A stretch of DNA of 64,000 nucleotides, taken from positions 248,001 through 312,000 of the forward strand of contig MU008160.1 in assembly GCA_010909165.1 (NCBI GenBank), given 5' to 3'. The notes beneath the pieces are model-generated. The model saw nothing but the letters and a program-made list of their open reading frames with translations, had not been told where the DNA came from and did no database searches. The stretch comes from Anthoceros angustus (taxonomy: Eukaryota > Plantae > Anthocerotophyta). The translations under genes and the position numbers were made by a program. This document shows positions 1 to 64,000 of this stretch, in pieces (within the stretch, counting starts at the first letter, position 1; the number at the start of each line of letters is the position of its first letter).

Positions 1-3000
1 AAGTACTCAAGGAAATTAGATGTTGATGACAAAGGCATTTTAAGGTGCACAAATCAATTGGGAGTATGTTCAAAAGGCTCATAGTTCGAGTCCGCCTCAT
101 CGTATCGTTCGAGTTCCCATATGTTCGGGCTTCACGGGTATTGAATGAGCGTATATTAGTGAATAGATTGGGGATTTAGATTTTGATGGGGAGGTGGTGG
201 TTCCGCCTTTTGTGGGCCATATGAAATTCTAATGCCTTCATATAGTTTGCTAATCGTCTAGTTAGCCTTGGTCGATTCTGGATCTGCGGTAGTCACTCGT
301 CTCACCGGTCGAATTTACTTCGTGATTAAACTTCTCTAGAATTCATGCTCTCATTACATTTCTTACTAACAAAGGCGGAGCATGTGCCGAAAGCTCAAGG
401 CCTCCTTGAATATCTACGGAGATTACTTCAAGGATAAGTATGTCTTTGCATTGTTTCCTTGTCCCACGTCTATGTACCCTTTCCTTTCATAAGGCCATTT
501 CGAAGCTCGGGAAAGGATGTTTGCTATGAGGAAGGCTAATATTTGCTTGGGTTTGGTTTGGTTTGGTTTGACTATCTTTGTTTATCCAAAGAAATTTGGA
601 CAAGTGGGAATAGTCGAGGATGTACATGCTACTATCGTTGGCAAAAGTACGGAGGAAACTAGATCAACACTTTAATGACAAAGGCATTACGAATGAAATG
701 AACTAGAAGTATATATGTTCGATTATAAGGGGCTCATGGTTCGAGTCCCGCACCATCGTAAAAATAATTCACACATTATAAGCAAGCCTTGTATATGTTA
801 TAATTAAGACCAAACTCAAACCCCAAGCATTGTATCACATTTTGAAATTTCAAAACCTTCTAACACCGCATACATGACGTATCGCTCATTCTCAATTCCT
901 CATCGATGTCGTAAGATGATATCTATCGTAGCTCATTATTGTCCTCATCTTTTTATTGTCATCCTCGTCTTCGCTTTCGTCCTCATCTTTGCTTTCATCC
1001 TCATCTTCCTTGTCATCCTCGTCTTTGCTTTCATCCTCATCTTCCTTGTCATCCTCATCTTTTCTTTCATCCTCATCTTTGCTTTCATCCTCATCTTCCT
1101 TATCATCCTCATCTTTACTTTCCTCTTCATCTTCCCTTTCGTCCACATCTTCCTCTTCTTCCTTGTTGTCCTCATCTTCCTCTTCTTCCTTGTTGGCGTC
1201 CTCGTCTTGATTCCATGTCCTTCTCATTTTCGCTACCCTCCTCATCTTCCGTAGTCTCTTCATCGATATCCTCTCTACGCATCCTCGTCTTCCTCATCAT
1301 CCGCATCTTCCTTGTCATCCTCATCATCACTATCACCATCATCTTCCATGTCATCTTCATCTTCCTCGTCTTCATCTTCCATGTCATCTTCATCTTCGAC
1401 TACATGTCTTTCATCAATATCCTCATCTTCTATGTCGGTCTTTGGCGCCATTGTATGGCGGTCATATTTGTCGGGCATTGGGGCACCATTGTATGGCAAG
1501 CCATTCTCTTGCACAATATTGGAGCTCGTTTCTTCTAGGAGATGCTACCTTTCCTTGCATAGAGAGCCAACAAGGGATGTTTGATGCGAGGGAGGCTACT
1601 TGCAATTGGTATTGAATAGATTGGGGCACAAGGGGTGATTTTGGGAGCGGTTTTCACTAAAACAGGTTGGGGTTAACGTTTCATCTTGGAAGGTTGATTA
1701 TCTTTGTTTGTCCAGAGAAAGGCTAGACAAGCTATAGCTTGGCATGGTTACATGCTGCTACCATTGGCAAAAGTACTCAAGGAAATTAGATGTTGATGAC
1801 AAAGGCATTTTAAGGTGCACAAATCAATTGGGAGTATGTTCAAAAGGGGCTCATAGTTCGAGTCCGCCTCATCGTATCGTTCGAGTTCCCATATGTTCGG
1901 GCTTCACGGGTATTGAATGAGCGTATATTAGTGAATAGATTGGGGATTTAGATTTTGATGGGGAGGTGGTGGTTCCGCCTTTTGTGGGCCATATGAAATT
2001 CTAATGCCTTCATATAGTTTGCTAATCGTCTAGTTAGCCTTGGTCGATTGGATCTGCAGTAGTCACTCGTCTCACCGGTCGAATTTACTTGATTAAACTT
2101 CTCTAGGGAATTCATGCTCTCATTACATTTCTTACTAACAAAGGCGGAGCATGTGCGAAAGCTCAAGGCCATCCTTGAATATCTACGGAGATTACTTCAA
2201 GGATAAGTATGTCTTTGCATTGTTTCCTTGTCCCACGTCTATGTACCCTTTCCTTTCATAAGGCCATTTCGAAGCTCGGGAAAGGATGTTTGCTATGAGG
2301 AAGGCTAATATTTGCTTGGGTTTGGTTTGGTTTGGTTTGACTATCTTTGTTTATCCAAAGAAATTTGGACAAAAGTGGGAATAGTCGAGGATGTACATGC
2401 TACTATCGTTGGCAAAAGTACCGGAGGAAACTAGATCAACACTTTAATGACAAAGGCATTACGAAATGAACTAGAAGTATATATGTTCGATTATAAGGGG
2501 CTCATGGTTCGAGTCCGCACCATCGTAAAAATAATTCACACATTATAAGCAAGCCTTGTATATGTTATAATTAAGACCAAACTCAAACCCCAAGCATTGT
2601 ATCACATTTTGAAATTTCAAAACCTTCTAACACCGCATACATGACGTATCGCTCATTCTCAATTCCTCATCGATGTCGTAAGATGATATCTATCGTAGCT
2701 CATTCATTTATTGTCCTCATCTTTTTATTGTCATCCTCGTCTTCGCTTTCGTCCTCATCTTTGCTTTCTTCCTCATCTTCCTTGTCATCCTCGTCTTTGC
2801 TTTCATCCTCATCTTCCTTGTCATCCTCATCTTTTCTTTCATCCTCATCTTTGCTTTCATCCTCATCTTCCTTATCATCCTCATCTTTACTTTCCTCTTC
2901 ATCTTCCCTTTCGTCCACATCTTCCTCTTCTTCCTTATTGTCCTCATCTTCCTCTTCTTCCTTGTTGGCGTCCTCGTCTTCTGATTCCATGTCCTTCTCA

Positions 3001-3212
3001 TTTTCGCTACCCTCCTCTTCTTCCGTAGTCTCTTCATTGATATCCTCTCTACCTGCATCCTCGTCTTCCTCATCATCCGCATCTTCCTTGTCATCCTCAT
3101 CATCACTATCACCATCATCTTCCCTGTCGTCTTCGTCTTCCCGGTCGTCTTCATCTTCCATGTCATCTTCATCTTCGACTACATGTCTTTCATCAATATC
3201 CTCATCTTCTAT
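1..3212. repeat. ~1.77-kb direct tandem duplication (1-~1430 vs 1771-~3210)
   Basis: AAGTACTCAAGGAAATTAGA starts at both 1 and 1771. The copies stay near-identical through the acidic repeat tract and differ mostly by 1-3 nt indels. Confidence 0.9.
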
Positions 3213-6200
3213 GTCAGCTTCGTCTTCGATTACATGTCTTCCATCAATATCTTCATCTTCCATGTCATCTTCAACAACGTATATTCCATCGATATCCTCA
3301 TCTTCCATTTCATCGTTATCTTCCACTACATATCTAGTTCCATCGATATGCTCATGATCATCTTCCACTTCGTGTCTTCTATCGATATCCTCGTCTTCCA
3401 TGTCATCCTTGTATTCCAGCACTTCATGGACATGTCTTCCATCAAAATCGTCACATTCTACTACACGTCTTCCACGGGCAGTTGTACCAACTACAAGTTT
3501 CCAAGATTTTTTGGGTATTTTGCATAAAAAGCTCTGCTCCAATTTCGGAGATACCATAACGAATGGTTCGTCTTTCAGCTTTTCTTGAGATAACGTTTTG
3601 TTTGGATTCAACATGACCATACCAGTGGAGTCATCTCTTTTCTCTCCTGTCCTATCCTCATTCCAGGGGGTGTGGAACCACTTTACCTTGAGCACATTTA
3701 TATTTGTAGTAACTCCAAAATCAACTTCATAAATCCTCTCCACTGTTCCAACATACTGAAGTCACACGCAATGGGTTCGGGGTCACCTGTTTTCAATACA
3801 TAGAAATGTATATAGTTGTGTTATGATGCTATCACAAGTTTGTTCCAAAGATCAAGATCCGTCCGAATATGATGTCCATATGCCCACATCATGCTATAAG
3901 AACGCATGATTCAAATGGCCCTCTTACAAGTGCAACCACCTCCTTTCCATATATTTCTAATGCGTTCCCCTTTTAGATCGCTTCCACCTCATCGATTAAC
4001 CACTCCACAAAAGGCGATCTTGATTTCATTGTCATCATATACTTCTTTCCATTGCTTAGTCCACTCCGAGTTCTCTAATATCACTTTCCTCACTTGACTC
4101 CTTTCCATATCCTTGTATTCCAGCACTTCATGGACATGTCTTTCATCAATATCTTCATCTTCCATGTCATCCTTGTAACAACTCCCCACTTTGAGTAACA
4201 TCTTCTTTCATTGTCCAAATCCGTGGAGCTGCATTATGGATATTTCCAAAGAATTCTGAAGAGTAAAACATTTTCTCTTGTGCTAGATATCCTAAAGCCA
4301 TGCTTCCTTCCGGTCGAGCTTTTTGTCGTACAAGGTTCTTTAGCACTTTCATATGTCGTTCAAGAAAATACATCCAACGATAGCGTGTGGGCCCACATAA
4401 TTCAACCTCCGCACGGATGAATAACATGGACACGGCTTGTCGAAATGTTGTAGGAAACTCTCTCTCAAAATGCACATCACCTCCACAATTTTGACCTTCA
4501 TAGCAGGAATCTCATCCTTCACAATTTCTTTTGCGGTAAGCCAACGCATTAGTTCTGCGAGATCACATATAGCCTTATGCACACGTGGATGTATCAACCC
4601 TCTCAAGGCAATTGGCCATATGTCACATAACAAATGATGATGATCATGGGACTTCAGGCCTGGAATTGTCTCTCGTATCCCCTTCTTAAAACAACGTTTC
4701 AAGTTGGACCCATACCCAGTGGGCATACGGATGCTGCAAACCCTTCTCTTCAATTTCTCCAATGCTTTAGGATAAGAATAGTTAGTGCCATGTCCAAGAA
4801 CCCAAGGTGCTGGAGTCCGTATATGCACACGTTCGGCGTTTCCTTCATCAAGCGCATCATCTTGTCCTCTCTTCCTTTTCCTTGATTGCCTAGGCCTAGG
4901 CCCATACTTGGCTTGGGCTTGGCGCCATGGCCCATGGCCCTAGCCCTAGCCCTACCCTTGGGCTTGGGTTTAGGTTGGGGCTGTCCTTGGGCCACCATTC
5001 ACCTTGGTATTTGATAGTTCGAGATCTCTCGACTGCAAGGGTTTCAAACTCCCCACAAATGTGCCTCATAATTTGTTCACTAACGTTCTTTCCAATGTGC
5101 ATGATATCAAACAAGTGTCTAATTAGCAACACTGCAGCCATCACATGCATATTGATGATAATTGTAAGCATTCGATGCTACAAAGTTCTAAAAGCATAAT
5201 CATTTTATAATATATTAAAGTGAAGGATAAAAACGGATCGATACCTACCTCCCAATATGGAAGCTCCCAAAAATTGAAGGTTCATTGCTTGTGACACCCC
5301 AAGGCCTAACAGTCGCCTTAGTTGCGGTTTTCCGTAAAAAACTCTCTCTTACGATAACTGTTGCTGTAGGTTCATCGCTCGGAAGAACACTTGCAGTCAC
5401 AGCACGTCCATCAAATGTGTCCTTCTCTTCCACTCTAAACATGTGTTCCTCTGGCAAGTGCATTCTAGAATTTTTATCATACGTCATTTTTTTAGTGTGT
5501 GGTGATCTGCGTGCTTCAAGTTTATCCCAACATTTTGGACATGCCCGCTTCCCTTTGGTTTGAAGCTTTGAAGTGACCGTATATCCTGGGTAGTCGTGCA
5601 TAGTCCACATCAATAAGGCTTTTAATCTAAATTGTTTTTGAGCATTCCCATCTCCAGCGGAAATATCGTCCACTATTATGCCTTCTTCCCACAATATCTT
5701 CAACTCTTCAATAAGCGGTCGGAAATAAATGTTTGCATTTCTCACTTGCTTCGGACCAGGAATAATCATTCATAATAATATATGTCCATTGCGTATGGAC
5801 ATCCATGGAGGCAAGTTATAATTGACAAGTAGCACTGGCCAAATGGAATATTGAGAACTCTAGTGTCCAAACGGGTTAATCCCATTAGTAGCAAGCCCAA
5901 ATCGAATATTGCGTCTCCATAGCAAACTCTAGAAATGTTTGGTCCACATATTCCCACGCTTGGCTGTCTGATGGTATTCGCATGATCCCATCACTAGACT
6001 TAAATGTTGCATGCCAAGACATCATACTAGCTAGCTTCTTGCACCTAAACATTTGCTTCAACCTAGGAATTAATGGGAAATAACGCAACACCTTCACGGT
6101 ATTTTTTGCCCTTTGTATCCGTTCGTATCTATTTGCCCCACACTTGCAGCACATTAGCGAGGCTGTAGCTCGCCATGAAAATAATAGATCATTTGGACAA

Positions 6201-6603
6201 GCATGTATAGATTTATAAGACAGGCCAAATCCCTTCAATAGTTTTCTTATCTCAGCTCTATTCTTGGGCAACTTGTTGTCAGCGGGGAGTCCTAAGCTCC
6301 CTATTAATTCCAACATAGTATTCATAGATGCATCCGACCAACACTGCCTCCTCTGGACGTTAAGCAATAATAAGGTAAATGACAGCAAATTTGTTTTGGC
6401 TCCGGTCCATAAAGATGTGGTTGCAGCTGTATGCATTCTCTTCAATTCCTTAGGCAAAGAATTTACCTCTTCCTCAGTCATGTCGGCAATACCAGCTACT
6501 CCACCAAGTGCCTCCACCATCTCTATAGCCACTTGTTCATGAGGGTGAATGTATTCGTTTTCTTCCTCATGCATGGATTCACCATGAATTTTTCCCCTTC
6601 AAC
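2700..6603 (-). pseudogene. CACTA TnpD/Tnp2-type transposase (Transposase_21 + DUF4218 + DUF4216-like) with long acidic C-terminal tail; disrupted
   Basis: Motifs read across frames: IHACPND, LRYFPLIPRLKQMF, GLATNGINPF, WPVLLVNYNLPPW, IIPGPKQ, LMWTMHDYPGY, CPKC, LLIRHLFDIMHIGKN, GLKSHDHH, RWMYFLER, KARPEGSMA, LKVKWF, DEPFV. An intron lies at ~5132-5248. There are in-frame stops and frameshifts. Confidence 0.93.
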
Positions 6604-6801
6604 CTAGAATTTTGAGCAAACATACATAACATGTTATGAAAATAAAATAAAATAAAATATATAATACTTTATTATAGGCTAGCTTGACCATGATCTCTAA
6701 AGGATATCAATCACCTAGATAAACTATGTTCAAACTTCAAACACGATGAGGAAAAACTAATATTCACATCATTCACATGTCATGCAAATACTACTCTAAA
6801 T

Positions 6802-7726
6802 CTACATCCTTTTCATCAACTTTTCCTTCATCTTTTCCCACTTCCTTTTCGCATATTCTGCCGTATCTACATACTCCTTTGCATCCGCACCCCTGTCTTC
6901 ATGCATTAACTTTGCCTTCATCTTCTTCCACTCTCTTTGCACATACTCTTTAGTATGCGCATACTCACGCTCTGCAGCCTTTATTCTCGCTATCGCATAA
7001 TTTGGGTCAAACCAATTGTACTCAACAAACAACTCCTCACCGCTTCAATGGTCCGCCGCCCAAGTGCACACCCACATCATGTGGCTATGATGCAATAGCT
7101 CATGCCCATCGTCTCTTCCTCCCATAGGCAGTTACCTTGTTTATCGCTATTAATGTAACTGCCACATTCCCATATGCCACATGCCCATCCAAGTACACTA
7201 TAGGTGACGTAAGCTTCTTACGCCTACATCTGTTGAAAGTTAAGGCATATTTTCGAAACTCTGGCAATCTCCTATACTCCGCAATCTTGTTAAACTCTGC
7301 CTGTGTATACATGGGACCACCAAACACAAATAATGGAACGCCTTTCTTCTGGCTACGACTAACACTTATTTTTTCCAAGGCAAACAAACCCAACCCCATT
7401 ATTGGATTTGTTGCCTCCTTCACTATCCACCAACGACCCCAATATGGAAATGGTTTGTTAATAGGAATGGCCCCCTCCTCCCACATTCCCCACTCCTTGG
7501 GATATACACCTTTGAGAAGACGCTTGTATAACACAACAGCATCATGAGAGTTTGCATCCTCTCCCTCTCGTGGCTGGTAAGGGTGTTCAAGGAAAGGTCC
7601 ACGTGACTCTCCTTTCCACCCAAATTTTTTCCTACTTCGCAGAGACATGTGTCCACAGGTGCGTTCATCATCAGCATCATCAGGATCAAGAGTGCTAACA
7701 TGGTCCTCTATAGGAAGTTCTGCCAA
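6802..7726 (-). CDS. SET-domain (lysine methyltransferase-like) exon inside the CACTA transposase locus; frameshifted as assembled
   Basis: The ORF track gives IVKEATNPIMGLGLFALEKI...KGVPLFVFGG...KYALTF...YLDGHVAYGNVA. After a 1-nt shift it reads YINSDKQGNC, then RTIE-GEELFVEYNW, matching SET motifs GxG, (RF)INHS and ELxxDY. A splice acceptor ttttttgtatAG sits at 7728-7727. Confidence 0.8.
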
Positions 7727-7960
7727 CTATACAAAAAATAATCATCATAAGTACAAACTACATACCATACCAGTTTAACTTACGAAACCATCATGCATCA
7801 ATGACACATCATGCACATTTAAAAGGAGCATGCATATACTAAATCAAATATAAATATATATATTAATATTAAATATGATATACCTTGAATGTATCACGAA
7901 ATAGTGGTTAGAAACTCAATATACATCTCAAATACTTAACCAAAGGGGTTAGAAACTCAC

Positions 7961-8182
7961 GTCATATGCGCTTGCCGTCACGGGTGAGTCTTCACTTGGT
8001 ACGGCCGGGGTTTCTTCCGAACTTGCGCCTCCCTCCGCGCCTCGATATATTCCGTATGTACGCTCATGAATACGGACTTGATTCCCCCGCATAGTCCTTT
8101 GCCCCTTACAGTTTACACAATTACATTTCTCAAAAGCATACTGAACCATTGGTCGAGCACGCTTACGGCCACCTCCGGCATG
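7961..8182 (-). CDS. N-terminal exon of CACTA transposase (transposase-associated CxCxxC...H domain-like)
   Basis: KCNCVNCKGQRTMRGNQVRIHERTYG resembles the CPCxxC...V..H...G N-terminal domain of plant TnpD. The exon ends at donor GAC|GTGAGT (GT at 7960-7959). The start codon is uncertain. Confidence 0.65.
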
Positions 8183-8351
8183 ATGAGTCTGTCCACAAGA
8201 GTCTGTCCAAAAAGTTTTGTGTCCTTCCAATGCTGGATTTTGTGGCAAACAATAGCAAGAGACCAACAAGATTGTGTAATCCCTGCCGCCCACACTAGAA
8301 AACCTAGCACACAACCACATATGTATTAGACTAATTATATCCACAGACACA

Positions 8352-8790
8352 CACATAGCACAAATTTCAGAAAGAATTGGGAAGAATTGAGCTGCTACTT
8401 CCATCGAAACTTGACTCCACATAGCACAAATTCCAGAAAGAATTAGGAAGAATTGTGCTGCTATCGCCATCGAGACTTGGTTGCACATAGCACAAATTCT
8501 AGAAAGAATTGGGGAGAATTGTGCTGCTACTGCCATCGAGACTTGGTTGCACATAGCACAAATTCCAGAAAGAATTGGGAAGAATTGAGCTGCTACTTCC
8601 ATCGAGACTTGACTCCACATAGCACAAATTCCAGAAAGAATTGGGAAGAATTGAGCTGCTACTTCCATCGAGACTTGGCTCCACATAGCACAAATTCCAG
8701 AAAGAATTGGGGAGAATTATGCTGCTATTGCCATCGAGACTTGGTTGCACATAGCAATTGGGAAGAATTGGGCTGCTACTCCCATCAAGA
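8352..8790. repeat. 66-bp tandem repeat (~6.5 copies) in the 5' region of CACTA A
   Basis: Unit CACATAGCACAAATTCCAGAAAGAATTGGG...CATCGAGACTTG; the ORF track shows 22-aa periodicity. Confidence 0.9.
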
Positions 8791-8934
8791 CTTGGGCAAC
8801 CAGGTCTGACCTAAGAGGATAATGGCCACTAACTCATTGAGAGTCCTTTCTCCTTCATGGTGCTTGATTTCGAGGCGATAGCGCAATCCCGATCACCTAC
8901 TTAGCAATCCGAGCCCGATCCACGTGAGGCGATC

Positions 8935-9446
8935 CCTTGCTTGGCGAGCCCCGCCGAAATCTGGCCCAATCCACGAGATCGATCCCTTGCTTGGCGAGCC
9001 TCACGGCGAGCCTCGCGGCGAGCCTCGCGGCGAGCCCAATTCCTTGGCGAGCCTCACGAGCCCAATTCCTTGGCGAGCCTCACGGCGAGCCTTGCGGCGA
9101 GCCTCACATGAGCCCAATTCACCTTGGCGAGCCTCACGGTGAGCCCAATTTCTTTGCTTGGCGAGCCTCGCGGCGAGCCCAATTTCTTTGCTTGGCGAGC
9201 CTCGCGGCGAGCCCAATTTCTTTGCTTGGCGAGCCTCGCAGCGAGCCCAATTTCTTTGCTTGGTGAGCCACACGGTGCCGCATGTATGTGCCTATTACCA
9301 TATGCGGATATGGTATACCATATATGGATACGGTATACCAATACGGTATATTTTTGAGCACATATTACAACGTCCAAAATGTGCTTTACAACCTCATGCG
9401 TTGTAAAGCACGTTATGGACGTTGTAAATGACTTATTCTACTAGTG
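8935..9446. repeat. CACTA subterminal repeats (GGCGAGCC array; GTTGTAAA/TTTACAAC motifs) and terminal TAGTG
   Basis: Dense (TT)GGCGAGCC units at 8935-9270, TTACAAC/GTTGTAAA in both orientations at 9365-9430, TAGTG at 9442-9446. Confidence 0.85.
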
Positions 9447-10884
9447 AGCCATGTGTGCCACTATAGTACGTATTCAATCGTGTGTATTCAAGCGTACGTA
9501 TCCAAGCATGTGTATACACGCAAGCATACATAGGATTGTAAATTGCATTTTGAACGTTATAGACGGGTTACATCCACGTGTCAAGTGGCATGGTATGAAT
9601 CCAACATGTGGACTTTCTAATATGATTTTAGGCTACCCGCCGTGCTTGAGCACTCACACGCCCGTAGCTAGCGATGGCAATCCATCCGCTACCTCTCGCC
9701 AAGCTTGAACTTGCTGCCTTCACCGTCATCCAACCGATAACGCCTCGTAATGAAGACCGAGGCGGGCGCAAGTATGGTTGTGCAATGGCCACCGAGCACT
9801 CACACGCCCGTAGCTAGCGATGGCAATCCATCGCTACCTCTCTCGCCAAGCTTGAACTTGCCTTCACCGTCATCCAACCGATAACGCCTCGTAATGAAGA
9901 CCGAGGCGGGCGCAAGTATGGTTGTGCAATGGCCGAGCACACCAAGAGAACCAAGCGAAGCAAGGAAAGCAGAAAACCAAAGCGTGCCTCCAAGCCATCT
10001 GCGGAGGAAGGAGAAAGTTGGGATGAGCGCCACACCATCGGAGCATACGCATGCTTGGCGGATCTGAGTCCGTCTCGGTCTCAAAGCGCCTTCGATCTGC
10101 GAGTAATCCGGTGAAGCACACTATGACTCTCATGCTCGGTTGGAACTTCGTAGGCGACCTCTTGCGAGCAAGGAAAAGCGGCAATGCCTGCGGACGTCGG
10201 AGATGAAGAAGCGCGTCTCTTGGGTCCACTCAAGGAGGCACTGAGACTACTTCAAAGGGTGAAGGCGGGAAGGGAAGATTCATAACAATGTCCTGTTAAC
10301 AAGCCATTAGGTTATTGTGATGCTTGTTTTGCAGTCAGAGTAGAAGAAATGGCGACACACATGTGATGCCAGATTCGGTTATCTCATTCAACATAACGTG
10401 ACACTTTGAAATACGAAAACCCATGAACCGTGTCGTGAATCATCTCAGCGGATTAGGAACACGCTTATTACACAATGCAACAATAAGCGACACCCATATC
10501 CCAAAGGCTCCTTGCCACAGACTCGCCCATGACGGTCCCACGCTACACACAATTCCTTCACAACATCTCCAAGCTTTTGCCATGCCACAGCCGAGACTCC
10601 AAGGCGATTCTTGAGACTTCCCTCTCCTTTGCTTCCCAAGGTGACGGACGTCTCATGCTCATCTTCATCGTCCACTTGATCGGCAACCTCCATCGCCGGG
10701 TCCTCTAATGATGCAAACCAGCCGTTGCAAAAGAAGTCATGGACATCTTGTGCTCATCTTCATCGTCCACTTGATCGGCAACCTCCATCGCCAGTCCTCT
10801 AATGATGCAAACCAGCCGTTGCAAAAGAAGTCACGGACGTCTCAAGACACGAGCTTTACAACGCAAAAAATCTGCTTTACAACC

Positions 10885-11335
10885 TCATGCGTTGTAAAGC
10901 ACGTTATGGACGTTGTAAATTGCATTTATAGACGGGTTACATCCACGTGTCAAGCATGTGTATACAAGCAAGCATACAGGATTGTAAAGCACGTTATGGA
11001 CGTTGTAAAGCACGTTATGGACGTTGTAAAGCACGTTATGGACGTTGTAAAGCACGTTATGGACGTTGTAAAGCACGTTATGGACGTTGTAAAGCACGTT
11101 ATGGACGTTGTAAAGCACGTTATGGACGTTGTAAAGCACGTTATGGACGTTGTAAATTGCATTTATAGACGGGTTACATCCACGTGTCAAGCATGTGTAT
11201 ACAAGCAAGCATACAGGATTGTAAAGCACGTTATGGACGTTGTAAAGCACGTTATGGACGTTGTAAAGCACGTTATGGACGTTGTAAAGCACGTTATGGA
11301 CGTTGTAAAGCACGTTATGGACGTTGTAAATTGCA
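10885..11335. repeat. 21-bp tandem repeat GTTGTAAAGCACGTTATGGAC
   Basis: Perfect 21-bp units in two runs; the same motif occurs near the terminus at 9400-9428. Confidence 0.9.
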
Positions 11336-13809
11336 TTTATAGACGGGTTACATCCACGTGTGCCTCCCACGTGTGCCTCCCACGTGTGCCTCCAAGCCAT
11401 CTGCGGAGGAAGGAGAAAGCGGCAATGCTGCGGACGTCTCATGCTCGGTTGGAACTTCGTAAGGCGACCTCTTGCGAGCAAGTCCTCCTAGTAACCTCCA
11501 TCGCCAGTCCTCTAATGATGCAAACCAGCCGTTGCAAAAGAAGTCATGGACATCTTGTGCTTCCCAAGGTGACGGACGTCTCATGCTCGGTTGGAACTTC
11601 GTAGGCGACCTCTTGCGAGCAAGTCCTCCTAGTAACCTCCATCGCTAGGTCCTCATCTTTGCTTCCCTCTCCAATGCTTCCTTGAGCTCCCTAAAATGTT
11701 CACGTTCCTCCAGCCAAACTCCATCCAAAACCTGCTCAAATATATTCACTGGCGGTGGCCTCGCCGAAAATGACTCAGGTAGGACATCCCCCTCACTGGA
11801 CGAGGGAGATTGACAAATTCTGTCAATGTCCACCTCAGTCAGAGTATGAGGCAAGGGAAGGTGGAGAAGCTGCACTAAAGTCCGTATCTCGATCTCAAAC
11901 TGCCTTTCAGTCTGCGAGTAATCCGGCTGAAGCACACTATGACTCTCATGCTCCGGTTGGAACTTCGTAAGGGCGACCTCTTGCAGGCAAGTCCTCCTAG
12001 TAACCTCCATCGCCGGGTCCTCTAATGATGCAAACCAGCCCTCTGCAGAAGAAGTCACGGACGTCTCATGCTCATCTTCGCCATCCACTTGATCGGCAAC
12101 CTCCATCGCTAGGTCCTTTCTGCTGCAAACCAGCCGTTGCAAAAGAAGTCATGGACATCTTGTGCTCATCTTCATCGTCCACTTGATCGGCGGACACGGA
12201 GATTGCGGAGCGGGCGCAAGTATGGTTGTGTGATGGCCAGTGAGCACACCAAGAGAACCAAGCAGAAGCAAGGAAAACAGAAAACCAAACGTGCCTCTAA
12301 GCCATCTGCGGAGGAAGGAGAAAGTTGGGATGAGCGCCACACCATCGGAGCATACGCATGCTATACAGAGTCCGTCTATCGGTCAGCCTCAATTGGAGTA
12401 AGCCATCAGCCGATCTGCCTCCAGAGGAGAAAACGGCAATGCCTGCGGACGTCGGAGATGAAGAAGCGCGTCTCTTGGGTCCACTCAAGGAGGCACTGAG
12501 ACTACTTCAAAGGGTGAAGGCGGGAAGGGAAGATTCATAACAATGTCCTGTTAACAAGCCATTAGGTTATTGTGATGCTTGTTTTGCGATCGAGTAGAAG
12601 AAATGGCGACACACATGTGATGCAGTTGATTATCTCATTCAACATAACGTGACACTTTGAAATACGAAAACCCATGAACCGTGTCGTGAATCATCTCAGC
12701 GGATTAGGAACACGCTTATTACACAATGCAACAATAAGCGACACCCATATCCCAAAGGCTCCTTGCCACAGACTCGCCCATGACGGTCCCACGCTACACA
12801 CAATTCCTTCACAACATCTCCAAGCTTTTGCCATGCCACAGGCCGAGACTCCAAGGCAGTTGCTGAGACTTCCCTCTCCTTTGCTTCCCTCTCCAATGCT
12901 TCCTTGAGCTCCCTAAAATGTTCACGTTCCTCCAGCCAAACTCCATCCAAAACCTGCTCAAATATATTCACTGGCGGTGGCCTCGAAAATGACTCGTAGG
13001 ACATCCCCTCATCGACGAGGGAGATTGACAAATTCTGTCAATGTCCACCTCAGTCAGAGTCTGAGGCAAGGGAAGGTGGAGAACTGCACTAAAGTCCGTA
13101 TCTCGATCTCAAACTGCCTTTCAGTCTGCGAGTAATCCGGTGAAGCACACTATGACTCTCATGCTCGGTTGGAACTTCGTAAGGCGACCTCTTGCGAGCA
13201 AGTCCTCCTAGTAACCTCCATCGCCGGGTCCTCTAATGATGCAAACCAGCCCTCTGCAGAAGAAGTCACGGACGTCTCATGCTCATCTTCGCCATCCACT
13301 TGATCGGCAACCTCCATCGCTAGGTCCTTTACTGCTGCAAACCAGCCCGTTGCAAAAGAAGTCATGGACATCTTGTGCTCATCTTCATCGTCCACTTGAT
13401 CGGCAGACCTGGAGATTGCGGAACGGGCTCGGGGATGGCCTGCTAACAACCCTTGGCTGCTTGCGGAAGCAGAGTTGGAGCGGGCTTGTCTCATCACGCG
13501 CGTCTCGAGACGCGCGGGCTCATCTCATCACACTTAACCTCGAGGACGCTCTCCAGAACCTGCATAGTGTGCCTCCCACGTGTGCCTCCCACAATAGCAC
13601 ACGTCAGTTCAGAGTTTCAAAATGTTTGCCTTGCCCGTGCTGTGCTTCCCAAGGTGACGGACGTCTCAAGACACGTGCTTTACAACGCAAAAAAATCTGC
13701 TTTACAACATATTACGCTGTAAACTTCTGTTATAAACCTCAATAACAAAACCTTACCCATTATGTTCAAGACTTGACACGAGCTGCCACATGCTCTTGTT
13801 ATGCGAGGA

Positions 13810-14103
13810 TTGGGCGCCATTATTGGGCGCCATTATTGTTGGGCGTTAATTGGGCGCCATTGTTGGGCGTTAATTGGGCGCCATTGTTGGGCGTTAACTG
13901 GGCGCCATTGTTGGGCGTTAACTGGGCGCCATTGCTGGGCGTTAACTGGGCGCCATTGTTGGGCGTTAACTGGGCGCCATTGTTGGGCGTTAACTGGGCG
14001 CCATTGTTGGGCGTTAACTGGGCGCCATTGCTGGGCGTTAACTGGGCGCCATTGTTGGGCGTTAATTGGGCGCCATTATTGGGCGTTAATTGGGCGCCAT
14101 TGT
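13810..14103. repeat. 24-bp tandem repeat TGGGCGCCATTGTTGGGCGTTAAC (~12 copies)
   Basis: Directly visible; gives WAPLLGVN periodicity in the ORF track. Confidence 0.95.
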
Positions 14104-14761
14104 TACAAAATGGTGCATTTCGATAAACCAAAATGAGGGCATGATAACCCAAGTCTCGTGACAACATGAGGACACGCATTAGTCGACTCGCTTGACTCAA
14201 CGGATCCAGTCAACTGCTCTCCAGCCTCTCCCTACTTGGGTGGGTAACACATGTGACAGGGTCCACGTCATCATGTCCATATCTGTCGAAACATACTCCA
14301 CATTGTTACAAAATGGTGCATTTCGATAAACCAAAATGAGGGCATGAAACATCTAGAAAAGTGTTTGATTGGCTGGACAAATACCGACGAATCCATCCAG
14401 AAACAAAATCTTTGGACAGGGCTAGGTCAGGCCTGTATGGGCAGGCACACAAAAGGCGCTACATTTGTAGTTTGCGTTTCAAATCAGGCAGTTTCATGCC
14501 TCAATTCACATGTCTTGATGGCCGAAACAAACACATGCTTTGAGGCGGATTATGAATCTACAAAATGGTGCATTTCCGATAAACCAAAATGAGGGCATGA
14601 TAACCCAAGTCTCGTGACAACATGAGGACACGCATTAGTCAGGACTCGCTTGACTCAACGGATCCAGTCAACTGCTCTCCAGCCTCTCCCTACTTGGGTG
14701 GGTAACACATGTGACAGGGTCCACGTCATCTATGTCCATATCGTGTCAGAAACATACTCCA

Positions 14762-16592
14762 CATTGTTACAAAACGGGAACTGCCGGTGTTTCTCAATCT
14801 CGGCCTTTGTTTTGTGTCGATTGTAAAGCTCCATGGCACCTAAGGAAACACATAGATCAGAAAAGTGAGATCTTCCTAAAAGGAGTCAAAGTAAATAAGA
14901 TACACTGGCACTTACGATAGAAAGAGATGATCACACCCCTGCACGAACGGTAGGTCTCCCAATCCATTCGATTCATCCAGATCAGTTTCTTCACAGAAGT
15001 AAGCCCTTGGAGATCCTGGGTCCTCAAGGCTCCCGATGGTGATTATAGCCTGTACGGTTGGAGATCCCTTGGGCAAAAAATGGCCAAAGAGGCAAGGATT
15101 ACTTCCATCTTGCAGTGGAGGGATGTCTCTCCTCCTTTCAGGCACAGGCAAAGGACGCATAGTCACCGAATCCTTATTACAGCTCTCAAAGGCACAACAA
15201 TTCACTGGACTCATAAACCCGCTGGCCCTCAAGTCCTTGCACCACTTCTGAGCTTGAGCCTCAGGTGAAATGTTTTCCTTGTTCCTCTGGTGCTCCTTTT
15301 TCCTCCAGGCTCGCACCAAGTACATGCATTTTAGGTGTGCATTGCTGGGCATTTCGCCACCGCAAAGCCCATCTCCGCATGTGCTTATTCTCCATACTAC
15401 TCTCCGTCCCCTTCCGCTTGCATTGTGAGAGTTGCTCGTTCAAGAGGACATGGGGCTCTTGAAATTCTCCTCCGGCTTAATTGCAAGTAATGGGTGTGAA
15501 ATCTACATGATACTTTAAATTCATCTATGGAAGTCGGTCCCCATCCGTCTTGATCCATCCTCCGCTTAACGCAAGTAATGGGGTGTAAGCTACATGATAT
15601 TCTAAATTCATCAAGGGAAGTCGGTCCCCATCCGTCTTGATCCACCATCCCGCTTAACTGCAAGTAATGGGTGTGAAATCTACATGATATTTTAAATTCA
15701 TCTATGGAAGTCGGTCCCCATCCAGTCTTGATCCATCCTCCGCTTAATTGCAAGTAATGGGGTGTAAGCTACATGATATTCTAAATTCATCAAGGGAAGT
15801 CGGTCCCCATCCAGTCTTGATCCATCCTCCGCTTAATTGCAAGTAATGGGGTTGATATTAGAACATGAGCATACTCGTGATCCGCGAGCCATTGTTACAA
15901 AATGGGAACGCGGTGTTTCTCAATCTCGGCCTTTGTTTTGTGTCGATTGTAAAGCTCCATGGCACCTAAGGAAACACATAGATCGAAAAGTGAGATCTTC
16001 CTAAAAGGAGTCAAAGTAAATAAGATACACCGGCACTTACGATAGAAAGAGATGATCACACCGCACGACGGTAGGTCTCCCAATCCATTCGATTCATCCA
16101 GATCGGTTTCTTCACGAGTAAGCCCTTGGAGATCCCGGGTCCTCAAGGCTCCGATGGTGATTATAGCCTGCGGTTGGAGATCCCTTGGGCAAAAAATGGC
16201 CAAAGAGGCAAGGATTACTTCCATCTTGCAGTGGAGGGATGTCTCTCCTCCTTTCAGGCACAAACAAAGGACGCATAGTCACTGAATCCTTATTACAGCT
16301 CTCAAAGGCACAACAATTCACTGGACTCATAAACCCGCTGGCCCTCAAGTCCTTGCACCACTTCTGAGCTTGAGCCTCAGGTGAAATGTTTTCCTTGTTC
16401 CTCTGGTGCTTCTTTTTCCTCCAGTGCTCTGCACCAAGTACATGCATTTTAGGTGTGCATTGCTGGGCATTTCGCCACCGCAAAGCCCATCTCCGCATGT
16501 GCTTATTCTCCATACTACTCTCCGACCCCTTCCGCTTGCACTGTGAGAGTTGCTCGTTCGAAGAGGACATGGGGCTCTTGAAATTCTCCTCC
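14762..16592. repeat. ~0.7-kb direct duplication (14762-15475 vs 15891-16592) flanking an ~89-bp tandem array (15476-15852)
   Basis: The two copies give near-identical ORF translations. GCAAGTAATGGG recurs every ~89 bp; the same unit occurs at 17280-17715 and inverted at 21930-22790. Confidence 0.85.
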
Positions 16593-16949
16593 GGCATTTG
16601 GGTGCACAGCAAGTGCTCACTCGTGTCTGCCTCAGCAGACGGAATCGGCGAAGCACTCGCCATGCTCAGCTGGTGCAAGTCGCCACAACAACCGAAATAG
16701 CTTGTGCAAGTGATTGGCACAGCCCGTGGCAATCGCCTTAGGAACAAGAATCGGCAAAGCAGGTGCACAAGTTGGTGCAAGTCGATAGCACATGTCGCAC
16801 AAGTGGCCAGAGCTCGTGCAACGTTAACTCGACACAGCTCGTGAGAATTGAGAGGGTTGTGCTTTCCCGCCCAAACTTTAAAATGGCGAAAGAATGCCCA
16901 TGGCCGAGCGCGATGAGATGATGGGATGGGTGTGAGGATGGGATCGTGA

Positions 16950-19900
16950 ATCCATAATGAAGCCCGCGTTCCCGCTCAATTTTGTTATAATGATAACAAA
17001 GACGGCGTCATTAAGCCCATGTGCCAAGCTAGTATGCACCAGTTCGAATCTATATGGTAGCCAAGGCCTCCAGAACAATAAAATATTGGCACCGCTACGA
17101 AGCGCCTGCTAAGCCAGGAAACCTGGCCATGTTGGCAAGACCAGATCACCAACTTGGTGTAGCCTTGTGTCAGGCATGATGTACATTTGGACTTGCGATG
17201 AGCTTCACAGCGCACTATGTTGTAACTTCACTTACTCTCAACTTACAACATCCAAAGTAGCAACCAAGGCACTTTGAAAGCTACATGATATTTTAAATTC
17301 ATCTATGGAAGTCAGTCCCCCATCCGGGTACTGATCCGCCCTCCCGGCTTAACTGCAAGTAATGGGGTGTGAAAGCTACATTATATTTTAATTTCATGGA
17401 GGGAAGTCGGTCCCCATCCGTCTTGATCCGCCTCTCGACTTAACGCAAGTAATGGGTGTGAAATCTACATGATATGTTATATTCATCAAGGAGGTAGGTC
17501 CCTCATCCGGTCTTGATCCACCCTCCCGCTTAACGCAAGTAATGGGTGTGAAAGCTACATGATACTTTAAATTCATCAAGGGAAGTCCCTCATCCAAGTC
17601 TTGATCCATCCTCCGCTTAATTGCAAGTAATGGGTGTGAAAGCTACATGATATTCTAAATTCATCAAGGGAAGTCGGTCCCCCATCCAGGTACTGATCCA
17701 CCATCCTGGCTTAACCGCAACTTCGGATTTGGAAGAGCGACGGGCATTGATGAGGCTTATTAGGTGAATGAGGATGCAAAAGCGCAAGAAGTATACTCCC
17801 GTAGTGCCACATCCATAGTAGTACCGAGGCAAAAGATTGAGGGGTCCACACATAAATATATGTCATTATGAAGTTCATCATGATGCTCGAGGCCCAAGGC
17901 TTCCTTTTCTTGGTAATGAAGGTAGCTTCTAATGGGGGTTGATATTAGAACATGAGCATACTCGTGATCCGCGAGCGATTGTGAGCATCTGGTTTGCATC
18001 ATTTTGGCGCGAAAACGCAAAACGCTCTACGAGCCTATGCCCTGGCAACCTGCCGATGATACTGCTGGTTAGCATTCTTCTCGGGTGGAGCGCTGCCATT
18101 CTTTGTAGAGATAATTCACCTTATTCACCGCTTCGTGTCTGCGAGTCTGTTCCTTACATTAATGCACCCTTGGCCTTGAGCTCATTAATGTACGCTTTCT
18201 CGTGAGCTCATACATTCGCCCCGGGCCCATACCCACAATATTGAGGCTGCCTATAGTCCTGGTCAGAGATCATCTGAGGCTCGAGGGCTACACCGTACCA
18301 TCATCATGGCTGCGCTGCAGCTTGTGGCTTTCCTGACCTCACTGGCCGCAATGGAGACTGTCATTCGATTGGAATTGCAAACCTAGTTGTATTGGGCAAT
18401 AGAGACTATGTCGTATTTGATTGAAATTGCATACGCGAAAGATACAGATTGAAAGAGCAAGAACTGACTCGTCTTGCAAGTGTGCCTAAAGAAAACACAT
18501 TCTACAGACAAAAAGAAGCCGATGTCCAGACCAATCTATGGTCTTACTAGGACACACAGATTCAAAAGAACTCAGGAAACATGTCGAAAACTGTGTAAGG
18601 CATACACAAGGCACCTTTCATGCAATAAACCAGATCCACCAAGGCGTATCTCTCTTGTTCGCTCCAAGGCAGAGTCGCTCCACGGTTCATGCAGGGGATC
18701 AAAAAGCGCATTACACGGTGCGCGCACCTCGGACGGATGCATTCCATGTCGTCCCAATACGTCTCACTAACTTGAGAAGAGTCTTCAGACCGCGCTGGTC
18801 ACAAATCCCGTCTTTGAGTTTCACGCGCATGAACCTGCCTCTGTGCCTTGCCAAGCGAGCTTCGGAGGTGTAAAAAGGCATTCCCATAGCCACAAAAGTC
18901 GAGGTGCACAATCTTGGACAACGATCACGTGAGGGTTGTGAAGCTCCTTGCAGTTGGCGACTGAGAAGTTCATAAGGCTCTATGCCGGTCCTTCACACTC
19001 TCATAGTGGTGTGGGTTGGCAGAATTATGTGTCGGCTTAATGGTAACAGCAGGCCTAGCAAAATGAATTGAATGTGGATGGTATCAATGCTCATTTTTTA
19101 TTGTTCTTTGATCATTTTCCTTGGTTGTGTGTAGAAGGATTTGGTAGGTCCCTACGGCCGGTAGGTGTGTCACATCACAGAAGAGAAGGCTGAGACCTCA
19201 AGCTTCCTTGGGTTACAGCTAGTGAGGTCGGGCAAGCCGCAAGTTACAGCGTGACCACCATTCATTCTTGGATGGTACGGTGTAGCCCTCAGCCTCAGGT
19301 GATCTCTGACCAGGACTAAGGCGGCCTCAGTATTGTGGGTATGGGCCCGAGGTGGATGTATGAGCTCACAAGCAAGAGTACATTAATGAGCTCAAGGTCA
19401 AGGGAGCATTAATGTAGGCAACAAACTTGCAAACATGAAGCGGCGAATACGGTGAATATCTCTACAAAGAATGGTATCGCTCCACTGAGGAGAATGCTAA
19501 CCAGCTGCGTCATAGCCAGGCTGACAGGGCACATGCTCATACAACCTTTTGCATTTTCGCGCCAAATTGATGTAAACCAGATGCTCACAATTGCTTGCGG
19601 CTCACGGGTGTGCGCACGGGCATCACGCCTGACACAGGGCTACACCAAGTTGGTGACCCGGTCTTGCCGCATGCCCAGGTTGTGTGGCTTGGCAGGCGCT
19701 TGGTGGCGGTGCCTATATTTTATTGTTCTCCCGGTCCTAGCTGCCACATAGATTCGATACTTGGGTGCATACAATTGGCTTGGTAGGCGCTTGGTGGCCG
19801 TTTTGCTATCATTATTATAGAATTGAGCAGAAAGCGGGCTTCATCATGGATTCATGTCATGTGCGCTATGGAGCGTGGAGCGAGTCCCGTATCGCTATCC

Positions 19901-22420
19901 GGATGGGGATCGACTTACGGTGAGGAAGGAGAAGTCTTCCGTGAGGTATCATGGAGATTTCCCCATTGCTTGTAGTTAAGCGGAATGGGGCTTGCATTTT
20001 CCTTTCCAAAGCATTTTCATTTGTAATTTTCATTTCATGTTGTAAGTTAAGTTACAACGTTGTATTGGGTTGTGAGGCTCCTGCAATTGGGGAGTGAGAA
20101 GTTCATAGCGCTCTATGCGGTCCTTCGTACTCTCAAATAATGGACATGGTTCACTTTTAATCCTATTCCAAGCGGTGCGGTACATATTACACAAGAGGAG
20201 GTGAGACCTCAAGCTTGGTTGGGGCAAGGCCATTGAGGTTGGACAAGCCGCAAGTTACAGTGACCACCATTCATTCTTGGATGGTACGGTGTAGCCCTCA
20301 GCCTCGGTGATCTCGACCGGGACTAAGGCGGCCTCGATTGTGGGTATGGGCCCGAGGTGGATGTATGAGCTCACAAGCAAGAGTACATTAATGAGCTCAA
20401 GGTCAAGGGTGCATTAATGTAGGCAACTTTGTTGCTGCATGAAGTTTGAACTTGCAAACACGGCGGCGAATACGGTGAATATCTCTACAAAGAATGGTAT
20501 CGCTCCACCGAGGAGAATGCTAACCAGCGTCATAGCGAGGATGGCAAGGCACAGCTCATCTGACCTTTTGCATTTTCGCCAAATTGATGTAAACCGGATG
20601 CTCACAATTGCTTGCGGCTCACGGGTGTGCGACGGGCATCACGCGACAGGCTACACCAAGTTGGTGACCGGTCTTGCCGCATGCCAGTTGTGTGGCTTGG
20701 TAGGCGCTTGGTGGCGGTGCCTATATTTTATTGTTCTCCGGTCCTAGCGCCACATAGATTCGATACTTGGGTGCATACAATTGGCTTGGTAGGCGCTTGG
20801 TGGCCGTTTTGCTATCATTATTATAGAATTGAGCAGGAAAGCGGGCTTCATCATGGATTCATGTCATGTGCGCTGTGGAGCGTGGAGCGAGTCCCGTATC
20901 GGTATCCGGACGGGGGATCGACTTCTGGTGAGGAAGGAGAAGTCTTCCGGTGAGGTATCATGGAGATTTCCCCCATTGCTTGTAGTTAAGCCGGAATGGG
21001 GGCTTGCATTTTCCTTTCCAAAGCATTTTTCATTTGTAATTTTCATTTCATGTTGTAAGTTAAGTTACAACGTTGTATTGGGTTGTGAGGCTCCTGCAAT
21101 TGGGGAGTGAGAAGTTCATAGCGCTCTATGCCGGTCCTTCGCACTCTCGAATAATGGACATGGTTCACTTTTAATCCTATTCCAAGCAGTGCCGGTACCT
21201 GTATTACACAAGAGGAGGCTGAGAGCTGAAGCTTGGTTGGGGCAAGGCCATTGAGGTTGGACAAGCCGCAAGTTACAGTGACCACCATTCATTCTTGGAT
21301 GGTGCGGTGTAGCCCTCAGCCTCGTGATCTCGACCGGGACTAAGGCGGCCTCGGGCCTCGGGTCATGGTTGCCCAAGACCGTAGGCAGCCTGATTATTGT
21401 GGGTGTGGGCCCGGGGCGGATGTATGAGCTCAAGAGCAAGGGACATACATTAATGAGCTCAAGGCCAAGAGTGCATTAATATAAGCAACAGACTTGCAGA
21501 CACGAGGCAGCGAATAAGGTGAATATCTCTCGAAAGAATGGTATCGCTCCACCTGAGGAGAATGCTAACCAGCGTCATAGCAGGGATGGCAAGGCACAGG
21601 CTCGCATAGCCTTTTGCGTTTTCACGCCAAAATGATGCAAACCACGATGCTCACAATCCCTCGCGGATCATGGGTGTGCTCATGGTCTAATATCAACCCC
21701 CATTACAAGCTACCCTTACTACCAAGAAAAGAAAGCCTTGGGCCTCGAGCCCCACAAAGACATATATATATTTATGTGTGGACACCTCAATCTTTTGCCT
21801 CAGGACTGCTATGGGCTGGGCACTATGGGCAAGATACTCCTCGCGTGCCACTTTTGCATCCCTACTCAGTTGATAAGCCTCATCAATGTCCATCGGTCGT
21901 GCGGATTCGAAGTCGCAGTAAGCCGAAAGGGTGGATCAGTACCCAGATGGGGGACCAACTTCCCTTGATGAATTTAAAATATAATGTAGCTTTCACACCC
22001 TATTACTTGTAGTTAAGCAGGGAGTGTGGATCAATACCGGATGGGGGACTAACTTCCCTTGATGAAATTAAAATATCATGTAGCTTTCAAAGTGCCTTGG
22101 TTGCTACTTTGCATGTTGTAAGTTGAGTGTAAGTGAAGTTACAACATGGTGCGATGTGAAGCTCACTTGCAAGTCCAAATGTACATCACGCCTGACATAG
22201 GGCTACACCAAGTTGGTGACCCGGTCTTGCCGCATGCCCAGGTTGTGTGGCTTGGTAGGCGCTTGGCGGGCGCTTGGCGGTGGTGCCTATATTTTATTGT
22301 TCTCCCAGCCCTAGCTGCCACATAGATTCGATATTTGGGTCTGTATAGCTGGCTTGGCACACCGGCTTGGGCTGACGCCGTTTTTGCTATAATTATTATA
22401 GAATTGAGCGAGAACCTTGG
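16950..22420. repeat. Large imperfect inverted repeat (16950-18350 vs ~21270-22420) enclosing a ~1-kb tandem triplication (19170-21680)
   Basis: For example, 17180-17295 is the reverse complement of 22070-22185, and 17745-17945 of 21690-21890. GGTGTAGCCCTCAGCC recurs at ~19279, ~20288 and ~21307. Confidence 0.8.
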
Positions 22421-22807
22421 GCCTCGAGCCTCACAAAGACATGTATTTATGTGTGGACCTCTCAATCTTTTGCCTTAGAATTTGTCATGGGCTGGGCACT
22501 CCAGCAAGATACTCCTCGCGCTTTTGCATCCCTACTCGGTTGATAAGCCTCATCAATGTCCATTGGTCGTCGGATCCGAAGTTGCGTTAAGCGGGAGGGT
22601 GGATAAGTACTGGATGGGGACTTACCTCCCTCGATGAATTTAACATATCATGCAGATTTCACACCCCATTATTTGTAGTTAAGCTGAGAGGGTGGATCAG
22701 TGCCCAGATGGGGGACCTACCTCCCTCGATGAATTTAACATATTTGCAATGTAGCTCTCACACCCCATAACTTGCAGTTAAGCCGGGAGTGTGGATAAGT
22801 ATCCCGA

Positions 22808-22993
22808 TTTATGAACGGACATTCCTTTATGAACGGACATTCCCTTATGAACGGACATTCCCTTATGAACGGACATTCCCTTATGAACGGACATTCCCTT
22901 ATGAACGGACATTCCCTTATGAACGGACATTCCCTTATGAACGGACATTCCCTTATGAACGGACATTCCTTTATGAACTGACATTCCTTTATG
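22808..22993. repeat. 18-bp tandem repeat TTATGAACGGACATTCC(C/T) (~10 copies)
   Basis: Directly visible. Confidence 0.95.
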
Positions 22994-23735
22994 CTTCTAT
23001 ATCCAAACTGCCTTGTTCACTTGGTTGCTACTTTGCATGTTGTAAGTTGAGTGTAAGACAAGTTACAACGTAGTGCCCAAAGTGCCTTGTTACCTTTAAA
23101 TTTGTTACTACTTTCCTCGTAAGTTGAGTGTAAGTGAAGTTACAACATGGTGCGTTGTGAAGCCCACTACAAGTCCAAATGTAGCTTTCAAAGTGCCTTG
23201 GTTGCTACTTTGCATGTTGTAAGTTGAGTGTAAGACAAGTTACAACGTAGTGCCCAAAGTGCCTTGGTTGTGTGGCTTGGCGGGCGCTTGACAACGGTTC
23301 CTTTATTTTATTGTTCTCCCAGCCCTAGCGCCACATAGATTCGATATTTGGGTGCATCGGTGGCTTGGCACCTTGGCACACCGGCTTGGATTGACGCCGT
23401 TTTAATCATTATTATAGAATTGAGCGGGAACACGGGCTTCATCACGGCTTCACGATCGCGGGCTTCATTTCTAGTCAGCCCCATCGCCTCCTTTGCTTTG
23501 CACGGCTTGCTTAGCGAGGAGGAAGTGGCTTGTTTTGTTTCGGTGTTGTTTCTTGTGTGTTTACTTACTCGAAACAACGTGGGCAACGATTCAGAATCAT
23601 CGGCTTCGTGCTTGTAGGTTTCAAGGTAAGTGGATACTGTACATAACTGAGTTTGTCTACTTTCAAGTTTGGGTACTTTCAAATTTGTCTTCCCGCATAC
23701 GTTTCTACTTACCCCAACCACCCTGCGCCATGTAG

Positions 23736-26544
23736 ATGGTGCGCGAGACTCGTGCGAGGGCCAAACTCCAATTTCAAGCTCAAGCAGATGACACCACTCG
23801 AAAGCTCGCGACAGCGGCGCTTGTGTTGGGAGAAGAAGCAGTCGAGCAAGCATTGCAGAAAGAAGCGGCCTCCCCTGCTAGAGGCACGGTGGTTGGGGTC
23901 AATAGAAATGTCCTTGCGGCGAAGAAGGTCCTCGGAGATCTTCCAGAGGATGCAGGAATAAAATGGGCCAAGGTGAAGGCTGGGAAGCGCACAAGAGGAG
24001 CTGGGAGTGGAGGAGGTCGGAAACGAGCTCCTGCAAAGCCGGTGAAGGATGTGCCCCTCGCAGACAATGAGGAGCTTGAGCTCGAGGAGGTGCTTGTCAC
24101 TCCTCCTCCATGGGACGATGTGCTTCTCGCTCCTCAGCTTGTGGAGGATGCGGTTGTCACTACTCTCCCAGCTGACGCTGGAGTTGAGGAGTTTGTGGAT
24201 CTTGATGCGCCGGCGACACTGTGGAAAAGCCCGTGCTTGCAGCGGTGCTGCATCTGGATCCTCTTGTGGCACATGCAGTGGTGGATCCCAAGCTTGTGCA
24301 TGGAGCGACCGGGAGCGAGCTTGGGTCTAATCTATCCGTGGCAAAGGGGACTGTTGGGCACGGTGGGCTGAAGAATCGCCATGTCCACACTTCGGATCTG
24401 CTCAAGCAGATGCTGGCTGCCCAAAAAGGGGTGAAAGGTAAAGGATCGGGGCCCCAATTTGCATCTCAAACGCCCTTCCCCTCTCCCAACCTGCACTGTG
24501 CCTCCTCCCATCGCAGATCTTGTTCCTTTACCCACCCAGCTCCTTCTCCCACTGCCTCCTCCCATCGCAGATCTGTTCCTTTACCCACCCAGCTCCTTCT
24601 CCCACTCCTGCCCCCTCTCCCACGCCCGCCACTTCTTCCACACCCACCCCTTCTCCCACCCCCGCACCTCTTCCTAGTTCTCCCACCTATGCCTCTACAT
24701 CTCAACATTCCATAGCTTCACCTCCAGCTCCAAAAGCACCCGTGCTACGTAGGTCGCCAAGAAAACATGTCTCTTCGAACCTTGAAGAGGAGGAGCTGCC
24801 GGGCATGACTACGGAGGCATATGAAAACCTACGTCGAGCAAAGGGAAGGGAAAGGTTCACATCATCCACAGATCGGACATCTACCCGAGGCAGTCGGTGC
24901 ATGAAGGATCCTCTATGTGCTTGATATACTTGATGTGTGATCGAATTTTGGACTGCCACTCTGTAGATGGGCTGCTCTTACTGTACAATGTAAATTGGTT
25001 GTGCAATTGTTGGTTCTCTTGCAATTTATTTGTGTTGTGGTGTACTGGATCTACCGGCTCGTTGTACGGGCTCATTCAACGAGCTTGATACGGGCCTGTA
25101 CCACGCTCATTTACGGCCCTGTACAAGCTCGGTGTACATTCAGTCTGTTGGGCTTCTGTGTTCTTTGTTACAGTTCTCACACTCATTGTGCTTGCATGTT
25201 CTGTTAGTTCTCACCACTAATTGCTTCCAAGGTTTTGTTCTCGTAGGTTGGATCAAGGAGGATACTCTGAGCTATCAAGTAATTCAATTCCGGTGTCGAT
25301 GGGCAATGCGACATTTTTTGTCGCTCGTAATAGGTAACTTTTGGAGGGAGAAGCTTGAGGTTTAGTACATGACCGAGACAGCAATCTGCAGAGATGTTGG
25401 TGGCTGCTGGACAATGGCTCATATGTGTGATCAGCTCTTCTCCAATATGATCAAGAATTAGAAGTACAATCTTGCAAGATGTCCCGTTTGTTCCTTTCTG
25501 GTGAGTATTCTACGAAGTACAAGCCCCGTGATATCACACCTGACAAGTGGAATGAAATTCGGTGGAGGAAAGAGTGAAGTCCCAGCAAGAGATGTCTCTC
25601 CAGAAACGCATTGCCATGGAAAGGAAGAACAATCCAAATGCCAAGCCCTATGCACACTTTGGAAATGGAGGACAGCCTGGTTTTAACAGACGTTTTCTTT
25701 TGAAGTATGGGAGACAGCCAACAGAGGAGGAGAAAGTTGCAGTGGCATCAAAATCTGGAGAGTGGGTTGCTAAGTTGGAAGCTTTCTGGGATCGTGAGCA
25801 GGTCCCTTATCCAGAGCCCAAGTTAGTTCCGTTGGAGCCTGTTTTCGCTAGTGTGGGAGGGAAGAAGATTTCAGCCAAAGTTATGTATGCAGACCTGTTG
25901 GAGGCTGGATACGGTGGCAACGAATTGGACAATAAGTTTTCGTACTAAGAATTTTTCTAGTATGCTTTGAGTGGCAATCTGACTCCTGTACATGTGTTGG
26001 ATCACATATATTGTGATAGATGCCATTAAGCGAAAGGATGTGGATGAAGATGGCTGGTTCATAGATTGTTTGATCCCAAGATGCAGAGGTGAGCCAGGCT
26101 CCACCGAGTACCCACAGGAGGCGAATGACAAGGTTGTAAAAGACAAGACTCCTGCAAAAGTCAAGGACTGCTGTAGAAGACAAGACTCCAGCAAAAGACA
26201 CGGCTGCTGCGAAGGGCAAGACTCCAGCAAAAGACATAGCTGCTGTGGAGGGCAAGGCCCATATTGTGATTGAAGAGGCCCCAAAGGAACAGTCTGTTGA
26301 AATTTCTCCTGTTAAGATGCGGGAGAAGTTTTTTGCGATCTTGGATAATTCGGAAAGGAGTTTGGCCCAAGAGTTGGAAGCACAACGTCTTTGTGTGAAG
26401 CTGGGGTTCAACTACAGTGACGAGCTCCGCAATGCTGCAATCTTGAAGTCCAGATCCACAAGGGGGAGTGTGAACAAAAAGCGGAAGGCGGCGAGGGACT
26501 TCAAGAAGAAGACAACGGGAAATTTTTCTAAGAAGGCCCAATAG
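23736..26544 (+). pseudogene. Putative CACTA ORF2 (TnpA/Ptta-like) with Pro-rich N-terminal region; multi-exon, frameshifted
   Basis: KPRDITPDKWNEI followed by KRIAMERKNNPNAKPYAHFGNGGQPGF...KYGRQPTEEE resembles the W...R...HxxG...PT pattern of En/Spm ORF2 proteins. It has a basic RRSPRK motif and lies ~5 kb inside a CACTA terminus. Confidence 0.5.
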
Positions 26545-26819
26545 ATGTGGAGTGTAGGTGTTTGTTTGTTGACTTGCAACTAGAGTTGGAGCGTAGATGT
26601 GAATTTTGAAAGACTGTCCCTTGAAAACACTTGTACCTCGGCCACCGGTTCCGGATAATGCGATGGAAGTAAATGTTGCTGCAAAGTTTTGAAGTGTTTA
26701 CCGTGTTTATCCATGTGTGTGTGAGGGTTCCATCGAGAGCATGTTAGTCATCATGGCATCTTCCTCGCTTTTAAGGTATTGCGAATCTTTGATTTGCTTG
26801 TTGCCATCGGTGAGCACAC

Positions 26820-28815
26820 GATCCACTAAGCGATGTATCTGCGTGTTTAAGGATATTGAATGGACTCGTGTAGCTGTCCAAGAATGCTCTCTCGGGGTTG
26901 ATGGAAGATGAAAGCACCGTGAAATCCAGCGACATGAAAGAGCTTGGGGTAAGCTAATTCCACAACCGGTGGTGCGTGCCATGTTAGATTGGGTTTGTGA
27001 CTTGTCCAAGAATCGATGTGTTTGTGTGTTCAAGGATATTGGATGGTCTTGAGAGCTATCCAAGAATGCTCTCTCGGGGTTGATGGAAGATGAAAGCCGT
27101 GAAATCCTCGCCATGATAGAGCTTGGGGTATGCTAATTTCGCAGCTTGTGGTTGCGTGCAATGTTGGGTTGGGTTTGTGACTTGTCCACTAAGCGATGTA
27201 TCTGCGTGTTTAAGGATATTGGATAGTCTTGATGCATTGTCGATCAAGAATGCTCTGCGGGTTGAGAGGCATTGGTGAAATCCACGGCATGAAAGAGCTT
27301 TGGGTAAGCTAATTACCGATGGTTGTGTGCGTTGTTGGGTTGGGTTTGTGACTTGAATCTTATATTCCTCTTGATAGGCTCAACATTCATCCTTACGCTC
27401 ATGAACTGCATGTATAATGGCCTTCACGTCCGGGAGCATGTCTTTTAGCATAGCATCACGGCCTTCAAGTGCCATGTTAGATTGGGTTTGTGACTTGTCC
27501 ACTAAGCGATGTATCTGCGTGTTTAAGGATATTGAATGGACTCGTGTAGCTGTCCAAGAATGCTCTCGGGGTTGATGGAAGATGAAAGCCGTGAAATCCA
27601 GCGACATGAAAGAGCTTGGGGTAAGCTAATTCCACAACCGGTGGTGCGTGCCATGTTAGATTGGGTTTGTGACTTGTCCGATGGCGATGTGTTTGTGTGT
27701 TCAAGGATATTGGATGGTCTTGAGAGCTATCCAAGAATGCTCTCGGGGTTGATGGAAGATGAAAGCCGTGAAATCCTCGCCATGATAGAGCTTGGGGTAT
27801 GCTAATTTCGCAGCTTGTGGTTGCGTGCAATGTTGGGTTGGGTTTGTGACTTGTCCACTAAGCGATGTATCTGCGTGTTTAAGGATATTGGATAGTCTTG
27901 ATGCTCGCAATTCTATGGTCTTGAGAGCTATCCAAGAATGCTCTGCGGGTTGAGAGGCATTGGTGAAATCCACGGCATGAAAGAGCTTTGGGTAAGCTAA
28001 TTACCGATGGTTGTGTGCGTTGTTGGGTTGGGTTTGTGACTTGAATCTTATATTCCTCTTGATAGGCTCAACATTCATCCTTACGCTCATGAACTGCATG
28101 TATAATGGCCTTCACGTCCGGGAGCATCACGGCCTTAGAGTGCCGTGATGCTCGCAATTCTATGGTCTTGAGAGCTATCCAAGAATCGATGTGTTTGTGT
28201 GTTCAAGGATATTGAATGGACTCGGTGTAGCTGTCCAAGAATGCTCTCGGGGTTGATGGAAGATGAAAGCCGTGAAATCCAGCGACATGAAAGAGCTTGG
28301 GGTAAGCTAATTCCACAACCGGTGGTGCGTGCCATGTTAGATTGGGTTTGTGACTTGTCCGATGGCGATGTGTTTGTGTGTTCAAGGATATTGGATGGTC
28401 TTGAGAGCTATCCAAGAATGCTCTCGGGGTTGATGGAAGATGAAAGCCGTGAAATCCTCGCCATGATAGAGCTTGGGGTATGCTAATTTCGCAGCTTGTG
28501 GTTGCGTGCAATGTTGGGTTGGGTTTGTGACTTGTCCACTAAGCGATGTATCTGCGTGTTTAAGGATATTGGATAGTCTTGATGCTCGCAATTCTATGGT
28601 CTTGAGAGCTATCCAAGAATGCTCTCGGGGTTGATGGAAGATGAAAGCACCGTGAAATCCACATGAAAGAGCTTTGGGTAAGCTAATTACCGATGGTTGT
28701 GTGCGTTGTTGGGTTGGGTTTGTGACTTGAATCTTATATTCCTCTTGATAGGCTCAACATTCATCCTTACGCTCATGAACTGCATGTATAATGGCCTTCA
28801 CGTCCGGGAGCATAT
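26820..28815. repeat. ~178-180-bp tandem array with three-unit higher-order structure
   Basis: GGGTTTGTGACTTG recurs at ~26991, 27171, 27342, 27484, 27663, 27840, 28030 and onward; three unit variants repeat in the same order. Confidence 0.85.
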
Positions 28816-30979
28816 GCGCTGGCGAGCATCACGGCCTTAGAGTGCCGTGATGCTCGTGCTATGAAAACGAATTGAACCTTCTTTTCCTCGTGCATCAACA
28901 TACATCCTGCTGAACACCGCACGCTTCAAGTCCAGAGCATGTCTTTTAGCATAGCATCACGGCCTTCAAGTGCCATGATGCTCCGCTCAAAATAGTGGGA
29001 ATCTAACAAGGCGTTATCTTTGTAAAATGCGATCCTATGCCTCAAAAACACCTAAGGACTAGGCGGTGGATCTAGCCCATGAAAGGCTCCTCAAACTTGC
29101 TCGCAATACTTACACACATATGTGTATGTAGTGAATTGGAGGATGCACGCCAAGCCTAAGGTTTTGACAGTTGATTCAGCTGATTGTTGAAAGAGGATTG
29201 CTGGATGTTGAGTGGTCAGGACCTACCTGGTAGACATGTATGTGTCTGTGATGAACTGGAGGACGCACGCCGGGCCTAGGTGTTTTACAGCTGCACTAAC
29301 TGATTGTTGAACGAGGACTGGTGGATGAGGTAGTTGTCGGGACCTGCTTGGTAGGCAAGTTCATGGATAGAATTGGCATGTGAAGTTTTAGGGGTTGCTA
29401 AGTACAGAGTGGTATCCAGATGCTCAATTCACAGTGAATTTTGTCAGGTATCTCTCCTTTGTTGTGGGACGAGATAGCTGAGATTGTGCAGGACGCTCGT
29501 CGAAGATCGACCGACTCTGGGACTCCCATCTCCCGTATGCCAAGAAGTTCACCAAGATTCTACTCCCATTGCGCCAAGGTGCCCACCGTACCTCCATCGC
29601 TTTTTATTTCCTTTGGCTCTTGTTGCAATTCTATGGTCTTGATGCTCGCAATTCTATGGTCGATGCTCGCAATTCTATGGTCGATGCTCGCAATTCTATG
29701 GTCTTGATGCTCGCAATTCTTGTTATGCTCCGATGGCAACATAGCGGGTGTAATTCAGTTCGCATCTTTGGTAGGGCGTGAAGAGATAGAAGCGCAAGGC
29801 ACTTAGGCTATTGTTGAGAGGGCCTCGTGCTTGTCCCGCTCTTGTTGCACAATTTAGAAGCGATGAGTCGTGTGTGAGCATTGGTGTAGGGATGTGGATG
29901 ATGCTGCGATGGAGACTTTGCTTTTGCTGGATGCACTCAATGATTGTTGAAAGAGGATTGCTGGATGCACTCAATGATTGTTGAGAGGGCCTCGGTGAAA
30001 TGTTTGTCCCAGTGATTTTGATGCTATCAAGTATCATATATTGTATGATATACATGTATAATGGCCTTCAAGTGCCATGATGCTCGCAATTCTATGGTCT
30101 TGATGCTGCGATGGAGACTTTGCTTTTGCAACTTTGTAATAATGGATCAAGGATTTTGCTCTTGGAGAAGGTTGAGGAATCTAGCTAAGGCTTTGGGGCA
30201 CACATTTTGGTGGAAGGTGTGCTCTAGACCCGACTTTTCTTTACCATTTTCATGGGGCTGCTTGTGGCGTGTCAAGTTCTTTACCATTTTGGTGGGGCTG
30301 CTTGTGGTGCATCAAGTTGTTTACCATTTTGGTGGGGCTTGTGGTGTGTCAAGTCCGGTGTCATGTAAGCTAATCTCGCTTTGGCTCTATTGGATTTTTG
30401 ACTTGCATCTTATATTCCTCTTCACATGCATGTATAATGGCCTTCAAGTGCCATGATGCTCGCAATACTTACACACATATGATGGCCTTCAAATCCAGGA
30501 GAATATCTAGTAGGAGGATCATCACAACCTTCAAGTGCAAGCGCCCTTGTAAAGATCGCGCGAACTTACAAGGTGTCGGCGGATTATGTTACAATATATA
30601 TTGCCTTCATTTATCCTAATTTTAAGATATTATGTATGCATTATTTTATGTAAATCTGGTCCCTAATTGGGGGCCAAATTTAGTTAAAATAATATGTATA
30701 TATATACTGTCCAAAAATTAGGATTTAAATGGAATGGATAGAATGTAATTACATTATTAAATTCATAGATTTATAATCTTAATTAGATACCTATTTATTT
30801 AATTCAATAATTATTTTGTCAATATTATCATATATTGTATAAAGATTCGTGTATTGTATGATATACGTGTATAATTTGATCTTCGTATATGATACCATAT
30901 AGTATACCTTATGTCCGTACCGTATGTATGAAAAGAGATGTATACTATTTTGTAGAATACGTATATATTTTAATGTATA

Positions 30980-33010
30980 AACAACGTTGTAAATCATTGA
31001 GACGTGAATTTTTCAAGTTGTAATCTACCTTGTAGATTTTGTTGTAAAACTAGCGATTCGTGAATTTTGAGGTTGTAAATGAGGTTGTAAATGAGGTTGT
31101 AAATGACGTTGTAAATGAGGTTGTAAATGACGTTGTAAATGACGTTGTAAATGAGGTTGCAAATGAGGTTGCAAATCAAGTTGTAAACGACCTTGTAAAC
31201 CACGTTGTAAATGACGCGTTGTAAACGACCTTGTAAACCACGTTGTAAACGACGTTGTAAATGACGCGTTGTAAATGACGTTGTAAAGTAAGGGTGTTTG
31301 AAGGTTGTAAATGAGGTTGTAAACGACCTTGTAAACCACGTTGTAAATAGACCCACTTTACAACCTAGTTGTCGGACTACAACCTCCTAATAACAACCTA
31401 TTTTACAACCTAGATTACAAGGCAACCACGTTGTAAATGGCGTTGTCATTTAGGTTGTAAATGCGTTGTAAATGACGCGTTGTAAATGACGTTGTAAACG
31501 ACCTTGTAAACCACGTTGTAAAGCGGCTGCGGACACCTTACCCGTCCGGTTGGGTGACGTGGCGGCCACGTCGGCAACTTGCTGACGTGGCAACCTTGCC
31601 ACGTCGGCAACTTGCTGACGTGGCGGCCACGTCGGCATTTTACAACCTAGTTGTCGGTTTACAAGCGTGTAAATGCCCGTTTTACAACGTGAGGTTGTAA
31701 TTACGTTGTAAAATGCGTTGTAAAACACTGCGATTCTTGTAGTGCAAGGCGGCGTGGCGGCCACGTCGGCATTTTACAACCTAGATTACAAGGCAACCAC
31801 GTTGTAAACCACGTTGTAAATGGCGTTGTAAACCACGTTGTAAATGACGCGTTGTAAATAGCGTTGTAAAGTAAGGGTGTTTGAAGGTTGTAAATGGCGT
31901 TGTAAATTACGTTGTAAAATGCGTTGTAAATAGACCCACTTTACAACCTAGATTACAAGGCAACCACGTTGTAAATGACGCGTTGTAAATGACGTTGTAA
32001 ATGGCGTTGTAAATGAGCGTTGTAAATCATTGAGGCGTGAATTTTTGAGGTTGTAAATGACGTTGTAAATCATTGAGACGTGAATTTTTCAAGTTGTAAA
32101 CGACGTTGTAAATGCGTTGTAAATGCCGTTTTACAACCTAGATTACAAGGCAACCACGTTGTAAAATCGTTGTAAAATCGTTGTAAAACTAGCGATTCGT
32201 GAATTTTTCAAGTTGTAAACCACGTTGTAAAATCGTTGTAAATAGCGTTGTAAAATCGTTGTAAATAGCGTTGTAAATGACGTTGTAAATGAGGTTGTAA
32301 ATGGCGTTGTAAATGACGTTGTAAATGAGCGTTGTAAATTACGTTGTAAAATGCGTTGTAAACCACGTTGTAAAACTAGCGATTCGTGAATTTTTCAAGT
32401 TGTAAACGACCTTGTAAACCACGTTGTAAATGACGTTGTAAATGCGTTGTAAATGACGTTGTAAATGAGGTTGTAAATGCGTTGTAAAATGCGTTGTAAA
32501 TGGCGTTGTCATTTAGGTTGTAAATCATTGAGGCGTGAATTTTTGAAGATGAAGGAAGGGACGAGGATGTCCGATCATCGAATGATTTCAATACCATTTT
32601 CAGCTCTCATCTCAAGGTATCACATTCCTGATTCCGTGAGAGCTATGTTTTGTTGTAAAATCGTTGTAAATTACGTTGTAAATGAGCGTTGTAAACGACC
32701 TTGTAAACCACGTTGTAAATTACGTTGTAAATGGCGTTGTAAACCACGTTGTAAATGCGTTGTAAATGAGGTTGCAAATGAGGTTGCAAATGAGGTTGTA
32801 AGCAGGCGAGCGTTGTAAAATCGTTGTAAACCACGTTGTAAATGAGGTTGCAAATGAGGTTGTAAATGCCCGTTTTACAGCGTGAGGTTGTAAATGAGGT
32901 TGCAAATGAGGTTGTAAGCAGGCGAGCGTTGTAAATGACGTTGTAAATGCGTTGTAAAATCGTTGTAAATGACGCGTTGTAAATGCGTTGTAAAACACTG
33001 CGATTCTTGT
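30980..33010 (+). mobile_element. Right end of CACTA element B: GTTGTAAA subterminal array and terminus at 31744
   Basis: GTTGTAAAACACTGCGATTCTTGTAGTG ends at 31744 (reverse complement CACTACAAGAATCGCAGTG), with dense GTTGTAAA/TTTACAAC motifs. A truncated second copy of the end lies at ~32985-33010. Confidence 0.85.
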
Positions 33011-33937
33011 GGAGTGTCACTATTGTCACAAAGGGTCACTTCAAAGAGAGTGCGAGAAGTTCAAAAGGACCAAGGAAGAAGAAGAAGAAGCGGGGGCGAC
33101 AAGAAGGCGACTTGGTTCGAGTTGGAAGAGTTAAACTCTGTTGAGGACGGAGATGTCCTTATCTCTTCTTACTTGAATCTGCAATTAACCCGTGGATAGT
33201 CATTTATTACGCAATTGGATAATTGACTGGTGCATCTTTCCATGTTACTCCTCATAGAGTGGTTTTACGTATGATGCTACAAGGAAAGGATGCGTTAGGC
33301 TTGGAAATAACTATGCATGCGGATCGCGTGGTGATGTGCAACTCAAGTTTGACAACGGATCTTCATTCATCTTTGAAGGGCGTTAGGCATGTTCGAAGTT
33401 GACAAAGAGCATGATTAGCGCGGCGGTTGGATGATCTTTGGTTACCACTTGGTTTGGGGATCACTCTTGGAAGATCTCCAAAGGTTCTCTTGTGTTAGCT
33501 CGTGGATCGAAGTGTGGCACTTTGTACTCACTTGTAAACCATCAAAAGATCATGTGATCGTGGGCAGCCAAATGTTTCCTTGTGGCATTGCGGTTAGGAC
33601 ATATGTCTCGAGAAGGGAATGAAGGTTTTATCTCGTTACGGTTATATCCTGTTCTTAACTTCTCGATCTCTCGATGTGTGAGCCTTTGTTTATATGGGAA
33701 GCAGACAAAATCATCACATCGAACAAGAGGTAAAAGTAGGAGTAAACCTCTTGAGTTGGTTCACGATGATGTATGTGGACCTATGCCTCTTGCATCATTA
33801 GGCGGTGCCTCTTATTTTGTCACTTTCATAGATGATTTCTCACGCAAGGTGTGGGTTTATCCTTTGAGGAAAAAGGATGAAGTTACGGTGTTTGAAATTT
33901 GTCACCCTTGTAGAGAATCGATGCCACGATTGAAGTG

Positions 33938-34378
33938 TCTATATATGTGTAGATATATGTATGTGTAGATATATGTATGTGTAGATATATGTATGTGATA
34001 TTTATACATGTGGCATGCATATATGTGTAGATATATGTATGTGGTATTTATACATGTGGCATGCATATATGTGGCATGCATGTGTGGTGTGTATGTATGG
34101 ATGTAAGTACATATATGTGGCATGCATGTATGTGTAGATATATGTATGTGTAGATATATGTATGTGATATTTATACATGTGGCATGCATGTATGTGGTAT
34201 TTATACATGTGGCATGCATGTATGTGTAGATATATGTATGTGTAGATATATGTATGTGATATTTATACATGTGGCATGCATGTATGTGTAGATATATGTA
34301 TGTGTAGATATATGTATGTGATATTTATACATGTGGCATGCATATATGTGGCATGCATGTGTGGTGTGTATGTATGGG
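33938..34378. repeat. Low-complexity TATG/GTAG/GCAT microsatellite-like tract interrupting the integrase
   Basis: Directly visible. Confidence 0.9.
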
Positions 34379-36290
34379 TGAGGCATCTTGCCATGTTCCA
34401 AAAGAGTTTCGGGACAAGTTGGCACCTAAGTCCAAGAAATGTATTTTTCTTGGCTATGGTGATTCGTGAGATGGGATACCGTTTGTGGGATCCGAGGCTA
34501 GAAAGGTTGTTCGTACTAACGTGTTCTTCAATGAGAACAAGATGCAGAAGCCTACTCCAAGCGTGGAGGTGCGAAGGGTGATCTTCCAAGAAGATGGACA
34601 TGATCATCATGGGCGGGTTGATAACCGTGGTAATGTGCGAGCACATTCCTCCACCGTAGATGAACCAAGAGTCGAACAAGCACCTATAGAGGTGCACGTG
34701 CGTAGGTCGAGGCGATTACACGACCTCGGTATGATCCATCTGGATTATGTATCGACAGTTGTGGGGAACCCTCTTCTTACAAAGAGGCCATGTCAATGAG
34801 TAACAAAGAGAAGTGGGAGAAGGCCATGCGATCGAAATGAATTATGCATAAGAACCAAACTTGGGAGTTGGTTGGTTGCCTAGGATAAGAAGGCACTAGT
34901 GCAAATGGGTGTACAAGATGAAGGTCATACCGCTTGATGGCAAACCAAAGTACAAGGCACGATTGGTTGCTAAGGGTTTCAAGCAACAACAGGCATTGAC
35001 TTTGATGAGATTTTCTCACGATAGTCAAAATGACAACTTTGCGATGTGTTCTTGCTTTGGTTGCGGGATGATATGGAACTTATGCGGATGGATGTCAAGG
35101 CGGCATTCTTGCATGGTGACCTTCAAGAGGGCGTCTACATGCGACAACGGAAGGTTTTGTTGAGAAGGGCAAAGAGAATCGGTGTGCGAGGTTGAGGAAG
35201 AGCCTTTATGGTTTGAAGCAGGCACCAGTGGTATCACAAGTTCCACTCATTTATGCTTTCTCAAGGCTACAAGCGTGGCGATGAGGATCATTGCCTCTAT
35301 CTGAAGCAAGCTAAGGATCAAAGCTTGCTCATTTTGATCCTCTATGTGGATGATATGCTAATTCTTTGGAGCAGTCTTGATGAGATTTGTTGAAGTCAAA
35401 GTTGAATGCTCACTTTGAATGACGAGACTTGGGAGGCGAGCCATATACTTGGCATGCATTCGAATATATAAGCGCCCCGCTTTATTTGTCTCGACGGAAT
35501 ACATTAACGAGTGCTTCAACGTTTCAACATGGACCCTTTGGAAGGTTAGAGCTGATGATCTTGTGCGAGGCTGGCCTAGATTTCATGGAGAAGAAATGGT
35601 GCTCTGACGATTAGTGCAAGAGTGTGCCCGCCCGAGAACCAAAACGCAAGAGGCGGCCAAGGAAGAGGCCGCAAAATTGGATTTGGGGCTCTTAGCCGTG
35701 TATGGCGAAGAATCGGAAGATGGGAGCTGGTGATTGACCCGCAGAGGAAGAAAACTCGAAGCTGCGGTGCGCTCATGAAGCTGGGAAGTGAGAGTTAACA
35801 ATGGATGGGTGACTTGCTCGTATGCTTGGTTGGGTTGGCCAAGTGGATTTTGTGTTTCCTTGAATCGAAAGTTAGATCACATGGCGGACCACTTCACGGT
35901 CTTCCTTCATGAGGTGGTCAAGGCACGCAGATCGATTGGGGAGGATGATTTTGAAAGAGCGTGTGAAGAGAAGGCGAATTTGCTCTCCCTCCTCGGCCTT
36001 CCTTGATTTCACCCTTTTGATTCATGTGTTTGAGCATTCGGATGCCTAACGGAGTTGGGCCGTGTCGCCCTTCATAGGAAACCGGTCGAGAGAACTCAAG
36101 GTGGAGGAGGAATATAAGGAGGATTCGGAAGGACTCCGGGTTGGGAATGCGCCTCACTAGAGGATTCGGATGAGGGTGGGGAGGTTTCCAAAGGCAAGAG
36201 GAAGAGGGTAGCAACGGCGGGGGTCGGCCAAAAGGGGGCGGAGGAAGAACCCAGCTACACCTAGGGTCACGAGGTCGAAATCAAGAAGAT

Positions 36291-36551
36291 GAAGGAGAAG
36301 TTGCTCAAGGAGAAGTTGCTCAAGGAGAAGTTGCTCAAGGAGAAGTTGCTCAAGGAGAAGTTGCTCAAGGAGAAGTTGCTCAAGGAGAAGTTGCTCAAGG
36401 AGAAGTTGCTCAAGGAGAAGTTGCTCAAGGAGAAGTTGCTCAAGGAGAAGTTGCTCAAGGAGAAGTTGCTCAAGGAGAAGTTGCTCAAGGAGAAGTTGCT
36501 CAAGGAGAAGTTGCTCAAGGAGAAGTTGCTCAAGGAGAAGTTGCTCAAGGA
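36291..36551. repeat. Perfect 15-bp tandem repeat GAGAAGTTGCTCAAG (~17 copies)
   Basis: Directly visible; possible artefact. Confidence 0.9.
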
Positions 36552-36789
36552 CATTTTGGCGATATCTCCTTAACCCGACCCGGCGCAAGAGGCGAGTGGT
36601 GACGGCTCGCGTCACGAGAACTATTGTGGAAGGGAAGCCATTGGGTACTCCATTGCCTCCATATGTGAAACTTTCAAGCGCGGATTGCCCAAGCTCGAGG
36701 AGGACAAAGGCTGAAATGGAGAAGGTCCCATACTCATCGTGTAGGGAGTTTGATGTATGCAATGATTGCTACGTCCACGACATTGCCTT

Positions 36790-38512
36790 GTCATTTAGGT
36801 TGTAAATGACGCGTTGTAAATGAAGTTGTAAATGACGTTGTAAATGAAGTTGTAAATGACGTTGTAAAACTAGCGATTCGTGAATTTTGAGGTTGTAAAT
36901 GACGTTGTAAATGAGGTTGTAAATGACGCGTTGTAAATGACGTTGTAAACCACGTTGTAAATGAGGTTGTAAATTACGTTGTAAATGAGGTTGCAAATGA
37001 GGTTGCAAATGAGGTTGCAAATGAGGTTGAGGAAGAGCCTTTATGGTTTGAAGCAGGCACCGGTGGTATCACAAGTTCCACTCATTTATGCTTTCTCAAG
37101 GCTACAAGCGTGGCGATGAGGATCATTGCCTCTATCGAAGCAAGCTAAGGATCAAAGCTTGCTCATTTTGATCCTCTATGTGGATGATATGCTAATTCTT
37201 TGGAGCAGTCTTGATGAGATTTTGTTGAAGTCAAAGTTGAATGCTCACTTTGAATGACGAGACTTGGGAGGCGAGCCATATACTTGGCATGCGTTGTAAA
37301 TGAGGTTGTAAATGGCGTTGTCATTTAGGTTGTAAATGACGTTGTAAATTACGTTGTAAAGTAAGGGTGTTTGAAGGTTGTAAATGAAGTTGTAAATGGC
37401 GTTGTCATTTAGGTTGTAAACCACGTTGTAAACCACGTTGTAAACCACGTTGTAAATATACCCACTTTACAACCTAGATTACAAGGCAACCACGTTGTAA
37501 ATGAGGTTGCAAATGAGGTTGTAAATGAAGTTGTAAATGACGCGTTGTAAATGACGCGTTGTAAAGTAAGGGTGTTTGAAGGTTGTAAATGAGGTTGCAA
37601 ATGAGGTTGTAAATTACGTTGTAAACCACGTTGTAAATTACGTTGTAAATGAGGTTGCAAATGAGGTTGCAAATGAGGTTGTAAATGACGTTGTAAACCA
37701 CGTTGTAAATGACGCGTTGTAAATGACGCGTTGTAAATGAAGTTGTAAATGAGGTTGCAAATGAGGTTGTAAATGACGCGTTGTAAATGGCGTTGTCATT
37801 TAGGTTGTAAATGAGGTTGCAAATGAGGTTGTAAATGAGGTTGCAAATGAGGTTGTAAATGACGTTGTAAATGAGGTTGCAAATGAGGTTGTAAATGACG
37901 TTGTAAACCACGTTGTAAATGACGTTGTAAATGACGCGTTGTAAATGGCGTTGTCATTTAGGTTGTAAATTACGTTGTAAACCACGTTGTAAATGACGCG
38001 TTGTAAATGAGGTTGCAAATGAGGTTGCAAATGAGGTTGTAAACCACGTTGTAAATGGCGTTGTCATTTAGGTTGTAAATGACGTTGTAAAGTAAGGGTG
38101 TTTGAAGGTTGTAAATGACGCGTTGTAAATGAAGTTGTAAATGAGGTTGCAAATGAGGTTGCAAATGAGGTTGCAAATGAGGTTGTAAATGAAGTTGTAA
38201 ATGACGCGTTGTAAATGACGTTGTAAACCACGTTGTAAATGAGGTTGTAAATATACCCACTTTACAACCTAGATTACAAGGCAACCACGTTGTAAATGAC
38301 GTTGTAAATGAGGTTGTAAATGGCGTTGTCATTTAGGTTGTAAATGACGCGTTGTAAACCACGTTGTAAATATACCCACTTTACAACCTAGATTACAAGG
38401 CAACCACGTTGTAAACGACCTTGTAAACCACGTTGTAAACCACGTTGTAAATGACGTTGTAAATGAGGTTGCAAATGAGGTTGTAAACCACGTTGTAAAT
38501 GAAGTTGTAAAA
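36790..38512. repeat. GTTGTAAA-based CACTA subterminal-type array containing a duplicated copia RT fragment (37025-37290)
   Basis: Same motifs as 30980-33010; 37025-37290 repeats ~35190-35456. Confidence 0.85.
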
Positions 38513-38521
38513 TTGGCCTTT

Positions 38522-38830
38522 AAGTGGGAGGTTGTAAGGGTATTAAAGCCCAATGTACTTAGACTAATACACTTAGTCTAAGTTAGGTGTCGATTAAGTA
38601 TCATTAGTTTAGCAAGCTAATCACTAGGAAGCTTCTTGTGCTCCTTCCTAGGGGCTTCTTGTGGAGCTTCCTAGGAGCCTATTGGAGGGTATAAATACCC
38701 TCCAAGCCTCATCTCAATGTGAGAGAGTTACACTTGCCTCCTCCTCTCCTCTCCATTTTCCACCATCATGGGCTGCCACACGATCCTTCATAGACAAAAC
38801 TGGCAAAAGCTACGCCATCTTTTTGTAATT
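38522..38830 (+). mobile_element. Copia-type polypurine tract and start of a 3' LTR
   Basis: AAGTGGGAGGT directly followed by TGTAAGGG (TG at 38533); TATAAATA at ~38690. The right boundary is not defined. Confidence 0.55.
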
Positions 38831-40588
38831 CTTGTTAGGTCTGGATTTTGGACTCTAGTGACGAAATGGAGTCTGCTGTGGTGCAAACATGAGGTCCCAA
38901 TGCTTACTTGCTTGTTGAAGGTTGTAAATGAGGTTGCAAATGAGGTTGTAAATGACGTTGTAAAGTAAGGGTGTTTGAAAATTGTAAAATCGTTGTAAAT
39001 ATACCCACTTTACAACAAGCGGCTTGTAAGGCCATGAGGCGATTTTCTACTCAGTTGATTGCGATGTTGATCAGTATGCGAGGATGAGGGCAAGATCTTT
39101 ACAATAAGCGGCTTGTAAGGCCATGAGACGATTTTCTACTCAGTTGATTGCGATGTTGATTAGTATGCGAGGATAAGGGCAAGATCTTTACAACAAGCGG
39201 CTTGTAAGGCCATGAGACTCGAGACGGAAAGCACTCCATCTTAGTACTAATACGCCCCAAGGGGGCTTGACTGCGGAGTTCCACAGTTTGAATGTCACTC
39301 CTTGAAGGGAGGATGCCTTATTACAGTGGCCGAGATGCCACTGGCCATGGTAGGAGTCAGGACATGGGAGCATCACGGGTGGGGTTCGCTGATGGGAACG
39401 TATCGAGCGTAGAGCATGCTTCACATGGGGGACATGACATATGGGCATGGATGCATGAAGACATGAAAAATTTTGAAAATTGTAAAATCGTTGTAAACCA
39501 CGTTGTAAACCACGTTGTAAATGCGGAAAGGTAGGAGACGATATGGGTGAGATTTATCGAATAAGTTCAAGTTTCAACTTTTATTGGAAGGTGAGAGAAG
39601 ATTGGGGTGAGATTTATCAAATAAGTTCAAGTTTCAACTTTTATTGGAAGGTGGGAGAAGATTGGGGTGTGATCCATCAAATATATTATACTGAAAATGC
39701 TGAAAATGTAAAACTTTATGAGTTTAAGATGCAGAAAACAAGGAAACTAGGGTTTGTGTGAAAAATTAGGACCTGTTTAGGGGAGGTCTATGCATATCCA
39801 TTAGTTCTATATAGATACTTATGTATTTTAATAAATATGAGAATTTAATAAATTATTTTTTATAAATGTTAAAATTTTGAAAATATAAATATTATATGTT
39901 CAACCTCATTTTTTCAAAAAATAATTATTTCGGCATCATCCTGTTGAACCATCCCTCAAGTGGTTCAACAGGATGATGCCGAATAGGTACGGCATTAAGA
40001 AACAGCATCAGAAATTATCAACCCTCCATCCAACAGATACAAGAATCACACTTATTTAAAAGTTTTAAACGGGGTACATGTTATCTGGACTCTTTCGTCT
40101 GTGTGGCCCTTTTACAAACTACTTTGATAACTATGTGTCAAAGGTGTCTAAAATACGCTGCACAGCTCTGTTACGCACACTCACCGACCCGAAACGCCTG
40201 TGCAGAATCCTAGGCAGCACAAGAACCGTTCGGCCCTGTCAGTCAACCGCTGCAAATGCGAGCGAGCGATTTGCAGCGTACCTCGAGTTCAGAAAATTCG
40301 AGTTGTGTACCCAATTCGAGTCGTTCCTCTGAATTCAGAATGACTTTGAGCCAAAATCAGTTTCTTCACTGCACCAGCCCTGGCTCCTAGTCTTGGGAAA
40401 CAGACACTACAACGGATGATGCGTAACATGACCGCAGCATCCGTCAGGGATGTGGAGCCACTTTGCCACTTTATGCAAACAATGTCTGCTGTTATACATT
40501 AAGAATACAAACAAAGCTCAGGTACAACGAGGAAACCCTCAACTCATACCATCAGCAACAGAACAACGAAGCCAGCCTGAAGCAATCC

Positions 40589-41241
40589 CTATCCCTGCAA
40601 ACAACCCCAGCAACCCTGCGACGCAGTCGTCGGCTCAAACCATCTATGCCAGTCCTTGCTCCCAGGACCTACGGCACTGCAGGCAAACGAACACATCAGT
40701 CTCATCCACTTAACATCGTCAGAAATCAAACATTAGCATCCCGACACCGAGCCGCACAGCATATCACCTAAAACAAGCACAAAGAACCGAACACTCAACT
40801 TCCTGAACCACGCCGTTACCTGGGAATGAACGGGTCTGGACAACTGTCGATGAATTTCACCAACCTGCCATCCATCCCGCAGCTGTGCCTCAAAAACCTC
40901 TTCTCCGCAACAAGCCATCATGGATCAGACCAAAACCAGGCACAAGGCTTACTCTCTGCAGCCGTGCGATGCCGGAGGTACCCGCTCCAGCTCCCTCAGC
41001 TCCTCCTGCCCGGCACACATGTTTCAGCAAACCCGCGGACTGTCTTGCAAAAATGCAGCTGCTCATTGTCCTCCGGCAGGCTCACCTGAAGAGCCCGTAT
41101 CTCTTGGTGAAGCCGGCTCAGCTCGGCGCGCTTCCGATGCCGACCGCGCACATCCGGAGCCGGAGGCGGCGTGGGAGGCTGCTGCAGCACGCGGGCCCTG
41201 TACGGCGACCCGTTGCCAGAAATTTGGCCTCCCTGCTGCAT
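40589..41241 (-). CDS. Heterotrimeric G-protein gamma subunit (AGG1/AGG2-like), 113 aa, 4 coding exons: 41241-41086, 41005-40953, 40864-40820, 40676-40589
   Basis: Manual splicing at GT-AG sites with consistent phases gives ...PDVRGRHRKRAELSRLHQEIRALQ|EELRELERVPPASHGCRE|LVKFIDSCPDPFIPS|AVGPGSKDWHRWFEPTTASQGCWGCLQG*, matching plant G-gamma motifs (RGKHR, DPLL-like, WDRWFE). Confidence 0.92.
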
Positions 41242-41823
41242 TCTAGGCGCAGATACGAGCTCCAGCTTGCGCAACCCTGCTGAACAAACCACTCCAGATT
41301 CAGGAATGCCGCTCTGAAGACCCCGGGAGCTAGGAGCAACCAGCTCGCTTGCAAGCTGTGACATCAGAACTCCTTGCAAGCTGTGCCACCACAAAAAACA
41401 CACAAACGACGAACACCTCGAAGATCGCACCTGCAAGGTCTCGTCCCTCGCCGAGGGGAAGGTAGAGATTGTAAGCATGTGTGCTACATACGAATTTAGT
41501 GGAAGCGTTTGAGACGACTTCTCGAATGAGACGGCGTTTCAAAGCCCATACGACTTCTCAAGGATTTGACGACTTCCCTCGGCTGAGACGACTTCCCTCG
41601 GCTGAGACGACTTCCCTCGGCTGAGACGACTTCTCAAGGCTGTGATGCAAGACGTGTGTAGGCCATGGTTGTACGTGGTCAGGATCCCAGGAAGCTGGGT
41701 CAATACCAGCCAAGGGTACATGGAGGTGCAGTGCAGCTCATCACCTTGTCCATTTCCCCTTTCCTACTTTCCTTCCATGGAATCGTCCATCTCTGCTATG
41801 AAAATGAACAAGCAGAAAGGACA

Positions 41824-43775
41824 TCACAGAAGGTCGAACCAGTCCACAATGCTCCTTGCTGTCCCCCGCAGATCAGCCAGAGCAGCGTTCCTGAGAACCT
41901 GGCCGATGGCATCGATGGGGGTGTAGACGTCTCCAGTGCGCCACCTCAGGTCCTGTGGTGGTTTTGCAGGCACACAGCAGGTTAAGGGAAGCGGGTGGCA
42001 GTGGCAGCAGGTAGCTCGAGGGGGAAGGTAGACGTACTGGAGCAAGAGGAGTTGCATGGGTCCCTGCTAGGATGATCTTCTGGAGCTTGCCTCCAAGGGA
42101 CTGGATGCGAGGTTGCAGGAGCTCCTCCAGGATGTCAGTTTCGTCGATGGTGTCGACCGTGTACTTGACCTGCAGGACGAGGGGATGGAGTGCTCAGAGT
42201 GGGAGCAAGGGCCCGGGGCAGGGAGTGGGAGAGGGGAGAGTGGGCACCAGAAGGGTATTGGGTATGGAGTACGATGCTGCTATGTTTCTGCGGTTGGCGG
42301 CGGGTGTGGGCGTGAACTCTGAGACGCCTTCTGTTACCTGTTGCACTTGGAGGTGAAGTCAGCTTAGCAATGGCTGGATGCATCTAGAGGGGATGAGGTT
42401 TAGTACCCAGGAACCATACCTGAGTCAGGACTCCTGGGATCTGGCTCAAGAAGTTGCTGACGGATGTAACATCTGACTTTGGAACCACTTTTGGGCCCAG
42501 GAAATTTCCGACAGCTGGGACAACCTCATCTGCAGAATACCACACCTGCTGGTTAGTGCTCTTGTGGGGATGGTGTTAACCTGGAAGCAGAGGTCGAAAT
42601 GGTAGCAATACCTGCCACAAATTGCACGAAGCTAGTTACAGGAGAGGCTGACGCCAAAGGAGCGATTTGAACAATCCTTGGTCCGACCTGTGTGGCAAAA
42701 ATGAGAGATGGGATTGAATGCAGCGATATAGGCCAAGATGCAGAAGCTCGAGCTGGGCAGTCTTGCTGTACCTGATCGAAGTAGGGGACAGCCTCCGATG
42801 CTGATTTGTTGTTGAAAGAAACTAGGGCATTTGCCTGTGCATTCAAGTTCCAAGAACAATGACATACAAAGAAGGAGAAGCCTCAATTTGCATGGCCTGA
42901 CGTGAAAAGTCTAAACACAGAAAGCAAGGAGCAGAGACGTCCCACCCCAACTCAAACTCTACCTTGGGCAATTTTCGATCCTTGCAGACGCATCCAATGA
43001 GAACTGCATGAGAGCCCCATTGCTGGAGACAAGCAATGCAATATAAACCAAGTAGTTATGGAAAAAACTCATCCCGACACTCCACAGTCTGCTGTTCCTT
43101 GAGAGAGTATTTGCACGGAAGAAGACAAGAGCTTACCTGTGCCCGACGCTGTAGATTGGCAGATTTGCAACATCCTCAGCAGACAAGCCGGCTGGGGCAA
43201 ATCCTGAATCCAACAAGATATCGAGGGAATCATTGAACTTCCGATGAAGCTCCAAAGCGCATGCTGAATGGTCAAACGTTATGCTATACGGAGTTGCCAC
43301 GATCAGATAGCCCTCCTTTGCCAAGAGTTCAATGAAAAGCCTGGGCGGGCAACGACGTCACGGATCAAAATGCACTGCCGCATCCAGATAGCCATGACAC
43401 AGATTTCATGCATAACAGAAACACGACCTTGCCAAGGAAATGTGATGGTACCTGTAGGTTAGCTCAGGGCTCGGCCGATGAATGCACCGCCCAGGAAATG
43501 TATCAACCCCTTGGGCTTCCTGCTCCTCGACAGCACCGGTGAGTGAACAAAGGATTCTCCCACCTTCACACCAGGCTCTCTGCCATACCTGACTGCTTCA
43601 GAGAACGTGCTGCGTGTGGCCAGGCAGCGTCGGCGAGCCTTCACCTCCCCACAACCCACAACACATCTCCCAGGAACAGCATGACGCAGTCCTGGTCCCC
43701 AAGAGGAGAACTCGCAGGGCGCCAATTGTGAAAACCCTCCCACATTCTAGGGGTCGGGGATGCGGAGCGCCATAC
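41824..43775 (-). CDS. DUF1350 alpha/beta-hydrolase-like protein, copy 1 (5' end missing; multi-exon)
   Basis: KPKGLIHFLGGAFIG, EGYLIVATPYSITFDH, PIYSVGH|SNGAL, NALVSFNNK, GTHATP; stop at 41824. Confidence 0.85.
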
Positions 43776-44521
43776 GAGCTCCAAAGCGCATGCTGAATGG
43801 TCAAACGTTATGCTATACGGAGTTGCATGGGTCCCTGCTAGGATGATCTTCTGGAGCTTGCCTCCAAGGGACTGGATGCGAGGTTGCATGGGTCCCTGCT
43901 AGGATGATCTTCTGGAGCTTGCCTCCAAGGGACTGGATGCGAGGTTGCATGGCCTGACGTGAAAAGTCTAAACACAGAAAGCAAATAATTGTTGAAGGCA
44001 ATTTAGGGGCAATTCTTGGTTTTCAATCTTTGCAGCAACGACTTGAGTTAGATAATTGATCCATATCGCATTGATCTTAGGATGAAATTTTGCCACTTTG
44101 CTAAATAGGACTTGTGTATCACGTTGCATACGTGATAATCCGAAATCTATTATAGATACCCTTATTCCGTATGTTTTGATTTTTTCTTTCTATTGCATAC
44201 GTGGCTACAATATGGAAACCGGATCCCTTGTGGGTGCCCAGGTGCAGGACATTGCGAAGCTCCGTAAGCCCACCTCAGGTTGACATCCACGGGCAAGGCC
44301 CATATTGCATGGGTCCCTGCTAGGATGATCTTCTGGAGCTTGCCTCCAAGGGACTGGATGCGAGGTTGCAGGAGCTCCTCCAGGATGTCAGTTTAGAGGG
44401 TCTTCCTCTTGGACTTCCTTCCTGCTCCTCGACAGCACCGGTGAGTGAACAAACTCGGAAAGAGTGGTCCTTCCCATATTGCATGGGATTTGTTGCATAA
44501 GAAATTAGTGCCATGTCCAAG

Positions 44522-46481
44522 AATGCTCCTTGCTGTCCCCCGCAGATCAGCCAGAGCAGCGTTCCTGAGAACCTGGCCGATGGCATCGATGGGGTGTAGA
44601 CGTCTCCAGTGCGCCACCTCAGGTCCTGTGGTGGTTTTGCAGGCACACAGCAGGTTAAGGAAGCGGGTGGCAGTGGCAGCAGGTAGCTCGAGGGGAAGGT
44701 AGACGTACTGGAGCAAGAGGAGTTGCATGGGTCCCTGCTAGGATGATCTTCTGGAGCTTGCCTCCAAGGGACTGGATGCGAGGTTGCAGGAGCTCCTCCA
44801 GGATGTCAGTTTAGGTCGATGGTGTCGACCGTGTACTTGACCTGCAGGACGAGGGGATGGAGTGCTCAGAGTGGGAGCAAGGGCCCAGGGCAGGGAGTGG
44901 AGAGGGAGAGTGGGCACCAGAAGGGTATTGGGTATGGGTACGATGCTGCTATGTTTCTGCGGTTGGCGGCGGGTGTGGGCGTGAACTCTGAGACGCCTTC
45001 TGTTACCTGTTGCACTTGGAGGTGAAGTCAGCTTAGCAATGGCTGGATGCATCTAGAGGGATGAGGTTTAGTACCCAGGAACCATACCTGAGTCAGGACT
45101 CCTGGGATCTGGCTCAAGAAGTTGCTGACGGATGTAACATCTGACTTTGGAACCACTTTTGGGCCCAGGAAATTTCCGACAGCTGGGACAACCTCATCTG
45201 CAGAATACCACACCTGCTGGTTGGTGCTCTTGTGGGGATGGTGTTAACCTGGAAGCAGAGGTCGAAATGGTAGCAATACCTGCCACAAATTGCACGAAGC
45301 TAGTTACAGGAGAGGCTGACGCCAAAGGAGCGATTTGAACAATCCTTGGTCCGACCTGTGGCAAAAATGAGAGATGGGATTGAATGCGATATAGGCCAAG
45401 ATGCAGAAGCTCGAGCTGGGCAGTCTTGCTGTACCTGATCGAAGTAGGGGACAGCCTCCGATGCTGATTTGTTGTTGAAAGAAACTAGGGCATTTGCCTG
45501 TGCATTCAAGTTCCAAGAACAATGACATACAAAGAAGGAGAAGCCTCAATTTGCATGGCCTGACGTGAAAAGTCTAAACACAGAAAGCAAGGAGCAGAGA
45601 CGTCCCACCCCAACTCAAACTCTACCTTGGGCAATTTTCGATCCTTGCAGACGCATCCAATGAGAACTGCATGAGAGCCCCATTGCTGGAGACAAGCAAT
45701 GCAATATAAACCAAGTAGTTATGGAAAAAACTCATCCCGACACTCCACAGTCTGCTGTTCCTTGAGAGTATTTGCACGGAAGAAGACAAGAGCTTACCTG
45801 TGCCCGACGCTGTAGATTGGCAGATTTGCAACATCCTCAGCAGACAAGCCGGCTGGGGCAAATCCTGAATCCAACAAGATATCGAGGGAATCATTGAACT
45901 TCCGATGAAGCTCCAAAGCGCATGCTGAATGGTCAAACGTTATGCTATACGGAGTTGCCACGATCAGATAGCCCTCCTTTGCCAAGAGTTCAATGAAAAG
46001 CCTGGGCGGGCAACGACGTCACGGATCAAAATGCACTGCCGCATCCAGATAGCCATGACACAGATTTCATGCATAACAGAAACACGACCTTGCCAAAATG
46101 TGATGGTACCTGTAGGTTAGCTCAGGGCTCGGCCGATGAATGCACCGCCCAGGAAATGTATCAACCCCTTGGGCTTCCTGCTCCTCGACAGCACCGGTGA
46201 GTGAACAAAGGATTCTCCCACCTTCACACCAGGCTCTCTGCCATACCTGACTGCTTCAGAGAACGTGCTGCGTGTGGCCAGGCAGCGTCGGCGAGCCTTC
46301 ACCTCCCCACAACCCACAACACATCTCCCAGGAACAGCATGACGCAGTCCTGGTCCCCAAGAGGAGAACTCGCAGGGCGCCAATTGTGAAAACCCTCCCA
46401 CATTCTAGGGGTCGGGGATGCGGGAGCGCCATACGAGCTGCTGCAGCCCACAGCCCTTGTGGGTGCCCAGGTGCAGGACAT
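44522..46481 (-). CDS. DUF1350 protein, copy 2 (3' end clipped)
   Basis: Near-identical to copy 1; candidate ATG at 46481 with a Ser-rich, transit-peptide-like N terminus. Confidence 0.8.
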
Positions 46482-46551
46482 TGCGAAGCTCCGTAAGCCC
46501 ACCTCAGGTTGACATCCACGGGCAAGGGTGCAGATGGGTCTTCAAGCCTGG

Positions 46552-47215
<664 letters not shown>

Positions 47216-47362
47216 ACAAGAGCTTACCTGTGCCCGACGCTGTAGATTGGCAGATTTGCAACATCCTCAGCAGACAAGCCGGCTGGGGCAAATGTCGTGA
47301 ATTGAGAGCATGTTCAAGCCAACTTGGGTGGACGAGCCAAGTGGAGGCGGGCAAGGGTGCAG

Positions 47363-48087
47363 ATGGGTCTTCAAGCCTGGACAGCAGCAGCAGCAGCAGC
47401 AGCTGTACGGACCTTGGCCACAATCTCCTCAGCTTCCAAGGCCCGCCCAGTTCAAGTTGCGCTGCGAAGGTCTCCCCCGGACCATCCCTTCCTCAATGTG
47501 AGCACCACGACTCCCAAACCCCAAACGCTTCAAACTGCTCTTCCTCTTGGACTTCCTTCCTGCTTCCGAAGGTCTCTGACTACAAATGCAGGCTCTCGAG
47601 GTGCAATTCGATGACGGTAACCACTTCCGCTTCACAGCCGAGTTCCTGCGAGTGCACAGCCCAGCTGCCGACAGCAAAGGGCTCAGAGCACGAAAAGAGC
47701 AGAAGGTAGCTTCGTCCCCACAACCCACCATCATCCCTCTCTTGACCAGATATGGAGGTGGGCGATACGTTAACTCTGGAGTCGAACTACAAAACGCAGG
47801 TTATATCTGGGAGGAAGCACGTCGGCATTGTCTCCGTGGAGGCTGTTGGGAACTACGGGATTCACATCTCTATCAACAACTATCGGTCACCAGATGCTAC
47901 TGTGCTTCATCTGAACTACGTGCGCATGGCTTGCAGGATTTTCCTTCGATGATCTACACAACACCGGGATTTACCCTTGGGAGTTTCTTCACTTCATGGG
48001 CGAACACAAGTTTTCTTTGATGAGGGAGTACATCAAGTCTCTTAGGAAGCAGGGTCTCATCAGGAGCCTTCCAGAAAGAAGATGTGA
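47363..48087 (+). CDS. DUF971 / GBBH-like N-terminal domain protein, copy 1
   Basis: ALEVQFDDGNHFRFTAEFLRVHSPAADSK|VISGRKHVGIVSVEAVGNYGI|FDDLHNTGIYPW; small indels relative to copy 2. Confidence 0.8.
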
Positions 48088-50022
48088 CCAGTTTAACGGC
48101 GTTGGCATAGTGACCATGTCACGCTTGCGTTGTTCCAGGTGCCTGGTCCCGGTTTGTCCTTGTCGCGATTGTAGTTAACGTTTTATGGACTCTTCTTTTC
48201 TCTCCTGATTCGTTTCATGGACTCTTGTCCAGAGTCTAGAAAGCCTTTGGACCAGGCAAGTCTCTAAATAGTGGCCCTTTGGACAAGCAAGTCTCTAAAT
48301 AGTGACTCTTTTTTTCTCTCACGATTCTTGCATGGACTTTGTCCACAGTGTAGAAAGAAGAAGAAGAATTTCATTTGGATCCACATAGGACTACATTGAA
48401 CAAGCAATAGACAAGCAAGTCTATAAATAGTGTAAGACGAAGAATTTGCTACAGTCCATCAAGGATGGCTTTTTCTTCATGGACTTAGTCTCCGACAACC
48501 TGTATCATGGTGTGCTTGAGCTCTTTTAGTTTTATCTCGTATCATGGTGTGCTTAGGTTAATTCTAATGCATCTTGATCCCGGTATCAAGCTATTTCAAT
48601 TACATCTAGTATCATGTCGCTTAAGCTATTTCAATTGCATCTTGTATCATCTTGTATCATGGTGTGCTTAGGTTAATTCTAATGCATCTTGTATCATGGT
48701 GTGCTTGTGTTTAAGCTATTTCAATTGCATCTGCAAATTTTGAACGAGGGCTACGACACAAATTAGGTAGGGGTGGAAGTGTTGTAACTATCCACAACTT
48801 AGATTAGGTGCATGCAGAAAATAGAAAATTTAAAATTTTGAATGAGGGTTACGACACAAATTAGGTAGGGGTGGAAATGTTGTAACTATCCACAACATAG
48901 ATTAGGTACATATAAAAAATAAAATTTTAATTGAACATGTTTATTCATGTATATAGATAGCATTAGGAGGAGCCAGAGTCCGACAAAAATGCTATTGGTT
49001 GTCACGCGACAGTGAGGCAGGTTACGCCAGACAGAAGGTCGCCGCTGAACTTGCAGAAAGGGTTAAAGAGCTAAAGAATTCATTGTTTATCGCTTCAAGA
49101 TGTTGCTCCTCACGATTGCCTCTTCCGTTCTCTACTAGGTTAAGGAGATAAAAGCTGAGTCTGATGACAAGGCTGCACGCGACAGTGAGGCAGGTTACGC
49201 CAGACAGAAGGTCGCCGCTGAACTTGCAGAAAGGGTTAAAGAGCTAAAGAATTCATTGTTTATCGCTTCAAGATGTTGCTCCTCACGATTGCCTCTTCCG
49301 TTCTCTACTAGGTTAAGGAGATAAAAGCTGAGTCTGATGACAAGGTTGTAAATGAGGTTGCAGGAGCTCCTCCAGGATGTCAGTTTAAATGGTGTCGACC
49401 GTGTACTTGACCTGCAGGACGAGGGGATGGAGTGCTCAGAGTGGGAGCAAGGGCCCGGAGCAATTGGGTAGGTGAGTGGTACCCCATCTCGGTGGCGTTC
49501 TAGAAGGGTTGCTTAACCACGTAGTTCCATCCAATGAATTCATTGACAAACGTGTCACTCCTCAAAGGAAGTGCGGGTTAGAGTATTTGGATAGTGCGAT
49601 CATTCGGACATGTAGAACGAGATCTAACCACCATACCAAACTAGAGAACTCGATGACATTACTAGATCTTTGAAGATAAAAATTCACGTGTTTGAAAATT
49701 GTAAAATTATTTACACTTATAAAAATTAATGGCTATAGTGAAGAAAGTCTCTCAACTTTCTTTTTATCAAGGAATCGAAAAAGGAATTATTGCATCTAGC
49801 TGCCCTCTTACCTTATCCTTGTGAAAATGAGAATACAAGGGATTCTTTTGAGAGAAAATGCAAGGAATTATGCACTCGACCTTTAGTGTACGTCTAATTC
49901 ACCGTTGGGTTACAATGTCATCTTAACTTTTGAATAAGAATTAGAATGTAGTTTGACTTCACTCGGACATTTCTTTTAGCCACATGTCTTGAAAACTGGT
50001 CTCTTCCAATCTCTGCATTGTG

Positions 50023-50640
50023 TTACACAATGTTACTCTCCAGCAAAAGCAATAATTGTTGAAGGCAATTTAGGGGCAATTCTTGGTTTTCAATGCTTTT
50101 TACGACTTGAGTTAGATAATTGATCCATATCGCATTGATCTTAGGGAAACTATGGTCCCAATTTGAGCCCACAATTTCGTGCACACGATTCCAAGTGCAG
50201 CGCAAATGATATCCCTCGGCTCAAATTTTGCCACTTTGCTAAATAGGACTTGTGTATCACGTTGCATACGTGATAATCCGAAATCTATTATAGATACCCT
50301 TATTCCGTATGTTTTGATTTTTTCTTTCTATTGCATACGGTATAGAATTCAACACTTTGTTGATCTCGATAAGTCAAAAGAATATTTTTGTATGGAGGTC
50401 ACGATGCTCGAATCCATAAGCTTTTGTGCTACGTGTAAAGCAAGAGTTACTTGCAATAACATGCTTTTGATTCTGCATTGTGTGAAATTGGAATTTTGAC
50501 AAAGGAATCCCAGCCTCCTCTTGTACAATCATCCCGAACCTTTGACAAGGTGGATACTCTAGAGGAAACCTTGTTGCATAGGACACGACGGCGCCTTAGC
50601 AATAATAAAACAACCTATATACTTGCATATATAGATAGCA
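50023..50640 (-). pseudogene. Haspin-like protein kinase domain, intronless, frameshifted as assembled; further fragments at 43985-44201, 51095-51270 and 55315-55440
   Basis: QRFGMIVQEEAGIPLSKFQF...AYGFEHRDLHTK-ILL...IKTYGIRVSIIDFGLSRM...WDHSFPKINAIWINYL. The FEHRDLH, IIDFxLSR and WxxxFPxxNxxWxxYL motifs are characteristic of Haspin kinases. Confidence 0.8.
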
Positions 50641-51266
50641 TTAGGAGGAGGCATGGCGCACGGGTTTCTTGGCAGAGCGAGATCTAACCACCATACCAAA
50701 CTAGAGAACTCGATGACATTACTAGATCTTTGAAGATAAAAATTCACGTGTTTGAAGGTTGTAAATGACGTTGTAAACCACGTTGTAAATGAGGTTGTAA
50801 ATGACGTTGTAAAACTATCAGCGATTGTGCAATAATAAAACAACCTATATACTTGCATATATAGCCCCACGTTCCTTGGTCTTCGACAATAATATATTGC
50901 ACGGATGGGCTTGTTCGCCACTGTAGTCTAATGTCTAATTCCGATTTGCCTGATGCAAAATGCGTTGTAAATGAGGTTGTAAATGAGGTTGTAAATGACG
51001 TTGTAAATGACGTTGTAAATGACGTTGTAAATGACGTTGTAAATGAGGTTGTAAATGAGGTTGTAAATGAGGTTGTAAATGACGTTGTAAAACTATCAGC
51101 GATTGTGCAATAATAAAACAACCTATATACTTGCATATATAGATAGCATTAGGAGGAGCCAGAGTCCGACAAAAATGCTATTGGTTGTCACGCGACAATA
51201 ATATATTGCACGGATGGGCTTGTTCGCCACTGTAGTCTAATGTCTAATTCCGATTTGCCTGATGCA

Positions 51267-51805
51267 AATGAGAATACAAGGGATTCTTTTGAGAGAAAAT
51301 GCAAGGAATTATTGCATCTAGCTGCCCTCTTACCTTATCCTTGTGAAAATGAGAATACAAGGGATTCTTTTGAGAGAAAATGCAAGGAATTATTGCATCT
51401 AGCTGCCCTCTTACCTTATCCTTGTGAAAATGAGAATACAAGGGATTCTTTTGAGAGAAAATGCAAGGAATTATTGCATCTAGCTGCCCTCTTACCTTAT
51501 CCTTGTGAAAATGAGAATACAAGGGATTCTTTTGAGAGAAAATGCAAGGAATTATTGCATCTAGCTGCCCTCTTACCTTATCCTTGTGAAAATGAGAATA
51601 CAAGGGATTCTTTTGAGAGAAAATGCAAGGAATTATTGCATCTAGCTGCCCTCTTACCTTATCCTTGTGAAAATGAGAATACAAGGGATTCTTTTGAGAG
51701 AAAATGCAAGGAATTATTGCATCTAGCTGCCCTCTTACCTTATCCTTGTGAAAATGAGAATACAAGGGATTCTTTTGAGAGAAAATGCAAGGAATTATTG
51801 CATCT
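51267..51805. repeat. Perfect 81-bp tandem repeat (~6.6 copies)
   Basis: A single copy of the same unit lies at 49781-49871, bounded by AAGGAATTAT direct repeats. Confidence 0.9.
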
Positions 51806-52139
51806 GCAAATTTTGCCACTTTGCTAAATAGGACTTGTGTATCACGTTGCATACGGTATAGAATTCAACACTTTGTTGATCTCGATATGCAGTGTTGCAA
51901 ACTAGCTTTCCACCAAGCTTTTGTAAAACTATCAGCGATTGTGCAATAATAAAACAACCTATATACTTGCATATATAGATATAAAGAATTCATTGTTTAT
52001 CGCTTCAAGATGTTGCTCCTCACGATTGCCTCTTCCGTTCTCTACTAGGTTAAGGAGATAAAAGCTGAGTCTGATGACAAGGCTGCACGCGACAGTGAGG
52101 CAGGTTACGCCAGACAGAAGGTCGCCGCTGAACTTGCAG

Positions 52140-53429
52140 AATACCACACCTGCTGGTTGGTGCTCTTGTGGGGATGGTGTTAACCTGGAAGCAGAGGTCG
52201 AAATGGTAGCAATACCTGCCACAAATTGCACGAAGCTAGTTACAGGAGGCTGACGCCAAAGGAGCGATTTGAACAATCCTTGGTCCGACCTGTGTGGCAA
52301 AATGAGAGATGGGATTGAATGCAGCGATATAGGCCAAGATGCAGAAGCTCGAGCTGGGCAGTCTTGCTGTACCTGATCGAAGTAGGGGACAGCCTCCGAT
52401 GCTGATTTGTTGTTGAAAGAAACTAGGGCATTTGCCTGTGCATTCAAGTTCCAAGAACAATGACATACAAAAGAAGGAGAAGCCTCAATTTGCATGGCCT
52501 GACGTGAAAAGTCTAAACACAGAAAGCAAGGAGCAGAGACGTCCCACCCCAACTCAAACTCTACCTTGGGCAATTTTCGATCCTTGCAGACGCATCCAAT
52601 GAGAACCTGCATGAGAGCCCCATTGCTGGAGACAAGCAATGCAATATAAACCAAGTAGTTATGGAAAAACTCATCCCGACACTCCACAGTCTGCTGTTCC
52701 TTGAGAGAGTATTTGCACGGAAGAAGACAAGAGCTTACCTGTGCCCGACGTTGTAGATTGGCAGATTTGCAACATCCTCAGCAGACAAGCCGGCTGGGGC
52801 AAATCCTGAATCCAACAAGATATCGAGGGAATCATTGAACTTCCGATGAAGCTCCAAAGCGCATGCTGAATGGTCAAACGTTATGCTATACGGAGTTGCC
52901 ACGATCAGATAGCCCTCCTTTGCCAAGAGTTCAATGAAAAGCCTGGGCGGGGCAACGACGTCACGGATCAAAATGCACTGCCGCATCCAGATAGCCATGA
53001 CACAGATTTCATGCATAACAGAAACACGACCTTGCCAAGGGAAATGTGATGGTACCTGTAGGTTAGCTCAGGGGCTCGGCCGATGAATGCACCGCCCAGG
53101 AAATGTATCAACCCCTTGGGCTTCCTGCTCCTCGACAGCACCGGTGAGTGAACAAAGGATTCTCCCACCTTCACACCAGGCTCTCTGCCATACCTGACTG
53201 CTTCAGAGAACGTGCTGCGTGTGGCCAGGCAGCGTCGGCGAGCCTTCACCTCCCCACAACCCACAACACATCTCCCAGGAACAGCATGACGCAGTCCTGG
53301 TCCCCAAGAGGAGAAACTCGCAGGGCGCCCAATTGTGAAAACCCTCCCACATTCTAGGGGTCGGGGATGCGGAGCGCCATACGAGCTGCTGCAGCCCACA
53401 GCCCTTGTGGGTGCCCAGGTGCAGGACAT
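52140..53429 (-). CDS. DUF1350 protein, copy 3 (5' half only)
   Basis: Near-identical to copies 1 and 2; includes HFLGGAFIGRAPELTY. Confidence 0.75.
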
Positions 53430-53481
53430 TGCGAAGCTCCGTAAGCCCACCTCAGGTTGACATCCACGGGCAAGGGTGCAG

Positions 53482-54214
53482 ATGGGTCTTCAAGCCTGGA
53501 CAGCAGCAGCAGCAGCAGCAGCTGTACGGACCTTGGCCACAATCTCCTCAGCTTCCAAGGCCCGCCCAGTTCAAGTTGCGCTGCGAAGGTCTCCCCCGGA
53601 CCATCCCTTCCTCAATGTGAGCACCACGACTCCCAAACCCCAAACGCTTCAAACTGCTCTTCCTCTTGGACTTCCTTCCTGCTTCCGAAGGTCTCTGACT
53701 ACAAATGCAGGCTCTCGAGGTGCAATTCGATGACGGTAACCACTTCCGCTTCACAGCCGAGTTCCTGCGAGTGCACAGCCCAGCTGCCGACAGCAAAGGG
53801 CCCAGAGCACGAAAAGAGCAGAAGGTAGCTTCGTCCCACACAACCCACCATCATCCCTCTCTTGACCAGATATGGAGGTGGGCGATACGTTAACTCTGGA
53901 GTCGAACTACAAAACGCAGGTTATATCTGGGAGGAAGCACGTCGGCATTGTCTCCGTGGAGGCTGTTGGGAACTACGGGATTCGGTACACACATCTCTAT
54001 CAACAACTATCGGTCACCAGATGCTACTGTGCTTCATCTGAACTACGTGCGCATGGCTTGCAGGATTTCCTTCGATGATCTACACAACACCGGGATTTAC
54101 CCTTGGGAGTTTCTTCACTTCATGGGCGAACACAAGTTTTCTTTGATGAGGGAGTACATCAAGTCTCTTAGGAAGCAGGGTCTCATCAGGGAGCCTTCCA
54201 GAAAGAAGATGTGA
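53482..54214 (+). CDS. DUF971 / GBBH-like N-terminal domain protein, copy 2 (4 exons; exon 1 frame uncertain)
   Basis: AEFLRVHSPAAD, VISGRKHVGI, VGNYGIR, ISFDDLHNTGIYPWEFL...LIREPSRKKM*, with GT-AG introns. Confidence 0.88.
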
Positions 54215-55769
54215 CCAGTTTAACGGCGTTGGCATAGTGACCATGTGCCCTTCACGCTTGCGTTGTTCCAGGTGCCTGGTCCCGGTTTGTCCTTGTCGCG
54301 ATTGTAGTTAACGTTTTATGGACTCTTCTTTTCTCTCCTGATTCGTTTCATGGACTCTTGTCCAGAGTCTAGAAAGCCTTTGGACCAGGCAAGTCTCTAA
54401 ATAGTGGCCCTTTGGACAAGCAAGTCTCTAAATAGTGACTCTTTTTTTCTCTCACGATTCTTGCATGGACTTTGTCCACAGTGTAGAAAGAAGAAGAAGA
54501 ATTTCATTTGGATCCACATAGGACTACATTGAACAAGCAATAGACAAGCAAGTCTATAAATAGTGTAAGACGAAGAATTTGCTACAGTCCATCAAGGATG
54601 GCTTTTTCTTCATGGACTTAGTCTCCGACAACCTGTATCATGGTGTGCTTGAGCTCTTTTAGTTTTATCTCGTATCATGGTGTGCTTAGGTTAATTCTAA
54701 TGCATCTTGATCCTGGTATGCTGAAGCTATTTCAATTACATCTAGTATCATGTACTGTTTAAGCTATTTCAATTGCATCTTGTATCATCTTGTATCATGC
54801 AGTGTTTAAGTTATTTCAATTACATCTTGCATCTTGCTGTGTTTAAGCTATTTCAATTGCATCTGCAAATTTTGAACGAGGGCTACGACACAAATTAGGT
54901 AGGGGTGGAAGTGTTGTAACTATCCACAACTTAGATTAGGTGCATGCAGAAAATAGAAAATTTAAAATTTTGAATGAGGGTTACGACACAAATTAGGTAG
55001 GGGTGGAAATGTTGTAACTATCCACAACATAGATTAGGTACATATAAAAAATAAAATTTTTAATTGAACATGTTTATTCATGTATATAGATATAAAGAAT
55101 TAATATTCTCCAATTCTCATGATAAATATTGATTGAGAAGGAAAAAAAGACATAAATACTTTATAAATAAATAAATAAAAATACAGATAGACTGAAATAT
55201 AGGAATTCCACTTACATAACACAACTCAAACTTGGATAAACTCCACCAAGGAGTTGAAAATGATTGAATGAATACCTAGGTCAGGGCGCGTGGGTGAGTT
55301 TCAGGCATCTAAAATAGATAGCATTAGGAGGAGCCAGAGTCCGACAAAAATGCTATTGGTTGTCACGCGACAATAATATATTGCACGGATGGGCTTGTTC
55401 GCCACTGTAGTCTAATGTCTAATTCCGATTTGCCTGATGCAAAATGCGTTGCTGTGTGCTTGTGTTTCTGGTCATGCGTGGAGTGTCGAGGCTCCAAAGG
55501 GCCTTGTTCGGCCACCATCTCGAGCGTGGCGGGCGAAGGGCCCGCGGTCGATCGGTCGGGACTGGACCCAAGCGCGATCGCCCTCGGCCTGTGCGCGGGC
55601 TTGCGGTGCCCCGTTCCGGCATGACCTGACAGGAGGAGACAGGCCGGATCTTGCCTCATGTCGGAGGCGCTTGTTGCTGCTGCGTCTCGAGATCTCAGGG
55701 TCGGGTGCGGCCTGGAGGGTCCATGGTTGGAGGAGACGGCTTCGGGGATTGGCGGGGGATTTTGCAGAT

Positions 55770-56426
55770 CTGTGAATGGGGATCACCTGAGCAGAGGCTG
55801 TGAAGAAAGTGGAGGTCGGCTGGGATCCAGTGCATGGAGCTGTTCTGGAGGACGCTGAGGACGAAAGTGCCCAAGTCAAACAGAAGGATGTCGAGATGGG
55901 TAAGCTCGCATGCACCTCCTTCTATTTTGTGCTAGGTGTGATATCCGGCATGACTGAAGCTGCGGCCTGGCCATATGCAGAGGGGCCACTGAGACCGGCA
56001 AGCCTTTTGCAAAAGGATGTAATCCTGAATACCACACAGATTATGACGGGTTGGCTGTGAGATGGGGTCTCACACATCCAACAGATACCGCAGCAGATTG
56101 CTGTCAAGCATGTCATGATCAGGCAAGAAATGCCAAGGACGGTGAACTGAAATGCAACATATGGGTGTACTGTCCTTCAGAGGAGGGTTGTTTTTCCCCA
56201 GATATATATGAACACAAACATCATGAATGCTGGTTGAAACAGGTTGGTCCTGTCGTTCAAGCTTACTTTCCATTTCGCGACACGAATTCCAATACTCTGC
56301 GTTGACGCAAACGGCTGTTGTCCTCTGCAGGCGTTGGAACCAAAGCTGAATTTTAAAGGTACGTACCTCATCCCACCCAAAAGCTCCGACTGTCGTGCCT
56401 TGGGTATCGGGGTCATCAGCGAATAG
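55770..56426 (+). pseudogene. Partial duplicate (3' exons) of the PAN/Apple-domain gene
   Basis: Near-identical to 59403-60077, with a short deletion in the last exon. Confidence 0.7.
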
Positions 56427-56638
56427 GGACATTCTTTGGCCAGCTCCTTAATTCTGAGACAACAAATTCCCGTTATTGGGTACCTTCTACCTATGAACTT
56501 AAGATCAGTTTAACCCAGCGGAGCCCTCCTTTGGGTATTCACCTGAACGCACTTCGGACCTCAGCCATAGTTATCTTATGGTTTCTCTGCTACCCACCTA
56601 GTACGAACTGATTATGTACGACGATACCTTCTTTCAGC

Positions 56639-57639
56639 CTATGTCCAACGGGAGGGCCAATATGCATGAATCTGGTAACCTGTCTTCCAATTGTCCAAAA
56701 ACATGACTGCCCGGACGGCCCAGAAGCAGACTGTCATGCCGACCACCATGACAGTCCGCTGCACCATCCTGGACCTGAGCCGGACGACGAAATGGCTCAC
56801 GGCAGCCACAGTAACCCTGACAAGAGTGTAGAGGAATCCGACCACAAAGCCCTCAGCTCCGAGCATGCCAGACTGCTGGTAGAAGAACAGCAGCTTCCCG
56901 GGATTGCTCCGATCCGGCATGAAGAGCGGCATCCCGCGGATGATGTTAAACATGCCGCCGGAGACGCTGAAGAAGTAGATCAAGAGCGCCCCTCCGCACC
57001 ACACCTCCCGCTCATGCAGCGGCGAGTTCGGCGCCATAAGCATCTTCGCCACGAAGGAGCGGCCACCAGCAATCCTCCCGCCAGAACAATCATCTGCTGC
57101 GCGACACCAGCGGCGGCCGCTGAATTTGCCCTACCTTGAACCCGGTGCGCCTCCACGAACGCCGCGATGCTATCTGCAGGGACATGTCCCCGGCTCCGCG
57201 GCATGGCTCTGCTTCAGCTCCACCTTACCTGGGGCAGGTGCCGGATGCTCGGCAGCGAGTTCACTCCGAACAAGGCAAAGCTCCCGGGACTCTGCTTGAA
57301 CTCCATGTCCACGAAGAAAACCTTGAAGCCGCCGGCTGGTCCTGGTTGTGCTTGGCATAGGATGTGGCGACCAGACCGAACTCCCGCCTCAACTCCTCCA
57401 GCTTCAGCCCGTCTTCTCCGCAGCTGCAGCGCATCGAAGAAGAAGATGAGCGAGTACGGCCGGCCCTCAGGCTGCATCGCAAACCTCCTCAGGCCGCCAT
57501 CATCCAGCCGGATCACGCCGTCCGCCGCCTGCTCCTGCTGCAGTAACAGATCCGCAATGCGATCGTCATTGCTCTCGGCCGCGGCAAACGCCTGGGCCGC
57601 TAGCAGCAAGGCCGCCACAACCAAAGCCGTCCTCCACAT
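56639..57639 (-). CDS. Oligosaccharyltransferase subunit OST3/OST6, copy 1 (intronless; frameshifts likely errors)
   Basis: Signal peptide, GVIRLDD, RPYSLIFFFDA, FALFGVNSLP, YFFSVSGGMFNIIRGMP, GAEGFVVGFLY, LDNWKTGY. Confidence 0.85.
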
Positions 57640-58260
57640 CTCCCTTCACTTCCTCCCTCCGATCAGGCTTCCTTCTGCGAGATTCACTGAATTCCGCCCA
57701 GGTTTCCACACGGGGCACCTTTTAAACAGAGTCAGTCCCCGTTCCGTTTCAATCTCAGGGTACACCGGTTTCTTTGAGTGCTAGACTTCTTCAATATTCT
57801 CTCACTATTATTAGTATTTTTTACTTTTGTTTATATTATTTATTGAGTAATTCATTCTAATACTATTATGGCATACAGAGAAAACTTCTTGTAACCTTTT
57901 TCTTTTATGCGGAAAACGTCTTGTGGACCCCTTTTTTGGGGTGCCGAGGTGGCGCATCACCTGGCTTAGAGCTCCAACTTGCCCTCGGCCTGTGCGCGGG
58001 CTTGCGGTGCCCCGTTCCGGCATGACCTGACAGGAGGAGACAGGCCGGATCTTGCCTCATGTCGGAGGCGCTTGTTGCTGCTGCGTCTCGAGATCTCAGG
58101 GTCGGGTGCGGCCTGGAGGGTCCATGGTTGGAGGAGACGGCTTCGGGGATTGGCGGGGGATTTTGCAGATCGATGGTGATTCTGCCGTCTGAGAATGGTT
58201 AGGCTTTAGGCGGGAAAGATAGGAAGGAGGAGCTGTCGGCTCCTGGTGCTGGGAGGAGGC

Positions 58261-60077
58261 ATGGCGCACGGGTTTCTTGGCAGAGCGAGATGCTCGTACA
58301 AGCATGCGACTATGGTGGTGTGCGGAGGGAATGTGGTGGCCGCGCTTGTCATGTTGCATTCTCTGCTCAGTCCGGTTTATTTCCATCGGCCGTCTATGCA
58401 GAGCTGGACGTTGCAGGAATCGAGCGATGGTATGTGTGCGGGTGCATGCGTCTGCATGCAGGGGGGGGGGAGCAGGGATCGGGTAGGATGGAAGTGTGGA
58501 GGTGGAATTTGGATGCTTGGCTGGTGTTGGTGATGCTTGGCGCGGCTAGGGTTGGTTGTACAGTTTTTGGATTCGGGTTTGGATTGTGCTGGATTGGTGT
58601 GTGTTGGAAGGCGGCTGTATTCGATTTGGTAGGGTTTTTTTCTGTATTTGACGGAGGTTTGCTTCTCGATATGCAGTGTTGCAAACTGAAGCTGAAGAGA
58701 AAGACATCAGAGAACTTCATGCGGCGCGATTGAAAGCAGTGCCGCATGCGCTTATACAAAGGGTATAGTACTGCCTGCCGATGACTTCAATGTGGCCGAC
58801 TTTTGCTTGTCTGGCTCCAGTTTATTATTTTTGAGGGGTGCATTTCACGTGGTCTCTTTGAGGTGTGCATTTCACATGGTCTCCTCACGATTGCCTCTTC
58901 CGTTCTCTACTAGGTTAAGGAGATAAAAGCTGAGTCTGATGACAAGGCTGCACGCGACAGTGAGGCAGGTTACGCCAGACAGAAGGTCGCCGCTGAACTT
59001 GCAGAAAGGGTTAAAGAGCTAAAGAATTCGAACAACCAGAGTAGCCAGCAAGGTTGGTTCCTTCAGTCTGTCATCCCCTGTCTTCTTCAATCCCTCCTGA
59101 GGTTCTCTGCCCTGTACTTATTGGAAGGTCGTTGCGTGAAACCTAAGCGCCTTTGCTGTGTCACTCTGTAGCTTTCGAAGAATGGCGGAAAAAGTCTCAG
59201 CAACGGGCTGAAGAGAAAGCTAGGGGGGCCAGCTCAGGTGTGACCCAGAACTTGCTGCGGTGTGACTGATTGGCAGTGCATCGAAAGATGTGCACCTGGG
59301 ATTGCAGGCTTTCAGTCATAGCTTCATTCTTTTGGACTGTCTGCAGACACTTTGGCGTTGCAGTAGTAGCAACTTAAGGGCTGTGGGCTACATGTTTGCA
59401 AATCTGTGAATGGGGATCACCTGAGCAGAGGCTGTGAAGAAAGTGGAGGTCGGCTGGGATCCAGTGCATGGAGCTGTTCTGGAGGACGCTGAGGACGAAA
59501 GTGCCCAAGTCAAACAGAAGGATGTCGAGATGGGTAAGCTCGCATGCACCTCCTTCTATTTTGTGCTAGGTGTGATATCCGGCATGACTGAAGCTGCGGC
59601 CTGGCCATATGCAGAGGGGCCACTGAGACCGGCAAGCCTTTTGCAAAAGGATGTAATCCTGAATACCACACAGATTATGACGGGTTGGCTGTGAGATGGG
59701 GTCTCACACATCCAACAGATACCGCAGCAGATTGCTGTCAAGCATGTCATGATCAGGCAAGAAATGCCAAGGACGGTGAACTGAAATGCAACATATGGGT
59801 GTACTGTCCTTCAGAGGAGGTTGTTTTTCCCCAGATATATATGAACACAAACATCATGAATGCTGGTTGAAACAGGTTGGTCCTGTCGTTCAAGCTTACT
59901 TTCCATTTCCCGGCGACACGAATTCCAATACTCTGCGTTGACGCAAACGGCTGTTGTCCTCTGCAGGCGTTGGAACCAAAGCTGAATTTTAAAGGTACGT
60001 ACAGCGAGGAGTACCGCTCATCCCACCCAAAAGCTCCGACTGTCGTGCCTTGGGTATCGGGGGTCATCAGCGAATAG
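58261..60077 (+). CDS. Conserved plant membrane-anchored protein with C-terminal PAN/Apple-like domain; multi-exon
   Basis: N-terminal SYKHATMVVCGGNVVAALVML hydrophobic segment; C-terminal AVRWGLTH...AADCCQAC...CNIWVYCP...CWLKQ|...APTVVPWVSGVISE*. The internal exons were not fully resolved. Confidence 0.8.
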
Positions 60078-60298
60078 GGACATTCTTTGGCCAGCTCCTT
60101 AATTCTGAGACAACAAATTCCCGTTATTGGGTACCTTCTACCTATGAACTTAAGATCAGTTTAACCCAGCGGAGCCCTCCTTTGGGTATTCACCTGAACG
60201 CACTTCGGACCTCAGCCATAGTTATCTTATGGTTTCTCTGCCTACCATGCTACCCACCTAGTACGAACCGATTATGTACGACGATACCTTCTTTCAGC

Positions 60299-61310
60299 CT
60301 ATGTCCAACGGAGGCCAATATGCATGAATCTGGTAACCTGTCTTCCAATTGTCCAAAACATGACTGCCCGGACGGCCCAGAAGCAGACTGTCATGCCGAC
60401 CACCATGACAGTCCGCTGCACCATCCTGGACCTGAGCCGGACGACGAAATGGCTCACGGCAGCCACAGTAACCCCGACAAGAGTGTAGAGGAATCCGACC
60501 ACAAAGCCCTCAGCTCCGAGCTGCATGCCAGACTGCTGGTAGAAGAACAGCAGCTTCCCGGGATTGCTCCGATCCGGCATGAAGAGCGGCATCCCGCGGA
60601 TGATGTTAAACATGCCGCCGGAGACGCTGAAGAAGTAGATCAAGAGCGCCCCTCCGCACCACACCTCCCGCTCATGCAGCGGCGAGTTCGGCGCCATAAG
60701 CATCTTCGCCACGAAGGGAGCGGCCACCAGCAATCCTCCCGCCAGAACAATCATCTGCTGCCGCGACACCAGCGGCGGCCGCTGAATTTGCCCTACCTTG
60801 AACCCGGTGCGCGCCTCCACGAACGCCGCGATGCTATCTGCAGCCCGGGACATGTCCCCCGGCTCCGCGGCATGGCTCTGCTTCAGCTCCACCTTACCCG
60901 GGGGCAGGTGCCGGATGCTCGGCAGCGAGTTCACTCCGAACAAGGCAAAGCTCCCGGGACTCTGCTTGAACTCCATGTCCACGAAGAAAACCTTGAAGCC
61001 GCCGGCTGGTCCTGGTTGTGCTTGGCATAGGATGTGGCGACCAGACCGAACTCCCGCCTCAACTCCTCCAGCTTCAGCTCCGTCTTCTCCGCAGCTGCAG
61101 CGCATCGAAGAAGAAGATGAGCGAGTACGGCCGGCCCTCAGGCTGCATCGCAAACCTCCTCAGGCCGCCATCATCCAGCCGGATCACGCCGTCCGCCGCC
61201 TGCTCCTGCTGCAGTAACAGATCCGCAATGCGATCGTCATTGCTCTCGGCCGCGGCAAACGCCTGGGCCGCTAGCAGCAAGGCCGCCACAACCAAAGCCG
61301 TCCTCCACAT
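60299..61310 (-). CDS. Oligosaccharyltransferase subunit OST3/OST6, copy 2
   Basis: Same motifs as copy 1, including QSGMQLGAEGF; ATG at 61310. Confidence 0.9.
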
Positions 61311-63416
61311 CTCTCCCTTCACTTCCTCCCTCCGATCAGGCTTCCTTCTGCGAGATTCACTGAATTCCGCCCAGGTTTCCACGGGGCACCTTTTAAACAG
61401 AGTCAGTCCCCGTTCCGTTTCAATCTCAGGGTACACCGGTACACCGGTTTCCCTTTGAGTGCTAGACTTCTTCAATATTCTCTCACTATTATTAGTATTT
61501 TTACTTTTGTTTATATTATTTATTGAGTAATTCATTCTAATACTATTATGGCATACAGAGAAAACTTCTTGTAACCTTTTTTCTTTTATGCGGAAAACGT
61601 CTTGTGGACCCCCCCTTTTTTTTTTGGGGTGCCGAGGTGGCGCATCACCTGGCTTAGAGCTCCAACTTGGTGCCTGAAGCTAGCTAAAATCTCACCTAGG
61701 CTCATCAGTCCATGCGCGGTTGTTGGGCCGTCCTCGGTCAAATGCATCGATCGCTTATTTCTAGGCGTTGTTTTTTATCGTAAATTATGATCTAAGGCGT
61801 TATTTTTTATCATAAACCATGATCTAGGCGTTATTTTTTTTATCATGAACCATGATTCCCGATGGCAATCCTCCGATCAGGTTTGGTTAGTGGTCTAGCC
61901 GCAATAAAAAAAACAAATAAATTAGAAAATAACGGTCGACTGGCCCAACTTGAGCTCCTTAAAACGAAAACCGAACTAGGGCAAAGCTAGACCTTCACCT
62001 AGGTGCCCCAAGCTAGGTGGTGGGCCAGCTCCACAAAGTTTTCTGCTCCACACAAATGTTTTCCTCCAAACTTTTTGGTGACGAGATTGGTATGCTACAT
62101 ACTATGTGTAACGTATGCAAATAAGTTTGATGACATTTATACAAAGGAAAAACCAATGACATTTGATAGATATGGTAGATGAGTAAGAGGATAGTATGGC
62201 GTACCGATTTGCACTACCTCAATTTTTGAGTTATCGCTCAGGTGGAGCTCCAGCTCCGCGCATGGAGGGAGCTAGAGCTGGAGCCTTGCCCCCAAAGAAA
62301 GCCAGTGGTCGATCCGTTGCGATCGGCTTGATTGATTCAATTGCCTAAGGCCAATCTAAATCAAGCTTAAATCAATATGCATATGAACTAATTCGGGCCT
62401 AAGAGGTAGCACTTGCAAGATCGAGGAGATGGTGCATGTTTTTGAGAGGATTTGTAGCAGAGTGTGAAGCTGATGCCGCATTCTACAAGTTGTGGCTGGC
62501 AAGTAGCATGCAGTATGCTGCGCTGCCATGCCAATTCTTGCAATGACACCATTGTTTCAGGAACAGGGCCTCATGACTTCACGATCTAGTCACTAACTGG
62601 GTCATGTTCCTCTTACTTCCTTCCTTCCCCATTCTAAATTCAAACCCCCAATCACACCTTAGGACATCGATCGAAAGCACTCTTGGTTCATATATGGTTC
62701 ATTGCATTGGAGGAAGGTTCATATATGGTTCATTGCATTGGAGGAATCAGCAGAGGCTGAGATGAATGGATGGAGCTTATATTCATTTTAAGCACAACTT
62801 AATGTTAGCTTGATCGATTCATGTGCATGTGTAAATCATTTCAAGCTTAGATTTAGGTCTAAACGTTTTAGGCAATTCAAGCCTGAATGTATCATGCAAT
62901 TCAAGTCTAAACACTTGAGATTTGTTCAGCATCATAATCAGCATAAATCACGCGGAGGTGGAACTTCAAGTGGCTCCATTGGCCAAGGTGTAGTTTGAGC
63001 TCCACGTCGGGTAAGAAAAAACGAAGAAAACTTTCGAGTGTTATAAGGATAAAAGTAAAAGAAAACAAACCTAGTAAAAAATAAAATAAACATGACGACT
63101 TTATAAATGTACAAAGATGGGAAGTCCGATCTACACTGGGGCGATGGGCAGAAACAACCCTCTAGAACGCCCCGGGTCAGGGGGGACTAGGCCCCCCAAT
63201 GTTTAAAAAATAATACATTAAGATTAGAGAAAAAGGTGGAGGACTAAACAAAAATGAAAGAGGAGTAATGGGATGGATAGAAGTAGAAAAGAAGAGTAGG
63301 AATAATGGATCCCTCCGCATTGCGAGATTCGAACTCGCGACCTCCTGCACTTGGCTACAACTGAGCAGGAAACCCTTGTACGAAAAAAGGGCCAATATTT
63401 GTCCACTCAAGTGAGG

Positions 63417-63487
63417 TGCACCGGCCGGGAATCGAACCCGGGTCTGTACCGTGGCAGGGTACTATTCTACCACTAGACCACCGGTGC
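63417..63487 (-). tRNA. tRNA-Gly (GCC)
   Basis: GCACCGGTGGTCTAGTGGTAGAATAGTACCCTGCCACGGTACAGACCCGGGTTCGATTCCCGGCCGGTGCA, 71 nt, cloverleaf with GCC anticodon; a T6 Pol III terminator lies ~28 nt downstream. Confidence 0.98.
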
Positions 63488-64000
63488 CCACGGCTACGCA
63501 TGGACACATAATTTAAAAAAAAATTAAACTTTGCACGTCATGTGCTGCTCCTCGCTGCCCCTGACGATAACACCCTCCACCCTCCGCGGTGCCCCCGCTC
63601 TATACCTAGTCTGGCATATGGAACCTCCCGCTCCACCGATTCCCCAGACTATGCAGCATACGTCTCGAAGACCTCTGTGGCTAGGCTGTGTTGAGCTCTG
63701 CTCCCAGACGCAGACGGAGACGCAAAATGCTTCTGCCTGTTCTCATGTGGCAGACTCCACTGCCCTCTTTTGAAAACACCAGAAACCAGAGCTTTCACAA
63801 TGAGACTGCCACCAAACATGGGTCACAGGATCACGCGACAACTAAGTGTTGATGCTACCAAAAAGAAGCTGATGTACACCCCTACATCGATGCTGGCTGA
63901 TAAGCGCAAGCTTCTGAGCTCGTTGCTAAAGATATGAACCCTATCATGAGACTAGTGCATGTGCAGAGGCACCTTGTCTTGCAAAAGGTTGCTTCCCAGT

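Follow-up and report, generated by a model that had tools for sequence, protein, structure and literature searches.

A predicted SET module within the transposase gene of a plant CACTA lineage that has a decayed copy in Anthoceros angustus

The window, by which we mean the whole analysed stretch of 64,000 nucleotides from Anthoceros angustus, almost certainly contains a dead copy of a CACTA lineage that bears a SET module. From position 8800 to about 2700 on the minus strand lies a decayed CACTA/EnSpm (Tnp2) copy of a liverwort-type plant lineage. The SET region of this lineage is predicted, from its relatives and from a structure model, to be a SET-family module, and the SET core is under purifying selection with a constraint equal to that on the transposase. 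The SET exon appears to be an alternative terminal exon within intron 1 of the transposase gene rather than an internal part of the transposase.

Identity and conservation of the SET module

With the 208-aa frame-A piece of the SET exon (window:7103-7726:-), a word-indexed protein search returned nothing and an exhaustive search was required. Against 1.84 billion proteins phmmer gave 33 matches, the best at 4e-20. Among them, P0003 presents an unbroken version of the stretch that is broken in the window (GNVAGYINSS...NALWEE). The earlier note had read the region as a SET module. A Pfam scan of the window's own pieces, with each exon and frame piece searched separately, gave no SET match, so that this reading rests on the relatives, which support it together with a predicted fold. 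Pfam SET (PF00856) is matched by 16 of 24 family members (best E-value 1.3e-8), and the gathering score of 22.4 bits is exceeded by P0007 (29.9 bits) and P0053 (31.6 bits). The window piece is linked to SET-matching relatives by phmmer with E-values of 4e-20 to 1e-3.

For the fold, an AlphaFold model of the intact relative P0053 (pLDDT 82.5) was compared with the PDB. Foldseek returned 337 matches at E<=1e-3. Those listed are all SET methyltransferases, among them SETD8, LegAS4, ATXR5 and MLL1 with E-values of about 1e-7. VIA-align superimposes 120-136 residues of the model on EZH2, Set1, SET7/9, SET8 and ASH1L with Z-scores of 11-12. A sequence-profile search of the PDB gave weak SET matches (E 0.04-0.7), and the fold search was decisive.

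The order zinc-finger exon, SET exon, Tnp2 is found on one strand in two subfamilies of Riccia sorocarpa elements (L003/L008 and L006/L007). It recurs in two contig lineages from the public runs in Logan (L009 and L010-12) and in the metagenome contig L014. L013 shows a decayed order of SET followed by Tnp2; a zinc-finger exon was looked for in L013 and not found. L001 had been considered as a spliced transcript lacking intron 1. This was rejected, as tblastn places its zinc finger at 1188-1271, separated from the SET exon by a gap the size of an intron; L001 is ordinary genomic DNA. Solo copies of the family are present in Calypogeia fissa and may be donors or domesticated descendants.

Protein identity to L010 is comparable for the SET region (34-57%) and the transposase (38-59%). 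Between L010 and L014, pN is 0.28 and pS 0.70 in the SET core (p 2e-15), and the corresponding values for the transposase exon are 0.27 and 0.76. Between L008 and L009 they amount to 0.18 and 0.84 for SET and to 0.23 and 0.73 for the transposase exon. The dN/dS of 0.60 for the recent Riccia copies L003 and L008 derives from 27 differences and is uninformative; hence, the deeper comparisons were used. A check of dN/dS had been named in the earlier note, and the SET core of the relatives turns out not to be neutral, with pN of 0.18-0.28 against pS of 0.70-0.84.

CACTA elements capture gene fragments, and the SET exon of the window copy is a pseudogene. It could thus be a host SET fragment without a role, taken up in Pack-CACTA style by this copy alone, or an assembly chimera. 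We consider this extremely improbable, since the module recurs at this position in five or more diverged lineages, drawn from other species and samples, at the protein identities given above. Its pN is well below pS, as in the transposase, and the 33 phmmer matches include no canonical host SET class. In L003, L006, L008, L009, L010 and L014 the module is co-oriented with the transposase, and the low pN likewise fits a transposon-borne SET module rather than a one-off capture.

The decayed copy in the window

Table 1. Features of the CACTA copy, in positions of the window.
Feature	Position	Strand	Basis
66-bp subterminal repeat array, 6.1 copies	8352..8756		Tandem Repeats Finder, 91% matches; self-BLAST
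Exon 1, zinc-finger exon (CNCVNCKG...H...YG), Transpos_assoc-like	7961..8182	-	phase-0 donor GAC/GTGAGT at end
Intron 1, 234 nt, GT...AG, AT-rich	7727..7960	-	sequence
SET exon, pseudogene in the window copy	6802..7726	-	three-frame translation; tblastn of relatives; phmmer
AT-rich spacer, probably remainder of transposase intron 1	6575..6801	-	sequence
Transposase N-terminal region, homologue of exon 3 of intact relatives	5888..6574	-	tblastn, blastp
Transposase_21 (Tnp2) core, in three frames	5248..5957	-	Pfam PF02992; ORF list
C-terminal transposase pieces and acidic D/E-repeat tail	2703..4828	-	tblastn; ORF list
3' part of the element, duplicated in tandem	1..3215		self-BLAST

Exon 1 ends with ...GCA TAT GAC/GTGAGT (the slash marks the exon boundary), its final codon occupying 7963-7961 of the minus strand. 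The SET exon has a phase-0 acceptor at its start: it begins at 7726 after ...ttttgtatAG, reading TTG GCA GAA, and it ends in a TAG (6804-6802). The splice signals claimed in the earlier note are borne out, as both junctions are in phase 0 and yield ...SAYD/LAELP.... Exon 1 weakly matches Transpos_assoc (PF13963) with an E-value of 0.0074 and 16.9 bits, and its homologues in L010 and L009 reach 15.2 and 14.3 bits; all three scores are under the cut-off of 27.7 bits, and all three matches fall in one region of the HMM (30-64). In the canonical transposase P0086, the window exon finds its counterpart at residues 39-82; alignments of the zinc fingers to residues 35-82 of this protein have E-values of 1.5e-4 to 0.018.

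The motifs that had been taken as evidence for SET are present in the order originally described: GLGLFA, LFVFGGPMY, YGNVA, YINSDKQGNCLWEEE and GEELFVEY, with YINSDKQGNCLWEEE read in a different frame from YGNVA. Traced by tblastn of relatives, the exon runs in frame A from 7726 to 7160 and in frame B from 7166 to 7104. It continues in frame C (about 7100-7066, HMMWVCT), again in B (about 7063-7043, RRTIEA) and in C from 7041 to 6802. Four or more frame changes, together with an in-frame TGA at 7047-7045 (frame C), prevent the window copy from encoding a SET protein. The transposase is frameshifted as well, and the copy yields neither a zinc finger-SET protein nor a transposase.

In the spacer behind the SET exon a candidate acceptor AG is located at 6605-6604, and a TGA at 6601-6599 shuts the transposase frame straight after it. 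The reading frame past this AG is not recoverable in the window copy, and its exon 3 junction cannot be reconstructed. The exon 3 homologue shares 35% identity with L003 (E 9e-37, tblastn) and matches canonical TnpD proteins with E-values down to 9e-32 (blastp). The transposase is read in the frames 6574-5888, 5957-5766 and 5769-5248; the matching stretch is a single ORF in the intact copies L010 and L014, where the L010 ORF 1959-3077 runs through it unbroken. The piece window:5248-5769:- matches PF02992 with an E-value of 1.9e-25 and 89.8 bits (cut-off 28.6 bits). A Pfam scan of the C-terminal pieces gave no direct match. By tblastn they are 33-46% identical to the L010 ORF 3243-5189, which Pfam marks as DUF4218/DUF4216.

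Subterminal repeat arrays, a CACTA feature, are represented by the 66-bp array, and Riccia relatives carry subterminal repeats of the TTCCGACA type, whose orientation at one end is opposite to that at the other. The array of the window adjoins the first coding exon on its upstream side. For CACTAGTAGAATAAGTC at 9446-9430 (minus strand), a TIR search found no inverted partner in the window. The 3' end of the element may be outside the window, or masked by the duplication, in which 1-1436 and 1771-3215 are 97% identical.

Gene structure and predicted products

A phase-0 intron of 99-135 nt is located at the same position in the five relative loci that were read (L003/L008, L009, L010 and L014), and in two gene models from NCBI, P0010 and P0048, the zinc-finger and SET exons are connected at exactly this junction. 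Of the earlier proposal that the SET exon is spliced to the N-terminal exon of the transposase, the predicted junction itself is thus conserved in relatives, but the position of the SET exon appears to be terminal rather than internal. In every lineage read the SET ORF terminates in a stop codon. The exon 1 donor, the SET acceptor and the exon 3 acceptor are canonical and in phase 0 in L003, L008, L009, L010 and L014; the exon 3 acceptor of L006 is in phase 0, too. In relatives the spacer between SET stop and exon 3 measures 153-695 nt and has a strong phase-0 acceptor at its end, and in L010 and L014 the frame of exon 3 opens precisely there. A motif present in all lineages (EVLADFIETY / AILAEFFNM) precedes the first Met of exon 3 in both Riccia subfamilies. 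Global nucleotide identity of spacer versus exon 3 did not discriminate. In canonical angiosperm CACTA transposases (PF13963 + PF02992), residues 35-82 align to the exon-1 zinc fingers, and the alignment to exon 3 starts at residue 85-206, a value that varies with the protein, with nothing SET-like between. The SET exon is read as an alternative terminal exon because a stop closes it and because the exons on its two sides adjoin each other directly in these canonical transposases.

Alternative splicing from a shared first exon, giving either a zinc finger-SET protein or a zinc finger-transposase, is the arrangement that we moderately favour. It is suggested by the SET stop, by the three phase-0 junctions and by the canonical transposases, which join the homologues of exons 1 and 3 directly. 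The lineages do not count as independent tests of splicing, since their phase compatibility comes from a common ancestor.

A Met 20-25 codons past the exon 3 acceptor of L010, L014 and L009 speaks against alternative splicing, as it allows a separate start. It would suit a zinc finger-SET accessory gene followed by a separately transcribed transposase gene without a Transpos_assoc domain. L003 is indeed annotated as P0010 followed by a Transposase_21 gene, and some CACTA transposases in databases have no PF13963 match. Moreover, the Riccia spacer harbours TCGGAA motifs, about nine in number, that are complementary to the 5' subterminal repeats and might point to an internal control region. We nevertheless regard two genes as unlikely. 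Exon 3 starts at a strong acceptor at which the frame opens in L010 and L014, residues before its first Met are conserved in both Riccia subfamilies, and one phase is common to all three junctions. No second zinc-finger exon was found between SET stop and exon 3, and in canonical relatives the zinc finger directly precedes the exon 3 homologue.

The Riccia gene models at NCBI also count against alternative splicing, since five of them (P0048, P0051, P0052, P0054 and P0047) link SET to transposase sequence. This would correspond to a single polypeptide of zinc finger, SET and transposase, with an internal SET exon and with splicing removing the stop that follows the SET domain. The parts are co-oriented and separated by only the short spacer, and a GT that overlaps the stop of the window copy (AT/GTAGAT, about 6805) would be frame-compatible with an AG at 6597-6596. 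However, the models pair a single acceptor region with five or more donors, and most of them remove the C-terminal catalytic motif, which P0051 retains, as is usual for ab initio prediction near stop codons. In L008, L009, L010 and L014 no GT past the catalytic Tyr fits the frame of the strong phase-0 acceptor; compatible GTs are located only inside the SET domain. Furthermore, among 1.84 billion representatives no SET match exceeds 503 aa, except one low-complexity false match. A single polypeptide is therefore very improbable.

The proposed alternative splicing would process one primary transcript by two routes. Joining exon 1 to the SET exon with its stop would result in a small zinc finger-SET protein, while skipping of the SET exon would join exon 1 to exon 3 and give the canonical zinc finger-transposase, so that both products would share the N-terminal zinc finger.

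The GxG motif is retained (GLGLFA in the window, GLGLF in the family), as are the last Tyr of GEELxxxY, which aligns to the second Tyr of SETD8 EELLYDY, and the Asn of the GN(I/V)AG stretch (N184 in P0053). The YxG motif is PYxG in most relatives and FGG, with F for Y, in the window and P0003. At the cofactor motif the family consensus is GNIAGYINS; the NH dyad is replaced by N-S (YINS) in the window lineage and by Q-S (YIQS) in Riccia, and the canonical His is absent. The residue before the catalytic Tyr (switch position) is variable, being C, V, S or F. Catalysis is uncertain, because the His of the cofactor motif is absent and, in the window lineage, the Tyr of YxG is replaced by F. Judged by sequence and model, the case for an active methyltransferase is evenly balanced. 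A real possibility is a catalytically dead SET fold, conserved as a binding or decoy domain, e.g. for histone tails or SAM. The missing His of the NH(S)C motif, the varying switch position, FGG in place of YxG and the weak profile matches in the PDB argue for a dead fold. The retained GxG, Tyr and Asn and the alignment of the model with active enzymes over some 120-136 residues argue against it.

If the protein is active, the zinc finger-SET product may go where the N-terminal domain of the transposase goes and methylate a lysine of a histone or of some other protein at that site, which could regulate the chromatin state of the element or its transposition. Only tentatively do we propose that the element thereby sends its own SET methyltransferase, spliced to the zinc-finger exon, to the sites recognised by the transposase, for anti-silencing or self-limitation.

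Known systems and significance

In maize En/Spm, TnpA and TnpD arise from one transcript by alternative splicing, and the regulator among its two proteins acts at the element's own subterminal repeats. The window lineage would resemble this CACTA element in having two proteins from one transcription unit, with splicing predicted here. TnpA is not a SET protein, whereas the second product of the window lineage would be one, and the shared first exon of En/Spm is non-coding, whereas the shared exon proposed here would encode a zinc finger. In anthropoid primates, SETMAR (Metnase) arose when a mariner transposase was captured by a host SET gene. It likewise brings a SET domain and a transposase together in one gene via splicing. 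In contrast to this domesticated, single-copy gene, the SET exon of the window lineage belongs to a multicopy mobile CACTA element and is probably unfused to the catalytic transposase core.

The earlier note knew of no description of this architecture in plant CACTA elements. We found no paper on a plant CACTA element with SET, but SET genes as such are known in other DNA transposons, namely HarbingerS, Phytophthora MuDR, Helitrons and red-algal Plavaka elements. The HarbingerS and Phytophthora MuDR families (Kojima & Jurka 2014, Repbase Reports, as cited in PMC12730594) belong to the PIF/Harbinger and Mutator superfamilies of oomycete and other hosts, in contrast to the plant CACTA lineage of the window. 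According to the citing text their SET is an accessory gene; that of the window lineage is an exon in transposase intron 1, behind a zinc-finger exon that would be shared. The accessory gene PAG2 of Plavaka elements (EnSpm/CACTA superfamily) in the red alga Bostrychia moritziana (bioRxiv 10.1101/2025.02.11.637652) is similar in that an EnSpm-superfamily element bears a SET domain (PF00856). PAG2, however, combines a DNA methylase with SET in a separate accessory gene of giant 17-19 kb elements. The window lineage is of the land-plant Tnp2 type, and its predicted product is a small zinc finger-SET protein without a DNA methylase domain.

Other transposon-encoded factors are thought or were shown to act on the epigenetic state of their element. 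For the VANC anti-silencing proteins of VANDAL (Mutator) elements in Arabidopsis, function was shown experimentally (Hosaka et al. 2017, as cited in PMC12730594). TET/JBP genes are present in fungal Kyakuja-Dileera-Zisupton and Plavaka elements (PMC12730594). Protein folds and chemistry of VANC and TET/JBP differ from those of the predicted SET module.

Few transposon-encoded proteins act on the epigenetic state of their own element. To our knowledge VANC is the one experimental demonstration, and the TET/JBP and SET genes of other elements are mostly predicted. The lineage described here adds a SET module that is held under purifying selection within the transposase gene of a plant CACTA element and that appears wired to share the zinc-finger exon of the transposase. 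For annotation, it is relevant that gene predictors make varied and inconsistent SET-transposase 'genes' from the Riccia sorocarpa elements. Bryophyte transposons are reported (bioRxiv 10.1101/2022.10.24.513474) to carry H3K27me3 as well as H3K9 methylation. If the proposed function is true, the lineage would provide a testable case of a bryophyte mobile element with its own histone or lysine methyltransferase.

SET identity and decay of the window element

The SET motifs claimed by the earlier note are present in the given order, and its phase-0 donor (GAC GTGAGT) and phase-0 acceptor before 7726 were confirmed in the sequence. Exon 1 shows a weak Pfam match to Transpos_assoc (PF13963, E 0.0074), which is below the curated cut-off. 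Alignment of relatives onto the DNA revealed a SET exon split across several frames instead of a single ORF, with an in-frame TGA at 7047-7045 in frame C. The transposase is broken into three frames where intact relatives have a single ORF. The proposal of a chromatin writer joined to the N-terminal domain of the transposase stands for the exon order, with the SET exon after the zinc-finger (ZnF) exon, and falls for the window copy, which is dead.

Features of the SET-bearing element in the window
Feature	Position	Strand	Detail	Basis
Exon 1 zinc finger		minus	C-x-C-x2-C ... H ... YG	sequence motif
Exon 1 3' end	7963-7961 (last codon)	minus	frame ...VTASAYD, donor GAC GTGAGT	sequence
SET exon start	7726	minus	LAELPIEDH..., 234 nt past exon 1, preceded by ...ttttgtatAG	sequence
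SET exon, frame A	7726-7160	minus	ends ...YGNVA	
SET exon, frame B	7166-7104	minus	YINSDKQGNCLWEEE	
SET exon, frame C	~7100-7066	minus	HMMWVCT	
SET exon, frame B	~7063-7043	minus	RRTIEA	
SET exon, frame C	7041-6802	minus	GEELFVEY..., stop TAG 6804-6802	
Tnp2 transposase, pre-core region	6574-5888	minus		ORF pieces
Transposase_21 core	5769-5248	minus		E 1.9e-25
Transposase C-terminal pieces and acidic tail	down to ~2703	minus		ORFs and similarity to relatives
Subterminal repeat array	8352-8756		66-bp repeats	

The suggested Pfam check gave no match on the window's own SET pieces. The SET nature is nevertheless borne out by relatives. When the 208-aa frame-A piece was compared exhaustively by phmmer with 1.84 billion representative proteins, 33 matches came back (best 4e-20), and 16 of the 24 members of alignment A1 have a Pfam SET match (best 1.3e-8), several relatives lying above the gathering score. 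P0003, one of the phmmer matches, has the window's broken stretch in unbroken form (GNVAGYINSS...NALWEE). For the intact relative P0053, an AlphaFold model (mean pLDDT 82.5) matched 337 PDB chains at E<=1e-3 in Foldseek, and the matches listed are all SET methyltransferases (SETD8, LegAS4, ATXR5, MLL1, G9a, NSD1 and others). With VIA-align the model scored Z 11-12 against EZH2, Set1, SET7/9, SET8 and ASH1L, with no class preferred. A language-model look-up likewise indicated SET clusters, which is weak evidence. Judged from the predicted structure, the SET fold of the family is settled. Canonical host SET classes were not found among the 33 phmmer matches.

The nearest relative of the window SET exon (Logan SRR33208241, L001:1188-2490, 48% protein identity) is likewise a pseudogene, its frame broken by one frameshift and one stop; transposase similarity is absent from the 650 nt after it. 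Window positions 1-1436 are a tandem copy of 1771-3215 (97% identity). The duplication takes in the end of the transposase with its acidic tail, as well as sequence past it; hence, the window begins inside a repeated portion of the 3' region of the element. For CACTAGTAGAATAAGTC at 9446-9430 no inverted partner was found in the window, nor were the element ends. Sixteen copies of the 21-bp unit TTGTAAAGCACGTTATGGACG are arrayed at 10982-11330, and single copies lie at 9408-9427 and 9365-9384, adjoining CACTA at 9446-9442. The region from 9.6 to 13.7 kb is a patchwork of repeats that are 87-96% identical.

Elsewhere in the window, a GC-rich, apparently intronless ORF of ~280 codons is present in two copies, one intact and one split (60299-61153 and 56639-57639, minus strand), which by eye resemble OST3/OST6-type membrane proteins. 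Another ORF (33582-33968, plus strand; ...VHDDVCGPMP...YFVTFIDDFSRKVWVYPL...), flanked by simple repeats, looks similar to a retrotransposon integrase core on inspection.

Recurrence and constraint across lineages

The SET exon is found in other copies of the family, as the reading in the earlier note requires. The named relatives belong to two liverworts, Riccia sorocarpa and Calypogeia fissa; the remainder come from Logan assemblies and metagenomes. ZnF exon, SET exon and Tnp2 follow each other on one strand in Riccia subfamilies 1 (L003, L008) and 2 (L006, L007), in Logan contigs L009 and L010-L012 (the latter one sequence, 99.9% identical) and in metagenome contig L014. The decayed L013 retains the SET-Tnp2 order; the zinc-finger exon was not found there. 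L010 and L014 are apparently intact with an open SET exon, and their transposase ORFs comprise 372+648 and 368+334+321 codons, respectively. Protein identity to L010 is comparable for SET (34-57%) and transposase (38-59%).

Selection on the SET exon was also corroborated, with pN well under pS as in the transposase exon. Between L010 and L014, pN/pS is 0.28/0.70 for the SET core (p 2e-15) and 0.27/0.76 for the transposase exon, and between L008 and L009 0.18/0.84 and 0.23/0.73, with synonymous sites saturated between lineages; constraint on the SET core thus matches that on the transposase exon. Since the exon order recurs across lineages and the SET core is constrained like the transposase, a one-off capture or chimera is excluded.

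About 6 kb upstream of its SET-bearing copy, L008 has a second C-terminal transposase fragment (3030-4318), a hint that elements in Riccia are nested or adjacent. At two Calypogeia fissa loci (L004:10001-11512 and L005:10001-13589), the SET-family relatives P0015/P0043 and P0021/P0045, the latter single-exon proteins of 503/506 aa with a Cys-rich N-terminus, have no Tnp2 similarity inside 10 kb, and their neighbours are ordinary genes (FtsH protease, CLP protease). The transposon SET may have originated from such genes, or they may themselves be solo or domesticated copies.

Exon junctions and proposed expression of the SET exon

Junctions were examined in L003, L008, L009, L010 and L014. In these five loci a canonical GT donor closes exon 1 and a polypyrimidine-AG acceptor directly precedes the SET exon, both in phase 0. 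The SET frame stops 2-12 codons past the GEELxxxY(x)W motif, with a longer charged tail in the window lineage, and 153-695 nt past this stop a strong phase-0 acceptor opens the transposase frame (exon 3); in L006 (Riccia subfamily 2) this acceptor is likewise phase 0. Because the acceptor AG sits in an in-frame TAG, the exon 3 frame of L010 and L014 opens exactly at the acceptor. The window junction is unreadable, since TGA 6601-6599 comes after the candidate acceptor 6605-6604. Ahead of the first Met of exon 3, both Riccia subfamilies have a motif that all lineages conserve (EVLADFIETY / AILAEFFNM; window version QVAIEMVEAL); translation of exon 3 must therefore begin further upstream. In canonical angiosperm CACTA transposases (PF13963 + PF02992), residues 35-82 align with the exon-1 zinc fingers and the exon 3 alignment starts at residue 85-206, depending on the protein, with no SET-like sequence between the two. 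Thus, a direct exon 1-exon 3 splice would restore the canonical protein in frame.

Next to the anatomy, phases, stops, selection and fold established for the SET-bearing lineage, the best reading makes of the SET exon an alternative terminal exon inside transposase intron 1. A single transcription unit would then give either ZnF-SET or ZnF-transposase; the common zinc finger might provide DNA or chromatin targeting, and ZnF-SET may methylate lysine. Some NCBI Riccia models instead fuse SET with the transposase, but a single ZnF-SET-transposase protein is quite improbable: a scan of all GT/AG sites found no donor past the catalytic Tyr that would splice in frame to the strong exon 3 acceptor (0 of 4 lineages), and the fusion models differ in their donor, with at least five in use, and mostly lose the C-terminal SET motif. 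As the Riccia annotation combines cDNA-based and ab initio predictions (PMC11735767), individual models are no evidence of splicing. Two separate genes are an unlikely arrangement. Concerning catalysis, the family keeps GxG (GLGLF), PYxG, the Asn in GN(I/V)AG and the final Tyr of GEELxxxY, which aligns with the second Tyr in SETD8 EELLYDY. The canonical NH dyad is substituted (YINS in the window lineage, YIQS in Riccia) and the window lineage has FGG at the YxG site. A catalytically dead SET fold serving in binding is a possibility compatible with the other readings.

About nine TCGGAA / GTCGGAA motifs, complementary to TTCCGACA-type 5' subterminal repeats, lie in the spacer that separates SET stop and transposase exon in Riccia subfamily 1 (L003:11250-11580, L008:11290-11440). 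They are similar to the CCGACA core of the maize TnpA binding site. They could serve as binding sites inside the element or form an internal control region.

SET domains in other transposons

SET genes are reported in HarbingerS and Phytophthora MuDR families, according to PMC12730594 citing Kojima & Jurka 2014, and SET is also reported in Helitron captures. In the Plavaka of the red alga Bostrychia, PAG2 joins a DNA methylase with SET (bioRxiv 10.1101/2025.02.11.637652); as in the window lineage, SET is located within the EnSpm superfamily, but PAG2 adds the DNA methylase. A full-text literature search found no land-plant CACTA with a SET exon. The SET exon is a real, conserved feature of this CACTA lineage, represented in the window by a dead copy.
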